IMG/VR virus record: IMGVR_UViG_3300033562_001863
Span: 1 to 59,489 of that record
Source: a virus
Taxonomy: Duplodnaviria > Caudoviricetes
Strand: one strand, 5' to 3'
Length of the DNA stretch: 59,489 bases
This document shows, piece by piece, positions 1-59,489 of this stretch; the stretch's first letter is position 1, and each line of letters begins with the position of its first letter. A program made the position numbers and the translations under genes. Under the pieces are notes generated by a model that was not told the DNA's origin, made no database searches, and was given only the letters and a program-made list of their open reading frames with translations.

Positions 1-177
1 AAAGTTGCCAGAATATTAAATAGAGAAACTAGCTTTAAGTATCATTTAGAGTTCTTTGAAAATGTAAATGGGCATACTTGCGGCGGTAGTGTCGAAATGG
101 GTCATGGGTACTATATTGGAGATAGGGAAATGGATGACTTAGAGTTAGTCAGTAAACAACTAGAGTTCCCATTCTAG
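1..177 (+). CDS. Partial (5'-truncated) small SH3-like family protein ending QLEFPF
   Basis: Frame 1 is open from base 1: ...EFFENVNGHTCGGSVEMGHGYYIGDREMDDLELVSKQLEFPF*; aligns by eye with ORF 13392-13658. Confidence 0.8.
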   Translation, partial: KVARILNRETSFKYHLEFFENVNGHTCGGSVEMGHGYYIGDREMDDLELVSKQLEFPF

Positions 178-184
178 AAAATAC

Positions 185-213
185 TTGACAAAGTTTTTAT
201 TTCATGGTATAAT
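185..213 (+). promoter_or_regulatory. sigma70-type promoter (repeated family)
   Basis: TTGACA-N17-TATAAT with TG extended -10. Confidence 0.85.
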
Positions 214-264
214 AATAGTACAAGGAAATAGCTCGTATGAGCGAAAAAACTTATAGGGGGTTAT

Positions 265-546
265 ATGAAGAAAGTGTTTTGCCTTTATTCTATTTATGGT
301 TCTGGCGATGGAGACACCGAGTTTCAACTGGAAGCAATCTGCGAAACCATAGAAAGGGCTTTAGAAGAAGCAAAGCGTGTTTTTTCTTATTTTAAAGACC
401 GAAGAATTAACCCTATCAATAAAAAAATGAATATCGAAAATAGCTTTACCTTCATTGGAAGTAGAGAAGACGCAGATGAAATCCACGGATGTGGTTATGA
501 CAATGCTGGCGGTTTCGTAATAGAAGAAACAGAAGTTCTATCGTAA
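265..546 (+). CDS. hypothetical protein
   Basis: ORF with GGGGG RBS after promoter. Confidence 0.75.
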   Translation: MKKVFCLYSIYGSGDGDTEFQLEAICETIERALEEAKRVFSYFKDRRINPINKKMNIENSFTFIGSREDADEIHGCGYDNAGGFVIEETEVLS

Positions 547-589
547 TAAATCCTATTTTAAGATATAATATATTGAGGAAGGGGGAAAG

Positions 590-982
590 ATGAAAATGAG
601 TAAAAATGTGGCAAATGTTGTCACGCTCGTTTCTACGGTACTATTGATACTGTTGATAGTATTCACAAGTTCCTGTGGTTTGGCGGCAAGGTCTGCCTAC
701 GGCGTAGCGCAGCGAACGCTTGACCCGGACAAGATTATCGGGGACTACCACTGGTTTGAAGACCAGTACGGTGTCATCAAGTCGATGGGCTTCAACATCG
801 AGCAGAAACAGGCAGAGTTCAACTCCATGGAAAATGGAGACGCCAGAGAGCGTATGCGAATGGAGCTGTCTGGTATGAAGGCCGTGTATTCAAGGAATGT
901 CCAAGAATACAACTCAAAATCTCGGCAGATAGATAGGGTGCTTTGGAAAAGCAAAGACCTACCTTATGAAATAACGCAGTAG
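590..982 (+). CDS. predicted lipoprotein
   Basis: Basic N-terminus, hydrophobic stretch, lipobox FTSS-C. Confidence 0.7.
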   Translation: MKMSKNVANVVTLVSTVLLILLIVFTSSCGLAARSAYGVAQRTLDPDKIIGDYHWFEDQYGVIKSMGFNIEQKQAEFNSMENGDARERMRMELSGMKAVYSRNVQEYNSKSRQIDRVLWKSKDLPYEITQ

Positions 983-1007
983 CACAAACATCCAAGGGGG
1001 AAAAAGA

Positions 1008-1541
1008 ATGAAGAAGATTTCAATGTTTCTGTTGGCCGTGATAGCTTTCACTATCACTTCGTGCGGACTTGACCTATCAGGCGGCTACGTCCCAACAGCG
1101 CAGCAGACGGCAGAAGTTGCATCTAAGGAATCGGCAAAGGTATCCTCAACTACCATTCCTGTTCCGAATCTCTCCTACTTTCAGGAGAGGCGAACCATCG
1201 CAAAGTGGGCTGAAAGGTGGGATATTCCCAACGTTGTAACCTATGTCTATCTTGTGTCCTACGGGAACATTATTGGATACTATGTGGCTGATGGTAAGCC
1301 CGCTTCTACTCGTTCGTATGTTACTCCTGAAAATACCTTTGTACACGGCGTCGATGTGGGGGAAAGTTATGGAGATGTCCTTGTGGAGGCTCCCGATATA
1401 GACGGAACCTATGGAGAAAACAACTCTGGTATTCGTTTCTTCACGGCAGATGGAGCCGCAGTAGAATGGGGAGGCAATGGAGCAACCTATCTGTATAGCG
1501 ATGTGCCGTTGTCGATAAACGTTCCCTTGCTCCATAAGTAG
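1008..1541 (+). CDS. predicted lipoprotein, paralog of 1590-2093
   Basis: Lipobox ITS-C; shares PVPxLSYFQERRT, DGKPASTRSY, APDIDGTYG with next ORF. Confidence 0.75.
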   Translation: MKKISMFLLAVIAFTITSCGLDLSGGYVPTAQQTAEVASKESAKVSSTTIPVPNLSYFQERRTIAKWAERWDIPNVVTYVYLVSYGNIIGYYVADGKPASTRSYVTPENTFVHGVDVGESYGDVLVEAPDIDGTYGENNSGIRFFTADGAAVEWGGNGATYLYSDVPLSINVPLLHK

Positions 1542-1546
1542 CTCCA

Positions 1547-1576
1547 AGCCCCACCTTTTGGTGGGGCTATTTTTTC
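1547..1576 (+). terminator. Rho-independent terminator
   Basis: AGCCCCACC-TTTT-GGTGGGGCT followed by T-run. Confidence 0.7.
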
Positions 1577-1589
1577 ATAAGGAACAAAA

Positions 1590-2093
1590 ATGAAGAAGTT
1601 CATCGTTCTATTCATTGCCATACTGGTAATGTTTTCTTCGTGTTCTATTGAGCCAAGTGCTCGGCAAAAAGCAGACACCGCTTCAAGGAGTACGGCAGAG
1701 GTAGCCATTTCTACCATTCCAGTCCCACAGCTTTCCTACTTTCAAGAGCGAAGAACAGCCAAAAAGTGGGCAGAGTATTGGGATATTCCCAATGTCATCA
1801 CATACGTCTACGTAGTAGCCAATAATGGCTCCATAGTAGGGTATTTTGTAAGTGATGGTAAACCCGCTTCTACTCGTTCATACCTGACGCCAGAGGAACA
1901 GTTTTATTCCTATGGTAATTCTACTATTGTGTCTGCTCCCGACATAGACGGAACCTATGGAGACAATAACCCCGGCATTCGTTTCTTTACAGCAGAGGGT
2001 GTCCCTGTAGAGGTTGGAGGCAACCTTGGCTATATCTATAGCCCTGCCCCATTGCCGCTCAATGTTCCGGTGCTTACACCAGTCAAGAAGTAG
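1590..2093 (+). CDS. predicted lipoprotein, paralog of 1008-1541
   Basis: Lipobox FSS-C; tandem paralog. Confidence 0.75.
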   Translation: MKKFIVLFIAILVMFSSCSIEPSARQKADTASRSTAEVAISTIPVPQLSYFQERRTAKKWAEYWDIPNVITYVYVVANNGSIVGYFVSDGKPASTRSYLTPEEQFYSYGNSTIVSAPDIDGTYGDNNPGIRFFTAEGVPVEVGGNLGYIYSPAPLPLNVPVLTPVKK

Positions 2094-2112
2094 CTTAAAA
2101 ACTAACTAATAG

Positions 2113-2140
2113 AAAGCCCTACCATTCTGGTAGGGCTTTT
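2113..2140 (+). terminator. Rho-independent terminator
   Basis: AAAGCCCTACCA-TTC-TGGTAGGGCTTTT. Confidence 0.7.
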
Positions 2141-2144
2141 GCTA

Positions 2145-2173
2145 TTTACAAAGTTTTGATTTCAGGGTATAAT
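2145..2173 (+). promoter_or_regulatory. sigma70-type promoter
   Basis: TTTACA-N17-TATAAT. Confidence 0.75.
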
Positions 2174-2194
2174 AATAGGGTGGAGGGCAACAAC

Positions 2195-2419
2195 ATGGCA
2201 ATACAAGATGCTATAAGTTTTATAAAGAGCAAAGCATTTAATGACTTACAGTACCTCTTTGAGCATGAAGTTAGTTATTGCTGGCAAGAAGAAACTCCTG
2301 ACGAGGTAAGGGCAAGTAGGGCTGGAACTATAATAAGAAGAGCAAACGAAGAAATAAAAAAAGCAAAAGAAAAATACAGGTCGAAGGTTGCGGAAAACTC
2401 TAACAGTTCTATCCTATAA
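2195..2419 (+). CDS. hypothetical protein
   Basis: ATG at 2195 after GGAGG. Confidence 0.65.
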   Translation: MAIQDAISFIKSKAFNDLQYLFEHEVSYCWQEETPDEVRASRAGTIIRRANEEIKKAKEKYRSKVAENSNSSIL

Positions 2420-2430
2420 GGAAGGTTACA

Positions 2431-2718
2431 ATGCCAACAGTTGATAAAGAAACACTGATAAGAAACTGTAAAATAATAATAGAAAAAGGAAAGTGTGTTG
2501 ATATTTTCTCAGAATATACTAAAACAATCTTTCGTGTAACTTGTGAAACCTGCCCTTTTACTTATCACCATCGTGAAAACAGCTTTGTAGATAAAGACAA
2601 AAAAATAGGTTGCGTAGAAAAGCTTGGATGTTTTGCTGAAAATGGGGATATAAAAGTTGCTTGGTTCAAAAAATGGTTGGCTAAAAATACTACTCCAGAA
2701 CAGTTTGAGCTTTTTTAG
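2431..2718 (+). CDS. Cys-rich small protein (NCKIII...WFKKWL family) ending QFELF
   Basis: Paralog of 9463-9723 and 10761-11000. Confidence 0.75.
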   Translation: MPTVDKETLIRNCKIIIEKGKCVDIFSEYTKTIFRVTCETCPFTYHHRENSFVDKDKKIGCVEKLGCFAENGDIKVAWFKKWLAKNTTPEQFELF

Positions 2719-2731
2719 AAAGGAGAAACAA

Positions 2732-3289
2732 ATGGATAAAGATTTCGCGTTAAGCAAAGGCATTTATCTTGAAGTTATCTCCTATGTACAAGAAAAACAC
2801 GCAGACCAATATAGAAAGTTTAGCATGGCTCCTTACTGGGTTCATCCCATACAAGTAGCTTGCTTGATTCAGAAATATAAAAAATCCCACAAAATAGATG
2901 AACTTGTGATTGCTTCCTTGCTCCATGATGTAGTAGAGGACACTGACACTACCATAGAAGAAATAGAAGAACTGTATGGCTCACTTGTAGCATCTTTGGT
3001 TGGAGAACTTACGTCTGATAAAACTGAAATAAAAATACTTGGTAAAACAACATATCTTTCTAGTAAAATGAAAAAGATGAGTTCTTGGGGTTTGGCAATA
3101 AAGTTATGTGATAGATTGAATAATATATCTGACCTTATATATGCCGACGAAGCATTTAGAAAAAAGTATATAAAAGAAACAGTGCTTATACTAAAAGCAC
3201 TAGAAGAAAGAGAGCTGACTTCAACACACTTAGAGATTATAAAAAGTATCAAGAGTTTTATTAGCATAGTAGCGGGGGAAAACCAATGA
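2732..3289 (+). CDS. HD-domain hydrolase, (p)ppGpp hydrolase (SAH/MESH1)-like
   Basis: HxxQxRK..PYxxHP, LLHDVVEDT, KLCDRLNN motifs; AGGAG RBS before ATG 2732. Confidence 0.85.
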   Translation: MDKDFALSKGIYLEVISYVQEKHADQYRKFSMAPYWVHPIQVACLIQKYKKSHKIDELVIASLLHDVVEDTDTTIEEIEELYGSLVASLVGELTSDKTEIKILGKTTYLSSKMKKMSSWGLAIKLCDRLNNISDLIYADEAFRKKYIKETVLILKALEERELTSTHLEIIKSIKSFISIVAGENQ

Positions 3290-3630
3290 ACGACCTTAAT
3301 AGTATAATACTCGAAGGAGTAGCTAAACTGGATGAACTACACGAAGTTCCTGGTGAAGAAGAAGTTTCTATTACTGTTTATAGTACAAAAACAAAAGTAC
3401 AAGTAATAGCTAAAAGCGCACTTGCTTTATCTGTGAGGGATTTTTGTGTTGGAGTAGATGCTTTTAGGTGCAGAGTAGTTGGTAGGCTAGAGTATGATGG
3501 TGGCGGTGTTTTTCTCGTAGCAGAACATATAGAATTCAGGCCCAAGCCCGAAGTTAAAATCCGGATTCCTTTTATCGGTTATCCAATGAAATATAGAGTA
3601 AGAGACAAACAGAAGAAGTTTGATTTCTAA
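3286..3630 (+). CDS. SSB-like OB-fold protein (spirochete-type), ends QKKFDF
   Basis: MNDLNSIILEG...RVVGRL...VAEHIEFRP resembles spirochete SSB-family proteins (recalled, not searched). Confidence 0.6.
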   Translation: MNDLNSIILEGVAKLDELHEVPGEEEVSITVYSTKTKVQVIAKSALALSVRDFCVGVDAFRCRVVGRLEYDGGGVFLVAEHIEFRPKPEVKIRIPFIGYPMKYRVRDKQKKFDF

Positions 3631-3635
3631 AAGTA

Positions 3636-3664
3636 TTTACAAAGTTCCATATCTATGGTATCAT
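3636..3664 (+). promoter_or_regulatory. sigma70-type promoter
   Basis: TTTACA-N17-TATCAT. Confidence 0.65.
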
Positions 3665-3690
3665 TATAGCAGCAACTATATGGGGGTTTT

Positions 3691-4620
3691 ATGGCAGTAG
3701 ATATGGTTTTACTTTTGGATATTTTTAATATATACTCTTCTTCTGGCGAAGAGAAAGAAATGGCAACTTTCATTATGGGACATCTTTCCAAAAATGGAAT
3801 ACCATTCAAAACAGATGCTTATGGCAATATATTTAGCATAAGCAACAATACTCCTTTGCTATCCTCTCATATGGATACAGTAATGAGGGAGAGGAAAATG
3901 TTTGATTCTCGGCCTATAACTGTTATTAAAAATCTTCTAACCAACAAGATGGAAGTAAGGGGAGAAAGGCCAAGAATAATAGGTGCTGACGACAAATGCG
4001 GTATCTATATAATACTAAAACTCCTTGAAGAGAAAAAGGACATAAACTTTTTGTTCTCTACTGGAGAGGAAGTTGGAGCAGTTGGAGCATTTGGCTTTGT
4101 TGAGGAAAACAACTTGACACATATTCCCTATGCCATAGTTCTAGATAGAGGACATAGCGGGGATATCATTTGCTCTAAAAACAACTACGGAACAAAAGAG
4201 TTTGAAGAGGCTCTTGAAAAAATAGGTGTTGGCTTTGGTTATAAATCAACGGGCGGTGTTTTCTCTGACTGCGATGCCATTAACGGGAAACTGTCCTGTG
4301 CCAATCTTTCGGTTGGATACTATGGCGCTCATTCGTTCAAAGAATATTTTGTCATAGAAGAAATGGAAAATGCTTTAAACTTTACGAGAGCTATCCTTGA
4401 AAATATAAAGGAAAAGTTCCCAGCACCAGATCTTCATAAAGTATATTTTTCAAGCAGACTCGATGATATATTTGTGAAAAAATGTTCTGTGTCTGGAGAG
4501 ACAAATATTGAAAAACTTATCTTCCTTGAAAAATATGGAGAGTACATTAGTATCGATGTTGTGCGCGAACTTATGATAAGGTTTAATCTTGTTCAAGATA
4601 AAACTATTAAAGGTAAGTAA
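3691..4620 (+). CDS. M20/M28-family zinc peptidase
   Basis: SSHMDTV, GADDKCG, GEEVG, SD, NLSVGY..H motifs. Confidence 0.85.
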   Translation: MAVDMVLLLDIFNIYSSSGEEKEMATFIMGHLSKNGIPFKTDAYGNIFSISNNTPLLSSHMDTVMRERKMFDSRPITVIKNLLTNKMEVRGERPRIIGADDKCGIYIILKLLEEKKDINFLFSTGEEVGAVGAFGFVEENNLTHIPYAIVLDRGHSGDIICSKNNYGTKEFEEALEKIGVGFGYKSTGGVFSDCDAINGKLSCANLSVGYYGAHSFKEYFVIEEMENALNFTRAILENIKEKFPAPDLHKVYFSSRLDDIFVKKCSVSGETNIEKLIFLEKYGEYISIDVVRELMIRFNLVQDKTIKGK

Positions 4621-4641
4621 AACATATTATAAGGAGTATCT

Positions 4642-4887
4642 ATGGTTGATTCTTCAAAGATAACCCCTTTCCCTGTTTTTCTTATTCAGGATTTAATAAA
4701 CATAGGAATACCTGAAACTTGGAATAGAAAAATACTTTACGGCGACAAATATATAAATACACTCAACTCCCTTATTGTAACTCAAGGTAAGACAACTGAT
4801 GATTGTTATGATAAGATTTTCAAAGTTCCAGATAGCCAGATGGTGGAGATGCCAGAGAACTTTTTTGATGGATCATTTACTCTATAA
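4642..4887 (+). CDS. hypothetical protein
   Basis: ORF with AGGAG RBS. Confidence 0.6.
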   Translation: MVDSSKITPFPVFLIQDLINIGIPETWNRKILYGDKYINTLNSLIVTQGKTTDDCYDKIFKVPDSQMVEMPENFFDGSFTL

Positions 4888-4893
4888 AAACTC

Positions 4894-4922
4894 TTTACAA
4901 AGAAAACTACTCATGGTATAAT
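4894..4922 (+). promoter_or_regulatory. sigma70-type promoter
   Basis: TTTACA-N17-TATAAT. Confidence 0.75.
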
Positions 4923-4956
4923 AATAGCACGGGACAAGAAAACTAAGGAGGCCACT

Positions 4957-5235
4957 ATGAGCAAGACTTGGGATGACGGTGCTATTCTCTATAAAGATAC
5001 AGAAGATGAAATCAAGATGATGGAAGAGCAGGAAGTCACGGCCAAAAATCGCGGAGAGGTTTATGGCGCTCATTGCTCGTTCCACGGCAAGGCAAGGGGA
5101 AGCTTCAAAACAAACACGAAGGTTTCTGTCCCCAGGGTCAAGAAAATGCACGTCAATACTTCTTCCAAGGTTTGGAAGGATTATATGGACAAGAAGATCT
5201 CTTTCGCTCAGATGAAATCTACTCTCGGCATATAA
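4957..5235 (+). CDS. hypothetical protein
   Basis: AGGAGG RBS. Confidence 0.7.
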   Translation: MSKTWDDGAILYKDTEDEIKMMEEQEVTAKNRGEVYGAHCSFHGKARGSFKTNTKVSVPRVKKMHVNTSSKVWKDYMDKKISFAQMKSTLGI

Positions 5236-5248
5236 GGAGAAATGGCAA

Positions 5249-7006
5249 ATGACAGAAGATGACAAGAACAATCTAGTTATTCTTGACAAAATGTTTGAGA
5301 AAAACTTTGACCTTGACCCAAAGTCGATAGAGTTTGCCAAGAACTGGCTTCGTGAGCCAAAACTTGACCCGAAGTTCGCTGCCATAGTGGGTGATGACTT
5401 TCGCGCTCGGTGGGATATTCCCGTTAGTGATTTTGGTGAAAACAAGGACAAGGCATGGGCTTTGTTCCAGATGTATTTTGGTAGTGGAACTTGCTCTTCG
5501 CTTGGTATAACATATGATGCGTTCTTGTCAAATACCTGTAAGGTTGGTAAGGACAATGTAAAAATAAGCAAAGTTCTCAACAAGTGTTTTGCTTCTAACC
5601 CCGGAATCTTCAAATCGCTTATATCCAATCAAGGTAGGCAAGTTTTTGCTGACCTCAAGGTTCCAGTAGACATTGGGGCCATGATTAGCGAATCGAATGA
5701 AGAGAAAATAAAGGGAAATATAGAAATATATATCACCAGAGCGAACGAAAAAATAGGGCAGATAAAACTACCCAAAGAGCAAGCTGGCTATCAGATAGTT
5801 CTTTCGTTCAACTTTGTTGATTGGCTCCTGGCTTCTACCGGAGATAGTTTCACTTCTTGCATCGGACTTGAAAGCTCTCATGGATATTGGTTCGGCCTCC
5901 CTTTTATGCTCGACGACAGGAGTAGGGGCTTCCTATACATAACAAAGAAGGTCGCTGAAAAGAAAGAATATCTCGGACTTAAGGCAGATCATCTCTCAAA
6001 TAGAGAATGGGTTTTTCTTGCGAACGACGATACGCTTCATGGCTTTAGGTGGTACCCGAAAGATACCCCTGTTGAGATTACTTTTCCTATGTTGTCTAAG
6101 CTAACTGGATTAAGTATTTCCAGTGAAGGATTTACAAAGTCGAAGTATCCTATAGGCGAAAATATTCATGTAAAAAATACAAATGTTTTTTGTACGCCAT
6201 ACCTTGATAATGTTGGAATCCAAAAATACTCAGAGGATGGTAAATATTACTATTCAACCCGTAATGGAAGTTCTGGAGCAAATATTTGTGGAGATAGGCA
6301 CAATGGTTCAAATATATATAATGGCTCTATTTTGCTTAAGACTCTATATAAGACTGGACTTGGCAATATAGAGGCAAGAGATTATTCAGTTTGCTCGCAG
6401 TGTATGGTAAAATACAAAAGAACAGAAATAAGATTTTTTGACGTTGTAAGTGAGGATGGTGTTTCCGAAAGTGTTTGTCCTACTTGCTACGAAAAGAAAT
6501 ATACGAAGTGCGAAGAGTGCGGAAGAACACACATAAAAGAAGAACTAAAGAAAACCAAGGATTATAAAAAAGGCATTTGCAAATCTTGTTTTAGTTCTTT
6601 ATATATAAAATGCGAAAGCTGCGGAGAAATTTCTCTGGCGAGAAGTTTGAAGAATGGCATATGCGAGAAGTGTGTTACAGACACGACTAAAATAGTTATC
6701 TGCGAATACAGCAAGGAACTTCTTGTGAAGAAAAAGGCATTCCCTGTTTACAACAAAGATACGATTTGGTATTTCAAGGATGCTGATGCCTATTCTTTGT
6801 TTGCCGAGGACGAAGGGTTGAACAAGAAAAACTTCAAAGGTTGTGATACTTGTGGAGAGGTAAGCCATAATTCTGTATTGATACAGAGTTACACTGGCGA
6901 AGTGATATGTAGAAAATGCGCTGACAAAGCAGCATTAAAGAAGCAGTTATGGTTTGACTTCAGTGTTCCAAAGAAAAAGAAGGAAAAAGCAGTAAAGGCC
7001 GGGTAA
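5249..7006 (+). CDS. Cys-motif protein (NFxDWxLxSTxxxxxSC family) with C-terminal CxxC zinc ribbons; sub-terminal QLWFDF
   Basis: NFVDWLLASTGDSFTSC...YWFGLP...D..R shared with 45071, 48096, 49529; many CxxC pairs. Confidence 0.75.
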   Translation: MTEDDKNNLVILDKMFEKNFDLDPKSIEFAKNWLREPKLDPKFAAIVGDDFRARWDIPVSDFGENKDKAWALFQMYFGSGTCSSLGITYDAFLSNTCKVGKDNVKISKVLNKCFASNPGIFKSLISNQGRQVFADLKVPVDIGAMISESNEEKIKGNIEIYITRANEKIGQIKLPKEQAGYQIVLSFNFVDWLLASTGDSFTSCIGLESSHGYWFGLPFMLDDRSRGFLYITKKVAEKKEYLGLKADHLSNREWVFLANDDTLHGFRWYPKDTPVEITFPMLSKLTGLSISSEGFTKSKYPIGENIHVKNTNVFCTPYLDNVGIQKYSEDGKYYYSTRNGSSGANICGDRHNGSNIYNGSILLKTLYKTGLGNIEARDYSVCSQCMVKYKRTEIRFFDVVSEDGVSESVCPTCYEKKYTKCEECGRTHIKEELKKTKDYKKGICKSCFSSLYIKCESCGEISLARSLKNGICEKCVTDTTKIVICEYSKELLVKKKAFPVYNKDTIWYFKDADAYSLFAEDEGLNKKNFKGCDTCGEVSHNSVLIQSYTGEVICRKCADKAALKKQLWFDFSVPKKKKEKAVKAG

Positions 7007-7015
7007 GGAGATAAA

Positions 7016-7342
7016 ATGAAAGTTCTTCTGGTAGAGGATAGCACCTATAGAATAGATGACTTCAAAATCTTGGCTAAAGCAAGAAAATGGGATTTGTGCA
7101 TAGCTAAGACCTACCAGAAGGCCATTTTATTTCTTATACTCTTTAAGTTTGAAACCATATATTTAGACCATGATTTAGCCAGTGATAAAACTGGATATGA
7201 TGTGGCTAAGTTTATAAAGAAACATAATATAAAAAGCTCTATCTATATACATAGTCAAAATGTTGTAGGAGCAGAAAACATAAATAGGATTCTTCCATAC
7301 GCTGAAAGGGTTCCTTTCCATCTTATCAGAGAGAGGATTTAA
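7016..7342 (+). CDS. cyclic-phosphate-processing receiver-like domain protein
   Basis: LLVED, YLDHDL, TGYDVAKFI, IHSQNVVG motifs. Confidence 0.7.
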   Translation: MKVLLVEDSTYRIDDFKILAKARKWDLCIAKTYQKAILFLILFKFETIYLDHDLASDKTGYDVAKFIKKHNIKSSIYIHSQNVVGAENINRILPYAERVPFHLIRERI

Positions 7343-7894
7343 ATGAATGAAAACGAAGCAATAAATCTGTTAAATCTGTGGCGATCCGTATCATTAACCG
7401 ATGACGCCTGCGAGTTTGCTGACCATGTTGGTATCGATTATGATCATGCTGCGGTCTCATTTTATTTAGGTTACAAAGCTGCCATAAACTCGCTGGCCGT
7501 GGAGCCAACAAAGCCCAAGATATCCAAAACCTGTTGGACGTGCAGAAAGAACAAAGGCGATAAGGACTGCGCAGACCACGACCAGCAGTACATGGGAGGG
7601 TGTCCTATTTGGGCTAGCATTGCACCAGAAATTGTAGAACCAAGTGATGATGCTGACGAGATAGCATGGAATATTGAAGGCTTATTTCATAAGAGGGAGC
7701 ATTATACAGACGATCATGAAAAGATAAAGTCTATCATAACCGCCCGCGACGAGCGCATCAGGCGGGAGTGCGCGGACAGGGCTCGGGAGGCGATAGTGAG
7801 TAAGCGTTGTTCCGTGATTCATAAATCTATGGCGGCTAATTACGCAGAACGAGCCATCCTCGGCACCGAGCCAGCTCGGGAGGAATCAGAATGA
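7343..7894 (+). CDS. hypothetical protein (higher-GC patch)
   Basis: CxxC..C..C cluster; ITARDERIR repeat also in next ORF. Confidence 0.65.
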   Translation: MNENEAINLLNLWRSVSLTDDACEFADHVGIDYDHAAVSFYLGYKAAINSLAVEPTKPKISKTCWTCRKNKGDKDCADHDQQYMGGCPIWASIAPEIVEPSDDADEIAWNIEGLFHKREHYTDDHEKIKSIITARDERIRRECADRAREAIVSKRCSVIHKSMAANYAERAILGTEPAREESE

Positions 7895-8424
7895 ACGAAC
7901 TTAAACCATGCCCGTTTTGCGGCGGAGAAGCAAGGCGAATTGATATCGATGCTACCAAGCCATCGGTACCTGACGCTGGTGCATCTTATATAGCTTGCGG
8001 AAGATGCTATGCCTGCTCGCCCATTATGTTCGGAGAAAAAACAGGTCTTGAAGAGTCATGGAATCGCCGTGCCCTCTCCACCATCGACCCCGATGCGAAG
8101 CCGAAAGAGCTAAGCAAGGATGTGCGTGATTTTACCCTGCAACTTACCAAGAGTTACGACACCTTGGGGGTTACTTACAAGAGATTGGATTGCCTAGATG
8201 CCCTCATAACCGCCCATGACGAGCGCATTCGCAATGAATATGAAAAAGTTATAAAACTTAAAGATGAAGCTAGAATAAATAATATACATCATTGTGCAGA
8301 AGTGATAAAATCGTCTAATGAAAATACAAGACAGAAAGCTTTGCTAGAAGCAGCTATGGAAATAGAGAAGATTAAAAAGCTGCTTCAAGATGAATATGAA
8401 TCTCAAGCAGGAGAATCGCTGTGA
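7891..8424 (+). CDS. Lar-like restriction alleviation zinc-finger protein
   Basis: LKPCPFCGGEA...C..C...WNRR. Confidence 0.7.
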   Translation: MNELKPCPFCGGEARRIDIDATKPSVPDAGASYIACGRCYACSPIMFGEKTGLEESWNRRALSTIDPDAKPKELSKDVRDFTLQLTKSYDTLGVTYKRLDCLDALITAHDERIRNEYEKVIKLKDEARINNIHHCAEVIKSSNENTRQKALLEAAMEIEKIKKLLQDEYESQAGESL

Positions 8425-8451
8425 GAAAAATACAACGAATAAGGAAAACAA

Positions 8452-9171
8452 ATGAAACTATTTGTTACAGGAGATATTCACGGAACACACAGCATAAGCA
8501 AACTATATAAAGAAAACTGGGAAGAAAAAGAGTACGATAGTTTTACAAAAGAAGATGTCATGCTCGTTACTGGAGACCTTGGGGCTGTATGGAATGGTGG
8601 TAGTGAAGATAAGGAAGTTCATAATATTTATGAAACACTTCCTTTTACTACGGTGTCTGTAAGGGGAAACCACGAAAACCATGAACTCATAAACCAACTC
8701 CCTTTGGTTGAGAAGTTTGGCGGTATGGTTAGAAAAATAAATGATAGCTTGTTTTTTCTTGAAACAGGCAGCATCTATAATATAGGCAAATGTTCTGTTC
8801 TTGCTTTTGGTGGCGGGTTGTCAATAGACAAAGAATACAGAATTCCTGGGAAATCTTGGTGGCCGGAAGAAATACCGGATATGGATACATTCAAGAGAAC
8901 ACTCGATCTATTAGAGAGAGTAAAGAAAGTAGATATAGTTTTAACCCACGCTATTTTTCAAAGTTCTTTCTTTGAAATACCTCGCAAGTTTGGATTGTCT
9001 CCTTTGAGCAGCCCAAAGTTTCAAGACCCACTACTGAATATGCTTGAGGCAATAAAAGCAGCTGTCAAATATAAGAAGTGGTTCTGCGGGCATTATCATA
9101 TAGATTACATCGACAAAGTGAATAAAGTTGAATATCTATATAATGATATAGTGAAAATAGGAGAGTGGTAA
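8452..9171 (+). CDS. calcineurin-like metallophosphoesterase
   Basis: GDIHG, GD, GNHE, TH, CGHYH motifs. Confidence 0.9.
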   Translation: MKLFVTGDIHGTHSISKLYKENWEEKEYDSFTKEDVMLVTGDLGAVWNGGSEDKEVHNIYETLPFTTVSVRGNHENHELINQLPLVEKFGGMVRKINDSLFFLETGSIYNIGKCSVLAFGGGLSIDKEYRIPGKSWWPEEIPDMDTFKRTLDLLERVKKVDIVLTHAIFQSSFFEIPRKFGLSPLSSPKFQDPLLNMLEAIKAAVKYKKWFCGHYHIDYIDKVNKVEYLYNDIVKIGEW

Positions 9172-9479
9172 TGTCTAAACTATACAGGGTAGTTAGAGAA
9201 GAAGAGGCTATAGAAAAGGTTAGAAAATGCTACCGTATTTCTAAAGAGAAAGCCACTGAAAGAGTAAAATATGGAAACTTATTTCATTTTTCTCCTGGTA
9301 TTAGTGTAATACCTTATTCTTTGAAAAGGAGACTTGGAAAATCTTTTAGAAGAGTTGATGAAAAAACAATAAGATTTTCTGGAGAAAAAGATACTCTTAC
9401 TTATAGTAAAGAAAGAGTAGAAGAGCTTTTAAATGTATATATTTTCTCCGAGGCAGAACAATATGAGTTCGAGTTTTAA
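9171..9479 (+). CDS. hypothetical protein ending QYEFEF
   Basis: ORF; C-terminal tail motif. Confidence 0.7.
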   Translation: MSKLYRVVREEEAIEKVRKCYRISKEKATERVKYGNLFHFSPGISVIPYSLKRRLGKSFRRVDEKTIRFSGEKDTLTYSKERVEELLNVYIFSEAEQYEFEF

Positions 9480-9723
9480 TTTTAACGATACTGACGAGAA
9501 AATAAAGGTAACTCTTGTTTCTAACTGCAAAATGATAATAAAAGAAAAAAATTGTGAGGGTGTTAGGTGTAGTATTATGACTTGCCCTTTTTATTTTGAG
9601 AGTGGTAGTTCTGACTGCGTGTCTATTTTTGGATATTTTGGTAGAGACGATGATAAACCAATGATTTGGTTCAAAAAATGGTTAAAAAAATACACATCAA
9701 TGCAATATGAGTTTGATTTCTAA
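9463..9723 (+). CDS. Cys-rich small protein ending QYEFDF
   Basis: Paralog of 2431 and 10761; start uncertain (9433 or 9463). Confidence 0.7.
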   Translation: MSSSFNFNDTDEKIKVTLVSNCKMIIKEKNCEGVRCSIMTCPFYFESGSSDCVSIFGYFGRDDDKPMIWFKKWLKKYTSMQYEFDF

Positions 9724-9728
9724 AAGTA

Positions 9729-9757
9729 TTGACAAAGAAAATAGTTTATGATATAAT
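9729..9757 (+). promoter_or_regulatory. sigma70-type promoter
   Basis: TTGACA-N17-TATAAT. Confidence 0.8.
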
Positions 9758-9771
9758 AGAAGGTATAGAAA

Positions 9772-10764
9772 ATGAGAAAACTTGCTTCGATAAAAATAGT
9801 TTCCATAGTTCCTCATAACAACGCAGATAAACTTGAAATAGCAAAAATAGATGGTTGGCAATGTGTAGTTGGAAAGGGCGAGTTCAAAACTGGAGATAGG
9901 GCTGTTTATTTTGAAATCGATAGTATTCTTAATAAAGAAGATGAGAGATTTTCTTTTATGGAAGATAAAAAATATAGGGTAAGAACTATATCTCTTCGTG
10001 GTCAGATTTCTCAAGGTTTGGCCATGCCTATTTCAAAGTTTCCAGAGTTAAAAAGCTATACGATAAATGATGACGTTACAGAAATATTGAAAGTAGAAAA
10101 ATATGATCCTCCCTTACCAGTATGCTTAGGGGGAGAGCATCGATGTTATTTCCCAGGGATAGTTCCAAAAACAGATGAACCAAGAATACAGTTGTTCCCT
10201 AATATATTTGATGATTTCAAAGGAAAAGAAATATATATTTCCGTGAAGTGTGATGGAACCTCTGGCTCCTTTATAAATATAGATGGAGATTATCACGTTT
10301 GTGGAAGGTCTGTTTCCTTCAAAGAAAATGACGATAATACTTTCTGGAAGTTAAGCAAAAAATATAATCTAAAAGAAAAAATGCTTGCTTATGGCAACTA
10401 TGCTATTCAAGGCGAAGTGTGCGGCCCAAAAATACAGAAGAATAGGTTGAATTTAAAAGACCACGAACTGTTTGTATTCAATGTCTATGATATAGATAAT
10501 AAGAGATATTTTGATTTTGACGATTTTATGCATTTTTGTAATAGTTTAGAGCTTAAAACAGTCCCTATTATATTTAGAGGAGAGTTACCTTTTTCAACTA
10601 TAGAAGAAGGGTTGCTATATGCTGATGGGAAATATGAAGGGACTGATAATCTTCGAGAAGGTATTGTAATAAGAGCGACTAAAGGTTTTCATTCAAACGT
10701 AATAGGTGGTAGAAGTTCGTTCAAGATAATTTCTAATAAATATCTTCTTGAAGGCGGGGAATGA
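9772..10764 (+). CDS. ATP-dependent RNA ligase, DRB0094/Rnl5-like
   Basis: N-terminal RKLAS..ADKLE..DGWQCVV..YFEIDS module; KCDGTS, QGE, EGIV, SFK motifs. Confidence 0.85.
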   Translation: MRKLASIKIVSIVPHNNADKLEIAKIDGWQCVVGKGEFKTGDRAVYFEIDSILNKEDERFSFMEDKKYRVRTISLRGQISQGLAMPISKFPELKSYTINDDVTEILKVEKYDPPLPVCLGGEHRCYFPGIVPKTDEPRIQLFPNIFDDFKGKEIYISVKCDGTSGSFINIDGDYHVCGRSVSFKENDDNTFWKLSKKYNLKEKMLAYGNYAIQGEVCGPKIQKNRLNLKDHELFVFNVYDIDNKRYFDFDDFMHFCNSLELKTVPIIFRGELPFSTIEEGLLYADGKYEGTDNLREGIVIRATKGFHSNVIGGRSSFKIISNKYLLEGGE

Positions 10765-11000
10765 AAAAGCCAACAGAACTGCTTATTGAAAACTGTAAAA
10801 TAATAATAAGCAATAAAAACTGTTATCATTGCGGTATTAGATGCACTCGTGATAGTTGCCCGCTTGTCTTCGAAATAAAAAGTATGGACTGTGCTTCTAC
10901 TTTTGGACATTTCAATGATGAAAACAATAAAAAGCCATTAGTTTGGTTCAAAAAATGGTTAAAAAAATACACATCAATACAATATGAGTTTGACTTCTAA
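10761..11000 (+). CDS. Cys-rich small protein ending QYEFDF
   Basis: Paralog of 2431 and 9463. Confidence 0.75.
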   Translation: MKKPTELLIENCKIIISNKNCYHCGIRCTRDSCPLVFEIKSMDCASTFGHFNDENNKKPLVWFKKWLKKYTSIQYEFDF

Positions 11001-11006
11001 AATCAC

Positions 11007-11035
11007 TTTACAAAGTTTTTAGTTAATGGTATGAT
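11007..11035 (+). promoter_or_regulatory. sigma70-type promoter
   Basis: TTTACA-N17-TATGAT. Confidence 0.65.
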
Positions 11036-11053
11036 TATAGCAAGGAGCAAAAT

Positions 11054-12166
11054 GTGCTTAAAATACAAGAGTTCATATCTTCTCATAATGACTGGGAAGC
11101 GCTTCTTAAAGAAAAACCATATGCTATATCTACTACCAAAAAAAATGGTCTTGTTCTATTCTCATATAATATGATAGACAGTGACCCAAAGAATGAAATA
11201 GTAAAAGAAGCAAGAGGGCTTATTCTTGAGGCCATTACTTTCAAGGCTGTTTGTGTTCCTTTCTTTCGATTCTACAATCATACAGAATCATACTGCTCTC
11301 CAATAGATTGGAACACTGCCAAAGTACAAGAGAAAATAGATGGAAGTCTAGAAAAACTTTACTTCTATAATGACAAATGGAATGTAGCAACGAATAATAC
11401 GATAGATGCTTTCGAGTGTAATCTTAATGTTGGTAAATATAACTTCTTTGGCGATTTGTTTGTAGCAGCTATGAGAATGTCTGCTCCTAAAGAGTTCCAG
11501 GATGATTTTTTCCATAACACGGGAGAAGTTCTTAACAAAAACTACACCTATATTTTTGAACTTGTATCGTTGTTTAATAGGATAGTAGTTCCATATGATA
11601 TCCCCGCTATCTATCACATTGGAACAAGAGATAATGTCTCACTCCAAGAAATAAATATTGACCTTGGAGTACAGAAGCCAAAAGAATATAAGTTTTCAAC
11701 AAAAGAAGATTGTTATGCTATGGCTGAAAAACTTCCATTTAGCGAAGAAGGATATGTGGTAGTTGATGCTGAGTGGAATAGGGTGAAAGTAAAGTCCCCT
11801 GCTTATTTGGCGGTTCATCACTTGAGGTCAAACGATGGTTCTGTGTCCCCAAAGAGAGCAGTAGAACTTATTATGACAGGAGAGGATATAGAGTTCCTTT
11901 CTTATTACAAAGAATATACTGAATACTTTGAAGAAATGCGAGCAAAAATAAACAACTATAAAAATGAGCTATTACTTATACAAAAACATTTAAGCGATGC
12001 TTATTATACCAATCGTAAGGAGCTTGCTTTGTGGGCTAAGACAACCATAAACAGTGATTTTGCTTTTGGGTTTGAGGATGGAAAATATAGCAATCCAGAT
12101 GATTACATGAATATTCTTTTCAAATCAAAAGGTTCTGATAGAATAGTGTCCATTCTGGAAGAATGA
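11054..12166 (+). CDS. T4 Rnl1 (RnlA)-like RNA ligase
   Basis: EARGLIL, PFFRFYN, QEKIDGS, FEL, EGYVV, RVKVK motifs. Confidence 0.85.
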   Translation: MLKIQEFISSHNDWEALLKEKPYAISTTKKNGLVLFSYNMIDSDPKNEIVKEARGLILEAITFKAVCVPFFRFYNHTESYCSPIDWNTAKVQEKIDGSLEKLYFYNDKWNVATNNTIDAFECNLNVGKYNFFGDLFVAAMRMSAPKEFQDDFFHNTGEVLNKNYTYIFELVSLFNRIVVPYDIPAIYHIGTRDNVSLQEINIDLGVQKPKEYKFSTKEDCYAMAEKLPFSEEGYVVVDAEWNRVKVKSPAYLAVHHLRSNDGSVSPKRAVELIMTGEDIEFLSYYKEYTEYFEEMRAKINNYKNELLLIQKHLSDAYYTNRKELALWAKTTINSDFAFGFEDGKYSNPDDYMNILFKSKGSDRIVSILEE

Positions 12167-12167
12167 A

Positions 12168-12437
12168 ATGAAACTAAAAACAGGGGACAAAGTAAAATGT
12201 ATTAACGGGTATCTGGGTGGTTGGGGAGGTATGACTGGAACCGTAGTAGATTTAAAAAAAGCAGCCGATTATTCTGATGACCACATACCAATAGATTTTG
12301 GCAAAAAAAGCCCCAAAGGCGAAGGCCATAAACTTGACGGCCTAATAAAAACTGAAACTGGTTGGTGGTTTCCCATCTGCCGCTGTGACTATTATTTACA
12401 AAAAGTGTCTGTAAAGCAGTATGAGTTTAGTTTCTAA
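12168..12437 (+). CDS. small SH3-like protein (GDKV..GW.G..G.V..DF..GH.L..TGWWFP) ending QYEFSF
   Basis: Paralog of 17566, 40306, 41253. Confidence 0.75.
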   Translation: MKLKTGDKVKCINGYLGGWGGMTGTVVDLKKAADYSDDHIPIDFGKKSPKGEGHKLDGLIKTETGWWFPICRCDYYLQKVSVKQYEFSF

Positions 12438-12448
12438 TAGGAGGTTCT

Positions 12449-12922
12449 ATGAAAGATTCCGTTTCTCTTATAGAAAGATTACCCTCCAATATAGTAGAAG
12501 CTTTGAAAAAGGCAGAGCAAAGTAAAAAATGGCATAAAGAAGGTTGTGTTTATAACCATATTTTAGAAGTAGTAGATAGAGCCATGCTGACTGGAGACAA
12601 TGATTTAGTGGTAGCAGCTATATTCCACGATCTTGGCAAACTTGATACCGAGACAAGAACCATAGTAAATGGGGAAGAAGCCATCCATCACTTCGGGCAC
12701 GAGTTTATTTCTCTCCGCTATTTAAGGGAACATTATTCTCTTTACGAAGATTTGATTATAGATTATAATAAAGTAGAGGAAATAGTTCTCAATCATATGA
12801 GAGCGCACTTATATGAAAATGGCACGTTGTCAAAGCCTAAAAAAAGAGAAACTTTCGAGAACCTGAAATATTTTAATGATATAATAGCGTTCTCCAAATG
12901 CGACGATGGAGGAAAACAATAA
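12449..12922 (+). CDS. HD-domain phosphohydrolase
   Basis: WHxEG..H, AAIFHDLGK, HFGHE, NHM. Confidence 0.8.
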   Translation: MKDSVSLIERLPSNIVEALKKAEQSKKWHKEGCVYNHILEVVDRAMLTGDNDLVVAAIFHDLGKLDTETRTIVNGEEAIHHFGHEFISLRYLREHYSLYEDLIIDYNKVEEIVLNHMRAHLYENGTLSKPKKRETFENLKYFNDIIAFSKCDDGGKQ

Positions 12923-13395
12923 TGAGTAAGCTGCTGATGTTATACGGTGTGGCAGGTTCTGGTAAATCAACTTGGGCTAAAAAGTTCTGTCTTGAAAATA
13001 AATATATGAGGATTTGTCCCGACGATATAAGGGAAGAAGTTGGCACTTCTATAAGTGATATGAGCAATGAATATATGGTTTGGATGATAGCGGAAGAACG
13101 ATTAACCCATTGTTTGGCTACCGATATTGATGTTGTTTTTGACGCTACCAATGTGAAGGCAAAAAACAGAAGAATGCCATTATTTATAGCAGGAGAGTTT
13201 GGAGCTGATGTGTCTTTTGCTATATTCTCTTGCGACAAAGAAGAAGCAAAAAGAAGAATACATAAAGATATAAAAGAAAAAGTAAATAGGTCAAATGTCC
13301 CAGACGATGTAGTTGATGCTATGTATAATTCTTATCTTGAAAATATAGAAGAAGCAAAAAAATATAAACACATAATAATAGAAAATGAAAAATGA
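12922..13395 (+). CDS. polynucleotide kinase-like P-loop protein (AAA_33)
   Basis: GVAGSGKST, DDIR, DATN..R, R..VP..V. Confidence 0.85.
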   Translation: MSKLLMLYGVAGSGKSTWAKKFCLENKYMRICPDDIREEVGTSISDMSNEYMVWMIAEERLTHCLATDIDVVFDATNVKAKNRRMPLFIAGEFGADVSFAIFSCDKEEAKRRIHKDIKEKVNRSNVPDDVVDAMYNSYLENIEEAKKYKHIIIENEK

Positions 13396-13658
13396 AACAT
13401 ACGTTCAAAGTAGGAGACGTAGTAGTAGTAAAAAGCCAAGGTTGGGATAAGCCAGAGATAGTTGGGAAAAAAGCAAAAGTATTGAAAGTTTTAAAGGATG
13501 TTTATAGTAGTAACCTTTATTATGGATTAAAGTTCTTTGAGAATATAGACGGCAACGATTGTTATGGAATGACTCGAATAGGATATGGATATTATTTAGG
13601 AACAAGAAAAGAAGATGATTTAGAGCTATATAACAAACAACTGGAGTTTTCGTTTTGA
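13392..13658 (+). CDS. small SH3-like protein ending QLEFSF
   Basis: FKVGDVV; paralog of ORF 1-177. Confidence 0.75.
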   Translation: MKHTFKVGDVVVVKSQGWDKPEIVGKKAKVLKVLKDVYSSNLYYGLKFFENIDGNDCYGMTRIGYGYYLGTRKEDDLELYNKQLEFSF

Positions 13659-14098
13659 AAAAAATAATGTTTGAGGATGCTATATATACTTTGAATAAAA
13701 AGATAAAAAAATATATAGTCAAAAACAAAATACCAGTGAGAGAAATAGATAAAGGATCACCTACTTGGTCTGGATATTGTATAGTAACAAGTAGAGACAA
13801 AGAAATAGTTATCAATAACAAACAAAGTATTTTTATAAAGCCATTTACTACATTACATGAGATAGGACATTTTTTTGATGAAAACTATGCAAATGTATCT
13901 GGCATTGGTGTAATAAAAGATTTTAATCTTGAAAAAACAGCAGACAACTATATATACACTTTCTGTAGAAAAAGATGCTCTATAATAGAACTTTTTTTAT
14001 TGAAAAAAATAATAGAGAACACCTCAAAAATGAGTATAGAGTTTTCTATTTTTGAGAAGCTGTGTATTAGTGTATTGAAAAAAGTTGGAAGAGTTTAG
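13655..14098 (+). CDS. HExxH metallopeptidase-like (ImmA/IrrE-type) protein
   Basis: TLHEIGH ... E..AD. Confidence 0.55.
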   Translation: MKKIMFEDAIYTLNKKIKKYIVKNKIPVREIDKGSPTWSGYCIVTSRDKEIVINNKQSIFIKPFTTLHEIGHFFDENYANVSGIGVIKDFNLEKTADNYIYTFCRKRCSIIELFLLKKIIENTSKMSIEFSIFEKLCISVLKKVGRV

Positions 14099-14114
14099 AA
14101 CTTAATAAAAGTTC

Positions 14115-14143
14115 TTGACGAAGTTTTTACTTCGTGGTATAAT
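14115..14143 (+). promoter_or_regulatory. sigma70-type promoter with palindromic spacer
   Basis: TTGACGAAGTttttACTTCGTggTATAAT. Confidence 0.8.
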
Positions 14144-14359
14144 AATAGCACGGGGAAATAAGTTTCCCTATAAAATGTTTTTTGGTTGTTATTCACTTTA
14201 TAGAAAACAGCTACACTGAAAGGCGCTATACAAAATGGATAGCTCCATTAGTAGAAAGGCCGCTGTGTTAAGTAGGTTCGGTAGGTTTCGTAGAGTAAAA
14301 CCTTATGTAAAGCCACGTTTATTGTATCGGGCATCCTACCAAACTTTATAAGGATAAAT

Positions 14360-14791
14360 ATGAATAAAGAAATAGATGAACTATTTGATAAACTTTATAT
14401 TTATATTTATAAAAAATACTATAATACACCTTGGCCAAAGCCAGATTTCTTTAGTGAAAGAGAAGGTATCGGCATTTTTTTTGATAGGTTCAAAATGGTA
14501 GGTGGTAAAGAAATAAAAATAGATGGAATAAAGGCATTGTTAAAAGAAGATAAAATATTAAGAAAGTTAGCGTATAACACATTTTCATCAAATGCTTTTT
14601 ACGAAATAGAGAGGTGCCCAGCGAGAGATGGGTTCTTTTGTTCTTGTAATAAAATATTTGAAGTAAATAATGAAAGTCTATATTCTGGATTTGGCGGCTC
14701 TTCTTGCGATAGATACTTTAGACAAGCCGTAAGTAAAAAAGTTAAAGCTCTCAAAGCAAAAGATGTTGATCAGCTTGAGTTTGAGTTCTAA
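14360..14791 (+). CDS. hypothetical protein ending QLEFEF
   Basis: ORF; tail motif. Confidence 0.7.
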   Translation: MNKEIDELFDKLYIYIYKKYYNTPWPKPDFFSEREGIGIFFDRFKMVGGKEIKIDGIKALLKEDKILRKLAYNTFSSNAFYEIERCPARDGFFCSCNKIFEVNNESLYSGFGGSSCDRYFRQAVSKKVKALKAKDVDQLEFEF

Positions 14792-14810
14792 TAAGTTAGG
14801 GGATAACTTT

Positions 14811-15083
14811 ATGGCTAGTGATTTTTTTGTGGGTGGTAAAAAAGTAACAATGACGCTGGAAAGTTTCTCCAAGAACCCAGTTAGAAATGACTTACATATC
14901 CCAAAAAAATGTATAATGGAAATGATAGAAAAGTGTAGAAAAGAAGACTTTACAATTATTAAGGATTGCAGCAAATCTGGAAATGACTTTTGCAAGTATT
15001 TATATACCTTTGAATATAGTCCATATGTATGGCCGACAGAATGGTTTTTTGAAACAAAAAAACAGCTTGAGTTTGAGTTCTAA
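14811..15083 (+). CDS. small protein ending QLEFEF
   Basis: ATG 14811 after GGGG RBS. Confidence 0.7.
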   Translation: MASDFFVGGKKVTMTLESFSKNPVRNDLHIPKKCIMEMIEKCRKEDFTIIKDCSKSGNDFCKYLYTFEYSPYVWPTEWFFETKKQLEFEF

Positions 15084-15092
15084 CAAAACTCC

Positions 15093-15121
15093 TTTACAAA
15101 GTTTTTCAATCGTGTTATAAT
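15093..15121 (+). promoter_or_regulatory. sigma70-type promoter
   Basis: TTTACA-N17-TATAAT. Confidence 0.75.
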
Positions 15122-15370
15122 AATAGCACGAAGAAAATAAAATCCCTGAGTATATCAGGGCGTCAGTAGGAACGATACACTTGCCGTTTTGAGTGTTCTC
15201 ATTAGTTAAACAATGCTCCCGCAAAACACTAAAGCGGATATCGTCAGTGTGATAACAGATTTAGCTTATAGTAAAGCATTCCGGTATAGCACCGGAAAAG
15301 AAGTTGGGTCGAACCGCATTCTGTTAAATGTTTCCTCGTATGAGGAACAAACTTTTTCTAGGGGGCAAAT

Positions 15371-15964
15371 ATGGATTTCAAGAAGATGATGGGCGCAGAT
15401 TTCGGCAAGGTAGATGGCAAGTACGGTCTCAGGCTCACGATGCTCGGTATCGGAGTTCTAACCAAGAACGGACAGATTTCTGTCTATGACAAGACGGCCA
15501 AGACCATTACGACCGTTCCCGACGATCTCTCCATTGGAGAGCTTCCCTTCTTCGCTTTCCCTGCTGACAAGATCGAAGTAGGTGATCTTGTCATCCACAA
15601 CGGGCTTATCAAGTCCATCACAGAGATAGATGAAAGTGGCGTAATCGCCATTGACATCCTCGCCCAGCGTGAGGAAATCATCCTCGTTTCCAAGAACTTG
15701 TTCGGCTTCAAGGGCATTTCCAAGGTCATCAGCTTGTTCCCCGCAGATGGCTTCGGCTCCGGTGGTTCTCCCTTCGGTGGAGATCTTACCAAGAACCCGA
15801 TGCTGATGATGGCGCTCATGGGCGACGGCAATCTCTTCGGTGGAGATGGCGACGACAGTCTCATGACAATGCTCATGCTTTCCCAGATGGGTGGTGTAGG
15901 CGGTGGCTTTGGAGACATTGCTAAGAACCCGATGCTGATGATGATGCTTATGAAGGGTCTTTAA
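15371..15964 (+). CDS. hypothetical protein with Met/Gly-rich C-terminal repeats (NPMLMM)
   Basis: Strong C/G-ending codon bias suggests high expression. Confidence 0.75.
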   Translation: MDFKKMMGADFGKVDGKYGLRLTMLGIGVLTKNGQISVYDKTAKTITTVPDDLSIGELPFFAFPADKIEVGDLVIHNGLIKSITEIDESGVIAIDILAQREEIILVSKNLFGFKGISKVISLFPADGFGSGGSPFGGDLTKNPMLMMALMGDGNLFGGDGDDSLMTMLMLSQMGGVGGGFGDIAKNPMLMMMLMKGL

Positions 15965-15974
15965 GGAGGCCGCA

Positions 15975-16394
15975 ATGAGCACAATAAACATCAAAGGCGT
16001 TCGCTTTGAGAAAGGAGCTGGCGCTCGCATCATAAGCGAGGAACAGCTCCGCGAAAGGTCGAGCCTCGCTTCAAGCTCCAAATGGCTTGAAATGATACGC
16101 AAGTACGGTGGTAAGAAACTCAAGGTGTATGGCTACGACCCCGACACCGACAGGGTATGGATGTCCGAAGACCACAGCGATACCTACAAATGGAAGTCGT
16201 TTATGTTGGACGATGTTTTCAAGGCAAATCCTGACAGAGAAAGTGTTCACAAAGAACTACATCGCCCAGTAGTTCAAAATGTTGCCGCCGTAAAACTTGA
16301 TCCGACCACCAACAAGGTGCTGAAGAAAAATAACCGCAGCAAGATTGTCAAGTTCATGCTCCTCATGAGCTTGATGAACAACGAAAAGAAGTAG
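15975..16394 (+). CDS. hypothetical protein
   Basis: AGGAGG RBS; followed by terminator. Confidence 0.7.
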   Translation: MSTINIKGVRFEKGAGARIISEEQLRERSSLASSSKWLEMIRKYGGKKLKVYGYDPDTDRVWMSEDHSDTYKWKSFMLDDVFKANPDRESVHKELHRPVVQNVAAVKLDPTTNKVLKKNNRSKIVKFMLLMSLMNNEKK

Positions 16395-16401
16395 ATTATA
16401 A

Positions 16402-16428
16402 GCGTAGTCCTTCGGGACTACGTTTTTT
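16402..16428 (+). terminator. Rho-independent terminator
   Basis: GCGTAGTCC-TTCG-GGACTACG-T6. Confidence 0.75.
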
Positions 16429-16431
16429 CAA

Positions 16432-16502
16432 GTTCCCTTCGTCTATCGGTAGGACAACACATTCTCAGTGTGTAAAGATTGGTTCGACTCCAGTAGGGAA
16501 TA
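16432..16502 (+). tRNA. tRNA-Glu(CTC) copy 1
   Basis: Cloverleaf; anticodon arm ACACA-TTCTCAG-TGTGT. Confidence 0.85.
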
Positions 16503-16520
16503 ATAAGTCAAGGAGAATCC

Positions 16521-17381
16521 ATGAAACTATTTTGTAATAACTGTGATGGAGTTTACGATAGTTTGGATGTTAGATTTACGAAATCCTGTGACAACAACTG
16601 TGATTTTTGTATAGAAAAACAAGGTATAGATAATCTTGGTATGGCAGAGCCATCTACTCTTATAGAAAGCACAAAAAAAGCAGGAATAAAAAGTGTTCTT
16701 ATTCTGGGTGGAGAACCCTTACTTTTTATTGAAAATGTTTTAGAATATATTAAAGGTATTAGAGATTTTGCTGATACCATATACCTTACAACTTCCCTAC
16801 CTATAACTATAATGAACAATAGAAAATCTGTTGATGAAATAATAAATCTTCTCGATGGAATAAATATTTCTATACAGAGTAGCGATTGGGAAGAGAATAA
16901 CAAAATACTAAAAGCCAGTAGTGAGTACAACAGAATAGAACTTTTAAAAAATCTAAATAAAAAACATTCAGATAAAATAAGGGTTTCTATCAACTTGGTG
17001 CGAGGTGGCATTGACAGCAAAGAAAAACTTTTGAAAACCATTTCAAAGCTTGAATCTTGTGGCTGTAAAAATATCAAGATAAATGAGCTTCAAAATAGTC
17101 CTTCTTTATATGTTTCATTTGAAGACATTATGAAAATAAAAATGAAATCTCCTTACTCTCACGGTTGTTCTACAAAGATAAAAATAGACGGAGTGACTGC
17201 TGGGCTTATTCTAAAAAGAAGTTGTTTCATAGAAGAAGTAAGTAGAGAAGCCACCGTAAGTGATTTTATAAAAGCACTTGTTAAGCATTATGTACATAAC
17301 AAGAAAAATCGTTTTTCTGTTATGTATGAAAACGGAATGGTGACAAAAGGATGGGCAACAAAATGTCAAACAAAAAACTGA
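16521..17381 (+). CDS. radical SAM enzyme
   Basis: CDNNCDFC (CxxxCxxC), GGEP. Confidence 0.9.
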   Translation: MKLFCNNCDGVYDSLDVRFTKSCDNNCDFCIEKQGIDNLGMAEPSTLIESTKKAGIKSVLILGGEPLLFIENVLEYIKGIRDFADTIYLTTSLPITIMNNRKSVDEIINLLDGINISIQSSDWEENNKILKASSEYNRIELLKNLNKKHSDKIRVSINLVRGGIDSKEKLLKTISKLESCGCKNIKINELQNSPSLYVSFEDIMKIKMKSPYSHGCSTKIKIDGVTAGLILKRSCFIEEVSREATVSDFIKALVKHYVHNKKNRFSVMYENGMVTKGWATKCQTKN

Positions 17382-17542
17382 CCGATATAACAAAAAAAAT
17401 CATTTACTTTGAGGAAGAGGAAGAAGCTCCAAAAACAAAAAGTAAAAAAACTTCTGGTGGTCACTGTGGAAGCAGTGGCGGTCACTGTGGAGTTTCTGGA
17501 ACTTCTGGTCACTGTGGAAGTAGTGGCGGTCACTGCGGCTGA
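17363..17542 (+). CDS. small peptide with four GHCG repeats; candidate RiPP precursor or metal-binding peptide
   Basis: Charged leader then SGGHCG-SSGGHCG-VSGTSGHCG-SSGGHCG; overlaps the rSAM stop. Confidence 0.7.
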   Translation: MSNKKLTDITKKIIYFEEEEEAPKTKSKKTSGGHCGSSGGHCGVSGTSGHCGSSGGHCG

Positions 17543-17565
17543 ACCTAAAATACATAGGAAGAAAT

Positions 17566-17862
17566 ATGATACCAAAGATTGGCACTAAAGCAGTATGTAT
17601 AAAAGATTATCACAATGGTGGATGGCTTAACTATACTGGAACTGTGGTAGCTATCAGGGGAAGTTTTACTAAAAATGTTGGTGTTGATTTTGGCGTCAGG
17701 TCAAGGAGTGGTTACGGACATAATCTACTTTGGAACGGAGACTCTGGCGGAGATTTCTTTAAGATAAAAAATGAAACTGGATGGTGGTTTCCTGCTGATA
17801 GATTTAATGAATATTTTAGATTATTAAAAGAACCAAAAGAGCAGTTTGAGTTTGTTTTCTAA
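17566..17862 (+). CDS. small SH3-like protein ending QFEFVF
   Basis: GGW..GTVV..VGVDF..GH.L..TGWWFP family. Confidence 0.75.
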   Translation: MIPKIGTKAVCIKDYHNGGWLNYTGTVVAIRGSFTKNVGVDFGVRSRSGYGHNLLWNGDSGGDFFKIKNETGWWFPADRFNEYFRLLKEPKEQFEFVF

Positions 17863-17868
17863 AAATGC

Positions 17869-17897
17869 TTGACAAAGTTTTTTGTTCGTGTTATAAT
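17869..17897 (+). promoter_or_regulatory. sigma70-type promoter
   Basis: TTGACA-N17-TATAAT. Confidence 0.8.
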
Positions 17898-17900
17898 AAT

Positions 17901-18109
17901 ACCAGAGAGAATGAAATGGCGGAACCCAAAAAAAGAAAATATACTTTTTTGAAATAAAAAAGTTTTTCTATTGGGTAGAAAATGAAAATGCCTGTTTTCA
18001 ATGTCTCTCTCCTGCCCTCTACTGCGTCGGACTGACGAGTAAGAGAAGGCCGATGAAACCATTGTGGAGTAGTTGGCACTGGCCGGTATCATTGATACCG
18101 GCTTTTTTT
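17901..18109 (+). ncRNA. candidate structured sRNA/leader between promoter and terminator
   Basis: No plus-strand ORF; several hairpins; ends in GCCGGTATC-ATT-GATACCGGC-T7. Confidence 0.45.
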
Positions 18110-18146
18110 ATTAAACTTATTGCTTTCTCTAACAAAGGAGAAAAGA

Positions 18147-18350
18147 ATGAACCTATACCTTGCTGAAATAAAATACGAAACAAGCTATTACGAAGGTAAG
18201 ACAGAAGAACTTCAAATGATTAGATTAGTCCGTGCCGATAGTCAGGAAGAAGCCGAAGGTAAGGCTTGGCATTATATTGAAAGTAAAACAGAAGAGTATT
18301 ACAAGTACTACAGAACTCTCTCTGTAGATATATCTTCCACAATAGAATAA
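18147..18350 (+). CDS. hypothetical protein
   Basis: ATG 18147 after AGGAG. Confidence 0.65.
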   Translation: MNLYLAEIKYETSYYEGKTEELQMIRLVRADSQEEAEGKAWHYIESKTEEYYKYYRTLSVDISSTIE

Positions 18351-18360
18351 AGGAAATAAA

Positions 18361-18723
18361 ATGAGTTCATATCTTACAAATAGATTAAGTTTGCTGGCTC
18401 AACTGAAAGCAGAATCTGCTAACTGGGTTGGTTATAACAGTGCTTTGGTAGATAAAGTAGCAAGTACTTTCAAAGACGTAGCCGAAGAAGCAGACGACGC
18501 AAGAAAAGAAAGAAAAATAGTTTTTGTTTGGGTGTTATCTATTTCTTTGGCTCTTATTGTTGGTATTGGTTTTTTAAAGAACGTAATAGACAACGATAAC
18601 TGGAGATTAAAAAAAGAAGCAGAACTTACCGAAACAATCACTAAAAATATATCTACAAAATACACTGAAGTTCATTCTGGGACAATATACCAGAAAGATG
18701 GTGTCTTGTATGTAAAGGAATAA
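18361..18723 (+). CDS. hypothetical single-TM protein
   Basis: Hydrophobic IVFVWVLSISLALIVGIGF. Confidence 0.65.
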   Translation: MSSYLTNRLSLLAQLKAESANWVGYNSALVDKVASTFKDVAEEADDARKERKIVFVWVLSISLALIVGIGFLKNVIDNDNWRLKKEAELTETITKNISTKYTEVHSGTIYQKDGVLYVKE

Positions 18724-18725
18724 AA

Positions 18726-19109
18726 ATGAATAAGTATCTTCTTAAGTTTATAAAGCAAATGAAAAAAGAAACCCTCATTGGCTCTCCTTATAAAGTTAAG
18801 AAGTATGTTTCTAAGTTTTGGGGAAAATATTTTGGAACTGTGTATATCATCACAGATGCTAAACATAAAATCAGAATAGATGTTAGAAGTGAAAAGCAAA
18901 AGGATGAAATCTGGCCGGTTATTTTTATTGATAGACAAGATTGTTTTGATAAACCTGCTAAATGCCCTATCCAGCTTCCTGTTCCAAAAAACGAAAAGGA
19001 GTATGAAAAACTTTTTATGTATATTCAGCTGATACTTATAGATGATTCTTGGTATGATATAAGCAATGAATATCAAACAGAGAAGTGGGTAAAAGGATAT
19101 GGCACCTGA
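18726..19109 (+). CDS. hypothetical protein
   Basis: ORF in tightly packed run. Confidence 0.6.
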   Translation: MNKYLLKFIKQMKKETLIGSPYKVKKYVSKFWGKYFGTVYIITDAKHKIRIDVRSEKQKDEIWPVIFIDRQDCFDKPAKCPIQLPVPKNEKEYEKLFMYIQLILIDDSWYDISNEYQTEKWVKGYGT

Positions 19110-19305
19110 CAACGATATGATTTTAACTGACAGAGAAGTTCAAGCATACAAAACTATTCTGGCAATATCTAGAGATAGTGATGTCAAGAAAGTTTTAACC
19201 AAAAGATTGACTAAGCATTTACTGCAAGTGATGTTCAGGGATGTGTACAGGCAATGTAGAAAAAAGAATATGAGATTTATGAAGGAACAAAAAGATGTGT
19301 CCTAA
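19099..19305 (+). CDS. hypothetical protein
   Basis: Overlapping-coupled ORF. Confidence 0.5.
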   Translation: MAPDNDMILTDREVQAYKTILAISRDSDVKKVLTKRLTKHLLQVMFRDVYRQCRKKNMRFMKEQKDVS

Positions 19306-19573
19306 GTGGTTATACTTAGGAGTTAGATATGCGCATCATTTCTATATTGACTTTTCGGATTCAACAAATCGAGGAACGAACTTTACTTGGAAAAAGTTTC
19401 CTAATCTAGTTGTTAGATTGACTTCTGTTCATGCTCCACTCTCTTATCCTAGAGGTAATAACAAATTGTTTGTGTCATTGAGTTGTATTACTGCCTATGC
19501 AGTAGCTTATATTTTGAGCTATGAGGATATTAAAATAGAGAAGAGATTGATTGAAGTAGAAGGGGCAATATGA
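19295..19573 (+). CDS. hypothetical protein
   Basis: Overlapping-coupled ORF. Confidence 0.45.
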   Translation: MCPKWLYLGVRYAHHFYIDFSDSTNRGTNFTWKKFPNLVVRLTSVHAPLSYPRGNNKLFVSLSCITAYAVAYILSYEDIKIEKRLIEVEGAI

Positions 19574-19854
19574 TACACTTTGATTTTACAGTGAACGAGG
19601 AAGATGCTACAAATATTTTTGATTGTATAAACTCAAAAATAACTGACGACGAAGTTCAACTAAGAAAATCTATAATAGATAACGAGAAGTACTTAAAATG
19701 GTACACAACAGATTGTGACGATAGAGCGCACGTAGCAGAGCTCTACAAAGACAGTAAAGAGAAAATATCTTGGTACGAAAAAGATATAGAATATTTGAAA
19801 GATTTGAAGATAAGAATGCGCAACAAATATAGTAACAAGGAAACTTTAGAATAA
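19570..19854 (+). CDS. hypothetical protein, paralog of 29603-29818
   Basis: MxHFDFxVxxExAxxIFDC shared. Confidence 0.65.
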   Translation: MIHFDFTVNEEDATNIFDCINSKITDDEVQLRKSIIDNEKYLKWYTTDCDDRAHVAELYKDSKEKISWYEKDIEYLKDLKIRMRNKYSNKETLE

Positions 19855-19878
19855 ATAAAAGAACTAAAGCGGGCAAAA

Positions 19879-20523
19879 ATGGGTCATTATGGTAGTGATT
19901 ATGAAGACAGCTATACATCAAAATCTGCTTGGACTCTTAGAGAAGGTTGTACTCCTTCTCCTGTTATACTAATGAATGCTAGTCAAGACAAACTTCATAT
20001 TGACCTTCCTGGGAGGAAATATATTAAGCACGAAAGATTAAGGAATGAGGGTTTTGCAGTTCATCAAAAACCAAATAGTCCAAGAGATACCATTGAAAAT
20101 AATGCAAAACCAAATATAGGTATTACAGAAGATTTAGAAAGTTTTGGGCACATACGAACATGGGAGCATTTTGGAGATTTAAGCCAAGATGATTATCCCC
20201 TTCTCGATTCTCTTGTCAGTAAGATTGGTTGGGTAGTTGGTAGTGATAAGCAAGGTAGAACTCTTTATCATTATTCAGCAGAACAATGTAAACAGCTTTT
20301 GCGTGAAGCTGGCTTTTTATGTGTTAAAATAAAAGATTGTCCTTTTTGTGGAAGTAAATCTAAAGTAGTTGAGTTACAAGATTGTGGAAGTAATAATCTA
20401 ACATATGTAGTTCAGTGTGAGAATTGCAAAGCAGAAACCACTGAGTTTGCTAATCCAGATATGGCTGTTCTAGCTTGGAACAATAGAATGACAGAAGAAA
20501 ATAAGTTAAAACAAAATACTTGA
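19879..20523 (+). CDS. protein with C-terminal Lar-like zinc finger
   Basis: CPFCGS...C..C...AWNNR. Confidence 0.6.
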   Translation: MGHYGSDYEDSYTSKSAWTLREGCTPSPVILMNASQDKLHIDLPGRKYIKHERLRNEGFAVHQKPNSPRDTIENNAKPNIGITEDLESFGHIRTWEHFGDLSQDDYPLLDSLVSKIGWVVGSDKQGRTLYHYSAEQCKQLLREAGFLCVKIKDCPFCGSKSKVVELQDCGSNNLTYVVQCENCKAETTEFANPDMAVLAWNNRMTEENKLKQNT

Positions 20524-20605
20524 CAAAGTTTTTATTTCATGGTATAATAATAGTACAAGGAAATAGCTCGTATGAGCGAAAAAACTTATAGGGGGTTATA
20601 TGAAG
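20513..20605 (+). repeat. 93-bp exact duplicate of 178-270 (promoter + leader hairpin + RBS + start)
   Basis: Base-by-base identity by eye; TTGACA at 20520, TATAAT at 20543. Confidence 0.85.
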
Positions 20606-20878
20606 CAGAAGAGTATCTATTCCATCGTCAGGGACGGTAACGGAAAGCGCATTGGAATGGTTGTGGCTTTTGGACCTGGGCAGGTGGGCTTTTCCAAGGT
20701 TCATCCCAAGGAAAAGTTCGACAAGAAACTCGGCATCTCCGTAGCCATCGCCAGGGCAGTTGATCCTGACACTATGGAATTTCATGTGAGCTACGTCAAA
20801 GGGAATATCCCGCCTGAATTCCAGTATCCCCTGGAAAGGATAAAGGATGCCTCGACCAGGTATTTTGCACCCGTGTAA
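20600..20878 (+). CDS. hypothetical protein
   Basis: GC-rich codons; follows duplicated leader. Confidence 0.7.
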   Translation: MKQKSIYSIVRDGNGKRIGMVVAFGPGQVGFSKVHPKEKFDKKLGISVAIARAVDPDTMEFHVSYVKGNIPPEFQYPLERIKDASTRYFAPV

Positions 20879-21143
20879 AAATTGCAAGCATTTCGCAGAA
20901 TATAGCACAGAAACAAGAAGCTACAAAGATGGTTATGGTTTTTGTTGTAATATAGATGCCGAACCATCTTTGACAAACTCTTCGTTTCATCCTTTTAGAA
21001 TAAATCCTACCGATACGGTAAGTTGCAATCAATACTTGGAGAAAAAGATTGAAAAGAACAAAGCAAGAGCGGCTGGAAAAGGAAAAGAAAGCAAAGACGA
21101 AGAAGATGACCTTGGAGAGTTCCAAAGAGATTTACAAGAATAG
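20847..21143 (+). CDS. hypothetical Cys-cluster protein
   Basis: CKNCKHF...GFCC...C; start uncertain. Confidence 0.5.
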   Translation: MPRPGILHPCKNCKHFAEYSTETRSYKDGYGFCCNIDAEPSLTNSSFHPFRINPTDTVSCNQYLEKKIEKNKARAAGKGKESKDEEDDLGEFQRDLQE

Positions 21144-21220
21144 ATTTCTAAATAAATACTCTTAAATAAGTTTAGTTTTGGCTCTCCTCTTTTGGAGAGC
21201 CAAAGTCATTGGAGGGGTAT

Positions 21221-21484
21221 ATGGAAAATACAGATTACTTATGTCCATATTGTGGATCTTTATCTTCTTTTACTTCTTCAAAGAAAGAACTCTTACATTG
21301 TAAAAAGTGTAATAACTTTTTTGCTTTGGAAAAAGAACTTGTAAGAAGAGAAAGCTGGAACCCGCATATTACAAGCAAAGAAAGAAGTGATATATTGAAT
21401 AAGGAGTATTACTTCTCTATGCTTAGAATAAAAGAAAGAATGGAAGAAGAGCTGAGGAGACAAAAAGATGAAAGTGAAAGTTAA
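21221..21484 (+). CDS. zinc-ribbon protein
   Basis: CPYCG...CKKC. Confidence 0.6.
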   Translation: MENTDYLCPYCGSLSSFTSSKKELLHCKKCNNFFALEKELVRRESWNPHITSKERSDILNKEYYFSMLRIKERMEEELRRQKDESES

Positions 21485-21593
21485 AGGGAAAACCGTAAAA
21501 ATCCCAAAAGGCATTGCTGGATTTGGTAATGTCAAGAAATATATAAAGAAAACAAAGAAAACTGGATCTTTCAAAGTTCAAAAAGGAAAGTAA
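21468..21593 (+). CDS. 41-aa very basic peptide
   Basis: MKVKVKGKTVKIPKG...; GAGGAG RBS; not in ORF track. Confidence 0.5.
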   Translation: MKVKVKGKTVKIPKGIAGFGNVKKYIKKTKKTGSFKVQKGK

Positions 21594-21884
21594 ATGCTTA
21601 AACTTGGAGATAAAGTAAGTTGCCTTGAAGAAGGAATAGACGAAGCCATAGTGGGTGGTATTTTTATTCCCGAAGACACAGATGAAACCCAGGTTCTATT
21701 GGTATTTCAAAAAATGTTTTCAAATACAATATCCGGGCACAATGGCTTTTGGATTAAGCCATATGCTAAAGATAAAAAATATTCTTATTTAGATAAAGAT
21801 TTCAGCAAAGAACAATACTCAAGTTATTGGGTTAGACCGCAGGAATGTAAGATTTTACGAACGCAGTTTGAGTTTGTATTCTAA
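21594..21884 (+). CDS. small SH3-like protein ending QFEFVF
   Basis: LKLGDKV..GH; tail motif. Confidence 0.7.
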   Translation: MLKLGDKVSCLEEGIDEAIVGGIFIPEDTDETQVLLVFQKMFSNTISGHNGFWIKPYAKDKKYSYLDKDFSKEQYSSYWVRPQECKILRTQFEFVF

Positions 21885-21889
21885 ACTTA

Positions 21890-21918
21890 TTGACAAAAAA
21901 TCGTATATACTGTATAAT
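21890..21918 (+). promoter_or_regulatory. sigma70-type promoter
   Basis: TTGACA-N17-TATAAT. Confidence 0.8.
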
Positions 21919-21935
21919 AATATGTAGGAGAAAAG

Positions 21936-22262
21936 ATGACGATAACTTCAAAACTGACTGTTCATTCTAACAGGATTTCAAAAGTAGATATATCAAGTGT
22001 GGTAGATGTAGAGGGCGATAATCCTGGCATTTTCAATATAAATGAAGTAGACACAAACTCTGTAGAGTTCGAGCTTGTTACTCCGTTCCCAAGTCAAACG
22101 GTAGATGTTCCTCAAGCTATTTTTGAAAATGAAACAGAACTAAAAAAGAATACTCTTGAGTACATTGAAGAGCTTATACAAATGTATAGGGAAATGTATG
22201 GCAGTATCTCTTCTTCCATAAACAAATTTGATGTAAGAAAAAAACTTGCAGAGGATGAATAA
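21936..22262 (+). CDS. hypothetical acidic protein
   Basis: AGGAG RBS. Confidence 0.65.
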   Translation: MTITSKLTVHSNRISKVDISSVVDVEGDNPGIFNINEVDTNSVEFELVTPFPSQTVDVPQAIFENETELKKNTLEYIEELIQMYREMYGSISSSINKFDVRKKLAEDE

Positions 22263-22489
22263 TGCTTCTTGTAAAATACAGTAATAAAGATACTGATTCT
22301 GCTGATTATGAAACATCTGGATATTCTATTAAAATAGACGGGAATATAGAAGCAGACCAAATATTAGAAAGTGTTATTATGCCACTTCTAAAATATCTTG
22401 ACTTCACCTTAGAGGAAGTGTTGGTTACTTCAGAAGAAAAACCTGAAAAGCGTAATAAAGCAACGAAAGAAAAATACGAAAATGTTTAA
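22262..22489 (+). CDS. hypothetical protein
   Basis: TAATG-coupled ORF. Confidence 0.55.
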   Translation: MLLVKYSNKDTDSADYETSGYSIKIDGNIEADQILESVIMPLLKYLDFTLEEVLVTSEEKPEKRNKATKEKYENV

Positions 22490-22563
22490 CCATATAGTAA
22501 GATTTTTTTTGAATGTAATACTATTCGCTGGATTAGTAATCTTATTTTTTTAAGGGGAGTAAA

Positions 22564-22737
22564 ATGGATCACAAGAATCTAAAAATTTTTTTGGACTGCT
22601 CTGGCAAGACGTTTGAATACAACCTCATCAATGACGATGGAGAGGTTATGCTCATGGGTGATGGATACGAAAGCGCGGATGAAATAATAGAAGAACTCTC
22701 TCTGTGGAACAATGCCCTTAAGCAAGTGTTTGGTTGA
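22564..22737 (+). CDS. 57-aa hypothetical protein
   Basis: MDHKNLKIFLDCSG...; GGGGAG RBS; not in ORF track. Confidence 0.55.
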   Translation: MDHKNLKIFLDCSGKTFEYNLINDDGEVMLMGDGYESADEIIEELSLWNNALKQVFG

Positions 22738-22743
22738 ACAAAA

Positions 22744-22847
22744 GGGGATAAAAGGTTTCGACATATATCTTGCTTAAAGCGACGCAAGGCCCACAGCTAT
22801 CGAAAGCTTAGAGATATATGGACCCGGCTTCAATGCCGGTATCTCCA
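22744..22847 (+). ncRNA. minimal tmRNA-like RNA (tRNA-like domain, ~40-nt interior)
   Basis: GGGGATA/TATCTCC-A acceptor with G3.U70; 5' GGTTTCGAC; 9-bp P2 CATATATCT/AGATATATG; GAC-CCGGC-TTCAAT-GCCGG T-arm. Confidence 0.75.
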
Positions 22848-22865
22848 GTACTTTAGAGGTATAAG

Positions 22866-23120
22866 ATGTATATTTTGAAAATGGTCGAGTGCATAGCTTA
22901 TTCAGGAACTTGGACAAGCTACTATGGCATTTTCTCAGATGATTCCATATCTTTAGTTGCCTTGGATAAGCTTAAAGTTTTTATTTCTAAACGTGATGGA
23001 TTAAAAATAGATTCGTGGGAAAGCATGGCTAGCGGAATTGGCTATGAATACCCTACAGGTGGAGATGGTTCTGTTGAAATATATTTAGAAGAAGTAGAGC
23101 TGAACAAAGAACTATTTTAA
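22866..23120 (+). CDS. hypothetical protein
   Basis: GAGG RBS. Confidence 0.6.
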   Translation: MYILKMVECIAYSGTWTSYYGIFSDDSISLVALDKLKVFISKRDGLKIDSWESMASGIGYEYPTGGDGSVEIYLEEVELNKELF

Positions 23121-23132
23121 GGAGCATCACCA

Positions 23133-23453
23133 ATGGCTATCACACTTCATAACGTAAAAATCAAAGATATAGAACATGAAATAAATGGTAGCAGTCTCGA
23201 TGATGCTATAAGTACTCTCAAAGAGCTTAGAGAGGAGTATTGGAATTCTTACGAGAAGCTTCATTTTGAAATTACTGTTGAAGACGATGCCGATTATAGA
23301 AGTGTCAGTGTTATGCTCGTAGGTGAGCGGAAAGAAACCGAGGAAGAGAAGATAAAAAGAGAGACAGAAGATAGGTTATCTCTAGAAACAGTAGAAACCT
23401 ACGAGAAGGCTGTACTCGCCAAGTTACTTGCTAAATATGGGACACCTGAATGA
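23133..23453 (+). CDS. hypothetical protein
   Basis: AGGAG RBS. Confidence 0.65.
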   Translation: MAITLHNVKIKDIEHEINGSSLDDAISTLKELREEYWNSYEKLHFEITVEDDADYRSVSVMLVGERKETEEEKIKRETEDRLSLETVETYEKAVLAKLLAKYGTPE

Positions 23454-23839
23454 CAAGTGTCTTTGTTTTATCAATAAGCATACCTTTGGTTTTCACTGTG
23501 CTTCTCAAAATTATCTATCTTATAAAAAATCCGTTTTTCTTAGAAACTCATCACACTATGACAAAAGAATCTTGCGACACTTACGAAAAAGGAACCTTTG
23601 ATGATTTTCTACGTTGCTATAATGCTAGAGTTTGGGAGCGAGATATAAACTTTCCAAGTTCTCATTTTGAAGCAGATATAGATTATCCTTATTATAATAG
23701 CCAAATCCACGCAAGCATTATCTGTTTTGATAAAGTAGGAATGTTGCTTGACAGAAAGTCGTACAAGAAGTTCAAAAAATGGGAAAAGGAAAACACTCTA
23801 TCTTGTAATAAAGAGGTTAATAATAAAATATGGAACTAA
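23450..23839 (+). CDS. hypothetical N-terminal TM protein
   Basis: Hydrophobic N-terminus. Confidence 0.6.
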   Translation: MTSVFVLSISIPLVFTVLLKIIYLIKNPFFLETHHTMTKESCDTYEKGTFDDFLRCYNARVWERDINFPSSHFEADIDYPYYNSQIHASIICFDKVGMLLDRKSYKKFKKWEKENTLSCNKEVNNKIWN

Positions 23840-23998
23840 ATCTTCTATTTAAGGAGCATCACCATGAAGAAGAATAAAGAGTTTATAGAGTTCTTTGGAG
23901 AGGGAGATATTCCAGAAGATGTCAAAAAGAAACTTCAAGAGACAATAGATAAAATGTCAAAAAAGGATATCGATAAAATCATTAAAGAAAAGGAATAG

Positions 23999-24454
23999 AT
24001 GAAAAATAAAATAATAAACTTATTTATAATAATATTGGCTGCATCCGCTCTTTCTTTTATGGCATATTTGTTAGGTGCTCCATTTTTAGCATCAAGCTGT
24101 TTTTTCTTTTCTTTTGGCTTTCTGGCTTTTGACAGCTATAATAGAAAGCAAAAGCAAATAGACTATCTAATAGACAGGATAGCTGAAGAAGCTATAATGA
24201 AGATTGATTTCATATTCAATGATGACACAAAAACTACTGAAGAAAAAGAAATTTTAGCCGAAGATGTGGTTGAATATAGCAATCTAATAAAAATCTTTAA
24301 CTCTATATTTGGCATTGATGAAAAAGAAAAAGACATTTCAATGGTAGTAGATGCTGTGCTTGGTGATTTTCTTTGCTTTAGTATAGAAAAATATGTAGTC
24401 CTGGAAAACAAGTTTCAATACTATTATTACGCAGAGTATAACAAAAACTATTGA
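23999..24454 (+). CDS. hypothetical membrane protein
   Basis: Two N-terminal hydrophobic segments. Confidence 0.6.
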   Translation: MKNKIINLFIIILAASALSFMAYLLGAPFLASSCFFFSFGFLAFDSYNRKQKQIDYLIDRIAEEAIMKIDFIFNDDTKTTEEKEILAEDVVEYSNLIKIFNSIFGIDEKEKDISMVVDAVLGDFLCFSIEKYVVLENKFQYYYYAEYNKNY

Positions 24455-24479
24455 CGAAGTTTTGACTTCGTGGCATAAT
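24451..24479 (+). promoter_or_regulatory. promoter with palindromic spacer
   Basis: TTGACGAAGTtttgACTTCGTggCATAAT. Confidence 0.65.
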
Positions 24480-24496
24480 AATACAGGGGAGAAAAA

Positions 24497-24886
24497 ATGG
24501 AAAATAGTTTTGATTTTATAACAAAGTGCCGCAAGAGGCATAATATATTTAATACTTCGATTTGTTTTTTGAAATCATTGAAAAACAACATTGCGAAGGT
24601 TCCTTGGTTTGATATAACTATGGAACATTCCTATCAGGAAGTTGAAGTCGATAAGAAAACTTCGTATCAACTTTATGAAAAGGGAATTATAATAGGCGAT
24701 GGTGATTTGATCTGTACCAAATGTGGAACTATTTCCCACAGTATGGTTGAACACAAAGATATAAAAGGGTATTTTTATTGTGATAACAACCATTGTGTTT
24801 ATACAAAGTCAGATTTTTCTGCTCAACTTTTTCTTTATATGGATTCAATAGCTGCTAGAGTAGAATCTTTTCTATCGAGGAAGTAA
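24497..24886 (+). CDS. hypothetical zinc-finger protein
   Basis: CTKCG...C...HC. Confidence 0.6.
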   Translation: MENSFDFITKCRKRHNIFNTSICFLKSLKNNIAKVPWFDITMEHSYQEVEVDKKTSYQLYEKGIIIGDGDLICTKCGTISHSMVEHKDIKGYFYCDNNHCVYTKSDFSAQLFLYMDSIAARVESFLSRK

Positions 24887-24891
24887 AATCT

Positions 24892-25215
24892 ATGGTTCCA
24901 CTTAGCAAAAGAGAAGAAGCAAGAAAAAATATATTGAATTGTGAGTGCCCAGAACCAGCAAAAAGGGTAAAGTTTCATGCAGAAACTGGCAATATATATT
25001 CTATATTTTCAAGTAACTTTTGGCCAAATAAAGTAGAAGAAGGACCTATAGCATATGTTGATAGAATAGCAAAATCTTTTTTATGGCCTGACTGCTTAAG
25101 TGATAAAAATCTTGTTTCTGCTATTCATAGGTATGATAGCTTAGAAGTAGCCGCATACTATATGATAAAGTATAGCAAAAAAGCTATGCAGTTTGAGTTT
25201 AACTTCAGCTCTTAA
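24892..25215 (+). CDS. hypothetical protein ending QFEFNFSS; paralog of 26219-26509
   Basis: RIAKxFLWPDCLxDKxLVSA shared. Confidence 0.7.
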   Translation: MVPLSKREEARKNILNCECPEPAKRVKFHAETGNIYSIFSSNFWPNKVEEGPIAYVDRIAKSFLWPDCLSDKNLVSAIHRYDSLEVAAYYMIKYSKKAMQFEFNFSS

Positions 25216-25280
25216 AGTAAAGGTAATAGCACCCTTTCTTATGGGCTGCTGATTTGCCCTCTTTTTTATTGGAGGAATGG

Positions 25281-25616
25281 GTGTATAAAGTTGGAGATAC
25301 TATAAAAATACGAAGTAAAGAGTATTTCCGGAATCTACCTGATTACGACGAAAGCGGATATGGGGTTCCTATTGGTGCTTATTTTACCGATATAATGTTT
25401 ATTTTTTGTGGTAGAAAGTTTATTATCGAATCGGAAACAAAGGCCAATATAATACTTCGTACTGGAGACCCTAAGATATATGGTGATTTAGACAAAATAT
25501 ATGCAGTAAGAAATATTGGTAAATACGATAGCAACGACGAATATGGAATAAGCAATTTTAAATTTTCAGAGTATATGTTTGAAAAACTAGCACAGCAGTT
25601 TGAGTTTAGCTTCTAA
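25281..25616 (+). CDS. small SH3-like protein ending QFEFSF
   Basis: GTG 25281 after GGAGG; YKVGDTIKIR. Confidence 0.7.
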   Translation: MYKVGDTIKIRSKEYFRNLPDYDESGYGVPIGAYFTDIMFIFCGRKFIIESETKANIILRTGDPKIYGDLDKIYAVRNIGKYDSNDEYGISNFKFSEYMFEKLAQQFEFSF

Positions 25617-25622
25617 AAATAC

Positions 25623-25651
25623 TTGACAAAGTTTTCTATTCATAATATAAT
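25623..25651 (+). promoter_or_regulatory. sigma70-type promoter
   Basis: TTGACA-N17-TATAAT. Confidence 0.8.
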
Positions 25652-25673
25652 AATAGCATACGTTTTTAATCTT

Positions 25674-25754
25674 GCCTCCGTGATGGAATGAATACATTTT
25701 GGACTTAAAATCCAACGCCCGTAAGGGATTGCGAGGTCGAACTCGTCGGAGGCA
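25674..25754 (+). tRNA. tRNA-Leu(TAA)
   Basis: TTGGA-CTTAAAA-TCCAA; long variable arm. Confidence 0.8.
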
Positions 25755-25780
25755 TATTCTGTTTTCTATAGAGGGGTTAT

Positions 25781-26143
25781 ATGTTTTGTAATAAAAAGTT
25801 GCGTGAAGCAATAAAAGTATTAAACGAGGAAGTAGAAAGAGCAAAGGCATATTGCGAAAAGGTAGAAAGAGAAAAGGCCAAACAGCCAGATGTTTTTGAA
25901 GTCCATTTTGATATGGAATATTTTTTCGACAGTTCTCCAGCTGATGTCAGAACTATCAGTAGGATTTTCTGCTATAGAAACAGAGAAAGAGCTTTGGCGG
26001 CAGTTAGTGCTCTACAAACAGGAAGCAAAATAAGCTTGCCTTCTATTATAGAAGAAGATACTGTGATAGAGGGTTTCTTTGAACATTATATTGATCCTAA
26101 AAATATAGTATTCAAAGATGTCTGGATAGAAATAATACCTTGA
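25781..26143 (+). CDS. hypothetical protein
   Basis: GAGGGG RBS. Confidence 0.6.
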   Translation: MFCNKKLREAIKVLNEEVERAKAYCEKVEREKAKQPDVFEVHFDMEYFFDSSPADVRTISRIFCYRNRERALAAVSALQTGSKISLPSIIEEDTVIEGFFEHYIDPKNIVFKDVWIEIIP

Positions 26144-26150
26144 AAAGTTC

Positions 26151-26179
26151 TTGACGAAGTTTTGACTTCGTGGTATAAT
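26151..26179 (+). promoter_or_regulatory. promoter with palindromic spacer (region ~26144-26206 duplicated at ~26799-26861)
   Basis: TTGACGAAGTtttgACTTCGTggTATAAT. Confidence 0.8.
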
Positions 26180-26218
26180 AATAGCACGGAAGAAAAAGTT
26201 AGAAAGGGGATATATTTT

Positions 26219-26509
26219 ATGGTTCCACTAAGGTATAGAGAAAATATAAGAAAATATATCATAGGAAACAAAAGTCCAAAGTCATTTGACGTAGTAAACT
26301 TTTATCATAGCCCTTATAACATTACTTCTTTTTTTGAAAAAAACTTTAGCAAGCGTGATAAAAATGAAAATATTACAGAATATATCAATAGGATTGCTAA
26401 GAATTTTTTATGGCCCGATTGTTTGAATGACAAAGAACTGGTTTCTGCTTTAAATTGTTTTGGATGTTTAGAAATAGCCAATTTCTATATGTTAAAATAC
26501 AATAAATAG
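26219..26509 (+). CDS. paralog of 24892-25215 lacking the QxEFxF tail
   Basis: ATG 26219 (MVPL...). Confidence 0.65.
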   Translation: MVPLRYRENIRKYIIGNKSPKSFDVVNFYHSPYNITSFFEKNFSKRDKNENITEYINRIAKNFLWPDCLNDKELVSALNCFGCLEIANFYMLKYNK

Positions 26510-26523
26510 CACGGGGGAAGAAA

Positions 26524-26796
26524 ATGAAAAATGAAAACATTTTTGGCCTTGATGTAGTTTCTTTTAATGTAGAAGATGCTCTTCCTCCAAAGAGGTCGTA
26601 TGTAATAGCAAAACTTGTAGACTCTGTTTCAAAGAAAGCAAAGTTGAGAAGTTCTTACTATGATAATGGTGTTTTCTGGGATAGCGAGAGCAGCCATGCT
26701 TCTGGTATAGAACATAGTTCAAGCGAATGTGACGATGAAGAAACATTGATATATAACTGGGAAGTAGTTTCTTGGTTTAAAGCTGATTTTTCTTAG
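26524..26796 (+). CDS. hypothetical protein (DUF551-like)
   Basis: VEDALP...V..W pattern. Confidence 0.5.
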   Translation: MKNENIFGLDVVSFNVEDALPPKRSYVIAKLVDSVSKKAKLRSSYYDNGVFWDSESSHASGIEHSSSECDDEETLIYNWEVVSWFKADFS

Positions 26797-26805
26797 TAAA
26801 AGTTC

Positions 26806-26834
26806 TTGACGAAGTTTTGACTTCGTGGTATAAT
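26806..26834 (+). promoter_or_regulatory. promoter with palindromic spacer heading the ncRNA/tRNA-Glu array
   Basis: TTGACG-N17-TATAAT. Confidence 0.8.
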
Positions 26835-27168
26835 AATAGCACGGAAGAAAAAGTTAGAAAGTTCCATGAAAATGTTGAGTTTTCTGACAGCGGCAAGGTA
26901 ATGTGGCTCACTCCGCATAGAGCGGTGGGTAAGACCTTGGAATAAGTCGTATAGACGACAACCACATAAAATGATTTTGGCTTTAGCAGTGTTCACCTTC
27001 CTTTTTTACGGTGGTAGGTTTGTGAACACTTAAATATAAATGAAAAACCGTTCCTATCTATGATGACCTGTTCCAACTTCATAGATGTATTAAAGTACAG
27101 GGGCAACTTTGGATGTTTTGACCTTTCTTCCTTAGTGGTAGTTTAATGGATTAGGTTATTGATTTTAG

Positions 27169-27313
27169 ATGCCCGTATAGACAAGCTTTTAGTTGTTGTA
27201 TTTTAAGTTGGGTGCAAGCCCACTTTAGCATGATAGCTACAAAGCCCTATATTCTAAAATCACTTATGCCTCTTAAGCCATGTTGCAACATGATTGCTTA
27301 GGCAAAATGGGCA
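27169..27313 (+). ncRNA. candidate structured RNA (ends pair)
   Basis: ATGCCCGT/ATGGGCAT closing stem just before tRNA-Glu copy 2. Confidence 0.45.
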
Positions 27314-27321
27314 TTTTATTT

Positions 27322-27392
27322 GTTCCCTTCGTCTATCGGTAGGACAGTTTGTTCTCAGCAAACAAAGATTGGTTCGACTCCAGTAGGGAATA
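27322..27392 (+). tRNA. tRNA-Glu(CTC) copy 2
   Basis: GTTTG-TTCTCAG-CAAAC. Confidence 0.85.
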
Positions 27393-27400
27393 TAGTTCAT

Positions 27401-27473
27401 TCTTCGGTAGCTCAGTTGGCAGAGCGTCTGGCTGTTAACCAGAATGTCGCAGGTTCAAGTCCTGCCCGGAGAG
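27401..27473 (+). tRNA. tRNA-Asn(GTT)
   Basis: Canonical cloverleaf. Confidence 0.9.
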
Positions 27474-27478
27474 CTAAA

Positions 27479-27727
27479 GTTTCTATCTAGTGTTTCTGTT
27501 CCATACAGCCAAAGTAGATCGACGTTTATGAGTAGGGGTAAGGAGTTATTGCGCCTTATCTTGAAAATAAGAATGGATGAAATGGTGTCGAGTTCAGGCA
27601 CAAAGGGAAACTCTTCTCTTGACTACTAAGAAGAGTGCGGCAAAAAGATTGAATGGAATGTTGGCAAACGGTGAAAGCTTATTGTCGATGTTTCAAACAA
27701 AACTTAAACGCAGGTAGGTAGTCAAAC
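27479..27727 (+). ncRNA. candidate structured RNA (ends pair)
   Basis: GTTT-CTATCTA / TAGGTAG..AAAC closing helix between tRNAs. Confidence 0.4.
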
Positions 27728-27729
27728 AA

Positions 27730-27800
27730 GTTCCCTTCGTCTATCGGTAGGACGCTCCCTTCTCAGGGGAGAAAGATTGGTTCGACTCCAGTAGGGAATA
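27730..27800 (+). tRNA. tRNA-Glu(CTC) copy 3
   Basis: CTCCC-TTCTCAG-GGGAG. Confidence 0.85.
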
Positions 27801-27807
27801 TATTTCT

Positions 27808-28151
27808 TTGGTGGCTTATAGAAAGAGGTTTAGCTCAACGTGCTACTGGTGATGTTGTTAAAATATGAAAATGATTTTAATAATGTTGCTTAGTTGCTAG
27901 GGCAAAACTCATTAGCTCGGCTTTTATTTTATTTTCGCCGTCTTGCTTTATTGTATTGCGAGATTAAGTAACAGTAAGACCCTGACCATAGGGTGACATG
28001 GCTCGCTAGGTTTGCGATAAGAAACTCCCTTGTTTTTTCGTTTAACTTTTTCTCTTGGGTTAAAAAGAAAAAGTAAAATAGTTTTATGTGCGCTGTGTTG
28101 CATATATAAAACTACTTATAGCCAGCTTGCAAACACAGGGCTGGCTACCAA
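27808..28151 (+). ncRNA. candidate structured RNA (ends pair)
   Basis: TTGGTGGCT/GGCTACCAA 9-bp closing stem bounded by tRNA-Glu copies 3 and 4. Confidence 0.45.
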
Positions 28152-28222
28152 GTTCCCTTCGTCTATCGGTAGGACAACACGTTCTCAGCGTGTAAAGATT
28201 GGTTCGACTCCAGTAGGGAATA
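28152..28222 (+). tRNA. tRNA-Glu(CTC) copy 4
   Basis: ACACG-TTCTCAG-CGTGT. Confidence 0.85.
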
Positions 28223-28249
28223 TACTTTCTTTTTTTAAGGAGGGTTGCT

Positions 28250-28426
28250 ATGAGTAGTGGAGAAAAGGAATGGCTTAAAGAAAGAGAAGCTTACGAAAAA
28301 GAACTGTATGAAGATTTCGAATCGCAAAATGCAAATGGCCCTGCTTTCTTGAGCAATGGAGAGTTTGTTCAGTATCTAATGTCCCGAATGTATCATGAAG
28401 GGCTTCCTTCAAAAGAACCAATGTAA
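28250..28426 (+). CDS. 58-aa hypothetical protein
   Basis: AGGAGG RBS; MSSGEKEWLKERE...; not in ORF track. Confidence 0.55.
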   Translation: MSSGEKEWLKEREAYEKELYEDFESQNANGPAFLSNGEFVQYLMSRMYHEGLPSKEPM

Positions 28427-28432
28427 AAGTCC

Positions 28433-28461
28433 TTGACTAAGTTTTTTGTTCAGTGTATAAT
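28433..28461 (+). promoter_or_regulatory. sigma70-type promoter
   Basis: TTGACT-N17-TATAAT. Confidence 0.75.
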
Positions 28462-28475
28462 ATAAGTAAGAGAAA

Positions 28476-28547
28476 GCGTTATTAGCTCAACAGTAGAGCA
28501 TTTGGCTTTTAACCAAAGGGCCGCAGGAGCGTCACCTGCATGACGCA
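28476..28547 (+). tRNA. tRNA-Lys(TTT), non-canonical D/T loops
   Basis: TTTGG-CTTTTAA-CCAAA; T-loop AGCGTCA. Confidence 0.75.
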
Positions 28548-28827
28548 TGAAAGTTTGTTATGAGAAGCGTTGAGTATGCCAACAAATCATAGAGTGAGTA
28601 TATCTTGCTGCTCCCTAATAAGGAATGGAAAAGTTGAAAGCAACTACATTTAAGTGCTGCTCTTCTGTTGTATCATAATAGGCATCCTCAACTTGCTATC
28701 GAGAGGAGAGCTTTAAACTTGTGGTGGAGAATGAGAGTTAGCTCCTTGTTAAGTTTTGAAAAAAACTTGTCTTGGAACGCTTTTGTTTTTTATTCATTAG
28801 CTAAGCTCAGGCGTAGATAGCATTCAA

Positions 28828-28898
28828 GTTCCCTTCGTCTATCGGTAGGACAGTTTGTTCTCAGCAAACAAAGATTGGTTCGACTCCAGTAGGGAATA
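28828..28898 (+). tRNA. tRNA-Glu(CTC) copy 5
   Basis: GTTTG-TTCTCAG-CAAAC. Confidence 0.85.
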
Positions 28899-28899
28899 T

Positions 28900-29211
28900 A
28901 GGCGTACTGTGGCTCATTGCTCACAGGCAAACAGCATTGGCGTAGCGAAGAGCTATACCAAGTTGCGCAAGTAGGTTTTGGTTAAGGGCTAAAAGCTGGT
29001 TGGGAGTAGTACAACTCTTGGGGCTTTAAAACAACCAGTAAAGCAAACTGTATAAGTCCCTGATTACAAATATGGTTATGTGATACAGTTTATGGAGGTA
29101 CTCAATCCTCCCCACATTAAGCAAGGTAGAGACGTTTATTTTGTGTGGTGCCTGAATAACTATTGCTTCACTCTGGCTAGCTGGTAACAAACTATCCCAG
29201 CCAGTACGCCT
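28900..29211 (+). ncRNA. candidate ~310-nt structured RNA
   Basis: Perfect AGGCGTACTG/CAGTACGCCT terminal stem bounded by tRNA-Glu copies 5 and 6. Confidence 0.55.
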
Positions 29212-29216
29212 TTTAA

Positions 29217-29287
29217 GTTCCCTTCGTCTATCGGTAGGACGGTTTGTTCTCAGCAAACAAAGATTGGTTCGACTCCAGTAGGGAATA
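29217..29287 (+). tRNA. tRNA-Glu(CTC) copy 6
   Basis: GTTTG-TTCTCAG-CAAAC. Confidence 0.85.
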
Positions 29288-29472
29288 ATAAGCCATTGGC
29301 CGCCCATTATTATCAGGGCGTGAGCTATTGGTTTTGATACGTTTGCTCAATTGCGTATCGCTGTTAAAAGCCGGTTTAATGCTGTTTTATTCCGTGGGTA
29401 ACTGCGGGTAGAATGATGTTCTATTGGCCTATAACAGTTGGGCTGTGCTATTAGAAATAATGGCACATTTAT

Positions 29473-29543
29473 GCACCGTTAGAATAGAAGTAGTTCGCAG
29501 GGTTTTCAACCCTGACAGGCGGGGGCGGTACCCGCACGGTGTA
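29473..29543 (+). tRNA. tRNA-Glu(TTC), non-canonical loops
   Basis: CAGGG-TTTTCAA-CCCTG; T-loop GGCGGTA. Confidence 0.7.
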
Positions 29544-29602
29544 TTGAACTCTAATGGCCTAGAACATTTTTAATCACCATTATATCATTTGGAGGTTCGC
29601 AG

Positions 29603-29818
29603 ATGGTTCATTTTGACTTTGTAGTAACGGACGAAGAAGCAGAAACTATTTTTGACTGTATGAACCTGGAAATAGAAAAATGCGATGACGAAGTTGATGT
29701 GATGAGTAAAGAAGAAGCTGCGCCAAACATTCAGTGGTTTTCTGACAGGAAAGGTTTCATAGATAAGCTCAAAGAAAAAATGAGCAACTATGTAGTAGAA
29801 GAAAGGGCAGTTGGATAA
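29603..29818 (+). CDS. hypothetical protein, paralog of 19570-19854
   Basis: GGAGG RBS; shared N-terminus. Confidence 0.65.
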   Translation: MVHFDFVVTDEEAETIFDCMNLEIEKCDDEVDVMSKEEAAPNIQWFSDRKGFIDKLKEKMSNYVVEERAVG

Positions 29819-29829
29819 ACGTATAACAT

Positions 29830-29901
29830 TGCCTTTTAGTTCAGAGGTAGAATAATGGTCTTTGAAGCCATTTGTCGCTGGTTCGAATCCAGCAAAGGCA
29901 A
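29830..29901 (+). tRNA. tRNA-Gln(TTG)
   Basis: ATGGT-CTTTGAA-GCCAT. Confidence 0.85.
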
Positions 29902-29956
29902 AAGAAAAAATAAAACAGATATTCAAAAGAAGAATATCAGAAAGGAGTGTTGCCAT

Positions 29957-30481
29957 ATGATATATTTTAGTTCAGATTGGCACCTTGGCCACTCCAATAT
30001 AATAAAGTTCTGTGACCGTCCCTTCTCTTCAACAGGAGAAATGGATAAAGCTATTCTGGATAGATACTGCGAAACAGTAAAACCAGAAGATACATTTTAT
30101 TTTCTTGGTGACTTTTCTTGGTATAACTGGAAAAGAAACTATGAAATCTGGAGTTCTCTCCCTGGAACCAAATATTTTATAAAGGGAAACCATGACAAGG
30201 ATGTAGATGAGTTTATAGACACATCCACCATAAGCAACATATGGGTTGAAAAAAACCCAGTAACTCTTTGCCATTATCCTATGCTATCATGGGATAAAAG
30301 CCATTTCGGGGCAATCCAGTTATACGGCCACCATCACACATTGGATACGAATAGTATTTTTCCAGGCAAGAGAATAAATGTAGCTTGCGACAAATGGGAC
30401 TTCAGGCCAGTTTCTTGGGATACTATAAAGCGTGTAGCAGATAAACTTCCAAACAACTGGGACTATATAGAGGGAAGATAG
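29957..30481 (+). CDS. calcineurin-like phosphoesterase (phage type)
   Basis: SDWHLGH, LGD, GNHD, CHYP, GHHH; ATG 29957 after AGGAG. Confidence 0.9.
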   Translation: MIYFSSDWHLGHSNIIKFCDRPFSSTGEMDKAILDRYCETVKPEDTFYFLGDFSWYNWKRNYEIWSSLPGTKYFIKGNHDKDVDEFIDTSTISNIWVEKNPVTLCHYPMLSWDKSHFGAIQLYGHHHTLDTNSIFPGKRINVACDKWDFRPVSWDTIKRVADKLPNNWDYIEGR

Positions 30482-30483
30482 TT

Positions 30484-30696
30484 ATGGATTATTCTATCGG
30501 TGAAAAAGTAGAATGTATCACAGATTTACATCCCTATATAAATAAAGGTTCTATTGGAAGAGTAATAGTTGTTGGTAGTATTATGTCAAGTATGGAAGTA
30601 GTTTTTTTAGATGTTTTGAAAGGTAAACCCATAGATTGGATATACGCTATACACATTAAAAAAACTATTCCAAAGCAACTTGAGTTTTCTTTTTGA
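30484..30696 (+). CDS. small SH3-like protein ending QLEFSF
   Basis: YSIGEKV..G..G.V. Confidence 0.7.
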   Translation: MDYSIGEKVECITDLHPYINKGSIGRVIVVGSIMSSMEVVFLDVLKGKPIDWIYAIHIKKTIPKQLEFSF

Positions 30697-30708
30697 AAGG
30701 TAAATAGC

Positions 30709-31209
30709 ATGGGTTTAAAGCATTGGTATAGATGGAATATACATACTCCAGTAAGACATTTTTTTGGGTTGAAAGCAAAGACAGATTGGATAGATGCTTA
30801 CTCTCATATGGCAAAAAAGATGCTCCCTTATCTCTATGATTTTAGGGATAATGAGAAGATGGGAACTCCTGTTTTTGACGAACCAAAATGTTGTATTGAT
30901 GAAACAAAAGAGCAAGCACAAACCAGAGAAGATAAATGGAAGCATATTATTGATGAAATAATCTTTGCTCTTGAATATTGCACTGGTGACAACGATGATG
31001 ATTGCCAAGTTCCAAATCTACTTTATAACCCCAACCAAAAAGAGTTCTTCAAAAGCACTCCTGTAGGTGAAGATGGAACATCGGCGCTTGAGTTCAATGA
31101 GGATTATGGAGCTACAAAAATAGACATAGAGCTTCTTAAAAAGAAAAATGAACGTGTTCAGAATGGCTTGAAACTAATGGGCGAATACTTTATGAACCTT
31201 TGGGATTGA
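30709..31209 (+). CDS. hypothetical protein
   Basis: W..IIDEIIFA...GLKLMGEYF.NLWD pattern seen in phage proteins. Confidence 0.65.
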   Translation: MGLKHWYRWNIHTPVRHFFGLKAKTDWIDAYSHMAKKMLPYLYDFRDNEKMGTPVFDEPKCCIDETKEQAQTREDKWKHIIDEIIFALEYCTGDNDDDCQVPNLLYNPNQKEFFKSTPVGEDGTSALEFNEDYGATKIDIELLKKKNERVQNGLKLMGEYFMNLWD

Positions 31210-31256
31210 AAGCGATGTAGCGACTGACGGTATATCCTTTTTATTTCATAAACTAC

Positions 31257-31285
31257 TTGACAAAGTTTTTTGTTTAGTGTATAAT
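31257..31285 (+). promoter_or_regulatory. sigma70-type promoter
   Basis: TTGACA-N17-TATAAT. Confidence 0.8.
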
Positions 31286-31290
31286 AATAG

Positions 31291-31582
31291 TACGGACAAT
31301 ATGGGAAGTTGGCTTAGAAGCAGCCATCTTATAATGAGTGAGGCATCGCGTTTTTGTCAGAGGGTTGAGTTCCAATAAGCCTACAGCTAAATATGAGCTA
31401 GGGGCGTAGTAAAGCTACAGATTGAATATAGTGAAGCCAAGTGGAAAGCTATATGCTGGTAATAAGTAGTTATTGGAGTAGTCTCACAAGACGAACGTTT
31501 TGGACGAAGGTAGTAGGGAGGCACCCCGTAAATGGTAAGGCTTAGCTCCTCTTTGGCGTAATAGCACACCATGTTGTCTGTA
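31291..31582 (+). ncRNA. RNA containing a mimic of 23S rRNA H43/H44 (L11-binding GTPase-associated centre)
   Basis: GTTGGCTTAGAAGCAGCCATC (31308-31328) and GCGTAATAGC (31556-31565); 14-bp terminal stem. Confidence 0.75.
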
Positions 31583-31589
31583 TTTTTTT

Positions 31590-31660
31590 GGATGTGTAGT
31601 GTAGTGGTAACACGCAAGCTTGTCGCGCTTGTATCGGGAGTTCGATCCTCCCTACGTCCG
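31590..31660 (+). tRNA. tRNA-Asp(GTC)
   Basis: CAAGC-TTGTCGC-GCTTG. Confidence 0.85.
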
Positions 31661-31663
31661 AAT

Positions 31664-31780
31664 ATGCCTCTGGCCAAGGATTCGTAGATCTCCTTAGCAG
31701 GCTCAAGTAGCAATACTTGACTGTACATAATTGAGGGCGCATCGTAGGGCGCTGACAGTCGGGAAGATAAAGACCGGCAT
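31664..31780 (+). ncRNA. candidate small structured RNA
   Basis: ATGCC/GGCAT closure, several hairpins, T-run after. Confidence 0.4.
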
Positions 31781-31799
31781 CTTTTTTAAAAGAATAAAT

Positions 31800-31922
31800 A
31801 GAGGTATGGTGTAATGGAAAAATAGTGCATGAAGCCACCGTCAAAAGAACTAGGTTAGGTTTCAGCATTAAACACACCGAGGCTGGTCTTCGGAGTTTTG
31901 GGTTCGATTCCTGATATCTCTG
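31800..31922 (+). tRNA. tRNA-like RNA with ~45-nt hairpin inserted in D-loop; atypical anticodon loop
   Basis: AGAGGTA/TATCTCT acceptor, GTGT/ACAC D-stem, TTCGATT T-loop; loop GCTGGTC. Confidence 0.55.
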
Positions 31923-31930
31923 ATTTTCAT

Positions 31931-32004
31931 AGCGGGTTAGAGCAGTGGTAGCTCGGGGGTCTCATAAGCCCTGTCTGTCAGTGGTTCGAACCCACTACCC
32001 GCTA
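31931..32004 (+). tRNA. tRNA-Met(CAT), initiator-like
   Basis: GGGGT-CTCATAA-GCCCT. Confidence 0.8.
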
Positions 32005-32069
32005 ACAGGTAAATGTGGATTAGTAGATGGTACCATCTGAAATCTAGGTTCGATTCCTAGGTACCTGTC
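32005..32069 (+). ncRNA. truncated tRNA-like element without anticodon loop
   Basis: ACAGGTA/TACCTGT stem; CTAGG-TTCGATT-CCTAG; palindromic AGATGGTACCATCT. Confidence 0.45.
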
Positions 32070-32077
32070 TTTTTTAT

Positions 32078-32153
32078 GCGGGTATATCCCCTCACTCTGA
32101 TAAGGTGTTGAAAGGGTAGTCGGTGCAGGGACGTTCAATTCGTCCAACCCGCA
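32078..32153 (+). tRNA. rearranged tRNA-like RNA, Ile(GAT)
   Basis: No D-arm 5' of anticodon; CACT-CTGATAA-GGTG; TAGTCGGT placed 3' of anticodon arm. Confidence 0.55.
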
Positions 32154-32170
32154 CTTTTAGTGAAAAAAAT

Positions 32171-32256
32171 GGCTTTGTGGCGGAACTGGAAGACGCAGCA
32201 GATTCAAAACCTGCCACACATAAAAGAGTGTATGGGTTCGAATCCCATCAAAGCTA
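32171..32256 (+). tRNA. tRNA-Leu(CAA)
   Basis: Loop TTCAAAA; long variable arm. Confidence 0.8.
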
Positions 32257-32284
32257 TAGATTATTATTTTTAAGGGGGACAAAA

Positions 32285-32494
32285 ATGGCAAGCAACAGTT
32301 CAGGTGGATTTGGCTTTACAGGGCTTTTGACGGTAGCATTTATTGTCTTAAAGCTTTCTGGTAAGATTGCTTGGAGTTGGCTGTGGGTACTAAGCCCAAC
32401 TTTAATCTCGGTTGCTGTAGGAGTTGTGATTTTTATCGCAATCGCAATTGAGAATAATCGCTGGTACGATAGAAAAAGTAAAAAATACAGGTAA
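32285..32494 (+). CDS. small two-TM membrane protein
   Basis: GGFGFTGLLTVAFIVLKL..I.WSWLWVLSP; ATG 32285. Confidence 0.75.
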   Translation: MASNSSGGFGFTGLLTVAFIVLKLSGKIAWSWLWVLSPTLISVAVGVVIFIAIAIENNRWYDRKSKKYR

Positions 32495-32501
32495 AGTATA
32501 G

Positions 32502-32575
32502 GGGCCTATAGACCAACGGCAGGAGTCACAAGTTTTAGACACTTGGTAGTTTGAGTTCGAATCTCAATAGGCCCA
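32502..32575 (+). tRNA. tRNA-Leu(TAG), short variable region
   Basis: CAAGT-TTTAGAC-ACTTG. Confidence 0.75.
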
Positions 32576-32599
32576 GTTTATTATTATAGATTTGAATAG

Positions 32600-32673
32600 G
32601 GGCTTGTAGCTTATCTAGCAGAAGCACCTGATTTGCAATCAGGATATAGTCGGGGCAGCACCGATCAGGTCCA
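32600..32673 (+). tRNA. tRNA-Ala(TGC), non-canonical T-loop
   Basis: G3.U70; CCTGA-TTTGCAA-TCAGG; T-loop GGCAGCA. Confidence 0.75.
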
Positions 32674-32710
32674 ATAAAAAGATATTATATAAGTTTCACG
32701 TTTCTAACAA

Positions 32711-32786
32711 CAGGGTGTATCTCAACAGTCTTCTAAACTGTAGCCGAGTAAATGGATCAATGCAGGTTCGATTCCTGTCTCCCTGA
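32711..32786 (+). tRNA. rearranged tRNA-like RNA, Arg(TCT)
   Basis: ACAGT-CTTCTAA-ACTGT enclosed by CTC/GAG; GG loop 3' of it; canonical T-arm. Confidence 0.55.
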
Positions 32787-32801
32787 TTAAAAGGATACTT
32801 C

Positions 32802-33179
32802 ATGAAAGAAAAGTATATTAAAGCTCTAGAGTTTTTAAAGCGCCCTGGTTATTCATATACCAATTTTCAAAGCAAGTATTTAGACCATTGCAATATTTTT
32901 AACCTTAAACTGTTTTTTACAGAAGATCCAAGAAATGAACATATTTACACTGATTTCAATGTAGAATCTATTTGGAAAAAATATAATAGATTTTGTCTTG
33001 AAATATTTCCTAATATTATGGAAAAAACTTATGATATAGAAACGAAAAGAAATCAGATGTTTAGCAGTGTTTATGAAAAAATGGGTATAAGGTTAAGTGA
33101 TTTATCTATAGAAAGTATTAACTTGATTTTGAATATTTTTTACGATAAAGAAGATAAGCAACTATATTTTGATTTTTAA
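32802..33179 (+). CDS. hypothetical protein ending QLYFDF
   Basis: ORF; tail motif. Confidence 0.7.
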   Translation: MKEKYIKALEFLKRPGYSYTNFQSKYLDHCNIFNLKLFFTEDPRNEHIYTDFNVESIWKKYNRFCLEIFPNIMEKTYDIETKRNQMFSSVYEKMGIRLSDLSIESINLILNIFYDKEDKQLYFDF

Positions 33180-33189
33180 GGGGTAAATA

Positions 33190-33420
33190 ATGGATGTAGA
33201 TGATGTTCTCAACGAGAGCTTCTATGTAGAGCAGCTTATGGCAGAAGATTAAGTTTTGGTTTTAAAAAACTTATTCTATGATTTTCTTACTGCTTGTAAA
33301 GAAAGTGAGGAAGAACCAAGAAAAAGTTATAGTGGTATAATAATAGACGATGACGGAGAAGAAGTTTTTGACGAGCTTGCCTATTTGACTTATTGGGATG
33401 GCTTAGATCAGGAACTTTAA
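33190..33420 (+). pseudogene. acidic ORF interrupted by in-frame TAA at 33250
   Basis: MDVDDVLNESFYVEQLMAED*VLVLKNLFYDF...DQEL* in one frame. Confidence 0.45.
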
Positions 33421-33679
33421 TATATATAAAAACCAGCACCATTCAGGAAAAGGTGAAAGGGTTCTAGATCTATCCTCAGTGAAGGTAGGCAGATAAATAT
33501 GACCTGAAAGGACTTGCGAGGCTGTTATCCGCAATATCCTGTTGGACTGCCCAAACTAAAAAAGTATATCCAGGGATGGTAAGTATCGGGCAGGTCATCT
33601 TATTAGCCATATATGTGGTACGCCGCTTTACAGCGACGTGGCTTGAAATAGTTAGCCGACAGTAGGGTGATAAAAAAGA

Positions 33680-33754
33680 GCTGGGAAAGTTTTTCAGGTA
33701 AAAACATACGGCTATCTTGTCGTAAGAATGTCAGTTCAACCCTGACTTCTAGCT
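33680..33754 (+). tRNA. tRNA-like RNA with 8-nt anticodon loop (undetermined)
   Basis: GCTGGGA/TTCTAGC acceptor; TACGG-CTATCTTG-TCGTA; GTCAG-TTCAACC-CTGAC. Confidence 0.5.
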
Positions 33755-33773
33755 TAAAATATAAGGGGATGCT

Positions 33774-34211
33774 ATGGGTTTTTCTATTATTATGTTTTTG
33801 ACAACAATGGCTGGTATGATTTATATTATTAAAAAAAATAATAATATAAATGCTTTTTATTTCATACTTATTCCAGTATTCATAACTATACTTATTATTA
33901 TTTTTACTTTTGCAGAGGGAGTTGGCAAAGGGTTTTTTGAAATAGAGAGAATACCAGTTGTAGAAAATATGTATGAGGGAAAATATCTTTTTAAAAGAGA
34001 TGTTGATGGCGGCTATTCTGTTTTAGAAAAAAGCAACAATAGTCTCGTCTATACTAAAATAATAAATGTTGATAAAGACAGTTCATATTCTCCAGATGAT
34101 AAACTGTATTTCATAGTATATGAAACTAAAGTTTCAAAGAGTGATTTTTTTAGAATAGGTGTAAAATCATTTAAACTAAAAGAATATTCCTTCAGTAGGA
34201 TAAAGAAATGA
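33774..34211 (+). CDS. membrane protein
   Basis: Two N-terminal TM segments. Confidence 0.6.
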   Translation: MGFSIIMFLTTMAGMIYIIKKNNNINAFYFILIPVFITILIIIFTFAEGVGKGFFEIERIPVVENMYEGKYLFKRDVDGGYSVLEKSNNSLVYTKIINVDKDSSYSPDDKLYFIVYETKVSKSDFFRIGVKSFKLKEYSFSRIKK

Positions 34212-34546
34212 AAGTAATAGTAGCAGGTGGAAGAAACTTTGAGCCAAAAAGCGAACACAAAAAATGGCTTAAAGAAACAATAAAAAAACTAAATGCTACT
34301 GAAATAGTTTGTGGTATGGCAAAAGGCGCTGATTTCTTTGGCTATGAAGTAGCCAAAGAAATGTATATTCCAGTAAAAGAGTTTCCAGCAAAATGGGCTT
34401 TGTTTGGTAAAGGTGCTGGATACTTAAGAAATGAGGATATGGCGCAATATGCTGATGCCTGTATATTATTTCCTGGAGGAAAGGGAACCGCTATAATGGA
34501 AATATTAGCAGCAAGATATAAACTGACTATCGTAAAATGGGAGTAA
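34208..34546 (+). CDS. SLOG (YspA/DUF2493) family protein
   Basis: VAGGRNF, GMAKGAD, AGYLRN..MA, FPGGKGT. Confidence 0.85.
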   Translation: MKVIVAGGRNFEPKSEHKKWLKETIKKLNATEIVCGMAKGADFFGYEVAKEMYIPVKEFPAKWALFGKGAGYLRNEDMAQYADACILFPGGKGTAIMEILAARYKLTIVKWE

Positions 34547-34551
34547 TCTTC

Positions 34552-34580
34552 TTTACAAAGTTTTAGTTCTATATTATAAT
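34552..34580 (+). promoter_or_regulatory. sigma70-type promoter
   Basis: TTTACA-N17-TATAAT. Confidence 0.7.
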
Positions 34581-34586
34581 ATATAC

Positions 34587-35255
34587 ATGGGGGAACAAAT
34601 GACTTATTTTTTTAGAAGATTATTCGGTGTAAAAAGTAATAGAACGAAGAACAAGATTATTACTTCTATGGATAAACTCAAAGCATCTGGAATAAAGCCC
34701 CCTTTTGTTTTTACTGTATTTGATACAGAGACAAATGGCCTTAATGCCAGAGACGGAGTTCTTTCTGTTTCTGCTGAAAAATGGTTTTTTGACGGTATTT
34801 CATACACACAGATTGGAACTTTTGAAAGGTTCTATTTTCCAAAATGGTTCCTTAATAAAAAAGCAATAGCAGTCAATGGCCTTAATAGAAAAGAGATTAG
34901 AAAAAGAAGAAAGGGACATAATTGGCCACGACTTTGGTATAAAGACATTGGCTCCCTTGCTTCTTTTATAGGAGCAGACACGGATGTGATAGTAGGGCAT
35001 AATGTGAATTTCGACCGTAAATTCTATAGATTCATGGATAACCGAAGATTATTCTGCACTATGTTTTCAAACATTAAAAAAGTAAATAGAAGAAATGAAA
35101 ATGGCAAGCTCATAGTTCCTAAACTAATAGGAACTGCCGAAGCTTATGAGATAAAAGTAGAAGAAGAAAAACTACATTTTTCATACTATGATGTGCATCT
35201 CACTGTAGAGGTTTTCAAGAAAATGGTAGATGAAAGTTTTATTCCAATATTTTAA
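34587..35255 (+). CDS. DEDDh 3'-5' exonuclease (DnaQ-like)
   Basis: FDTETNG, GHNVNFD, LH....DV. Confidence 0.85.
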   Translation: MGEQMTYFFRRLFGVKSNRTKNKIITSMDKLKASGIKPPFVFTVFDTETNGLNARDGVLSVSAEKWFFDGISYTQIGTFERFYFPKWFLNKKAIAVNGLNRKEIRKRRKGHNWPRLWYKDIGSLASFIGADTDVIVGHNVNFDRKFYRFMDNRRLFCTMFSNIKKVNRRNENGKLIVPKLIGTAEAYEIKVEEEKLHFSYYDVHLTVEVFKKMVDESFIPIF

Positions 35256-35282
35256 CAATAGAAACGGAGAAGAAATGAGAGT

Positions 35283-35807
35283 ATGATTAAAGAAATATTT
35301 ATAAATACTATCAGGGGTGACATTTCCCTTAAAAAGGAACAAAGCAAAAAAGAAACTGGTAGTTTTGCGGAACTATTAGGTTTTCCAAGCGTTCAAAGTT
35401 TTTCTATAAAGCTCGGTAACACAATAGAAAGTTGTTTCAGGAACTATGTTTTATCAAAAGGTATTGTTTTATCTAAGGGTTCTTTGGGCGGGCATCAAAT
35501 AGATTTGCTCTTTGAGTATGAAGATACAAAGTATTATTTTGAAATAAAAAATAATGTAAATCTTGATACAGAAAAATCTATAGCTGTTGTAAAAAAAATA
35601 ACTGATATGTGGAAATACGCAGATATATCTGCTTGTCTTTCTTTTAGAAAAGCAACGAATGAAGAGTTCTCAAGGTTTTCAAAACCTATTTTACAACCAT
35701 ACATATATGGGTATAACGACTTCTTTGATATATTTGGAGATTATCTGCCGGAAGCAGATTTTAATGAAATAATAGAAGAAATACTAGCCGTTTTTGAAGG
35801 TTCCTGA
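35283..35807 (+). CDS. putative PD-(D/E)xK restriction endonuclease
   Basis: IDLLF...YFEIK..NLDTEK; coupled to MTase. Confidence 0.6.
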   Translation: MIKEIFINTIRGDISLKKEQSKKETGSFAELLGFPSVQSFSIKLGNTIESCFRNYVLSKGIVLSKGSLGGHQIDLLFEYEDTKYYFEIKNNVNLDTEKSIAVVKKITDMWKYADISACLSFRKATNEEFSRFSKPILQPYIYGYNDFFDIFGDYLPEADFNEIIEEILAVFEGS

Positions 35808-36607
35808 TGACAAATAAAGAAACTGTGTTACCATTATTTAGATGGAGTGGCGGAAAGAGAAGTGAGATTGATTTATTCAGGCAGTTCTATCCAGAAAACT
35901 TTTCTACTTATGTAGAACCTTTCTTTGGAGCTGGCGCTGTATTCTTTGATTTACAATTCGCAGGAAATAATATCATAAGCGATATCCACCCAGAAAGTAT
36001 TAACTATTTAAAGGAAATACAAAAAGGGAATGGAAGAAAAATATATGATATGCTTAAAGAAGCAAGAAATGAAGAAGATTATTATTATTATATAAGAGAT
36101 GACTTTGAAATAAAAGACGATACTGATTCTGCTTTCAGGTTTATTTATCTCAGGAAAACTTGCTACCGTGGAATGTTAAGGTATAATAAAAAAGGCGGGT
36201 TCAACATTCCTTTTGGCAGGAGTAAATCTTTTACTTTTGAAGAAATACTAGACCCTAAATACTTTGAACTTCTATCAAGAACAACAATCTTGAACGAAGA
36301 TTTTAGAACAGTCATGGCAAAAACAGAAAGTCCAGAAAGTTTTGTTTTTTTAGACCCTCCATACGATTCTGTCTTCACTGATTATGGTTACTGTACGTTT
36401 GGCAGAAAAGACCATGAAGATTTAGCTAACATATTTAAATCTACTAAAAGCAAGTGCCTACTTATAATAGGTGGAACCCCTCTTATACAGGAGTTGTACG
36501 AACCTTATATTATTGGTAGTTATAGTAAAAAATATGCCTTCAAGATACATAGCGGTCGAGTATCATCTGAAATAGACAAAGAGCATTTAGTAATAAAAAA
36601 CTATTGA
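35807..36607 (+). CDS. DNA adenine methyltransferase (D12/Dam class)
   Basis: WSGGK, EPFFGAGA, FLDPPY. Confidence 0.9.
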   Translation: MTNKETVLPLFRWSGGKRSEIDLFRQFYPENFSTYVEPFFGAGAVFFDLQFAGNNIISDIHPESINYLKEIQKGNGRKIYDMLKEARNEEDYYYYIRDDFEIKDDTDSAFRFIYLRKTCYRGMLRYNKKGGFNIPFGRSKSFTFEEILDPKYFELLSRTTILNEDFRTVMAKTESPESFVFLDPPYDSVFTDYGYCTFGRKDHEDLANIFKSTKSKCLLIIGGTPLIQELYEPYIIGSYSKKYAFKIHSGRVSSEIDKEHLVIKNY

Positions 36608-36632
36608 CAAAGTTTCTATTATAGAGTATAAT
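36604..36632 (+). promoter_or_regulatory. sigma70-type promoter
   Basis: TTGACA-N17-TATAAT. Confidence 0.8.
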
Positions 36633-36652
36633 AAATATGAGGGAAAAATAAA

Positions 36653-36814
36653 ATGCAGAAAGCTATTTTTGTTCAAGATACTACTAAGGTTTTAAATGAC
36701 CATCTTGAAAATGGATGGGAAGTGTTAAAAATAGAAACTTCTAAACCAAGTTTTGGCGGAAATAGTTCCAGATCTGATGCTGGGCTTTTTCTAGTTATTT
36801 TGGAAAAGAAGTAA
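36653..36814 (+). CDS. 53-aa hypothetical protein
   Basis: MQKAIFVQ...LENGWEV...ILEKK; GAGG RBS. Confidence 0.55.
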   Translation: MQKAIFVQDTTKVLNDHLENGWEVLKIETSKPSFGGNSSRSDAGLFLVILEKK

Positions 36815-37039
36815 AAGAAGTTATATTGTAAATATAAATGTATAGGGTTTTAAAACGAGGCAATACTTTCCCTTAAAAAAAGTATATTAACCCATACCAC
36901 TTGTCGCCTTGGCAAAATGTAAAAAAGTTTATACAGTAATACAAGTGGTATATTTTTATTTTTATTGGGTCGTTGGCCGAGAGGTTTAAGGCATCTGTCC
37001 TGAATTATCATTTTGTGTTTTTTCAGACAAGATAATAAT

Positions 37040-37756
37040 ATGAAAAAAACAAAATGGATATGCCCTAAATGCGGTTTTGAGATAAAAAATAGCCGTGAGA
37101 AGCATTTAAATTATTGTAAAGGATACGGCCCCAGGAGCAAGAGGCATAAGATAATAAGAGGCTCCAAAGAGTTTAGCGAAAAAGTTTCAGACGGATTAAA
37201 GAAAAAATATTTAGATGATCCAGATTTAAAAAATAGAGTTAGAAATGGCCTAAAAAAATCATTTTTAGAAGAAAAGTATGATGGTAAAGCAAAAACTGAA
37301 AAACTAGAAGTAGAAAGAAGATTAAAAATATCTCTGACTGCTAAGAAAAACAAGATTTCTGGAGGATTGAGAAAAGGATCAGGAAGAGGTAAAAAGGGAT
37401 GGTATAAAGGATTTTGGTGTGATTCGTCATGGGAACTAGCTTATGTAATATATTGTTTAGACCATAATATAAAATTTTCAAGAAATAACAAAAAATTTGA
37501 ATACATATGGGAAAAAGAAGTACATCATTATACTCCTGATTTTATTATGGAAGATGGACTTTATATTGAAATTAAAGGGTATTTGACTAAACAAGTAGAG
37601 GAAAAAATAAGGCAATTTAATTATCCAATAGAAATAATAGATAAAAATAAAATTATAAAATATGTGGATTATGTCAAAGATAAGTATGGTAAAGATTTTA
37701 TTGAATTATATGAAAATGGAAGAAATAACTGGGAGGGCGTACCAGTGCTGCTTTGA
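37040..37756 (+). CDS. putative homing endonuclease (PD-(D/E)xK, TnsA-like C-terminal domain)
   Basis: CPKCG Zn finger; DSSWE..Y, YTPDF, IEIKG; ATG 37040. Confidence 0.75.
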   Translation: MKKTKWICPKCGFEIKNSREKHLNYCKGYGPRSKRHKIIRGSKEFSEKVSDGLKKKYLDDPDLKNRVRNGLKKSFLEEKYDGKAKTEKLEVERRLKISLTAKKNKISGGLRKGSGRGKKGWYKGFWCDSSWELAYVIYCLDHNIKFSRNNKKFEYIWEKEVHHYTPDFIMEDGLYIEIKGYLTKQVEEKIRQFNYPIEIIDKNKIIKYVDYVKDKYGKDFIELYENGRNNWEGVPVLL

Positions 37757-37803
37757 ATACAGATAGTGGTGAAAGCCATGCGGTTCGAACCCGCATTCTT
37801 CCG
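37718..37803 (+). tRNA. nested tRNA-Ser(TGA)-like RNA
   Basis: GGAAGAA/TTCTTCC-G; loop TTTGAAT; variable hairpin TGGT-GAAA-GCCA; TGCGG-TTCGAAC-CCGCA. Confidence 0.6.
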
Positions 37804-37847
37804 GTTGAAAGGCACCCAGGGTTCAAATCCCTGATGGCCCGTTTTTT

Positions 37848-37919
37848 CTAGTTGTAGCTCAGTGGCAGAGCGGGGCGTTTGGGACGCTCAGGTCGAGATT
37901 TCAAAATTCTCCAACTAGA
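37848..37919 (+). tRNA. tRNA-Pro(TGG)
   Basis: GGGCG-TTTGGGA-CGCTC. Confidence 0.85.
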
Positions 37920-38112
37920 CTTTCTTTCTAGGCTCGGGCCACTGCCTGACCGTTTGGGGCGACCTTACGGAATAAACCAAAGTGTGGAAGTTGTGGTAAT
38001 AAGCTAGAGGTGAAGAACCAGTTACCGAGAAGGAAGTTCCCCTATAAGTGGGTAAAAGATCCCAAATTCATCAAAGGGCGGCGGGCAGCGTGATTGTCCA
38101 CCTATATTTCTA

Positions 38113-38199
38113 GGGTAGTTGGTCGAGTGGTTTAAGACACGACCCTGCTAAGGTCGGGCATTTGAAAAGGTGCCGAGGGTTCAAATCCCTCATTACCCG
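38113..38199 (+). tRNA. tRNA-Ser(GCT)
   Basis: CGACC-CTGCTAA-GGTCG; long variable arm. Confidence 0.9.
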
Positions 38200-38208
38200 T
38201 TTTTTCTT

Positions 38209-38280
38209 ACCAGCATACCCAAATGGTTAGGGGACGCTCTGCAAAAGCGTTAGATGTGGGTTCAAGTCCCATTGCTGGTT
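38209..38280 (+). tRNA. tRNA-Cys(GCA)
   Basis: ACGCT-CTGCAAA-AGCGT; U discriminator. Confidence 0.85.
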
Positions 38281-38282
38281 CT

Positions 38283-38368
38283 GTGGTTGTGGCAGAGCGG
38301 TCGAATGCGTCAGTTTGTGGAACTGATAGGTTAAATCCTCAACGTGGGTTCGAATCCCATCAATCACC
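38283..38368 (+). tRNA. tRNA-His(GTG) with long variable arm
   Basis: TCAGT-TTGTGGA-ACTGA; C discriminator. Confidence 0.8.
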
Positions 38369-38394
38369 TCGCCGATATATTGGAGAAAAATGAA

Positions 38395-38730
38395 GTGAAA
38401 TGTAATGCATGCTTAATACACGAAGAAGTGACGAAATCACTAAATCATTTAGTTCTATCCTCCGATAGGGTTTATCGCTTGCTCGGTATATCCAGCGATG
38501 ATATGGATTGGTATTATATACTAGAAGCTATGAATGGAAAAATGGAATACCATTCTTGTGTTGGCGATTTTGAAGATTTGTTTCCAATACTGCCAGAGCA
38601 AAGGTATAAAGAACTTAGTGATAGTTTTGAAATGAACAAAAAATACAATTTAATACAAAAAAAGAGAATGGATAACATTCTTCCTACAATGTTAGATAAA
38701 TGTTATTGCGAAAAAATGGGATATAAATAA
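38395..38730 (+). CDS. hypothetical protein
   Basis: GTG 38395 after GGAG; the track's start lies inside tRNA-His. Confidence 0.6.
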   Translation: MKCNACLIHEEVTKSLNHLVLSSDRVYRLLGISSDDMDWYYILEAMNGKMEYHSCVGDFEDLFPILPEQRYKELSDSFEMNKKYNLIQKKRMDNILPTMLDKCYCEKMGYK

Positions 38731-38745
38731 CATTAGAAAAAGTCA

Positions 38746-38774
38746 TTGACAAAGTTTTTTAGATATGGTAAAAT
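38746..38774 (+). promoter_or_regulatory. sigma70-type promoter
   Basis: TTGACA-N17-TAAAAT. Confidence 0.7.
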
Positions 38775-38793
38775 TAAAGTAAGGAAGAAGTTT

Positions 38794-38866
38794 AGGCACA
38801 TAGTTCAACTGGCAGAATAGTGGATTCCAAATCCATTGGTTGAGGGCTCAAATCCTTCTGTGCCTG
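38794..38866 (+). tRNA. tRNA-Trp(CCA)
   Basis: GTGGA-TTCCAAA-TCCAT. Confidence 0.85.
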
Positions 38867-39154
38867 TAAAAGGAAACCAAGGAAGTAGCCACCCCCCCCC
38901 TTATTAGGTTGAAGGCTTTCCTTCTAGAAAAAAAGCTATACACAGTGTGGGATAAAACACTGCTAACGGCGTATCTTCCTTGGTGTAAAAGTTAGGTTCA
39001 TTCCTAACCATTACTGGGTCTAATTTTTGTTGGTTTTTATGGCCTGAAATAGAAAAACCAAAGAGGTTAGGTTCTGGTTACACCTGATCCAAAGGGTAAA
39101 AAAGGTGTTCTTGAAAATACCAGCAGAAATGCTGATAATATATAAGTTCTTTGA

Positions 39155-39238
39155 GGGTGATATTCCATACGGGAGACTGTAAATCTCTTGAGTTATTATG
39201 TATGGCGGCGTCAAGTGGTTCAACTCCTCTATCACCCA
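39155..39238 (+). tRNA. rearranged tRNA-like RNA, Tyr(GTA)
   Basis: GGGTGAT/ATCACCC-A; CCATAC/GTATGG encloses GGAGA-CTGTAAA-TCTCT. Confidence 0.55.
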
Positions 39239-39268
39239 AAGTTTTTTTATATCGTATATAATAATAGT

Positions 39269-39469
39269 ATGAAGAGAGAAGAACGTTTTATAGATTTTTG
39301 TTTTGGTAGTTATCGTGAAATGCTACAAATACATTATCTACCTGTTATTGAGATATATTCTCATAGGCATGGAGATAAGAAATACGGAAATCTGATACAT
39401 TTTCATGTTTTATTTCAGTTTATATTTTGGTATGCTGAAATACAAGTAGGAAGATATTTTAAAGAATAA
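39269..39469 (+). CDS. hypothetical protein
   Basis: ATG 39269. Confidence 0.45.
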   Translation: MKREERFIDFCFGSYREMLQIHYLPVIEIYSHRHGDKKYGNLIHFHVLFQFIFWYAEIQVGRYFKE

Positions 39470-39472
39470 ACT

Positions 39473-39545
39473 GCTTTGATAGCTCAGATGGCAGAGCATC
39501 TGCCTTGTAAGCAGAATGTCGAGTGTTCGATTCACTCTCAAAGCT
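39473..39545 (+). tRNA. tRNA-Thr(TGT)
   Basis: Canonical cloverleaf. Confidence 0.9.
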
Positions 39546-39584
39546 TGTAATCCCCCGTGGGCTGCTAATTAGCCCCTTTTTTAT

Positions 39585-39658
39585 GCGAGCTTAACTCAGT
39601 TGGTCAGAGTGTCTCGTTTACACCGAGAAAGTCGAAGGTTCAAATCCTCCAGTTCGTA
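39585..39658 (+). tRNA. tRNA-Val(TAC)
   Basis: TCTCG-TTTACAC-CGAGA. Confidence 0.85.
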
Positions 39659-39661
39659 AAT

Positions 39662-39733
39662 GCGGAAGTAACTCAATGGTAGAGTTTCAGATTTCCAATC
39701 TGACTGTTGCGGGTTCAAGTCCCGTCTTCCGCT
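39662..39733 (+). tRNA. tRNA-Gly(TCC)
   Basis: TCAGA-TTTCCAA-TCTGA. Confidence 0.9.
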
Positions 39734-40069
39734 TAATGAAGAAAGAAAAAATGCTTTTTATATTAGAATGGATATATAAATCTTTAACGTTCACTAGATA
39801 TAGAAATAGAGAACTAGAAAAAGATATTGAAGATCTAATAAGAGACATTAAAAAAGATACTAAAGATTGTTGAACACATTAAAAAGAATTTAGTGGGCGA
39901 GGCCGCAAGGAGGATTGGCGGCTGAATGTACGGGACTAAAGTGGCAATCTCGATGATATATAACGCCACCACCAGGCCGACGCTGGACACTTACAACACT
40001 GGCTGAAATAACGCCGCGAGATAGGGAAGTGCTATCCGCAACTCCTTGATGCGTGAAACGGGGATTTTT

Positions 40070-40151
40070 AGGAGCGTGGCAGACCGGGTAATGTCCCTAT
40101 CTTATAAGTAGTGTGCTCGAAAGAGAGTAGGTTCGATTCCTACCGCTCCTA
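40070..40151 (+). tRNA. tRNA-Ile(TAT) with long variable arm
   Basis: AGGAGCG/CGCTCCT; loop CTTATAA. Confidence 0.7.
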
Positions 40152-40152
40152 T

Positions 40153-40254
40153 AAATCATAGACCTTTAATGGTATTAGCTTGGTTCGACTCCAAGGCTGG
40201 GGTTAGCTTCGGCTTACCCTAGTGTTGTCATCGCGGAGGGATGGCCTATGATTT
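40153..40254 (+). ncRNA. Y-RNA (YrlA)-like circularly permuted tRNA mimic
   Basis: Closing stem, then T-arm, loop-closed acceptor-like stem, GG-containing D-like arm. Confidence 0.5.
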
Positions 40255-40258
40255 TTTT

Positions 40259-40286
40259 ATAACCTATTCAATATTGAATAGGTTAT
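40259..40286. terminator. perfect 28-bp palindrome / terminator
   Basis: ATAACCTATTCAAT|ATTGAATAGGTTAT followed by T-run. Confidence 0.55.
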
Positions 40287-40305
40287 TTTTATTAAGGGGA
40301 TAAAC

Positions 40306-40557
40306 GTGAAACTTTTTATAGGGCAGAAGGTTTTCTGTAATTTTGGCTCTTGGAAGAACCACACTGGTATTATAGCTGTAATTGTTGCCGATGAAGTCGG
40401 TATTGACTTTATTAAAGACCCTAGAACAAACCTGGGTCATAATCTAAGAGGGCACATAAACACTGATACTGGCTGGTGGTATCCAGGGTATATTTTTGAA
40501 GATAAAGAGTATTTCACGATTATTAAAGAAAATAAGCAACTTGAATTTGACTTCTAA
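40306..40557 (+). CDS. small SH3-like protein ending QLEFDF
   Basis: GH.L.G...TGWWYP family. Confidence 0.75.
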   Translation: MKLFIGQKVFCNFGSWKNHTGIIAVIVADEVGIDFIKDPRTNLGHNLRGHINTDTGWWYPGYIFEDKEYFTIIKENKQLEFDF

Positions 40558-40563
40558 AAGTTC

Positions 40564-40592
40564 TTGACGAAGTTTTGACTTCGTGGTATAAT
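40564..40592 (+). promoter_or_regulatory. promoter with palindromic spacer
   Basis: TTGACGAAGTtttgACTTCGTggTATAAT. Confidence 0.8.
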
Positions 40593-40613
40593 AATAGTAC
40601 GGGGGAAAGAAAA

Positions 40614-40958
40614 GTGAAAAAAAATATTTTTTTTATTGCGTTTATCTTTTCTGTTTTCTGCGCTTTTTCACAGGTTCCTAACGACAATATTTATGGAGAT
40701 TATAAAATAGATTGTGAAGGGTGCCCGTATTCTAGGATGTTTGTTTCTATAGATGGAACACTCTATCTTTTTCAAGATAAAAATACTAATCCTACCATTT
40801 ATGTTTATGATTTTATAGATAACCTTATGTTTATAGGAAACGCTGGTTATTATTACTCTTTCAAAAAAGAAAATGATATATGGGTTCTTACCATAATACC
40901 TGCTTTTGGAGAAGCTGGATACAATAAAGTTGTATGTTATAAACTCGGGAGTTATTGA
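40614..40958 (+). CDS. secreted hypothetical protein
   Basis: GTG 40614; signal peptide KKNIFFIAFIFSVFCAFS. Confidence 0.6.
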   Translation: MKKNIFFIAFIFSVFCAFSQVPNDNIYGDYKIDCEGCPYSRMFVSIDGTLYLFQDKNTNPTIYVYDFIDNLMFIGNAGYYYSFKKENDIWVLTIIPAFGEAGYNKVVCYKLGSY

Positions 40959-41242
40959 TGAGTTTTAAAGTTGGAGATAAAGTATTAGTTAAAAAAAATG
41001 TATGGGACAAAAAAGAACTAAATAATAAAATAGGCAAAATAGTAAAAATGAGTTCAGATAAAAGAGAATGTATTATTGAATTTAGAGAAAGCATGAAATT
41101 CTGTCACGACGGATGTAGATATTATATTGATGGAGTAGCAGATATTGTAGGAAAAGATGGATATTGCTGGGGCTTTATTATTAGTGGAGGGAACGATATT
41201 ATTGAGTTAGTTGGAGACAAGCAACTTGAGTTTGCTTTCTAA
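40955..41242 (+). CDS. small SH3-like protein ending QLEFAF
   Basis: FKVGDKV...IEF..H.G..GK.GYCW. Confidence 0.75.
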   Translation: MMSFKVGDKVLVKKNVWDKKELNNKIGKIVKMSSDKRECIIEFRESMKFCHDGCRYYIDGVADIVGKDGYCWGFIISGGNDIIELVGDKQLEFAF

Positions 41243-41252
41243 GGATAAACTT

Positions 41253-41525
41253 ATGAGACCACTTAAAATTGGAGACAGAGTAGTTTGTATTAGAGATTAC
41301 GACAATGGCGGGTGGGCGGGATTAAGTGGAACTGTTGTTGCCATATATGAAAAACGTGATGATGTTGGGGTTGAGTTTGATAGACAATCTAATAAAGGAT
41401 TTGGCTATGGGCACGACCTTAATAAAAGAATTGAAAATGATAACGGTTGGTGGTTTCCTTATTTCGATATATATTATTATGTAAAAATAGTAGAAAAAAA
41501 TAAGCAACTTGAATTTGATTTTTAG
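41253..41525 (+). CDS. small SH3-like protein ending QLEFDF
   Basis: ATG 41253; GGW.G..GTVV..VGVEF..GH.L..GWWFP. Confidence 0.75.
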   Translation: MRPLKIGDRVVCIRDYDNGGWAGLSGTVVAIYEKRDDVGVEFDRQSNKGFGYGHDLNKRIENDNGWWFPYFDIYYYVKIVEKNKQLEFDF

Positions 41526-41532
41526 AAAATGC

Positions 41533-41561
41533 TTGACGAAGTTTTTACTTCGTGGTATAAT
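41533..41561 (+). promoter_or_regulatory. promoter with palindromic spacer
   Basis: TTGACGAAGTttttACTTCGTggTATAAT. Confidence 0.8.
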
Positions 41562-41581
41562 TATTATACGGAGGGAGGAAA

Positions 41582-41776
41582 ATGCCAGAGTTTAAACCTA
41601 AATACCCTGTAGTTTGGAAAGCAATACTAAAAGCTTTAAGGGAAAGTGGAGGTTCTTCCTCTACAAAAATAGCGGTAGAATGTTATGAAGAAATAGAAAA
41701 CTTCATCAGTGCTACCAAGAAATGTGAATGTAAATGTCACGATGAAGATTTAATCAAAGCAGCAGAGAGTATGTAA
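41582..41776 (+). CDS. hypothetical protein
   Basis: GGAGG RBS; between two promoters. Confidence 0.6.
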   Translation: MPEFKPKYPVVWKAILKALRESGGSSSTKIAVECYEEIENFISATKKCECKCHDEDLIKAAESM

Positions 41777-41782
41777 AAATGC

Positions 41783-41811
41783 TTGACGAAGTTTTGACTT
41801 CGTGGTATAAT
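41783..41811 (+). promoter_or_regulatory. promoter with palindromic spacer
   Basis: TTGACGAAGTtttgACTTCGTggTATAAT. Confidence 0.8.
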
Positions 41812-41890
41812 AATAGTAAGAAGAAAATAACAACCCGTATGGGGGGTTCAACAAACAAATAGCTCCGTAAGAAGAGCACAGGAGAAACAC

Positions 41891-42262
41891 ATGAACAACA
41901 TTCAAACCAGCAAGACCGATGAGCGCTTCATTGCCGACATCTTCGTTCCCGGCGTTCCCGAGGAAGCCATTTCCGTTCTGGTAAGGCCAGACACCTGGGA
42001 AGGAAATGCTGGCGACCTCCGCGGCCACGACTTCACCGTGAAGATCAGGGCCGAGAGGCTCCCCGACAACTTCTGCGGTAACAAGTACGTTACCATGAAG
42101 CTCACCCAGGTCTTCGACGTGGACGTTGAGTTCGATCTCAAGAGGCTCCACTGGACTTACAAGGACGGCATCATTCGCGTGAGCGTTCCCAAGCAGCCCT
42201 TCGCCATTGGTGCGGCTGTTCCCAAGTCAGCCGACCTCTGGGTTGAAGCTACCAAGGCATAG
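41891..42262 (+). CDS. Hsp20/alpha-crystallin-like protein
   Basis: VPGV..E.I.V ... YKDGIIRVSVPK; high-expression codon bias. Confidence 0.65.
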   Translation: MNNIQTSKTDERFIADIFVPGVPEEAISVLVRPDTWEGNAGDLRGHDFTVKIRAERLPDNFCGNKYVTMKLTQVFDVDVEFDLKRLHWTYKDGIIRVSVPKQPFAIGAAVPKSADLWVEATKA

Positions 42263-42272
42263 TCCTTAAAAA

Positions 42273-42311
42273 GTGGCGGGGTCAGCTGTATAAGCTTGGC
42301 TCCGCCATTTT
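42273..42311 (+). terminator. Rho-independent terminator
   Basis: GTGGCGGGG...CTCCGCCAT-TTT. Confidence 0.6.
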
Positions 42312-42330
42312 GTTTTGTAAAGTTAATGGT

Positions 42331-42675
42331 ATGAAAATAAAAGATATCATTGTATTATTAGAATCTAAGAATAAACCTTGGACTGCTAATCAATACGAAA
42401 GAAAATGGAATCCTTCTGCTGGTAAGAAAGGTCTTTGGGAGTATAAACATAGGGCAAAGCTTGGCCTATATTCTACAGACACCGACAAAGTAGTCCACCA
42501 TAAGAATGGTAACATACACGATAACAGAAAAAGCAATCTCGAAATAGTTTCAAGGGCAACCCATGCAGCGTTGGGAAAACCGGCACTAAAACATGAAAAA
42601 TGTAGATACTGTAATAAACCTCATTTTGCTCATGGCCTTTGTAGAAGTCATTATTACAAGAAGTTCAAAAAGTAA
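42331..42675 (+). CDS. HNH endonuclease domain protein with C-terminal Zn finger
   Basis: VVHHKNGNIHDNRKSNL..H; C..C..H...GLC..HY. Confidence 0.8.
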   Translation: MKIKDIIVLLESKNKPWTANQYERKWNPSAGKKGLWEYKHRAKLGLYSTDTDKVVHHKNGNIHDNRKSNLEIVSRATHAALGKPALKHEKCRYCNKPHFAHGLCRSHYYKKFKK

Positions 42676-42725
42676 AACTCAAAAACCGTAAAGATAAATA
42701 AAATAAAAGTTTGGAGTTTTAATAT

Positions 42726-43286
42726 ATGAATATAGCAATGATTTTAGAGAGCGACACCTTCTATATAACAGAGGGTTTAACCTTTTTCAAAAACAGTAAA
42801 AGATTAAGTTCTTTAGCTAGTAAAATGGAAAGAAATCTTTCTTACGCCAGTAATGAACAAGAGCGTGAGGAAATAAGCGAATATATAAAAAACTTAAAAG
42901 AAGCAGCTCAAGAGTTTTCAAATATAGAAGCTAAATATACAACTGGAAATAAGATAGAAGCCAAAGCAGAATATGATAAACTTCGAGTAAGATATTTCAA
43001 ACTTATGAAAGACATCAACACAGAAACAATGAAAAAGTTCTTGCTTGGAGCTGGCCTATATGTAGGAATAGCTATTTTACTTAATGCTTTTCCTGTCGGA
43101 GTTTCTGGAGAGCAAATGCCTACAGGCCTTGATGCGATTAGAAAGCAGATAAGCATAAATAACTCACAGATTTCTTCAATAAAAAGCAGCACAAAACAAC
43201 TTGCTATAATGGAAAAGAATATGGGTCTTATGGAAAAACTACAGAGAGAAATGAGTAGGCTTCAAAGAAAGATGCCAAGAACTTAA
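42726..43286 (+). CDS. hypothetical coiled-coil protein with hydrophobic segment
   Basis: ORF with GGAG RBS. Confidence 0.6.
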   Translation: MNIAMILESDTFYITEGLTFFKNSKRLSSLASKMERNLSYASNEQEREEISEYIKNLKEAAQEFSNIEAKYTTGNKIEAKAEYDKLRVRYFKLMKDINTETMKKFLLGAGLYVGIAILLNAFPVGVSGEQMPTGLDAIRKQISINNSQISSIKSSTKQLAIMEKNMGLMEKLQREMSRLQRKMPRT

Positions 43287-43305
43287 TATCAACATCGGGG
43301 GAAGT

Positions 43306-43821
43306 ATGAAACAGCATAAATACGCATTTCTTGAAGAAAATGAAACTTCTTTCATTAGGACTTGGTATAACGATCAAACAAATAGTAAAGAAATAAGAAA
43401 CATTATAGAAAAAAATCCAATATACTTTTGTAGGTCAATAGATTTAAGTAAGGATAAGATAAAGGCAACTACTTCAATGGTCGTCCTCTCTTATTGTGAT
43501 AATGATTGTAAGCAGTTTTTCTTTAAGTATTTTAATAAATATGTTATAACAATACAGGACTTGGTTATTTTTCTAGACCAAGTAAAAGTATTCAGGGGAT
43601 TTGGAAAGGTTATCAAACTTTCAGTTTATAACTGGTTCAAAGATAAAACATTAGACCAAATAGAAAAAGAACTTTCCAGTAATATTGGAAACACCTCTTG
43701 GTCTAACAGGGACATTCTCAACAAGTTTCATATAAAACCTTGGAACGCTGATGTTTCAAATCTTTTCAAAAAGTTTGTAGAAGAGGAAAAAGTAAATGAG
43801 CAACGAGCTAGTTTTAGCTGA
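43306..43821 (+). CDS. hypothetical protein
   Basis: GGGGG RBS. Confidence 0.6.
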   Translation: MKQHKYAFLEENETSFIRTWYNDQTNSKEIRNIIEKNPIYFCRSIDLSKDKIKATTSMVVLSYCDNDCKQFFFKYFNKYVITIQDLVIFLDQVKVFRGFGKVIKLSVYNWFKDKTLDQIEKELSSNIGNTSWSNRDILNKFHIKPWNADVSNLFKKFVEEEKVNEQRASFS

Positions 43822-43984
43822 AAGTTTTATCGGTAAGCTAGTAAGTTTCAACAACGAACTTTCTAAAATAGTTTCTATAACTTATTCTTGCAATGATAAA
43901 ATACCTTTATTTCATTTAGAAAACGGATATGTTATGAATGCTAATATAGCAAAAGATGAAAATAACTCTTACTTTTATACTTGA
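43796..43984 (+). CDS. hypothetical protein
   Basis: Short ORF with GAGG RBS. Confidence 0.5.
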   Translation: MSNELVLAESFIGKLVSFNNELSKIVSITYSCNDKIPLFHLENGYVMNANIAKDENNSYFYT

Positions 43985-44009
43985 CAAAGTTTTATATTTA
44001 TAGTATAAT
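43981..44009 (+). promoter_or_regulatory. sigma70-type promoter
   Basis: TTGACA-N17-TATAAT. Confidence 0.75.
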
Positions 44010-44042
44010 ATATATAGGACATTTATATTATGGGGGACGAAA

Positions 44043-45074
44043 ATGACAACTTATTATAACGCTGATTCCATGAACTCACAATATGCCATAGGAACTCTTG
44101 CTACCAAAGCAATTTCTTTTAAGGATTGTTCTGTAGCTATTATGGAAGTTCCTACTGGAGCTAAAGCTTTCACTACAAAAATAGAGATGGAAAAAAACGC
44201 AGAAAACAAAGAAGTCCCAGTTGTTTATATTATGACAGATAATGTAGATAAAGATATACACATATTCAACGAAGGATTTGTGTCTGTATCAAAAAGACTA
44301 TTTGCTTACTTTGGCAGAGTAAAATATAATTTCGCTGGATATTATATAAAAGATGAAGCGGCTGAAAAATATGGTGTTCCAAGCGGAACTATCTGGATAC
44401 ATGACATCTATATCAATAGCAACTTTATTGACTTTCCACTTTTTACCAGAATAATGACAAATGCTGGACTTAAAATATTACCAGTTGTAAATATTATGAA
44501 GTTTTCTGAGGAAAGTGCAAAAAGCGTCATTGGAACTCCATCAATGATAAACCCAAAAGAAACAATAGAAGAAATATTTATTCGTAGAAGAATAGAAGAT
44601 TTGGAAGGTTCTGTTTCAACTTATAGTAGAGCGGCTTGCTTATATAAAAAACCAATTATAAATGTTCCAGCTATAATAAAAGAAGAGATCCCGTTATTGC
44701 CATTTGCTGAAACAGAAACAGAGGAAGAAGTTAGCCAGACAGAAATAGATAGAATACTGGAAGATATAAATGGAGAAAAAGAAGAAAAGCCAGTATCTAA
44801 AAAAATAGAAATGTTGAAAGAGTTCGTAAAGGATACTTTTGATTTCTATATAGAATCTAAAACAATGGCGGAAGAGCTTACCATTAGAAAAGTAGAACTT
44901 AAAAAAGAAAACTACTATCTTATATTAAGTTACATAAAATCAAAGTTTCTCAATTATATTCTTCTTGATAAAGATTATCAAGAAAGTAACCAGAAAGAGT
45001 TCAGGTTTTATTTTATAGATAAAATAATAACAGATGTTGCTAAAGATTTTATAAAGGAGAATCTTAAAGTATGA
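44043..45074 (+). CDS. hypothetical protein, possible degenerate RNA-ligase-2-like fold
   Basis: WIHDI, ILPVV, EEIFIR spaced like ligase motifs but no motif-I Lys. Confidence 0.45.
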   Translation: MTTYYNADSMNSQYAIGTLATKAISFKDCSVAIMEVPTGAKAFTTKIEMEKNAENKEVPVVYIMTDNVDKDIHIFNEGFVSVSKRLFAYFGRVKYNFAGYYIKDEAAEKYGVPSGTIWIHDIYINSNFIDFPLFTRIMTNAGLKILPVVNIMKFSEESAKSVIGTPSMINPKETIEEIFIRRRIEDLEGSVSTYSRAACLYKKPIINVPAIIKEEIPLLPFAETETEEEVSQTEIDRILEDINGEKEEKPVSKKIEMLKEFVKDTFDFYIESKTMAEELTIRKVELKKENYYLILSYIKSKFLNYILLDKDYQESNQKEFRFYFIDKIITDVAKDFIKENLKV

Positions 45075-46255
45075 ACGAAACAGATCTAGAAAACTTTTCT
45101 ATTATAAAAGATATAGTAGAAAAGGCCTTCTCTTTATCTGATAAGTCCTTATCTTTTTTCAAAGATTTTTTAGACTCGGGAGAAAATATAGCTCCCGAGT
45201 TTTTATCTATTTTAGGGCCAGATAGAAGAAAAAAGGTTAATGTTTCATTAAAAAACATAGAACCGTTTGATTCTGGTTGGGAAATATTCTCTCATGTATT
45301 TCAAGATTTTATAGAAGAAAATAAAATAGAATATAGTCATTTTAATTCTAATATATTTGATGGCAAAAAACTATTCAAGGCAATAATTAGTTCTTCTATT
45401 GGAAAAGAAGAGTATTATGGCAGAAGATATTGTGATAAATACACATTGCCTTATCATGCTTTTGTAAAATACATAAAAGAAGAAGATATAGTACAAAATA
45501 TATTAAAGACAATAGGGACAAAAAAACTTCCAAAATCAAATAGTTTTGAAATAATTATGACAGCAAACTTTGCCGATTGGTTTTTATGTTCTACAGGCGA
45601 AAGTTGGGGAAGCTGTATTGGGTTAGATAGTTCTTACGATAGTGCCTATTGGTCTGGACTTCCTGGTCTAGTAGGGGATAAAAATAGAATAATGATATAT
45701 CTTACTGATGGTAGCAAAAAAGATTATTTAGATATAAAAGTAGATAAAGTAATAGCTCGCTCTTTTGGGTTTTTAACAGAAGAAGGTTTTATCTATACTT
45801 TAAAAAACTATCCAGTAAATCTATTAAGTCCATTTTTTATGGAACATTGCTTCTCTAATTTTAAATTTTATCCTTTTAGTAACGATAGCAAAGTAAAATA
45901 TATTTCTAAATATCCAATAACTCCACTATATTTTAATGAAGGAAGTGGATGTTTTATATTCAACGATAATTCAGAGTTTTTTAAAAAAGCAGATGGTAGC
46001 TTATATATTAGTTCTAAAGGTGGCGGATATTCTGTATATAATGAAGAGGGAACATTATGCGAAGATTCCCCTGCTTTTTATTCAAGTGGGCTAACAAACT
46101 TACTTAGAAATGAAGAACAAATATCAGATCACTTTGAAGAGTTTTTTACTTGCCAAGAATGCGGTGTGGCTATGTCAAGTGAGGAATGCTTTCATATGGA
46201 CGATGGAATTTATTGTGAAGAGTGTTATATAAAAACTAATAGTAGGGAATACTAA
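45071..46255 (+). CDS. Cys-motif family protein with C-terminal zinc ribbon
   Basis: NFADWFLCSTGESWGSC..YWSGLPG..D.NR..YLTDG. Confidence 0.75.
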   Translation: MNETDLENFSIIKDIVEKAFSLSDKSLSFFKDFLDSGENIAPEFLSILGPDRRKKVNVSLKNIEPFDSGWEIFSHVFQDFIEENKIEYSHFNSNIFDGKKLFKAIISSSIGKEEYYGRRYCDKYTLPYHAFVKYIKEEDIVQNILKTIGTKKLPKSNSFEIIMTANFADWFLCSTGESWGSCIGLDSSYDSAYWSGLPGLVGDKNRIMIYLTDGSKKDYLDIKVDKVIARSFGFLTEEGFIYTLKNYPVNLLSPFFMEHCFSNFKFYPFSNDSKVKYISKYPITPLYFNEGSGCFIFNDNSEFFKKADGSLYISSKGGGYSVYNEEGTLCEDSPAFYSSGLTNLLRNEEQISDHFEEFFTCQECGVAMSSEECFHMDDGIYCEECYIKTNSREY

Positions 46256-46263
46256 AAAAATAC

Positions 46264-46292
46264 TTTACAAAGTTTTTACTCTATGGTATAAT
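46264..46292 (+). promoter_or_regulatory. sigma70-type promoter
   Basis: TTTACA-N17-TATAAT. Confidence 0.75.
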
Positions 46293-46359
46293 ATTATATG
46301 AAGAAATAGATTGTTTCTACTTTTGTAGGAAAAGCTTATTATTTGGGGGATGAAGCATT

Positions 46360-47454
46360 ATGTATGAAAAAATAAATAATGAAATGCTTCTTGAACTTTT
46401 TAGAATACCTGCTATGTCAGGAAAAGAAGATGCTGTAGCTGATTTTATTAAAAAGAAGTTAGTAGCAATGGAAGTTTCTTTTAATATAGATTCCTATGGA
46501 AATATTTATAATGTTTCCAATAAAAATAAGCCAATACTTTCATCTCATATGGATACCGTTCAAAGAGATGACGATGAAAAACTTTGCAAGTTTATAAATA
46601 TTTATCAAACAGATTCTGGCGTTGATGTTCTTAAGGGCCTCGGCGTAATTGGCGGGGATGACAAATGTGGTATATATGCCATTCTTGAAATATTAAGAAA
46701 GCACAAAGACATAAACTTCGTTTTTTCAAAAGAAGAAGAAGTTGGCTGTAAGGGAATAAGTGCCTTCGCCAAAGAGATAAATCTTAAAGATAAAGAAATA
46801 CTTTATGGTCTTATAATAGACAGAAGATTTGCAACAGATATAATCTGTACCCTCAACTCTTATGGATCAACTTCCTTTCAAGATGAATTATCTAAAATAG
46901 GAAAAGATTTTGGGTATTCTCCAGCAAGTGGATCTCTAAGTGACGCAAATACTTTAAAAGAATATTTTAGTTGCGCAAATCTTAGTTCGGGATATTTTAG
47001 ACCGCACTCAAAGCAGGAATATGTAAAACTTCCTGATCTTCTAAAAACGATAAACTATATCGAAAGTATAATAGAAAAAGTAACTGTTCCATTTTCTCCT
47101 TATGTTGCTCCAACAGTAAAGACCTATGATTATTCTAGTTATAGAGGTAAGGGGCCTTACTATGGTAAAGGTGAAAAAAAAGATTGGCGAAAAGACGATT
47201 GGGACGACGAGTATGCTTTTTATGGTAGAGAAGAAAAAAAAGTAAAAACAAAAGCAAGAGTAAGTAGCGGGGGTCTTGATAAATATTTTCCAGTTAAGCA
47301 TATTTGTGACTGCTGCAGTATTTTGACAGAATGCTATAGGTTAGATACTTTTTCTAAACCAATTTATGTATGCTCTGTTTGTTCCGATAAGCTGGAAACT
47401 GAATTGTCTGATATAAAGGTCTTGACTGATCCTTATTATTATGATGAAGTTTAA
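46360..47454 (+). CDS. M20/M28-family zinc peptidase, paralog of 3691-4620
   Basis: SSHMDTV, GGDDKCG, EEEVG, SD, NLSSGY..H. Confidence 0.85.
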   Translation: MYEKINNEMLLELFRIPAMSGKEDAVADFIKKKLVAMEVSFNIDSYGNIYNVSNKNKPILSSHMDTVQRDDDEKLCKFINIYQTDSGVDVLKGLGVIGGDDKCGIYAILEILRKHKDINFVFSKEEEVGCKGISAFAKEINLKDKEILYGLIIDRRFATDIICTLNSYGSTSFQDELSKIGKDFGYSPASGSLSDANTLKEYFSCANLSSGYFRPHSKQEYVKLPDLLKTINYIESIIEKVTVPFSPYVAPTVKTYDYSSYRGKGPYYGKGEKKDWRKDDWDDEYAFYGREEKKVKTKARVSSGGLDKYFPVKHICDCCSILTECYRLDTFSKPIYVCSVCSDKLETELSDIKVLTDPYYYDEV

Positions 47455-47662
47455 TATATTTGGGGGAAATAAAATAAGGAGAAAAACAGGATAAATAATG
47501 GGAGTGGATAAGTTAATAATAGTTTGCGCAACTGTGGTTTTGATAATATTTTTAATGGGCTCTTTTCCAACTGTGGCAGTTGCCCTTACTGCTATTTCTC
47601 TTGTAGCTCTATTTCTGCTAGATCGCAACTAGATTTTGGAAAGATAATCTTTAGAGGGTAAG

Positions 47663-47899
47663 ATGACGAAACTGACTTCAAACGAGCTAGCTGATTTAAT
47701 AGTAGATTATCTAGAGGAAAATAGATATCCAGATAAAATGTTATCTTTTATCTGGAAAACTATTTTTGATGGCGTTGAAGCATTTCCAGAAAATCCAAGA
47801 GAGTTTATAGATTTTATTCTTGATGAGATATATTCATCTGAATTAAAATACCTAGCAAAGATTTATAGAAAAATACAAAAAGAGGAAAACAATGAGTGA
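47663..47899 (+). CDS. hypothetical protein
   Basis: GAGG RBS. Confidence 0.55.
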   Translation: MTKLTSNELADLIVDYLEENRYPDKMLSFIWKTIFDGVEAFPENPREFIDFILDEIYSSELKYLAKIYRKIQKEENNE

Positions 47900-48074
47900 A
47901 AAAGTAGAAGTTAATATAGCTCCTAGTAATGTTGGAAAAACTGGAACTGTAATAGACATGCCAGTAATAAAAACTGAAGTTAAAGATGGATTAGAAGTTT
48001 CGTTTGAGACGTTTGTTTCAGCCAAGAAAGGCGTAGAGGTTTCTTTTGAGGTTGAAACTGTAAGCGGAAAATAA
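47892..48074 (+). CDS. hypothetical protein with internal KxGxEVSFE repeat
   Basis: KDGLEVSFE / KKGVEVSFE. Confidence 0.55.
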   Translation: MSEKVEVNIAPSNVGKTGTVIDMPVIKTEVKDGLEVSFETFVSAKKGVEVSFEVETVSGK

Positions 48075-48095
48075 AATATTTGGGGGTAAAGAGAT

Positions 48096-49475
48096 ATGAA
48101 CTCTTTAGATAGTAAAAACTTCTCTATAATAAATAAACTGGCTGGGGATTATTTTTCTTTATCTCCAGACAGTTTTATTGTTTTTAATAAAGCTCTTATG
48201 GAAGGAAGAGAACTTCCAGAAGAATTTGCTGCAATACTAAAAGACTCTCCTGATGGTAGAGCAAGGTTTAAGGCCCCAGTCACTATAAACGAAAAAATAG
48301 ATGATGGCTGGAGACTATGGAAAGAAAAGTATAGCTCATTTTTTCAAACAAATAAAATAAGCTATGAAGAGTATTACAACAATAGAGTTAATAGCGAAGA
48401 TAGCAAAGTTCAAAAACTATCAAAATTTATTTCTAAATGGTTTTTTGAAAATACAAAAAGTTTTATAGAGCAAATGGCAAGATATAACACTTTGCGCATT
48501 ATTTATTCTTTTCTTGCTGCAAATGATATATCAAAAGAAAAATTCTTCTCTGATGTATTTGAAAAAGAAGAAAATATAAAAGCAGCAGTTGAAACTTGCC
48601 AAGCAATGAAACTGTCTGCTAAAGACGGTAAGCTTAAGATAAAGTTTTCTGTTTCAAAGAATGAAAAAAGTTTTAGTTTATATATAACTTTAGAGAAGTT
48701 TTCAAAGATACCTTATCTTGAAAGTTTGATAAACTATTATATACTAAAATCAAATGAAGAGGTTGGCAGAGTTGCTCTTCCTAAATCAAAAGATTTAGAG
48801 ATAGTGTTTTCTACAAACTTTGCTGACTGGTTTCTTTGTTCTACATCAGAAAGTTGGAGCAGTTGTCTGTCCCTTACAGCTAACTATTCCTCTGCTTATT
48901 GGGCTGGTCTTCCAGGGACGATAACTGACAAAAATAGAGCTTTAGTTTATTTGACCGACGGTAAGAAAAAAAACTACGAAGGAATAGAAGTAGATAGAAT
49001 TATTACAAGGTCTTGGGTTCTTTTGATGTCAAATGGGAAAAAAGATGTGCTTCATTTTGTAAATGAATATCCTGGCGGGTTTTCCTTATTTGGATTAACT
49101 AAAGAAATATTAAAGGGTTTCTTTGAAAATATTCTTTCCATAAAAGATTTGGATGAATACTACACTTCAAAATATCCTTTTGTTGGTTTGTTTCACAGTG
49201 CAGACCAAAAAGCTTATATCATAAGTTCTATTTTCTTTGATACTACTTACTTAAGGTTTATTAAAGCAAATAAAGATGAATGCTTATTCAAACACTGTGT
49301 GGGAGGAAGAGGCGGAAGTTGTTATGGCTTCAGTAAGAACACAAACAGAATAGAAAATGATTACGGCCATATAGATTTAGATAGTAGTTATAATGGTGAA
49401 GAGGATGCTGGTAGTGGATTAGAGTATTTGAAAAATACTGGGAAAACAATAGCTGACAATATCGTTACAGGGTAA
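48096..49475 (+). CDS. Cys-motif family protein
   Basis: NFADWFLCSTSESWSSC..YWAGLPG..DKNR..YLTDG..RSW. Confidence 0.75.
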   Translation: MNSLDSKNFSIINKLAGDYFSLSPDSFIVFNKALMEGRELPEEFAAILKDSPDGRARFKAPVTINEKIDDGWRLWKEKYSSFFQTNKISYEEYYNNRVNSEDSKVQKLSKFISKWFFENTKSFIEQMARYNTLRIIYSFLAANDISKEKFFSDVFEKEENIKAAVETCQAMKLSAKDGKLKIKFSVSKNEKSFSLYITLEKFSKIPYLESLINYYILKSNEEVGRVALPKSKDLEIVFSTNFADWFLCSTSESWSSCLSLTANYSSAYWAGLPGTITDKNRALVYLTDGKKKNYEGIEVDRIITRSWVLLMSNGKKDVLHFVNEYPGGFSLFGLTKEILKGFFENILSIKDLDEYYTSKYPFVGLFHSADQKAYIISSIFFDTTYLRFIKANKDECLFKHCVGGRGGSCYGFSKNTNRIENDYGHIDLDSSYNGEEDAGSGLEYLKNTGKTIADNIVTG

Positions 49476-49481
49476 AAAATA

Positions 49482-49510
49482 TTTACAAAGTTTTTATTCT
49501 ATGGTATAAT
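49482..49510 (+). promoter_or_regulatory. sigma70-type promoter
   Basis: TTTACA-N17-TATAAT. Confidence 0.75.
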
Positions 49511-49528
49511 ATTATATAGGGGGATACG

Positions 49529-51961
49529 ATGGGAACCAATGAAGAAGCTATTTTTGAAATAGTTAAAAATAACTTTGGATATGACGCAGAGAGTAGTGAT
49601 TTTATATACAAGCAACTATACGATAGAAACTTGGATAAAAGTATTACTGAAGCATTCTCATCGTATCCAGATGGAAGAATAAGAGTAAAAATAGACAACA
49701 AATATAAGGAAAATATAGACGAAGGTTGGAGAACTTTCATAAGCTTTTTCCCTACATTTACAAAAGAGTATAAAGTATCTTATGAAGACTTTGTAGAAAA
49801 TAGAGTTCTTGTTAATAAGAACACTATGAAACTAAAGAAAGCTATCACAAACTATAATGTTGATAAAGCATTCTCTCAAATGAGAGAAAAGAACTATGAT
49901 TTTTCTAATAAAATAGAATACATTTCAATAATAGACGATGTTATAGGAAAGGATAAAGTCTCCGCTATTATAGAAATTAAAGATGGAAATAGAAACATAA
50001 CTAATGTAATCACTGCTAGGGTTCCTGGCAGCGGATCTTCAAACATTTCTTTCATAGATATATCAAGCATGAGTTTTAAAAAGAAAATGTCAAAAGTAGA
50101 TACTCCAAAGATTATTTGTTTTAATGCTTTTTCAAATGGAGGGAAAGCAAGAACCTCTGGAAGAATTGTAACAAAATATGTAGTGACTAAAAGTGAAAAT
50201 ATTTTTTCTTTATTCACAAGTTCTGGGTCAAATCTTAGTTTTTCTCATCTGTTTGATATCAACAATGAAGAAGTAATCTCGTTGCTAGAAAAATCCACTT
50301 GGGTATCTTCTTATAGCAATGCCTTAAATGAAATATTTTTAGTTGTTTCTAGCAAAGAAGGAATAAGTACATTTGGATTTGATATTGAAAGTGAAAAATT
50401 TGTTTTAACAACACCTATAACAAAGACCAATCTTCCAGCAACAGATTTTCCTTTGTTTTGTAAAATAAAAGAAACCTCAGAGTTTTTGATTGGTGTTGCA
50501 CTTAACAATGATAAATTTACTGTAGGATACATAAGTAAAGATGGTATAAACTTTGAAGAAACTACTAGAGTAAATAAGGTAAGAAATAAAGAAATGGTTG
50601 GAAATCTGAACGGGGTTAATGCCTATCTTTATCAAAATACTTCTATCCTGTTAAGTCCAGATGCTGATGATAAAGCAATTAAAGAAGCTCTATTTGATAA
50701 AGTAGATAGAGATATTACAGAAAAGTTTGAAATAATAGGAGCAAAGTCGCTACCTAAAAATAAACAACTTGAAATAGTTTTCTCTATAAACTTTGCTGAC
50801 TGGTTTCTTTGTTCTACATCAGAAAACTGGACTTCTTGCTTGAATCTTGATAGTCATAGTCCATCAAGCCATTATCAAGGTTTGCCTGGCCTCCTTGGAG
50901 ATCCTAATAGAATGATGGTTTATATAACAGATGGTTCAGTGAAAGCTTACGATAATATAAGATCAGAAAAAATGTTTTCAAGAGCCTGGGTTCTTTTGGA
51001 TAAAGATAGTATATTTAATATAATAAAATTTTATCCATTAGAACTGTTAGGTCCAAAAGATTTAGATGAAATAGCACACGATATAGGTTTTAAGTTTAAA
51101 TTTATGGGAGAAGATTTTGTTTCAAAGAATAGCATAACTCCTGTTTATTTTAGCTATCCTCGTAATGATAAATTAAAGTTTTCGTCTTTCATATTCCAAG
51201 ACAAAACTACATTCAAGCAAATAAAGGATAAGTTTCATTTAGTATGGTCTCCTTCGAATAGTTATTATACTATAGTTAAAGACAACAACACAAGCAAATC
51301 TAAAATAAAGAATACAAGTTTGTTTCATTATGATGGCGGAACAAGAAATCTTATAAGAGCGGGAATTAAGATTACTTCATATTTCAAAATGTTAGGAGAT
51401 ATTTTTGCTGTTTGTACTGTTTGTGGAATTGATATAAATGAAACTTCCTCAAGAGCATTTAGTCATGATGATAAACGTTATTGTAGGCATTGCTACGAGA
51501 AAATGTTTTCAAGATGTAGCATATGTGGTATTAACTTCTTATCAGAAGAAGCTAAAGAAATAGATGGAAAAACTATTTGTCCTAGCTGCCACGAAAGATT
51601 TTCTACATCTTGCCATATATGTGGGAAAAACACTATAAAAAGATATACTGTTTATGAAGGAAAAGAGACAGTACATTTATGCGAAGGATGTTGTAATGAA
51701 ATTTCGTGCGACTCACATGAACCTAAGTATAAGAAATATGTAGATGGTATAAGATGCGTTGAATGTTCTGCTATATTTGTAGATAAAGAAGCCGAACAAT
51801 ACAACGGGGAAGTATTCAAAACCAGGGACGGAACAAAAATGATAAAATGTGTTCCTTGCTTACACAAGTATCAAGAAGAAAATCATTATGATGATACAAA
51901 CAGTGATGAAGATGACGAGTATTACAATGACGAAGAAAACGGCGACGATAATGAAGAATAA
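49529..51961 (+). CDS. Cys-motif family protein with large insert, zinc ribbons and acidic tail
   Basis: NFADWFLCSTSENWTSC..GLPG..DPNR..YITDG..RAW; multiple CxxC. Confidence 0.75.
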   Translation: MGTNEEAIFEIVKNNFGYDAESSDFIYKQLYDRNLDKSITEAFSSYPDGRIRVKIDNKYKENIDEGWRTFISFFPTFTKEYKVSYEDFVENRVLVNKNTMKLKKAITNYNVDKAFSQMREKNYDFSNKIEYISIIDDVIGKDKVSAIIEIKDGNRNITNVITARVPGSGSSNISFIDISSMSFKKKMSKVDTPKIICFNAFSNGGKARTSGRIVTKYVVTKSENIFSLFTSSGSNLSFSHLFDINNEEVISLLEKSTWVSSYSNALNEIFLVVSSKEGISTFGFDIESEKFVLTTPITKTNLPATDFPLFCKIKETSEFLIGVALNNDKFTVGYISKDGINFEETTRVNKVRNKEMVGNLNGVNAYLYQNTSILLSPDADDKAIKEALFDKVDRDITEKFEIIGAKSLPKNKQLEIVFSINFADWFLCSTSENWTSCLNLDSHSPSSHYQGLPGLLGDPNRMMVYITDGSVKAYDNIRSEKMFSRAWVLLDKDSIFNIIKFYPLELLGPKDLDEIAHDIGFKFKFMGEDFVSKNSITPVYFSYPRNDKLKFSSFIFQDKTTFKQIKDKFHLVWSPSNSYYTIVKDNNTSKSKIKNTSLFHYDGGTRNLIRAGIKITSYFKMLGDIFAVCTVCGIDINETSSRAFSHDDKRYCRHCYEKMFSRCSICGINFLSEEAKEIDGKTICPSCHERFSTSCHICGKNTIKRYTVYEGKETVHLCEGCCNEISCDSHEPKYKKYVDGIRCVECSAIFVDKEAEQYNGEVFKTRDGTKMIKCVPCLHKYQEENHYDDTNSDEDDEYYNDEENGDDNEE

Positions 51962-51978
51962 ATAATAAAATAGCTAAC

Positions 51979-52007
51979 AAAAAAGCCCACCATTATGGTG
52001 GGCTTTT
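51979..52007. terminator. bidirectional terminator between convergent blocks
   Basis: A6-GCCCACCA-TTA-TGGTGGGC-T4. Confidence 0.8.
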
Positions 52008-52023
52008 GTATTTCTAAGTAATC

Positions 52024-54717
52024 TTAACTGATGGTAGTTCCAGTTTTATAAACGTTAAGATTGAGCTCTATGATTTCAATGGTTCCAGTTGGAACTATCT
52101 TGATAATACCCTTCATTATGTTTTGTGCCATAACGTCGGCTGTATTTATAGAACTGTCAATAACAACCTTATACTGCTCTATACCATTATCCTGCCTTAT
52201 TGGCTCAAGGATTGAGTTAATAAGGTTAGTAGCGCTCTGCCAGCTGTCAGTGTTATTCGGCTCAAAAAGCATCGTGTTCATTGCCTGCTTAATAAGCTTC
52301 TTTGCGTATATCGTCATTCTTCTTACATTAACTCTATCTAGAGCTGATGTATTTCTCAGGGCAGTTTTCTGTCCATAAACGATAACACCTTTGCTGATAA
52401 AATTGACTATCGGATTTACACAGTTAAGGCCACCATAAAGTTCCTCACGCTCATTGAACGAAGGGGACTTTTCAAGGTCTTGAACTGACAGCACGCCTCT
52501 AGTGTCTCCAGCTGGAGCATACCAAGGATTGTAAAGCCTATCAACCTCAAGAAGCTTAGCAGCCATAAACACAGACGGTGGGCACCAAACGTAAGCTTTG
52601 TTCTCACTGTCATATTCTTTGAGCCAAGGCCAATAAACAGCAGCGTAAGAAGAAGTAACAGCTGAAGTCCTTACAAACTTACCATTGTGCCAGTTTTTAA
52701 CCTGGAGGTAAGTGTAACCCATAGGCGGATCAACCAAATAAATAAAGTCAGCTCTATTTTCAGCAAGAGCTATAGCCGCATCCTGAACTATCTGGGACGT
52801 ATTATCTGGAGTGATAAGAATGTGGAAATTGTAAAGTTCGTCGTTTGCCAAATCGCCAGAGGTAGAAAGGGCATTAACAAACAGATCTTCTCCTCCGATA
52901 GATGGAATACCATCAGTTCCAATCATGTAGTCGTATGAACCAATAGAGTTATTTATATCACCATAAGAAACGTCGGTTGAACCATCGTTAGCTTTTCCTA
53001 AATTATAGGTTCCGTCTGGGAAATCTACTTTTCCATCTCCAGTAGTATCTACAGTATCAAACTTAACCCACTCAGAACCACCCTCTTCAACTGAGACATT
53101 TATAACTTTCTCTATAAAGTTATCATCTGCTATGGTGAGAGATATGTTTCCAAAAGTCTCTTGTAGCTCTCCATCATAATAAACTTCAACAGTATAAATA
53201 TCTTCATCTGTCAAAGCATTGACAGTGGTACTTTTTACTACTGATATTCTGGATGTTGAACTACCAGTCTCTAAGCTGTCTATGATTACTTTATCAGAAG
53301 TATCTGATGTAACAGCAGGTTCTCCGGTTTCTGGGTCATCAACAAGCAACATAGTTGTTAAGCTGCTTCCAACTGTTCCAGTAACAACGCTAGGAGCTGT
53401 GGTTGTATTGCTGGTGAATCTTATTTTTCTTGTTGCACTGCTTCTGGAAACAGTATAACCAGTTATTGCTAGTCTGCCTAAGTTAGCGGCATCAACTGTT
53501 CCAAATAAAGTTATTAAACTTGTTCCATTTATTGAGGTATCGTTGATAGCTAAAGTAACATCTCCAGTCTTGGATTCTCCAAGGGTTAATCTAACCTTAA
53601 GAGTATTTGGATTTTGTTCAGCTGAAACTATGCCAGCCACTATTCCTGACTGACCAGGTTCTGTTATTTCACTGCCCTCTGTTACAAGAGCCCTTAATAT
53701 GTTCTCAGATCCTTCAACAACAGATTCAGGAATACTATTAACTCCAACAAAAGCAGAACTGCCCATAGCAGTTGAAACAAATAGTAAGTTACCACCTACA
53801 TGATAACACCTTGCCGCTATCTTCTGAGTAATCAAGGCATTATTTATTAGAGATACTGCTCCATTAACATCAACTGATGTTGGAGTTGGAATATATACTT
53901 CAGTGAATAAACTGTCGGTAGATACTGTCTTTATGAAAAGCTTGTATCCTGTATGCCCATCTCCACCTATAGTTATAGTTCCAGCTTCTCCATCTAAAGC
54001 CCATGATGTATATCCTCTTGTTCCACTAGTTATAGCTTCATTTATTTTTGTGGCTATATTAGAAAGACTGTCCGTGCTTGAAAGCTGGAGCATTATTTCT
54101 TGGTTATTTGATGAGTTTGAATATATATTAGCTCCACCAACGAGTATGTTCATTCCATAAATAGTTGAGCCATTTATTGAAACAGCTCCAGAAGAAAACT
54201 CTTGGAAGCTTCTAGTTACTCCAAAACCACTTTCTATCTGTGAATAGATATTATCCATATACCATCCACCAGAAGCAGGTGATGATAGATAAATCGGAGC
54301 TTCTGATCCAGATGCTCCAACTTTAAATGAATAAACTTTACCATTAGTAAAACCAGCTGTGCCTACAGGAACATCACTACTTCTTGTAAATTCAGTGTAT
54401 CCATTTATCTGATCTTTTGTATTGTTTATAACCCTTCTTGATGAAAGAGCCATATCACCACCATCTATCTTAGCCACTCTAGTAAACACTACTTGGTTTC
54501 CTTGCTTAAAAGCATTGATGATAGCTAGATAAGAGTACGGTATCCTCGAGCAATATCCAAAAATCTTTTTAAAACTTTTGAGAGAAGTTACCATAGTAGG
54601 TACTCCAATAGGTCCTTTAGTAGCGTATCCTACCACTGCAAGCACAGTTTCTGAGCTTGTCACTGTATAAGTAGATAAGTCTTTTTCTATAAGCGTTACG
54701 CTTGGTGACTTTGCCAT
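52024..54717 (-). CDS. contractile tail sheath protein with large inserted domains
   Basis: N-terminal SP.V...E.DLS..G.A.KGP; C-terminal YWPW, PPS, W.APAG..RG, GQKT..SALDRVNVRR, FEPN. Confidence 0.9.
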   Translation of the reverse strand: MAKSPSVTLIEKDLSTYTVTSSETVLAVVGYATKGPIGVPTMVTSLKSFKKIFGYCSRIPYSYLAIINAFKQGNQVVFTRVAKIDGGDMALSSRRVINNTKDQINGYTEFTRSSDVPVGTAGFTNGKVYSFKVGASGSEAPIYLSSPASGGWYMDNIYSQIESGFGVTRSFQEFSSGAVSINGSTIYGMNILVGGANIYSNSSNNQEIMLQLSSTDSLSNIATKINEAITSGTRGYTSWALDGEAGTITIGGDGHTGYKLFIKTVSTDSLFTEVYIPTPTSVDVNGAVSLINNALITQKIAARCYHVGGNLLFVSTAMGSSAFVGVNSIPESVVEGSENILRALVTEGSEITEPGQSGIVAGIVSAEQNPNTLKVRLTLGESKTGDVTLAINDTSINGTSLITLFGTVDAANLGRLAITGYTVSRSSATRKIRFTSNTTTAPSVVTGTVGSSLTTMLLVDDPETGEPAVTSDTSDKVIIDSLETGSSTSRISVVKSTTVNALTDEDIYTVEVYYDGELQETFGNISLTIADDNFIEKVINVSVEEGGSEWVKFDTVDTTGDGKVDFPDGTYNLGKANDGSTDVSYGDINNSIGSYDYMIGTDGIPSIGGEDLFVNALSTSGDLANDELYNFHILITPDNTSQIVQDAAIALAENRADFIYLVDPPMGYTYLQVKNWHNGKFVRTSAVTSSYAAVYWPWLKEYDSENKAYVWCPPSVFMAAKLLEVDRLYNPWYAPAGDTRGVLSVQDLEKSPSFNEREELYGGLNCVNPIVNFISKGVIVYGQKTALRNTSALDRVNVRRMTIYAKKLIKQAMNTMLFEPNNTDSWQSATNLINSILEPIRQDNGIEQYKVVIDSSINTADVMAQNIMKGIIKIVPTGTIEIIELNLNVYKTGTTIS

Positions 54718-54789
54718 TTTTATTCCTCCAAATTTATTTTTTCTATAAAAAGTTCTATATCTTTACTTTATCTTTGCCAAATGAGAAAA

Positions 54790-54945
54790 CTACATTAGTT
54801 TGACTGTTATAAATCCCTTGTTTTGTAGCTGACTTATTTGATCTGTTAGCTTTTCTATAATAATAGAATCACTAGGCCATATATTCTTACCATCATCTAA
54901 TGTTATAACTTGCCTTAGTTTATTTGTTATCTTATACTTCTTCAC
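54790..54945 (-). CDS. 51-aa hypothetical protein
   Basis: GTG start after GAGG; MKKYKITNKLRQ...; not in ORF track. Confidence 0.5.
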   Translation of the reverse strand: MKKYKITNKLRQVITLDDGKNIWPSDSIIIEKLTDQISQLQNKGFITVKLM

Positions 54946-54963
54946 AAAATAACCTCTCTTATT

Positions 54964-55572
54964 TTATTTATTTATTTCTTCTTCCAAATCTATATTTTGT
55001 ATTAAATAATCCTCTGAAAAATCTACAGGTAGATAAGCTCTTGGAATGGTTATTGTAAATGTTTTTTTAACTAACAAATCCTCTAATCCTGGGTCTGCTA
55101 CACTTTCATTATTTAGTGAGTGGGAATACCACTCTATCCATTGCCCATCAAAAAATAAAGCCATTTTGTTGTTTTTTCGGGCATAAGCCAATGCTTGATA
55201 AGCCATTCTATCGCAATCTACTGGATTAGCAGCTAAAATAGTTACTTTATAGTTCAACTTATATATAATAGGTGCAGGAACCATTCTTGCCTTATCGCTT
55301 ACTGTCTTGAATTCTTTTACATATCCAAGAAGGTTTTCATTTTCAGAATACTCCGTGCTTTCCAAAAAGAATGTTATAGTAGGGTTTAGGTTCCCGCCAT
55401 TCATAACAGGAACAAGATATTTAGCAAATGCTCTTGATGGAGTTGCGTAATTTACATCTACATTCTCATCTTCTGGATATCTATTAAGGTAGAATACTTT
55501 CTTGAGAAACTCTTTGGTTTTTTTACCGTAAGAAACAAAAAGGTCAAACTCGCTTGGTCTTGTTTGTATCAT
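54964..55572 (-). CDS. putative tail completion/terminator protein
   Basis: Position upstream of sheath; P.I.YKLNY.V.I pattern. Confidence 0.5.
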   Translation of the reverse strand: MIQTRPSEFDLFVSYGKKTKEFLKKVFYLNRYPEDENVDVNYATPSRAFAKYLVPVMNGGNLNPTITFFLESTEYSENENLLGYVKEFKTVSDKARMVPAPIIYKLNYKVTILAANPVDCDRMAYQALAYARKNNKMALFFDGQWIEWYSHSLNNESVADPGLEDLLVKKTFTITIPRAYLPVDFSEDYLIQNIDLEEEINK

Positions 55573-55862
55573 ATATTTAAAAAGCCATTGACAACAAAGA
55601 AATCATCATCTTCTATTTTTTCTTTGTCTTTGGCAGAAGTTTTTTTAATAACCCCTCCAGACAAGAAAATGTTTCCTATATTGCCCTTGACTTCTACTCC
55701 TTCTTTAAAACTTAAATCCAAAACACCATCTTTGAAAGAACAATCTTTAACAAAAGAATGTGTCTTTATATAAGCAATGAAAGAGTTTATTTTGCTTTGT
55801 ATCAAAGCATCCTTACTTTTTTCTATGGCATTTAAAAAAGACTCAGTACTAAACTTTTCCAT
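55569..55862 (-). CDS. hypothetical protein
   Basis: ORF in structural operon. Confidence 0.55.
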   Translation of the reverse strand: MEKFSTESFLNAIEKSKDALIQSKINSFIAYIKTHSFVKDCSFKDGVLDLSFKEGVEVKGNIGNIFLSGGVIKKTSAKDKEKIEDDDFFVVNGFLNI

Positions 55863-55866
55863 TTTG

Positions 55867-56694
55867 CTATATACTTATCTTTCTCATTCCATACTGGCGC
55901 TTTTCTATTTCCAATCTATAGTTGCCTGGCAGTCCATCCAAGACATCAAGTTCTATAAGATTGCATTCTAGTGTGTATGTAGCATAGTTCCAGCCAAAAT
56001 CACTTGTAGGGTTAGCACTCTTTACTTCATAAACTCGCCATTTTTCTGTTATTAAAACGTCCCCCATTTCAATAACGTCTGTCATCTTATCGTAAGTTAT
56101 ATCTTTTATGACAAGTACTAAACGTTGGTTTCTAAAGCTGGTCTTGTTAAAATCTTCTATTTTAGAACTCTCTTCGTTTAATAGATATGTAGCAGACATA
56201 CCAGGTACAGTGTTTATTTCAGCAGACAGTTTTTTGAATGTCCCAAAATCTACTGTGGAAACAGTTTTGGTTAAAATAGTATTTAGATAAATATTTATTA
56301 TATTGCCCGTTTTTTCTATCTCTGGCTTCTCCGCTCCAGCATATTCTATATACATTTCTGTAATATTCTTGTCTTTTATATCTCGTATTGTTTTAACCAT
56401 ATTGTCAAAATTTACTACTATTTTTATATTTTCTTCTTTTTCTTCATAATCATCTGACCCTATAAGCCCCTGCCAAGGGTTGGTAGCATGCATAGCATTT
56501 ATCTCAAACGGAGGCAGGTATATACGGGAATGAGTTTCTGTTCCATATAGTTCATGTATCTTGGTATTTTCTTTATCGAGCTTAAATATCTTAATCTTTG
56601 GTCCTACCAGATTTATATACTTCTCGTTCATATAAGAAAAATATCTTGAGGTGTCAGAGTTTTTTAATAAATCATAGTAGTTAGTATCACTCAT
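55867..56694 (-). CDS. putative neck/head-closure protein (T4 gp14-like)
   Basis: E.I...G..I..F......LYG..; GD.L...YEV...FGW..Y.L.C; synteny. Confidence 0.55.
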   Translation of the reverse strand: MSDTNYYDLLKNSDTSRYFSYMNEKYINLVGPKIKIFKLDKENTKIHELYGTETHSRIYLPPFEINAMHATNPWQGLIGSDDYEEKEENIKIVVNFDNMVKTIRDIKDKNITEMYIEYAGAEKPEIEKTGNIINIYLNTILTKTVSTVDFGTFKKLSAEINTVPGMSATYLLNEESSKIEDFNKTSFRNQRLVLVIKDITYDKMTDVIEMGDVLITEKWRVYEVKSANPTSDFGWNYATYTLECNLIELDVLDGLPGNYRLEIEKRQYGMRKISI

Positions 56695-57301
56695 TATTTA
56701 TTTTTTCCATCGACTTCACGGCATTATATTTGAACGCAGTAGCTTGAGCTTTGGCTTCCCTGATACCAATGGTATATTTTATGGCTTGATATGTTATATT
56801 GCCGGGAGATGGGGGCCAAATAGGTGGCTCGCCAGTAGATTTAATAATAGCATTTATAATAGCTCTTTTTACATCTGGTGAGTTTTGTATATTTTTAGGA
56901 AGTTTCAAGAACTCTTCCTTTGCTCTACTTGTTTCTTTGCCGTAAGATTTTTCATCAATGGCAGAATATACATCCTTTAAAAGGTCTCCATATTCCCTTA
57001 AGTTCTGTTTTTCATCATTATATATTTTATTAACCAGAGGATCTTTTCTGGCATAACCCATATATTTTGAAACATCTTCATCTTTTACATCTTTTATTTC
57101 TTTAAACTCTTTTATGGCAATATTCCAACTGCGGGTTATTCCCTTTAAACCTTTTGACAAAGCAAAAAGAAGTTGGGCTCCGCCATAAGCAGAAACTAGA
57201 GCGACAGTAGGAAGACCAAGTACGACAGCAGCCGCCATCCCAGCATCTTCATTTAAAGCGTTTTCTTCTTTGCTATCTATAAAATCCCTAAAATCGTTCA
57301 T
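56687..57301 (-). CDS. hypothetical virion-region protein
   Basis: ORF in structural operon. Confidence 0.55.
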   Translation of the reverse strand: MNDFRDFIDSKEENALNEDAGMAAAVVLGLPTVALVSAYGGAQLLFALSKGLKGITRSWNIAIKEFKEIKDVKDEDVSKYMGYARKDPLVNKIYNDEKQNLREYGDLLKDVYSAIDEKSYGKETSRAKEEFLKLPKNIQNSPDVKRAIINAIIKSTGEPPIWPPSPGNITYQAIKYTIGIREAKAQATAFKYNAVKSMEKINNE

Positions 57302-57717
57302 TAAATAACTCCTTCTCTTTTTATACCAGAAATCTTGTCAGCCCAGTTTTCTGGATATCTTTTATAATAATCTTTTCCAAACTCATTTGAAAGCCTTGAT
57401 ATGATATTAAAAGTTATAGAAGGTATTCCAACTATTATCAAATAGAGTGGGCCAAGTATAACACTTTGTATTGTATGTCCGTATTCGTGTTTTTTGGTTG
57501 TCTCTCCAGCATCTTTTGTAGTTTTATAAATAGTTCCTAAAAAAATCATAGTACCAAGAGACACTCCATAGTTCCAGTTACCAACCCAATATACTGTGGC
57601 AACTCCAATGGTTTCTTTTTCTACTATTTTCTTACATAAAAAAAGCCAGACAAGAAAACCAAGAATATGTTGAGGAAATCCTATTACGCTTAATATAATC
57701 TTTAAAAATATTTTCAT
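57301..57717 (-). CDS. membrane protein with HExGH motif
   Basis: HEYGHTIQS.ILGPLYL...PS...E.WAD. Confidence 0.65.
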   Translation of the reverse strand: MKIFLKIILSVIGFPQHILGFLVWLFLCKKIVEKETIGVATVYWVGNWNYGVSLGTMIFLGTIYKTTKDAGETTKKHEYGHTIQSVILGPLYLIIVGIPSITFNIISRLSNEFGKDYYKRYPENWADKISGIKREGVI

Positions 57718-57728
57718 TTGTTTTTTCC

Positions 57729-59489
57729 TTATCCAAACATTATTAAAAGAGGTTCGCTTTGCGATTTCATTTTTTCTTTCAAAGCAGCAAGTTCTTCTTT
57801 GCCTTGTGATATTAAATCTGCACCATTAAGCTGTATCATTTCACCACCACCAGGGATGGAAGAACCAAAGGTAGAACGTATAGTTCCAAGTATTATCTTT
57901 GCTTTTGCTAAAACATACTCCCTGATATGCTGATTTGTGAGTATCTCATCTATAGTAAGAGTTGCTCTATATTTTATGCCAACCTGTAATCCAGATGAAG
58001 GAGGTATAGGATACAAGAACATTTTACCACCAACTATCTCCCAGCGTGGTTCTGTTCCAAGTATTAAGTTCATATCCTTTTCAAAAGACAGGAATAAAGA
58101 ATAATCAGTTAAGAAACCTGGCTCTGTAGGACGTCCATATTTATGGAATAAATACTGAATATAAATATTACTTGCCATCTCACCAGAAGCAGAGAAGTAT
58201 CCAAACGGCATTCTTGGCTTAACTATTACATCAATAATAAAATCAGAGCCACCTATAATAGATGGAACATCATAGCCAGACCTACCATCTCCAGTAAGTG
58301 TCATATAATGGATACTTTCATTAAAGTTTCTCCATCTATTTACTTCATAAACTGCTTCTGAAAGACAGGTTTCGAGTTGCCCGTCTGTAAGTTCTACTGG
58401 AACAATCGGTGCTCCAAGATTATGTCTTACAAAATCAAATATTGGAGAATAATCTACTACATTAACCACACCAGCATCTTCTCCAAGATCAGTTGCTTCG
58501 TATCCCCATATAATATCAAGACAGTCATCAGCAGTAGCTTCGCTTATAGATATAAAAGCATCGGCTCCTTTGGTAGCTGTTTGAAGAACGAGATGACCGA
58601 ACCCATCATCTTTGGCTATATCTAACCCAGGAACAGCAGCGGCATTTATAGCAGATTTTATTTCTTCCAGGGTAACAGCTGACGGATTAGCAGCTCCCAC
58701 AGAGACATCTACTTCCAGAGTTCCTTGGTCAGTAGTTATTTTTACTTTGTTATTAACAGATAAATCTACTGCGGTAATCGCTATTGTTCCAGTAATGACA
58801 GCAGATTTCTCGTCTCCACTTTCTGTTATGATATCTATATTGTCTATCCAGCAGTCAGTGGTTCCATCACTTTCAAAAAATACACGTATTATAAGAGATG
58901 CTTCTTCGTTGAAATAAAGATCCTGAAACTTTGTTTCTATTACTGATGCTGTTACACTTTGTGAGAAAGTTCCATCTCCACTTCTCCAATCTCCAGACAA
59001 ATAGTAATACCAAGTGGCTCCTATTTTTACCGAGAAGTGACATCCACTCGAACAAACTACATTTAAATCTTTTACTTCTTCTTCTTTAAATCCAGTTCCG
59101 AACTCTATATCAACATAAGGAGTGTCTGTAGGGTATGGAGTTAAAGCAGCTGTCTCTACTATATAGTTCTTAAAGTTTTGAGGAACCTTATAGACAACCA
59201 GTTCATCAATCTTATAAATATTGGTTGGGCTTCCAGACAAAACAAGCTTTGTATTTACAGAACTTCTAACAAGCTCATATGGCTCAACTCCAATAAGTTT
59301 TCCATCAAGGAATAAGAATAAAGAACTGTCTGTCCAAGTTAGCTCAAAAGCATAGAATGTAGTATTTACATTTGAGAATATCCCAAAATCTTTTTCTACT
59401 ACCAAGGCACCAAGATAGTTATACATTTTAACTATTATGTGGGAAGTAGTAGTATGAGTTATTTCTATTTTATTGTTGTTGTTTATTCC
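57729..59489 (-). CDS. neck protein (T4 gp13-like C-terminus) with long N-terminal extension; start lies beyond the window end
   Basis: LGAP.V.VEL..Q, A.AK..LG..R..F...PGG..LNG..L...G.EE; frame open to base 59489. Confidence 0.7.
   Translation of the reverse strand, partial: GINNNNKIEITHTTTSHIIVKMYNYLGALVVEKDFGIFSNVNTTFYAFELTWTDSSLFLFLDGKLIGVEPYELVRSSVNTKLVLSGSPTNIYKIDELVVYKVPQNFKNYIVETAALTPYPTDTPYVDIEFGTGFKEEEVKDLNVVCSSGCHFSVKIGATWYYYLSGDWRSGDGTFSQSVTASVIETKFQDLYFNEEASLIIRVFFESDGTTDCWIDNIDIITESGDEKSAVITGTIAITAVDLSVNNKVKITTDQGTLEVDVSVGAANPSAVTLEEIKSAINAAAVPGLDIAKDDGFGHLVLQTATKGADAFISISEATADDCLDIIWGYEATDLGEDAGVVNVVDYSPIFDFVRHNLGAPIVPVELTDGQLETCLSEAVYEVNRWRNFNESIHYMTLTGDGRSGYDVPSIIGGSDFIIDVIVKPRMPFGYFSASGEMASNIYIQYLFHKYGRPTEPGFLTDYSLFLSFEKDMNLILGTEPRWEIVGGKMFLYPIPPSSGLQVGIKYRATLTIDEILTNQHIREYVLAKAKIILGTIRSTFGSSIPGGGEMIQLNGADLISQGKEELAALKEKMKSQSEPLLIMFG

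Follow-up and report, generated by a model that had tools for sequence, protein, structure and literature searches.

The PD-(D/E)xK homing endonuclease I-Ssp6803I is encoded in a group I intron of a cyanobacterial tRNA-fMet gene. In fungal mitochondria, mobile endonuclease open reading frames (ORFs) bring a replacement 3' portion of the gene that they invade, and the attP site of integrative elements carries a replacement tRNA 3' end. That homing endonucleases reside in phage tRNA clusters is already known from T4 SegB, a free-standing enzyme of this kind in the tRNA gene cluster of phage T4 (PMC2330249). In so-called fractured genes, a free-standing homing endonuclease gene lies between split-intein halves and thereby divides the host gene (PMC2677866), and the I-Bth0305I family has been described as well (PMC3239194). 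A report on allo-tRNAs (PMC5389517) mentions (8/4) tRNA-Ser and tRNA-His of bacteriophages; two of its passages connect allo-tRNAs with transposon-related genes and with toxin-antitoxin systems, and its main text contains neither the word 'endonuclease' nor the word 'mobile'. No description of a nuclease gene inside a tRNA gene and accompanied by a whole substitute tRNA was found in the literature searched. An arrangement of this type is proposed here for a tRNA-Ser locus on IMG/VR record IMGVR_UViG_3300033562_001863, whose positions 1 to 59,489 (59,489 nt) were analysed and are referred to as the window.

Structure of the interrupted tRNA-Ser locus

Re-reading of the sequence recovered, each at its coordinates, all features of the nested layout that a sequence-only reading of the window had reported. 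They are located on the + strand. The outer tRNA-Ser, regarded as the resident gene, starts with a 5' piece at 36967-36993, which was recognised from the sequence, a profile search, ARAGORN with introns allowed and the pairing of its acceptor strand. It consists of the 5' acceptor strand GGGTCGT (36967-36973), the nucleotides TG corresponding to U8/G9, a D arm with the stem GCC/GGC (36976-36992) and an A at position 26; the outer 5' half matched a profile of such tRNA-Ser halves with an E value of 0.011. The left junction of the interrupting block, hereafter the cassette, is formed by a vestigial 5' strand of an anticodon stem, TCTGT (36994-36998), and the loop CCTGAAT (36999-37005). The nuclease gene leader (37006-37039) contains GATAATAAT, where relatives have (T)ATAAATA, a motif that may be a T4-type late promoter. 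The gene itself encodes a PD-(D/E)xK nuclease of 238 amino acids and extends from an ATG at 37040 to a TGA at 37754-37756, leaving just 34 nt on its 5' side and 47 nt on its 3' side. Its last 13 codons and the stop codon overlap a cassette-borne, tRNA-Ser(UGA)-like inner gene (37718-37803). Directly downstream, the outer tRNA resumes with a 3' piece (37804-37841) comprising the 3' part of a variable arm, the T arm CAGGG-TTCAAAT-CCCTG (37817-37833), the 3' acceptor strand ATGGCCC (37834-37840) and a discriminator G. The outer acceptor strands GGGTCGT and ATGGCCC pair at 7/7 positions, including two G-U pairs.

The outer 3' piece lacks the 3' strand of the anticodon stem and the 5' strand of the variable arm. 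For this missing segment a compatible counterpart exists within the inner tRNA, both in the window and in the related locus L024. Such interleaving of the outer gap with the inner tRNA is not simply what a one-step insertion alone would predict. Further, TGAAT is repeated at 37001-37005 and 37754-37758, and the outer TCTGT is perfectly complementary to ACAGA (37759-37763) of the inner tRNA.

When introns were allowed, ARAGORN reported 36966-37842 as a single tRNA with a 796-nt intron. Its designation as an intron-containing tRNA-Lys(ctt) was rejected as a program artefact with a weak CTGTC/GGTTG stem; what the call does show is the compatibility of the acceptor, D and T arms of the outer gene. 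In a batch run with introns the window locus was not listed, and the nuclease was spanned in L065 and L031 only. A hairpin between the anticodon-loop vestige and the start region of the nuclease gene (6 bp in the window, 8 bp in L004) was also discarded, as it is not general across loci.

The nuclease and its family

The protein has an N-terminal Cys-x2-Cys finger and displays the catalytic D...(D/E)xK motif on an alpha/beta core that is characteristic of the PD-(D/E)xK superfamily. The PD..E.K core (P166-D167...E177-x-K179) is invariant in 27/27 aligned family members, and all 17 invariant family residues, including D128, E132, P166, D167, E177 and K179, are kept in the window protein. Its predicted structure had a pLDDT of 81.9 overall and above 94 in the core. 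The top Foldseek ranks were taken by Bax1, I-Bth0305I (rank 3), T7 endonuclease I and TnsA, which are of PD-(D/E)xK type, all of these matches being weak (E>0.001). PHROG families annotated as 'endonuclease' matched at 1e-7. With 29.0 bits (E 9.6e-7, 42 residues aligned), the score against the Pfam family Phage_endo_I was below the curated cut-off of 29.1; the fold is related to that of this family (T7 endonuclease I), of which the protein is not a member. The sole sequence relatives in the PDB were T7 endonuclease I (E 6e-4, alignment over the core), and no match to I-Ssp6803I was obtained in this search. We infer that the nuclease is capable of cleavage and that tRNA-Ser is its target.

A total of 222 relatives of the nuclease were present in IMG/VR on diverse contigs; 80 of them were examined, and 67 dereplicated loci were used to study the association with tRNA genes. 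In 30 of the 67 loci a tRNA starts between -25 and +45 nt from the conserved ..LYE C-terminus, and 24 of these 30 are tRNA-Ser (16 UGA, 4 GGA, 2 AGA, 1 GCU and 1 CGA), as compared to 25 of 342 among the other tRNAs of the same loci. Upstream of the ORF, anticodon-loop vestiges (..GTCTTGAT..) homologous to TCTGT-CCTGAAT of the window were detected in relatives' loci: their motif CTTGAT was found within 100 nt 5' of the ORF in 21/64 loci (its reverse complement in 1/64). ATAAATA was found in 22/64 upstream regions (reverse complement in 11/64).

The nested layout recurs in independent phage contigs and is therefore beyond chance, and similar cassettes occur in many uncultured large phages. Remnants directly 3' of the inner tRNA, like that of the window, are present in L015, L024, L040 and L065. 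Among the 35 loci with an inner tRNA, a 5' acceptor strand that pairs 7/7 with the downstream remnant is confined to three, namely the window, L024 and L065; L031 and L084 show 7/7 acceptor pairing too but have no tRNA after the ORF. In the other loci the acceptor is lost and a D-loop-to-CTTGA vestige is what remains, so that the outer halves of most relatives are truncated, decayed or absent. Layouts also differ between loci, as exemplified by L004 and L074, which are devoid of a 3' remnant, and by L084, in which a complete tRNA is located 5' of the ORF.

Interrupted and uninterrupted alleles

Relatives without the ORF, whose inspection the sequence-only reading had recommended, revealed presence and absence of the cassette at one and the same site in two instances: L024 versus L098/L100, and L065 versus L091-L095. 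The outer 5' half of L024 was found in three contigs, two of which (L098 and L100) have an uninterrupted tRNA-Ser(GGA). Relative to these, 15 nt of the tRNA gene are exchanged in L024 for 747 nt comprising the ORF and the inner tRNA, and a tRNA-Ser(CGA) is located downstream in all three alike. An outer 26-mer of L065 occurred in seven contigs, that is, in five uninterrupted tRNA-Ser(UGA) genes, one tRNA-Ser(GGA) gene and the L065 contig itself. In four of the five uninterrupted alleles (L091-L095) the T arm and acceptor are the same as in the 3' remnant of L065; the 3' remnant of L024 likewise agrees with its uninterrupted alleles. The anticodon-arm vestige of L065 differs from the uninterrupted allele and hence belongs to the cassette there. 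In addition, L005 and L007 have an HNH gene and an odd tRNA-Ser(UGA) in place of the canonical tRNA-Ser(UGA) of L006. These comparisons show that, in L024 and L065, the central part of an ordinary tRNA-Ser gene has given way to the cassette.

Exact-pattern scans of IMG/VR and the JGI metagenomes gave 0 matches to an uninterrupted allele of the window's own outer tRNA; insertion into the tRNA-Ser gene of the window phage is therefore argued by analogy with these relatives. A joint of 36997-37381 (one contig, shorter side 24 letters, 8 differences) turned out to be a related cassette from another genome of the same sample and not a deletion allele. No RNA run was listed among the sequencing runs that contain the locus.

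The cassette-borne tRNA and the stop codon

The inner gene was identified as tRNA-Ser(tga) by ARAGORN at the 80% threshold (37717-37804), its minimum free energy fold is a cloverleaf (z -2.2), and its position as well as its odd, long D stem are homologous to those of the relatives' inner tRNAs. The cloverleaf comprises a 7/7 paired acceptor GGAAGAA/TTCTTCC, a D stem ACTGG/CCAGT, an anticodon stem GCTGC/ACAGA that pairs at 3/5 positions around the loop TTTGAAT, and a T arm TGCGG-TTCGAAC-CCGCA; U32, U38 and a 3-nt spacer behind the acceptor are further peculiarities. With default settings, ARAGORN called neither the outer nor the inner tRNA, and the Rfam tRNA model left the inner cloverleaf unmatched at E<=10, also in a scan limited to 151 nt. 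Relatives' inner tRNAs were recognised by Rfam in 8 of 14 loci. Given the spacer, the 3/5 stem, U32/U38, the missing Rfam match and the sub-threshold ARAGORN score, the inner tRNA appears to be a poor substitute; under the proposed model it would be functional in the window phage.

Among the cassette-borne tRNAs, which share long D stems and non-U8 cores, those of L020 and L090 score as tRNA-Sec in Rfam. In L020 the acceptor of the inner tRNA is 8 bp long and the T stem 4 bp. A crude regular expression, which misclassifies some sequences and was aimed at a possible avoidance of the canonical tRNA-Ser D arm by inner tRNAs ('immunity'), gave 8 of 29 inner tRNAs versus 14 of 32 other tRNA-Ser.

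The TGA stop codon of the ORF (37754-37756) is the anticodon of the inner tRNA, exactly as had been pointed out from the sequence. This coincidence is less weighty than it was thought to be: the reading register is conserved (tRNA position 1 is codon position 1), which is why the stop falls on the anticodon, and stop and anticodon also coincide in 3/67 relatives' loci (L020, L033 and L035, of which L033 and L035 are near-identical). The ORF stop lies within the tRNA in 13/67 loci. It is reasonable to expect that maturation of the inner tRNA, with its RNase P cut, would remove the stop codon from the nuclease mRNA.

Proposed origin of the locus

We consider it probable that the locus represents a mobile, intron-less homing-type endonuclease cassette with its own replacement tRNA-Ser, lodged in a tRNA-Ser(UGA) gene resident in the phage, and that the outer halves are leftovers of this invaded gene. 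The cassette would consist of the anticodon-arm vestige, a short leader, the PD-(D/E)xK gene and a complete tRNA-Ser overlapping the end of the nuclease gene. According to this model, the nuclease would cut uninterrupted tRNA-Ser genes of co-infecting phage genomes, and the break would be repaired from the cassette-bearing genome, with conserved tRNA-Ser sequence on both sides providing homology. The cassette would thereby take the place of the anticodon arm and the variable arm of its target, while the 5' acceptor plus D arm (36967-36993) and the T arm plus 3' acceptor (37804-37841) would stay behind as flanking remnants. Finally, the cassette tRNA-Ser (37718-37803) would substitute for the destroyed gene. 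The idea of a selfish, tRNA-Ser-directed endonuclease that brings a replacement tRNA, already put forward on first reading, gains support from the association with serine tRNAs, the allele pairs of the relatives and the patchy distribution of the family.

Alternative explanations

A function at the RNA level is conceivable but unlikely. In this case a tRNA-like frame, made up of the acceptor, D and T pieces of the outer gene, would surround the nuclease message, giving an mRNA inside a tRNA that may be likened to tmRNA. RNase P and CCA-end processing would shape or stabilise the message, and excision of the inner tRNA would take away the stop codon and thus throttle nuclease synthesis. A milder variant is limited to DNA: the element would carry its homology arms with it, one being the vestigial 5' half and the other the inner tRNA, with the rebuilt D arm of the latter acting as an immunity allele. 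As phage tRNA-Ser genes all look alike, one cassette could in this variant hop between unrelated phages.

We assign a similarly low probability to the view that the nuclease performs a housekeeping task in the phage, for instance as a junction resolvase akin to T7 endonuclease I, and just shares an operon with tRNA-Ser genes, the half-tRNAs having arisen by unequal recombination of tandem tRNA-Ser paralogues and not by nuclease-driven homing. T7 endonuclease I is indeed the nearest sequence relative of solved structure, tRNA clusters hold many similar and recombinable serine genes, and the architectures vary, as seen with the lacking 3' remnant in L004/L074 and the complete tRNA upstream of the ORF in L084. 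However, a core enzyme is expected to be widespread and syntenic, yet relatives were found in 10 of 50,697 GenBank phage records, all of them unannotated metagenomic genomes; such sporadic occurrence is as expected of a free-standing homing endonuclease gene. Moreover, related tRNA clusters differ exactly by the ORF-plus-tRNA block, and the ORF is found at constant tRNA positions, with the CTTGA vestige to its left and tRNA position 1 at its C-terminus. Within the family, the length of the N-terminal zinc-finger region is highly variable, which is usual in homing endonucleases.

Clearly less probable still is that the outer tRNA-Ser is genuinely encoded by a split gene, whose transcript is cut and religated, e.g. 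by a phage RNA ligase, or refolded onto ACAGA, so that a single locus would give two serine tRNAs or switch between them. A self-splicing intron was rejected for the window region and for the relatives' loci scanned: Rfam showed no group I intron (Intron_gpI) or other ribozyme at E<=10 in 36500-38500 and no intron or ribozyme family at the gathering threshold in the loci of 16 relatives. This result and the 34 nt and 47 nt flanking the ORF bear out the earlier remark that a group I intron core would not fit here. An archaeal-type split tRNA or one with a bulge-helix-bulge (BHB) intron does not agree with the locus either, as the exons are jointly incomplete (3' anticodon strand and 5' variable-arm strand missing). 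In favour of a split gene are the 7/7 outer acceptor, the perfect TCTGT/ACAGA match as opposed to the 3/5 inner stem, and L024, which is interleaved likewise when compared with its uninterrupted allele. L031 offers a clean interruption of a class I tRNA, in which CCTCA/TGAGG and GGGAATA/TATTCTC are both complementary. The window also encodes an Rnl2-type RNA ligase (96.9 bits), which is common phage equipment; RtcB is absent from the window. The fit between ACAGA and the outer TCTGT, emphasised in the sequence-only reading, was confirmed as perfect, but its weight is reduced: ACAGA is the usual 3' strand among cassette-borne tRNAs (L026, L029, L078), and L078 has the identical mismatched GCTGC/ACAGA stem without any outer halves, so that the fit need not imply a shared strand. 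Further arguments against a split gene are (i) the requirement for two precise excisions, one of about 750 nt and, within the variable arm, another of about 35 nt; (ii) the C, instead of the universal U, at position 33 of the outer loop; (iii) the outer anticodon strand TTTGG of L065, which has no partner anywhere; (iv) the loss of the outer acceptor in most relatives; and (v) the fact that bacteria are not known to have a protein tRNA-splicing endonuclease. A protein-spliced or alternatively folding nested tRNA joined by RNA ligases, as initially considered, is thus not supported, the outer gene being incomplete and its halves mostly truncated or absent in relatives.

An assembly chimera, in which two strains or two tRNA-Ser loci were misjoined at shared tRNA sequence, is the least credible explanation, because, despite a break of the Logan unitig graph (probable source sample) at 36963-36992 inside the outer 5' half and a minor variant branch over 36869-36992 (depth 5.1 versus 16.3), an independent Logan contig of 3,622 nt covers 36963-39000 with no differences and takes in the ORF, the inner tRNA, the outer 3' piece and the tRNAs beyond it, the depths on either side of the break agree (16.3 and 14.1), and the nested layout is also present in unrelated contigs of other samples.

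Comparison with known systems

The family of the nuclease is large (222 IMG/VR relatives) and nearly missing from deposited phage genomes. If the mobile-cassette model is true, it explains half-tRNAs, duplicated tRNA-Ser and tRNA-Ser with unusual D arms in the tRNA clusters of huge phages, and it provides a PD-(D/E)xK nuclease specific for tRNA genes, the target of which is conserved and universal. Annotators of phage contigs should then be cautious, as tRNAs called orphan or 'intron-containing' can be scars left by such cassettes.

Like the cassette nuclease, I-Ssp6803I is a homing nuclease of PD-(D/E)xK type that breaks a tRNA gene at the anticodon loop. It is, however, intron-encoded, and self-splicing restores the tRNA, whereas here a group I core was not detected and a second tRNA gene, if anything, would make up for the loss. 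The mobile ORFs of fungal mitochondria and integrative elements resemble the cassette in that a target is broken, a replacement is supplied and a displaced remnant of the original is left; they replace a terminal segment only, while a whole tRNA with remnants on both sides is found here. The long D stems and non-U8 cores of cassette tRNAs and the tRNA-Sec scores of L020 and L090 are reminiscent of the (8/4) tRNAs and allo-tRNAs in the report cited above (PMC5389517), from which the inner tRNA of the window differs in that its eighth acceptor pair would be an A-A mismatch. With fractured genes (PMC2677866) the locus shares a host gene physically split by an endonuclease gene, and the catalytic domain of I-Bth0305I (PMC3239194) is the fold match at rank 3; rescue by split inteins takes place at the protein level there, whereas here an RNA gene would be rescued by the duplicate carried along. 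T4 SegB (PMC2330249) is similar as a free-standing, intron-less nuclease in a phage tRNA cluster that favours the inheritance of its own tRNA region. SegB, however, is a GIY-YIG enzyme encoded between tRNA genes, whereas the present PD-(D/E)xK gene interrupts a tRNA-Ser gene and shares sequence with a second tRNA, which it would bring along as a substitute.

Anatomy and assembly of the nested tRNA-Ser locus

The interrupted outer gene begins with the 5' half of a class II tRNA of textbook form (36967-37005; GGGTCGT-TG-GCC-GAGAGGTTTAA-GGC-A-TCTGT-CCTGAAT), and ends with a T arm (CAGGG-TTCAAAT-CCCTG), the acceptor 3' strand ATGGCCC and discriminator G (37817-37841). The two acceptor strands are paired at 7/7 positions, two as G-U, and ARAGORN joined the outer pieces as one tRNA with a 796-nt intron when introns were allowed. 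A leader of 34 nt separates the 5' half from the nuclease ORF, which runs from ATG at 37040 to TGA at 37754-37756. The inner cloverleaf (37718-37803; acceptor GGAAGAA/TTCTTCC) overlaps the last 13 codons of the ORF, and its TGA anticodon doubles as the ORF stop. TGAAT is present at both junctions, as is TGAAAG in L024, one of the related IMG/VR loci designated here by L-numbers. Every coordinate of the layout proposed in the sequence-only reading was thus confirmed in the sequence.

The inner cloverleaf was called as tRNA-Ser(tga) by ARAGORN at a relaxed threshold only and did not match the Rfam tRNA model. Its other weak points are a 3-nt spacer after the acceptor and an anticodon stem paired at 3/5 positions. 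In favor of a working tRNA, inner tRNAs of relatives pass Rfam in 8/14 loci, and locus L078 keeps the same mismatches. Folded alone, the inner sequence forms the cloverleaf (z = -2.2).

A Logan contig of 3,622 nt, probably from the source sample, spans 36963-39000 without difference. The left side is joined via a 30-nt unitig overlap (36963-36992), and depth on either side of this break agrees (16.3 and 14.1). The spacer preceding the outer tRNA half also occurs as a minor variant (36869-36992; 17 substitutions and several indels; depth 5.1 versus 16.3), which ends at the same unitig boundary and may reflect a second strain in that sample. Independent support for the layout comes not from this contig but from recurrence in unrelated contigs.

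The window is a 59.5-kb fragment of an uncultured virus (IMG/VR completeness estimate, 25%) which carries a tail-sheath gene, a Dam-type methylase, an exonuclease and 22 tRNA genes (default ARAGORN), and uses the standard code, with large open frames under table 11. Among deposited phages, only the Lak megaphages are related to it at the DNA level, with ~68% identity across 343 nt of the nuclease gene. An Rnl2-type RNA ligase domain (PF09414, 96.9 bits; 10225-10731) lies within a 330-aa ORF (9772-10764). A tRNA-Glu(CUC)-like gene is present in five dispersed copies (27319-29306) with identical acceptor, D and T arms and a constant loop TTCTCAG, while their anticodon stems vary in a fully compensatory manner (for example GCTCCC/GGGAGA, AACACG/CGTGT and AGTTTG/CAAAC); a sixth tRNA-Glu(ctc) call (16432-16502) lies outside this comparison. 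Long variable arms and Ser-like D arms are also found in a tRNA-His(GUG) of 86 nt (38283-38368) and a tRNA-Ile(UAU) of 84 nt (40069-40152). Passages of PMC5389517 describe (8/4) tRNA-His adjoining (8/4) tRNA-Ser in phage tRNA clusters.

The nuclease and its relatives

The nuclease (238 aa) has a Cys-x2-Cys finger at its N-terminus, and its C-terminal domain carries the motif GWYKGFWCDSSWELA...Y.PDF...YIEIKG...KYGKDFI.LYE. Pfam Phage_endo_I scored 29.0 bits, below the cut-off of 29.1, and PHROG 'endonuclease' families matched at ~1e-7. The only PDB match of the family profile was T7 endonuclease I (E 6e-4), with an alignment covering PDF...E.K. The AlphaFold model (mean pLDDT 81.9; >94 over residues 120-225) ranked Bax1, the homing endonuclease I-Bth0305I, T7 endo I and TnsA highest in Foldseek; these are PD-(D/E)xK-type nucleases, none matching at E <= 0.001. 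As all 17 residues invariant among 27 family members are present, the gene looks intact.

A profile scan detected 222 relatives in IMG/VR; loci were fetched for 80 of these and for 7 from a single-sequence scan. Among 50,697 GenBank phage records only ten hold a relative; nine of them are Lak genomes, the tenth is another huge-phage MAG, and none is annotated. Association with tRNAs was counted in 67 dereplicated loci with the C-terminus covered. A tRNA starts -25 to +45 nt from the conserved ...LYE end in 30/67 loci (default ARAGORN), or in 35/67 once a simple structural rule was added. Twenty-four of the 30 are tRNA-Ser (16 UGA, 4 GGA, 2 AGA, 1 GCU, 1 CGA), compared with just 25 of the 342 remaining tRNAs of those loci. 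In 13/67 loci the ORF terminates within the tRNA. Position 1 of the tRNA is usually the Gly codon after LYE, and an anticodon TGA situated 33 or 36 nt further on is therefore in frame. The coincidence of stop codon and inner anticodon emphasized earlier is real, but amounts to a back-stop that follows from the reading register and is seen in 3/67 loci (L020, L033 and L035, the latter two near-identical). The cassette-borne tRNA-Ser(UGA) of L020 (1440-1521) and L090 (1886-1970) are scored by Rfam as tRNA-Sec (53.3 and 47.2 bits), owing to their long D stems and 8/4-like acceptor/T arrangement. Directly upstream of the L040 cassette lies a permuted two-piece tmRNA gene (945-1151; Rfam 89.9 bits).

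In most loci a tRNA-Ser 5'-half piece ending in the anticodon loop (...GTCTTGA|T...) precedes the ORF; between the two comes an A/T-rich leader, often with (T)ATAAATA. In the 100 nt preceding the ORF start of 64 loci, CTTGAT occurred in 21, CTTGA in 27 and ATAAATA in 22, against 1, 3 and 11 in the reverse-complement control. The full 5' half (acceptor and canonical D arm) is kept in the window, L004, L024, L032, L058, L065 and L085; in many others (L014, L018, L027, L039, L045, L066, L084) the acceptor is gone and the D-loop-to-CTTGA part alone is left. A second T arm and acceptor immediately 3' of the inner tRNA were found in the window, L015, L024, L040 and L065, and the upstream acceptor pairs 7/7 with this remnant in the window, L024 (AGCGAGT/ACTCGCT) and L065 (GGAAGAG/CTCTTCC).

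Interrupted and uninterrupted alleles

The first 26 nt of the L065 outer half were found in seven IMG/VR contigs including its own; the other six carry five uninterrupted tRNA-Ser(UGA) and one tRNA-Ser(GGA). In 4/5 UGA alleles the 28 nt comprising T arm, acceptor and CCA match the L065 3' remnant exactly. In place of the stretch from position 26 to the T stem, L065 has the vestige of a foreign anticodon strand (TTTGG-GTTGA), then the ORF and inner tRNA, and a variable-arm scrap; judged by its sequence, this locus alone cannot rebuild its outer tRNA. The L024 outer half was found in three contigs, of which L098 and L100 have an uninterrupted tRNA-Ser(GGA) followed by a tRNA-Ser(CGA) neighbor as in L024. 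In BLAST alignments, 15 nt of the uninterrupted gene (3' part of the anticodon loop, 3' strand of the stem, 5' part of the variable arm) correspond to 747 nt in L024. In L005/L007, compared with the otherwise matching L006, a canonical tRNA-Ser(UGA) is swapped for an HNH endonuclease gene and an odd-D-arm tRNA-Ser(UGA), a second nuclease type with the same 'bring your own tRNA-Ser' layout. The non-canonical tRNA precedes the HNH gene (L005 1596-2190 versus L006 2088-2180).

The allele comparisons at L065, L024 and L005/L007 show nuclease plus tRNA-Ser to be a mobile block at the DNA level, and the alleles of L024 and L065 back the earlier proposal of a selfish endonuclease carrying a replacement tRNA-Ser. 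Quite probably, the center of a resident tRNA-Ser(UGA) gene was replaced by a free-standing homing-type PD-(D/E)xK endonuclease cassette that brings along a substitute tRNA-Ser. The nuclease would cut tRNA-Ser genes that are uninterrupted, repair would use the conserved tRNA parts flanking the cut as homology, and cassette tRNAs would be protected by their unusual D arm. Maturation of the inner tRNA by RNase P would truncate the nuclease mRNA.

Some features do not fit simply with one-step insertion. In the window and L024 what the outer gene lacks is matched by a compatible stretch of the inner tRNA, giving an interleaved look. The repeats at the two junctions (TGAAT and TGAAAG) are another such feature. 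In L031 (897-1900) a class I tRNA (loop CTTAACC) is cleanly interrupted by the same nuclease family with no inner tRNA; its acceptor and anticodon helices are both fully complementary, and TGAGG, the 3' strand of the anticodon stem, overlaps with the codons of the conserved LYE. We attribute interleaving, junction repeats and L031 to recombination among homeologous tRNA sequences. Less probably, the nested arrangement has a role at the RNA level.

Restoration of the outer tRNA by splicing had been suggested by the inner strand ACAGA, which pairs perfectly with outer TCTGT but poorly with inner GCTGC. This pairing is real; as a hint of splicing it is weakened, since cassette tRNAs commonly have ACAGA as their 3' strand (L026, L029, L078) and the identical GCTGC/ACAGA stem occurs in L078, a locus without outer halves. 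The outer gene also has no anticodon 3' strand or variable-arm 5' strand of its own, and its anticodon loop carries C33, which further argues against splicing. The earlier point that a group I intron core would not fit here holds as well: Rfam gave no match to group I or group II introns or to small ribozymes in the window region at E <= 10, and at the gathering threshold the loci of 16 relatives matched no intron or ribozyme, the sole families being tRNA, tRNA-Sec and tmRNA.

Comparison with known systems

Because no intron core was detected, the window cassette is not an intron of the I-Ssp6803I type. Full-text searches of open-access main texts turned up no report of a nuclease gene that sits inside a tRNA gene along with a replacement tRNA. 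The cassette tRNAs resemble the (8/4) tRNA-Ser known from phages according to PMC5389517, in whose main text neither 'endonuclease' nor 'mobile' occurs; two 'transpos' passages there connect allo-tRNAs with genes related to transposons and with toxin-antitoxin systems. The cassette would work like T4 SegB, described in PMC2330249 as a free-standing nuclease favoring inheritance of its own tRNA region, and resembles the 'fractured genes', split by a homing endonuclease gene, of PMC2677866. The window nuclease falls outside the enzyme families of both.
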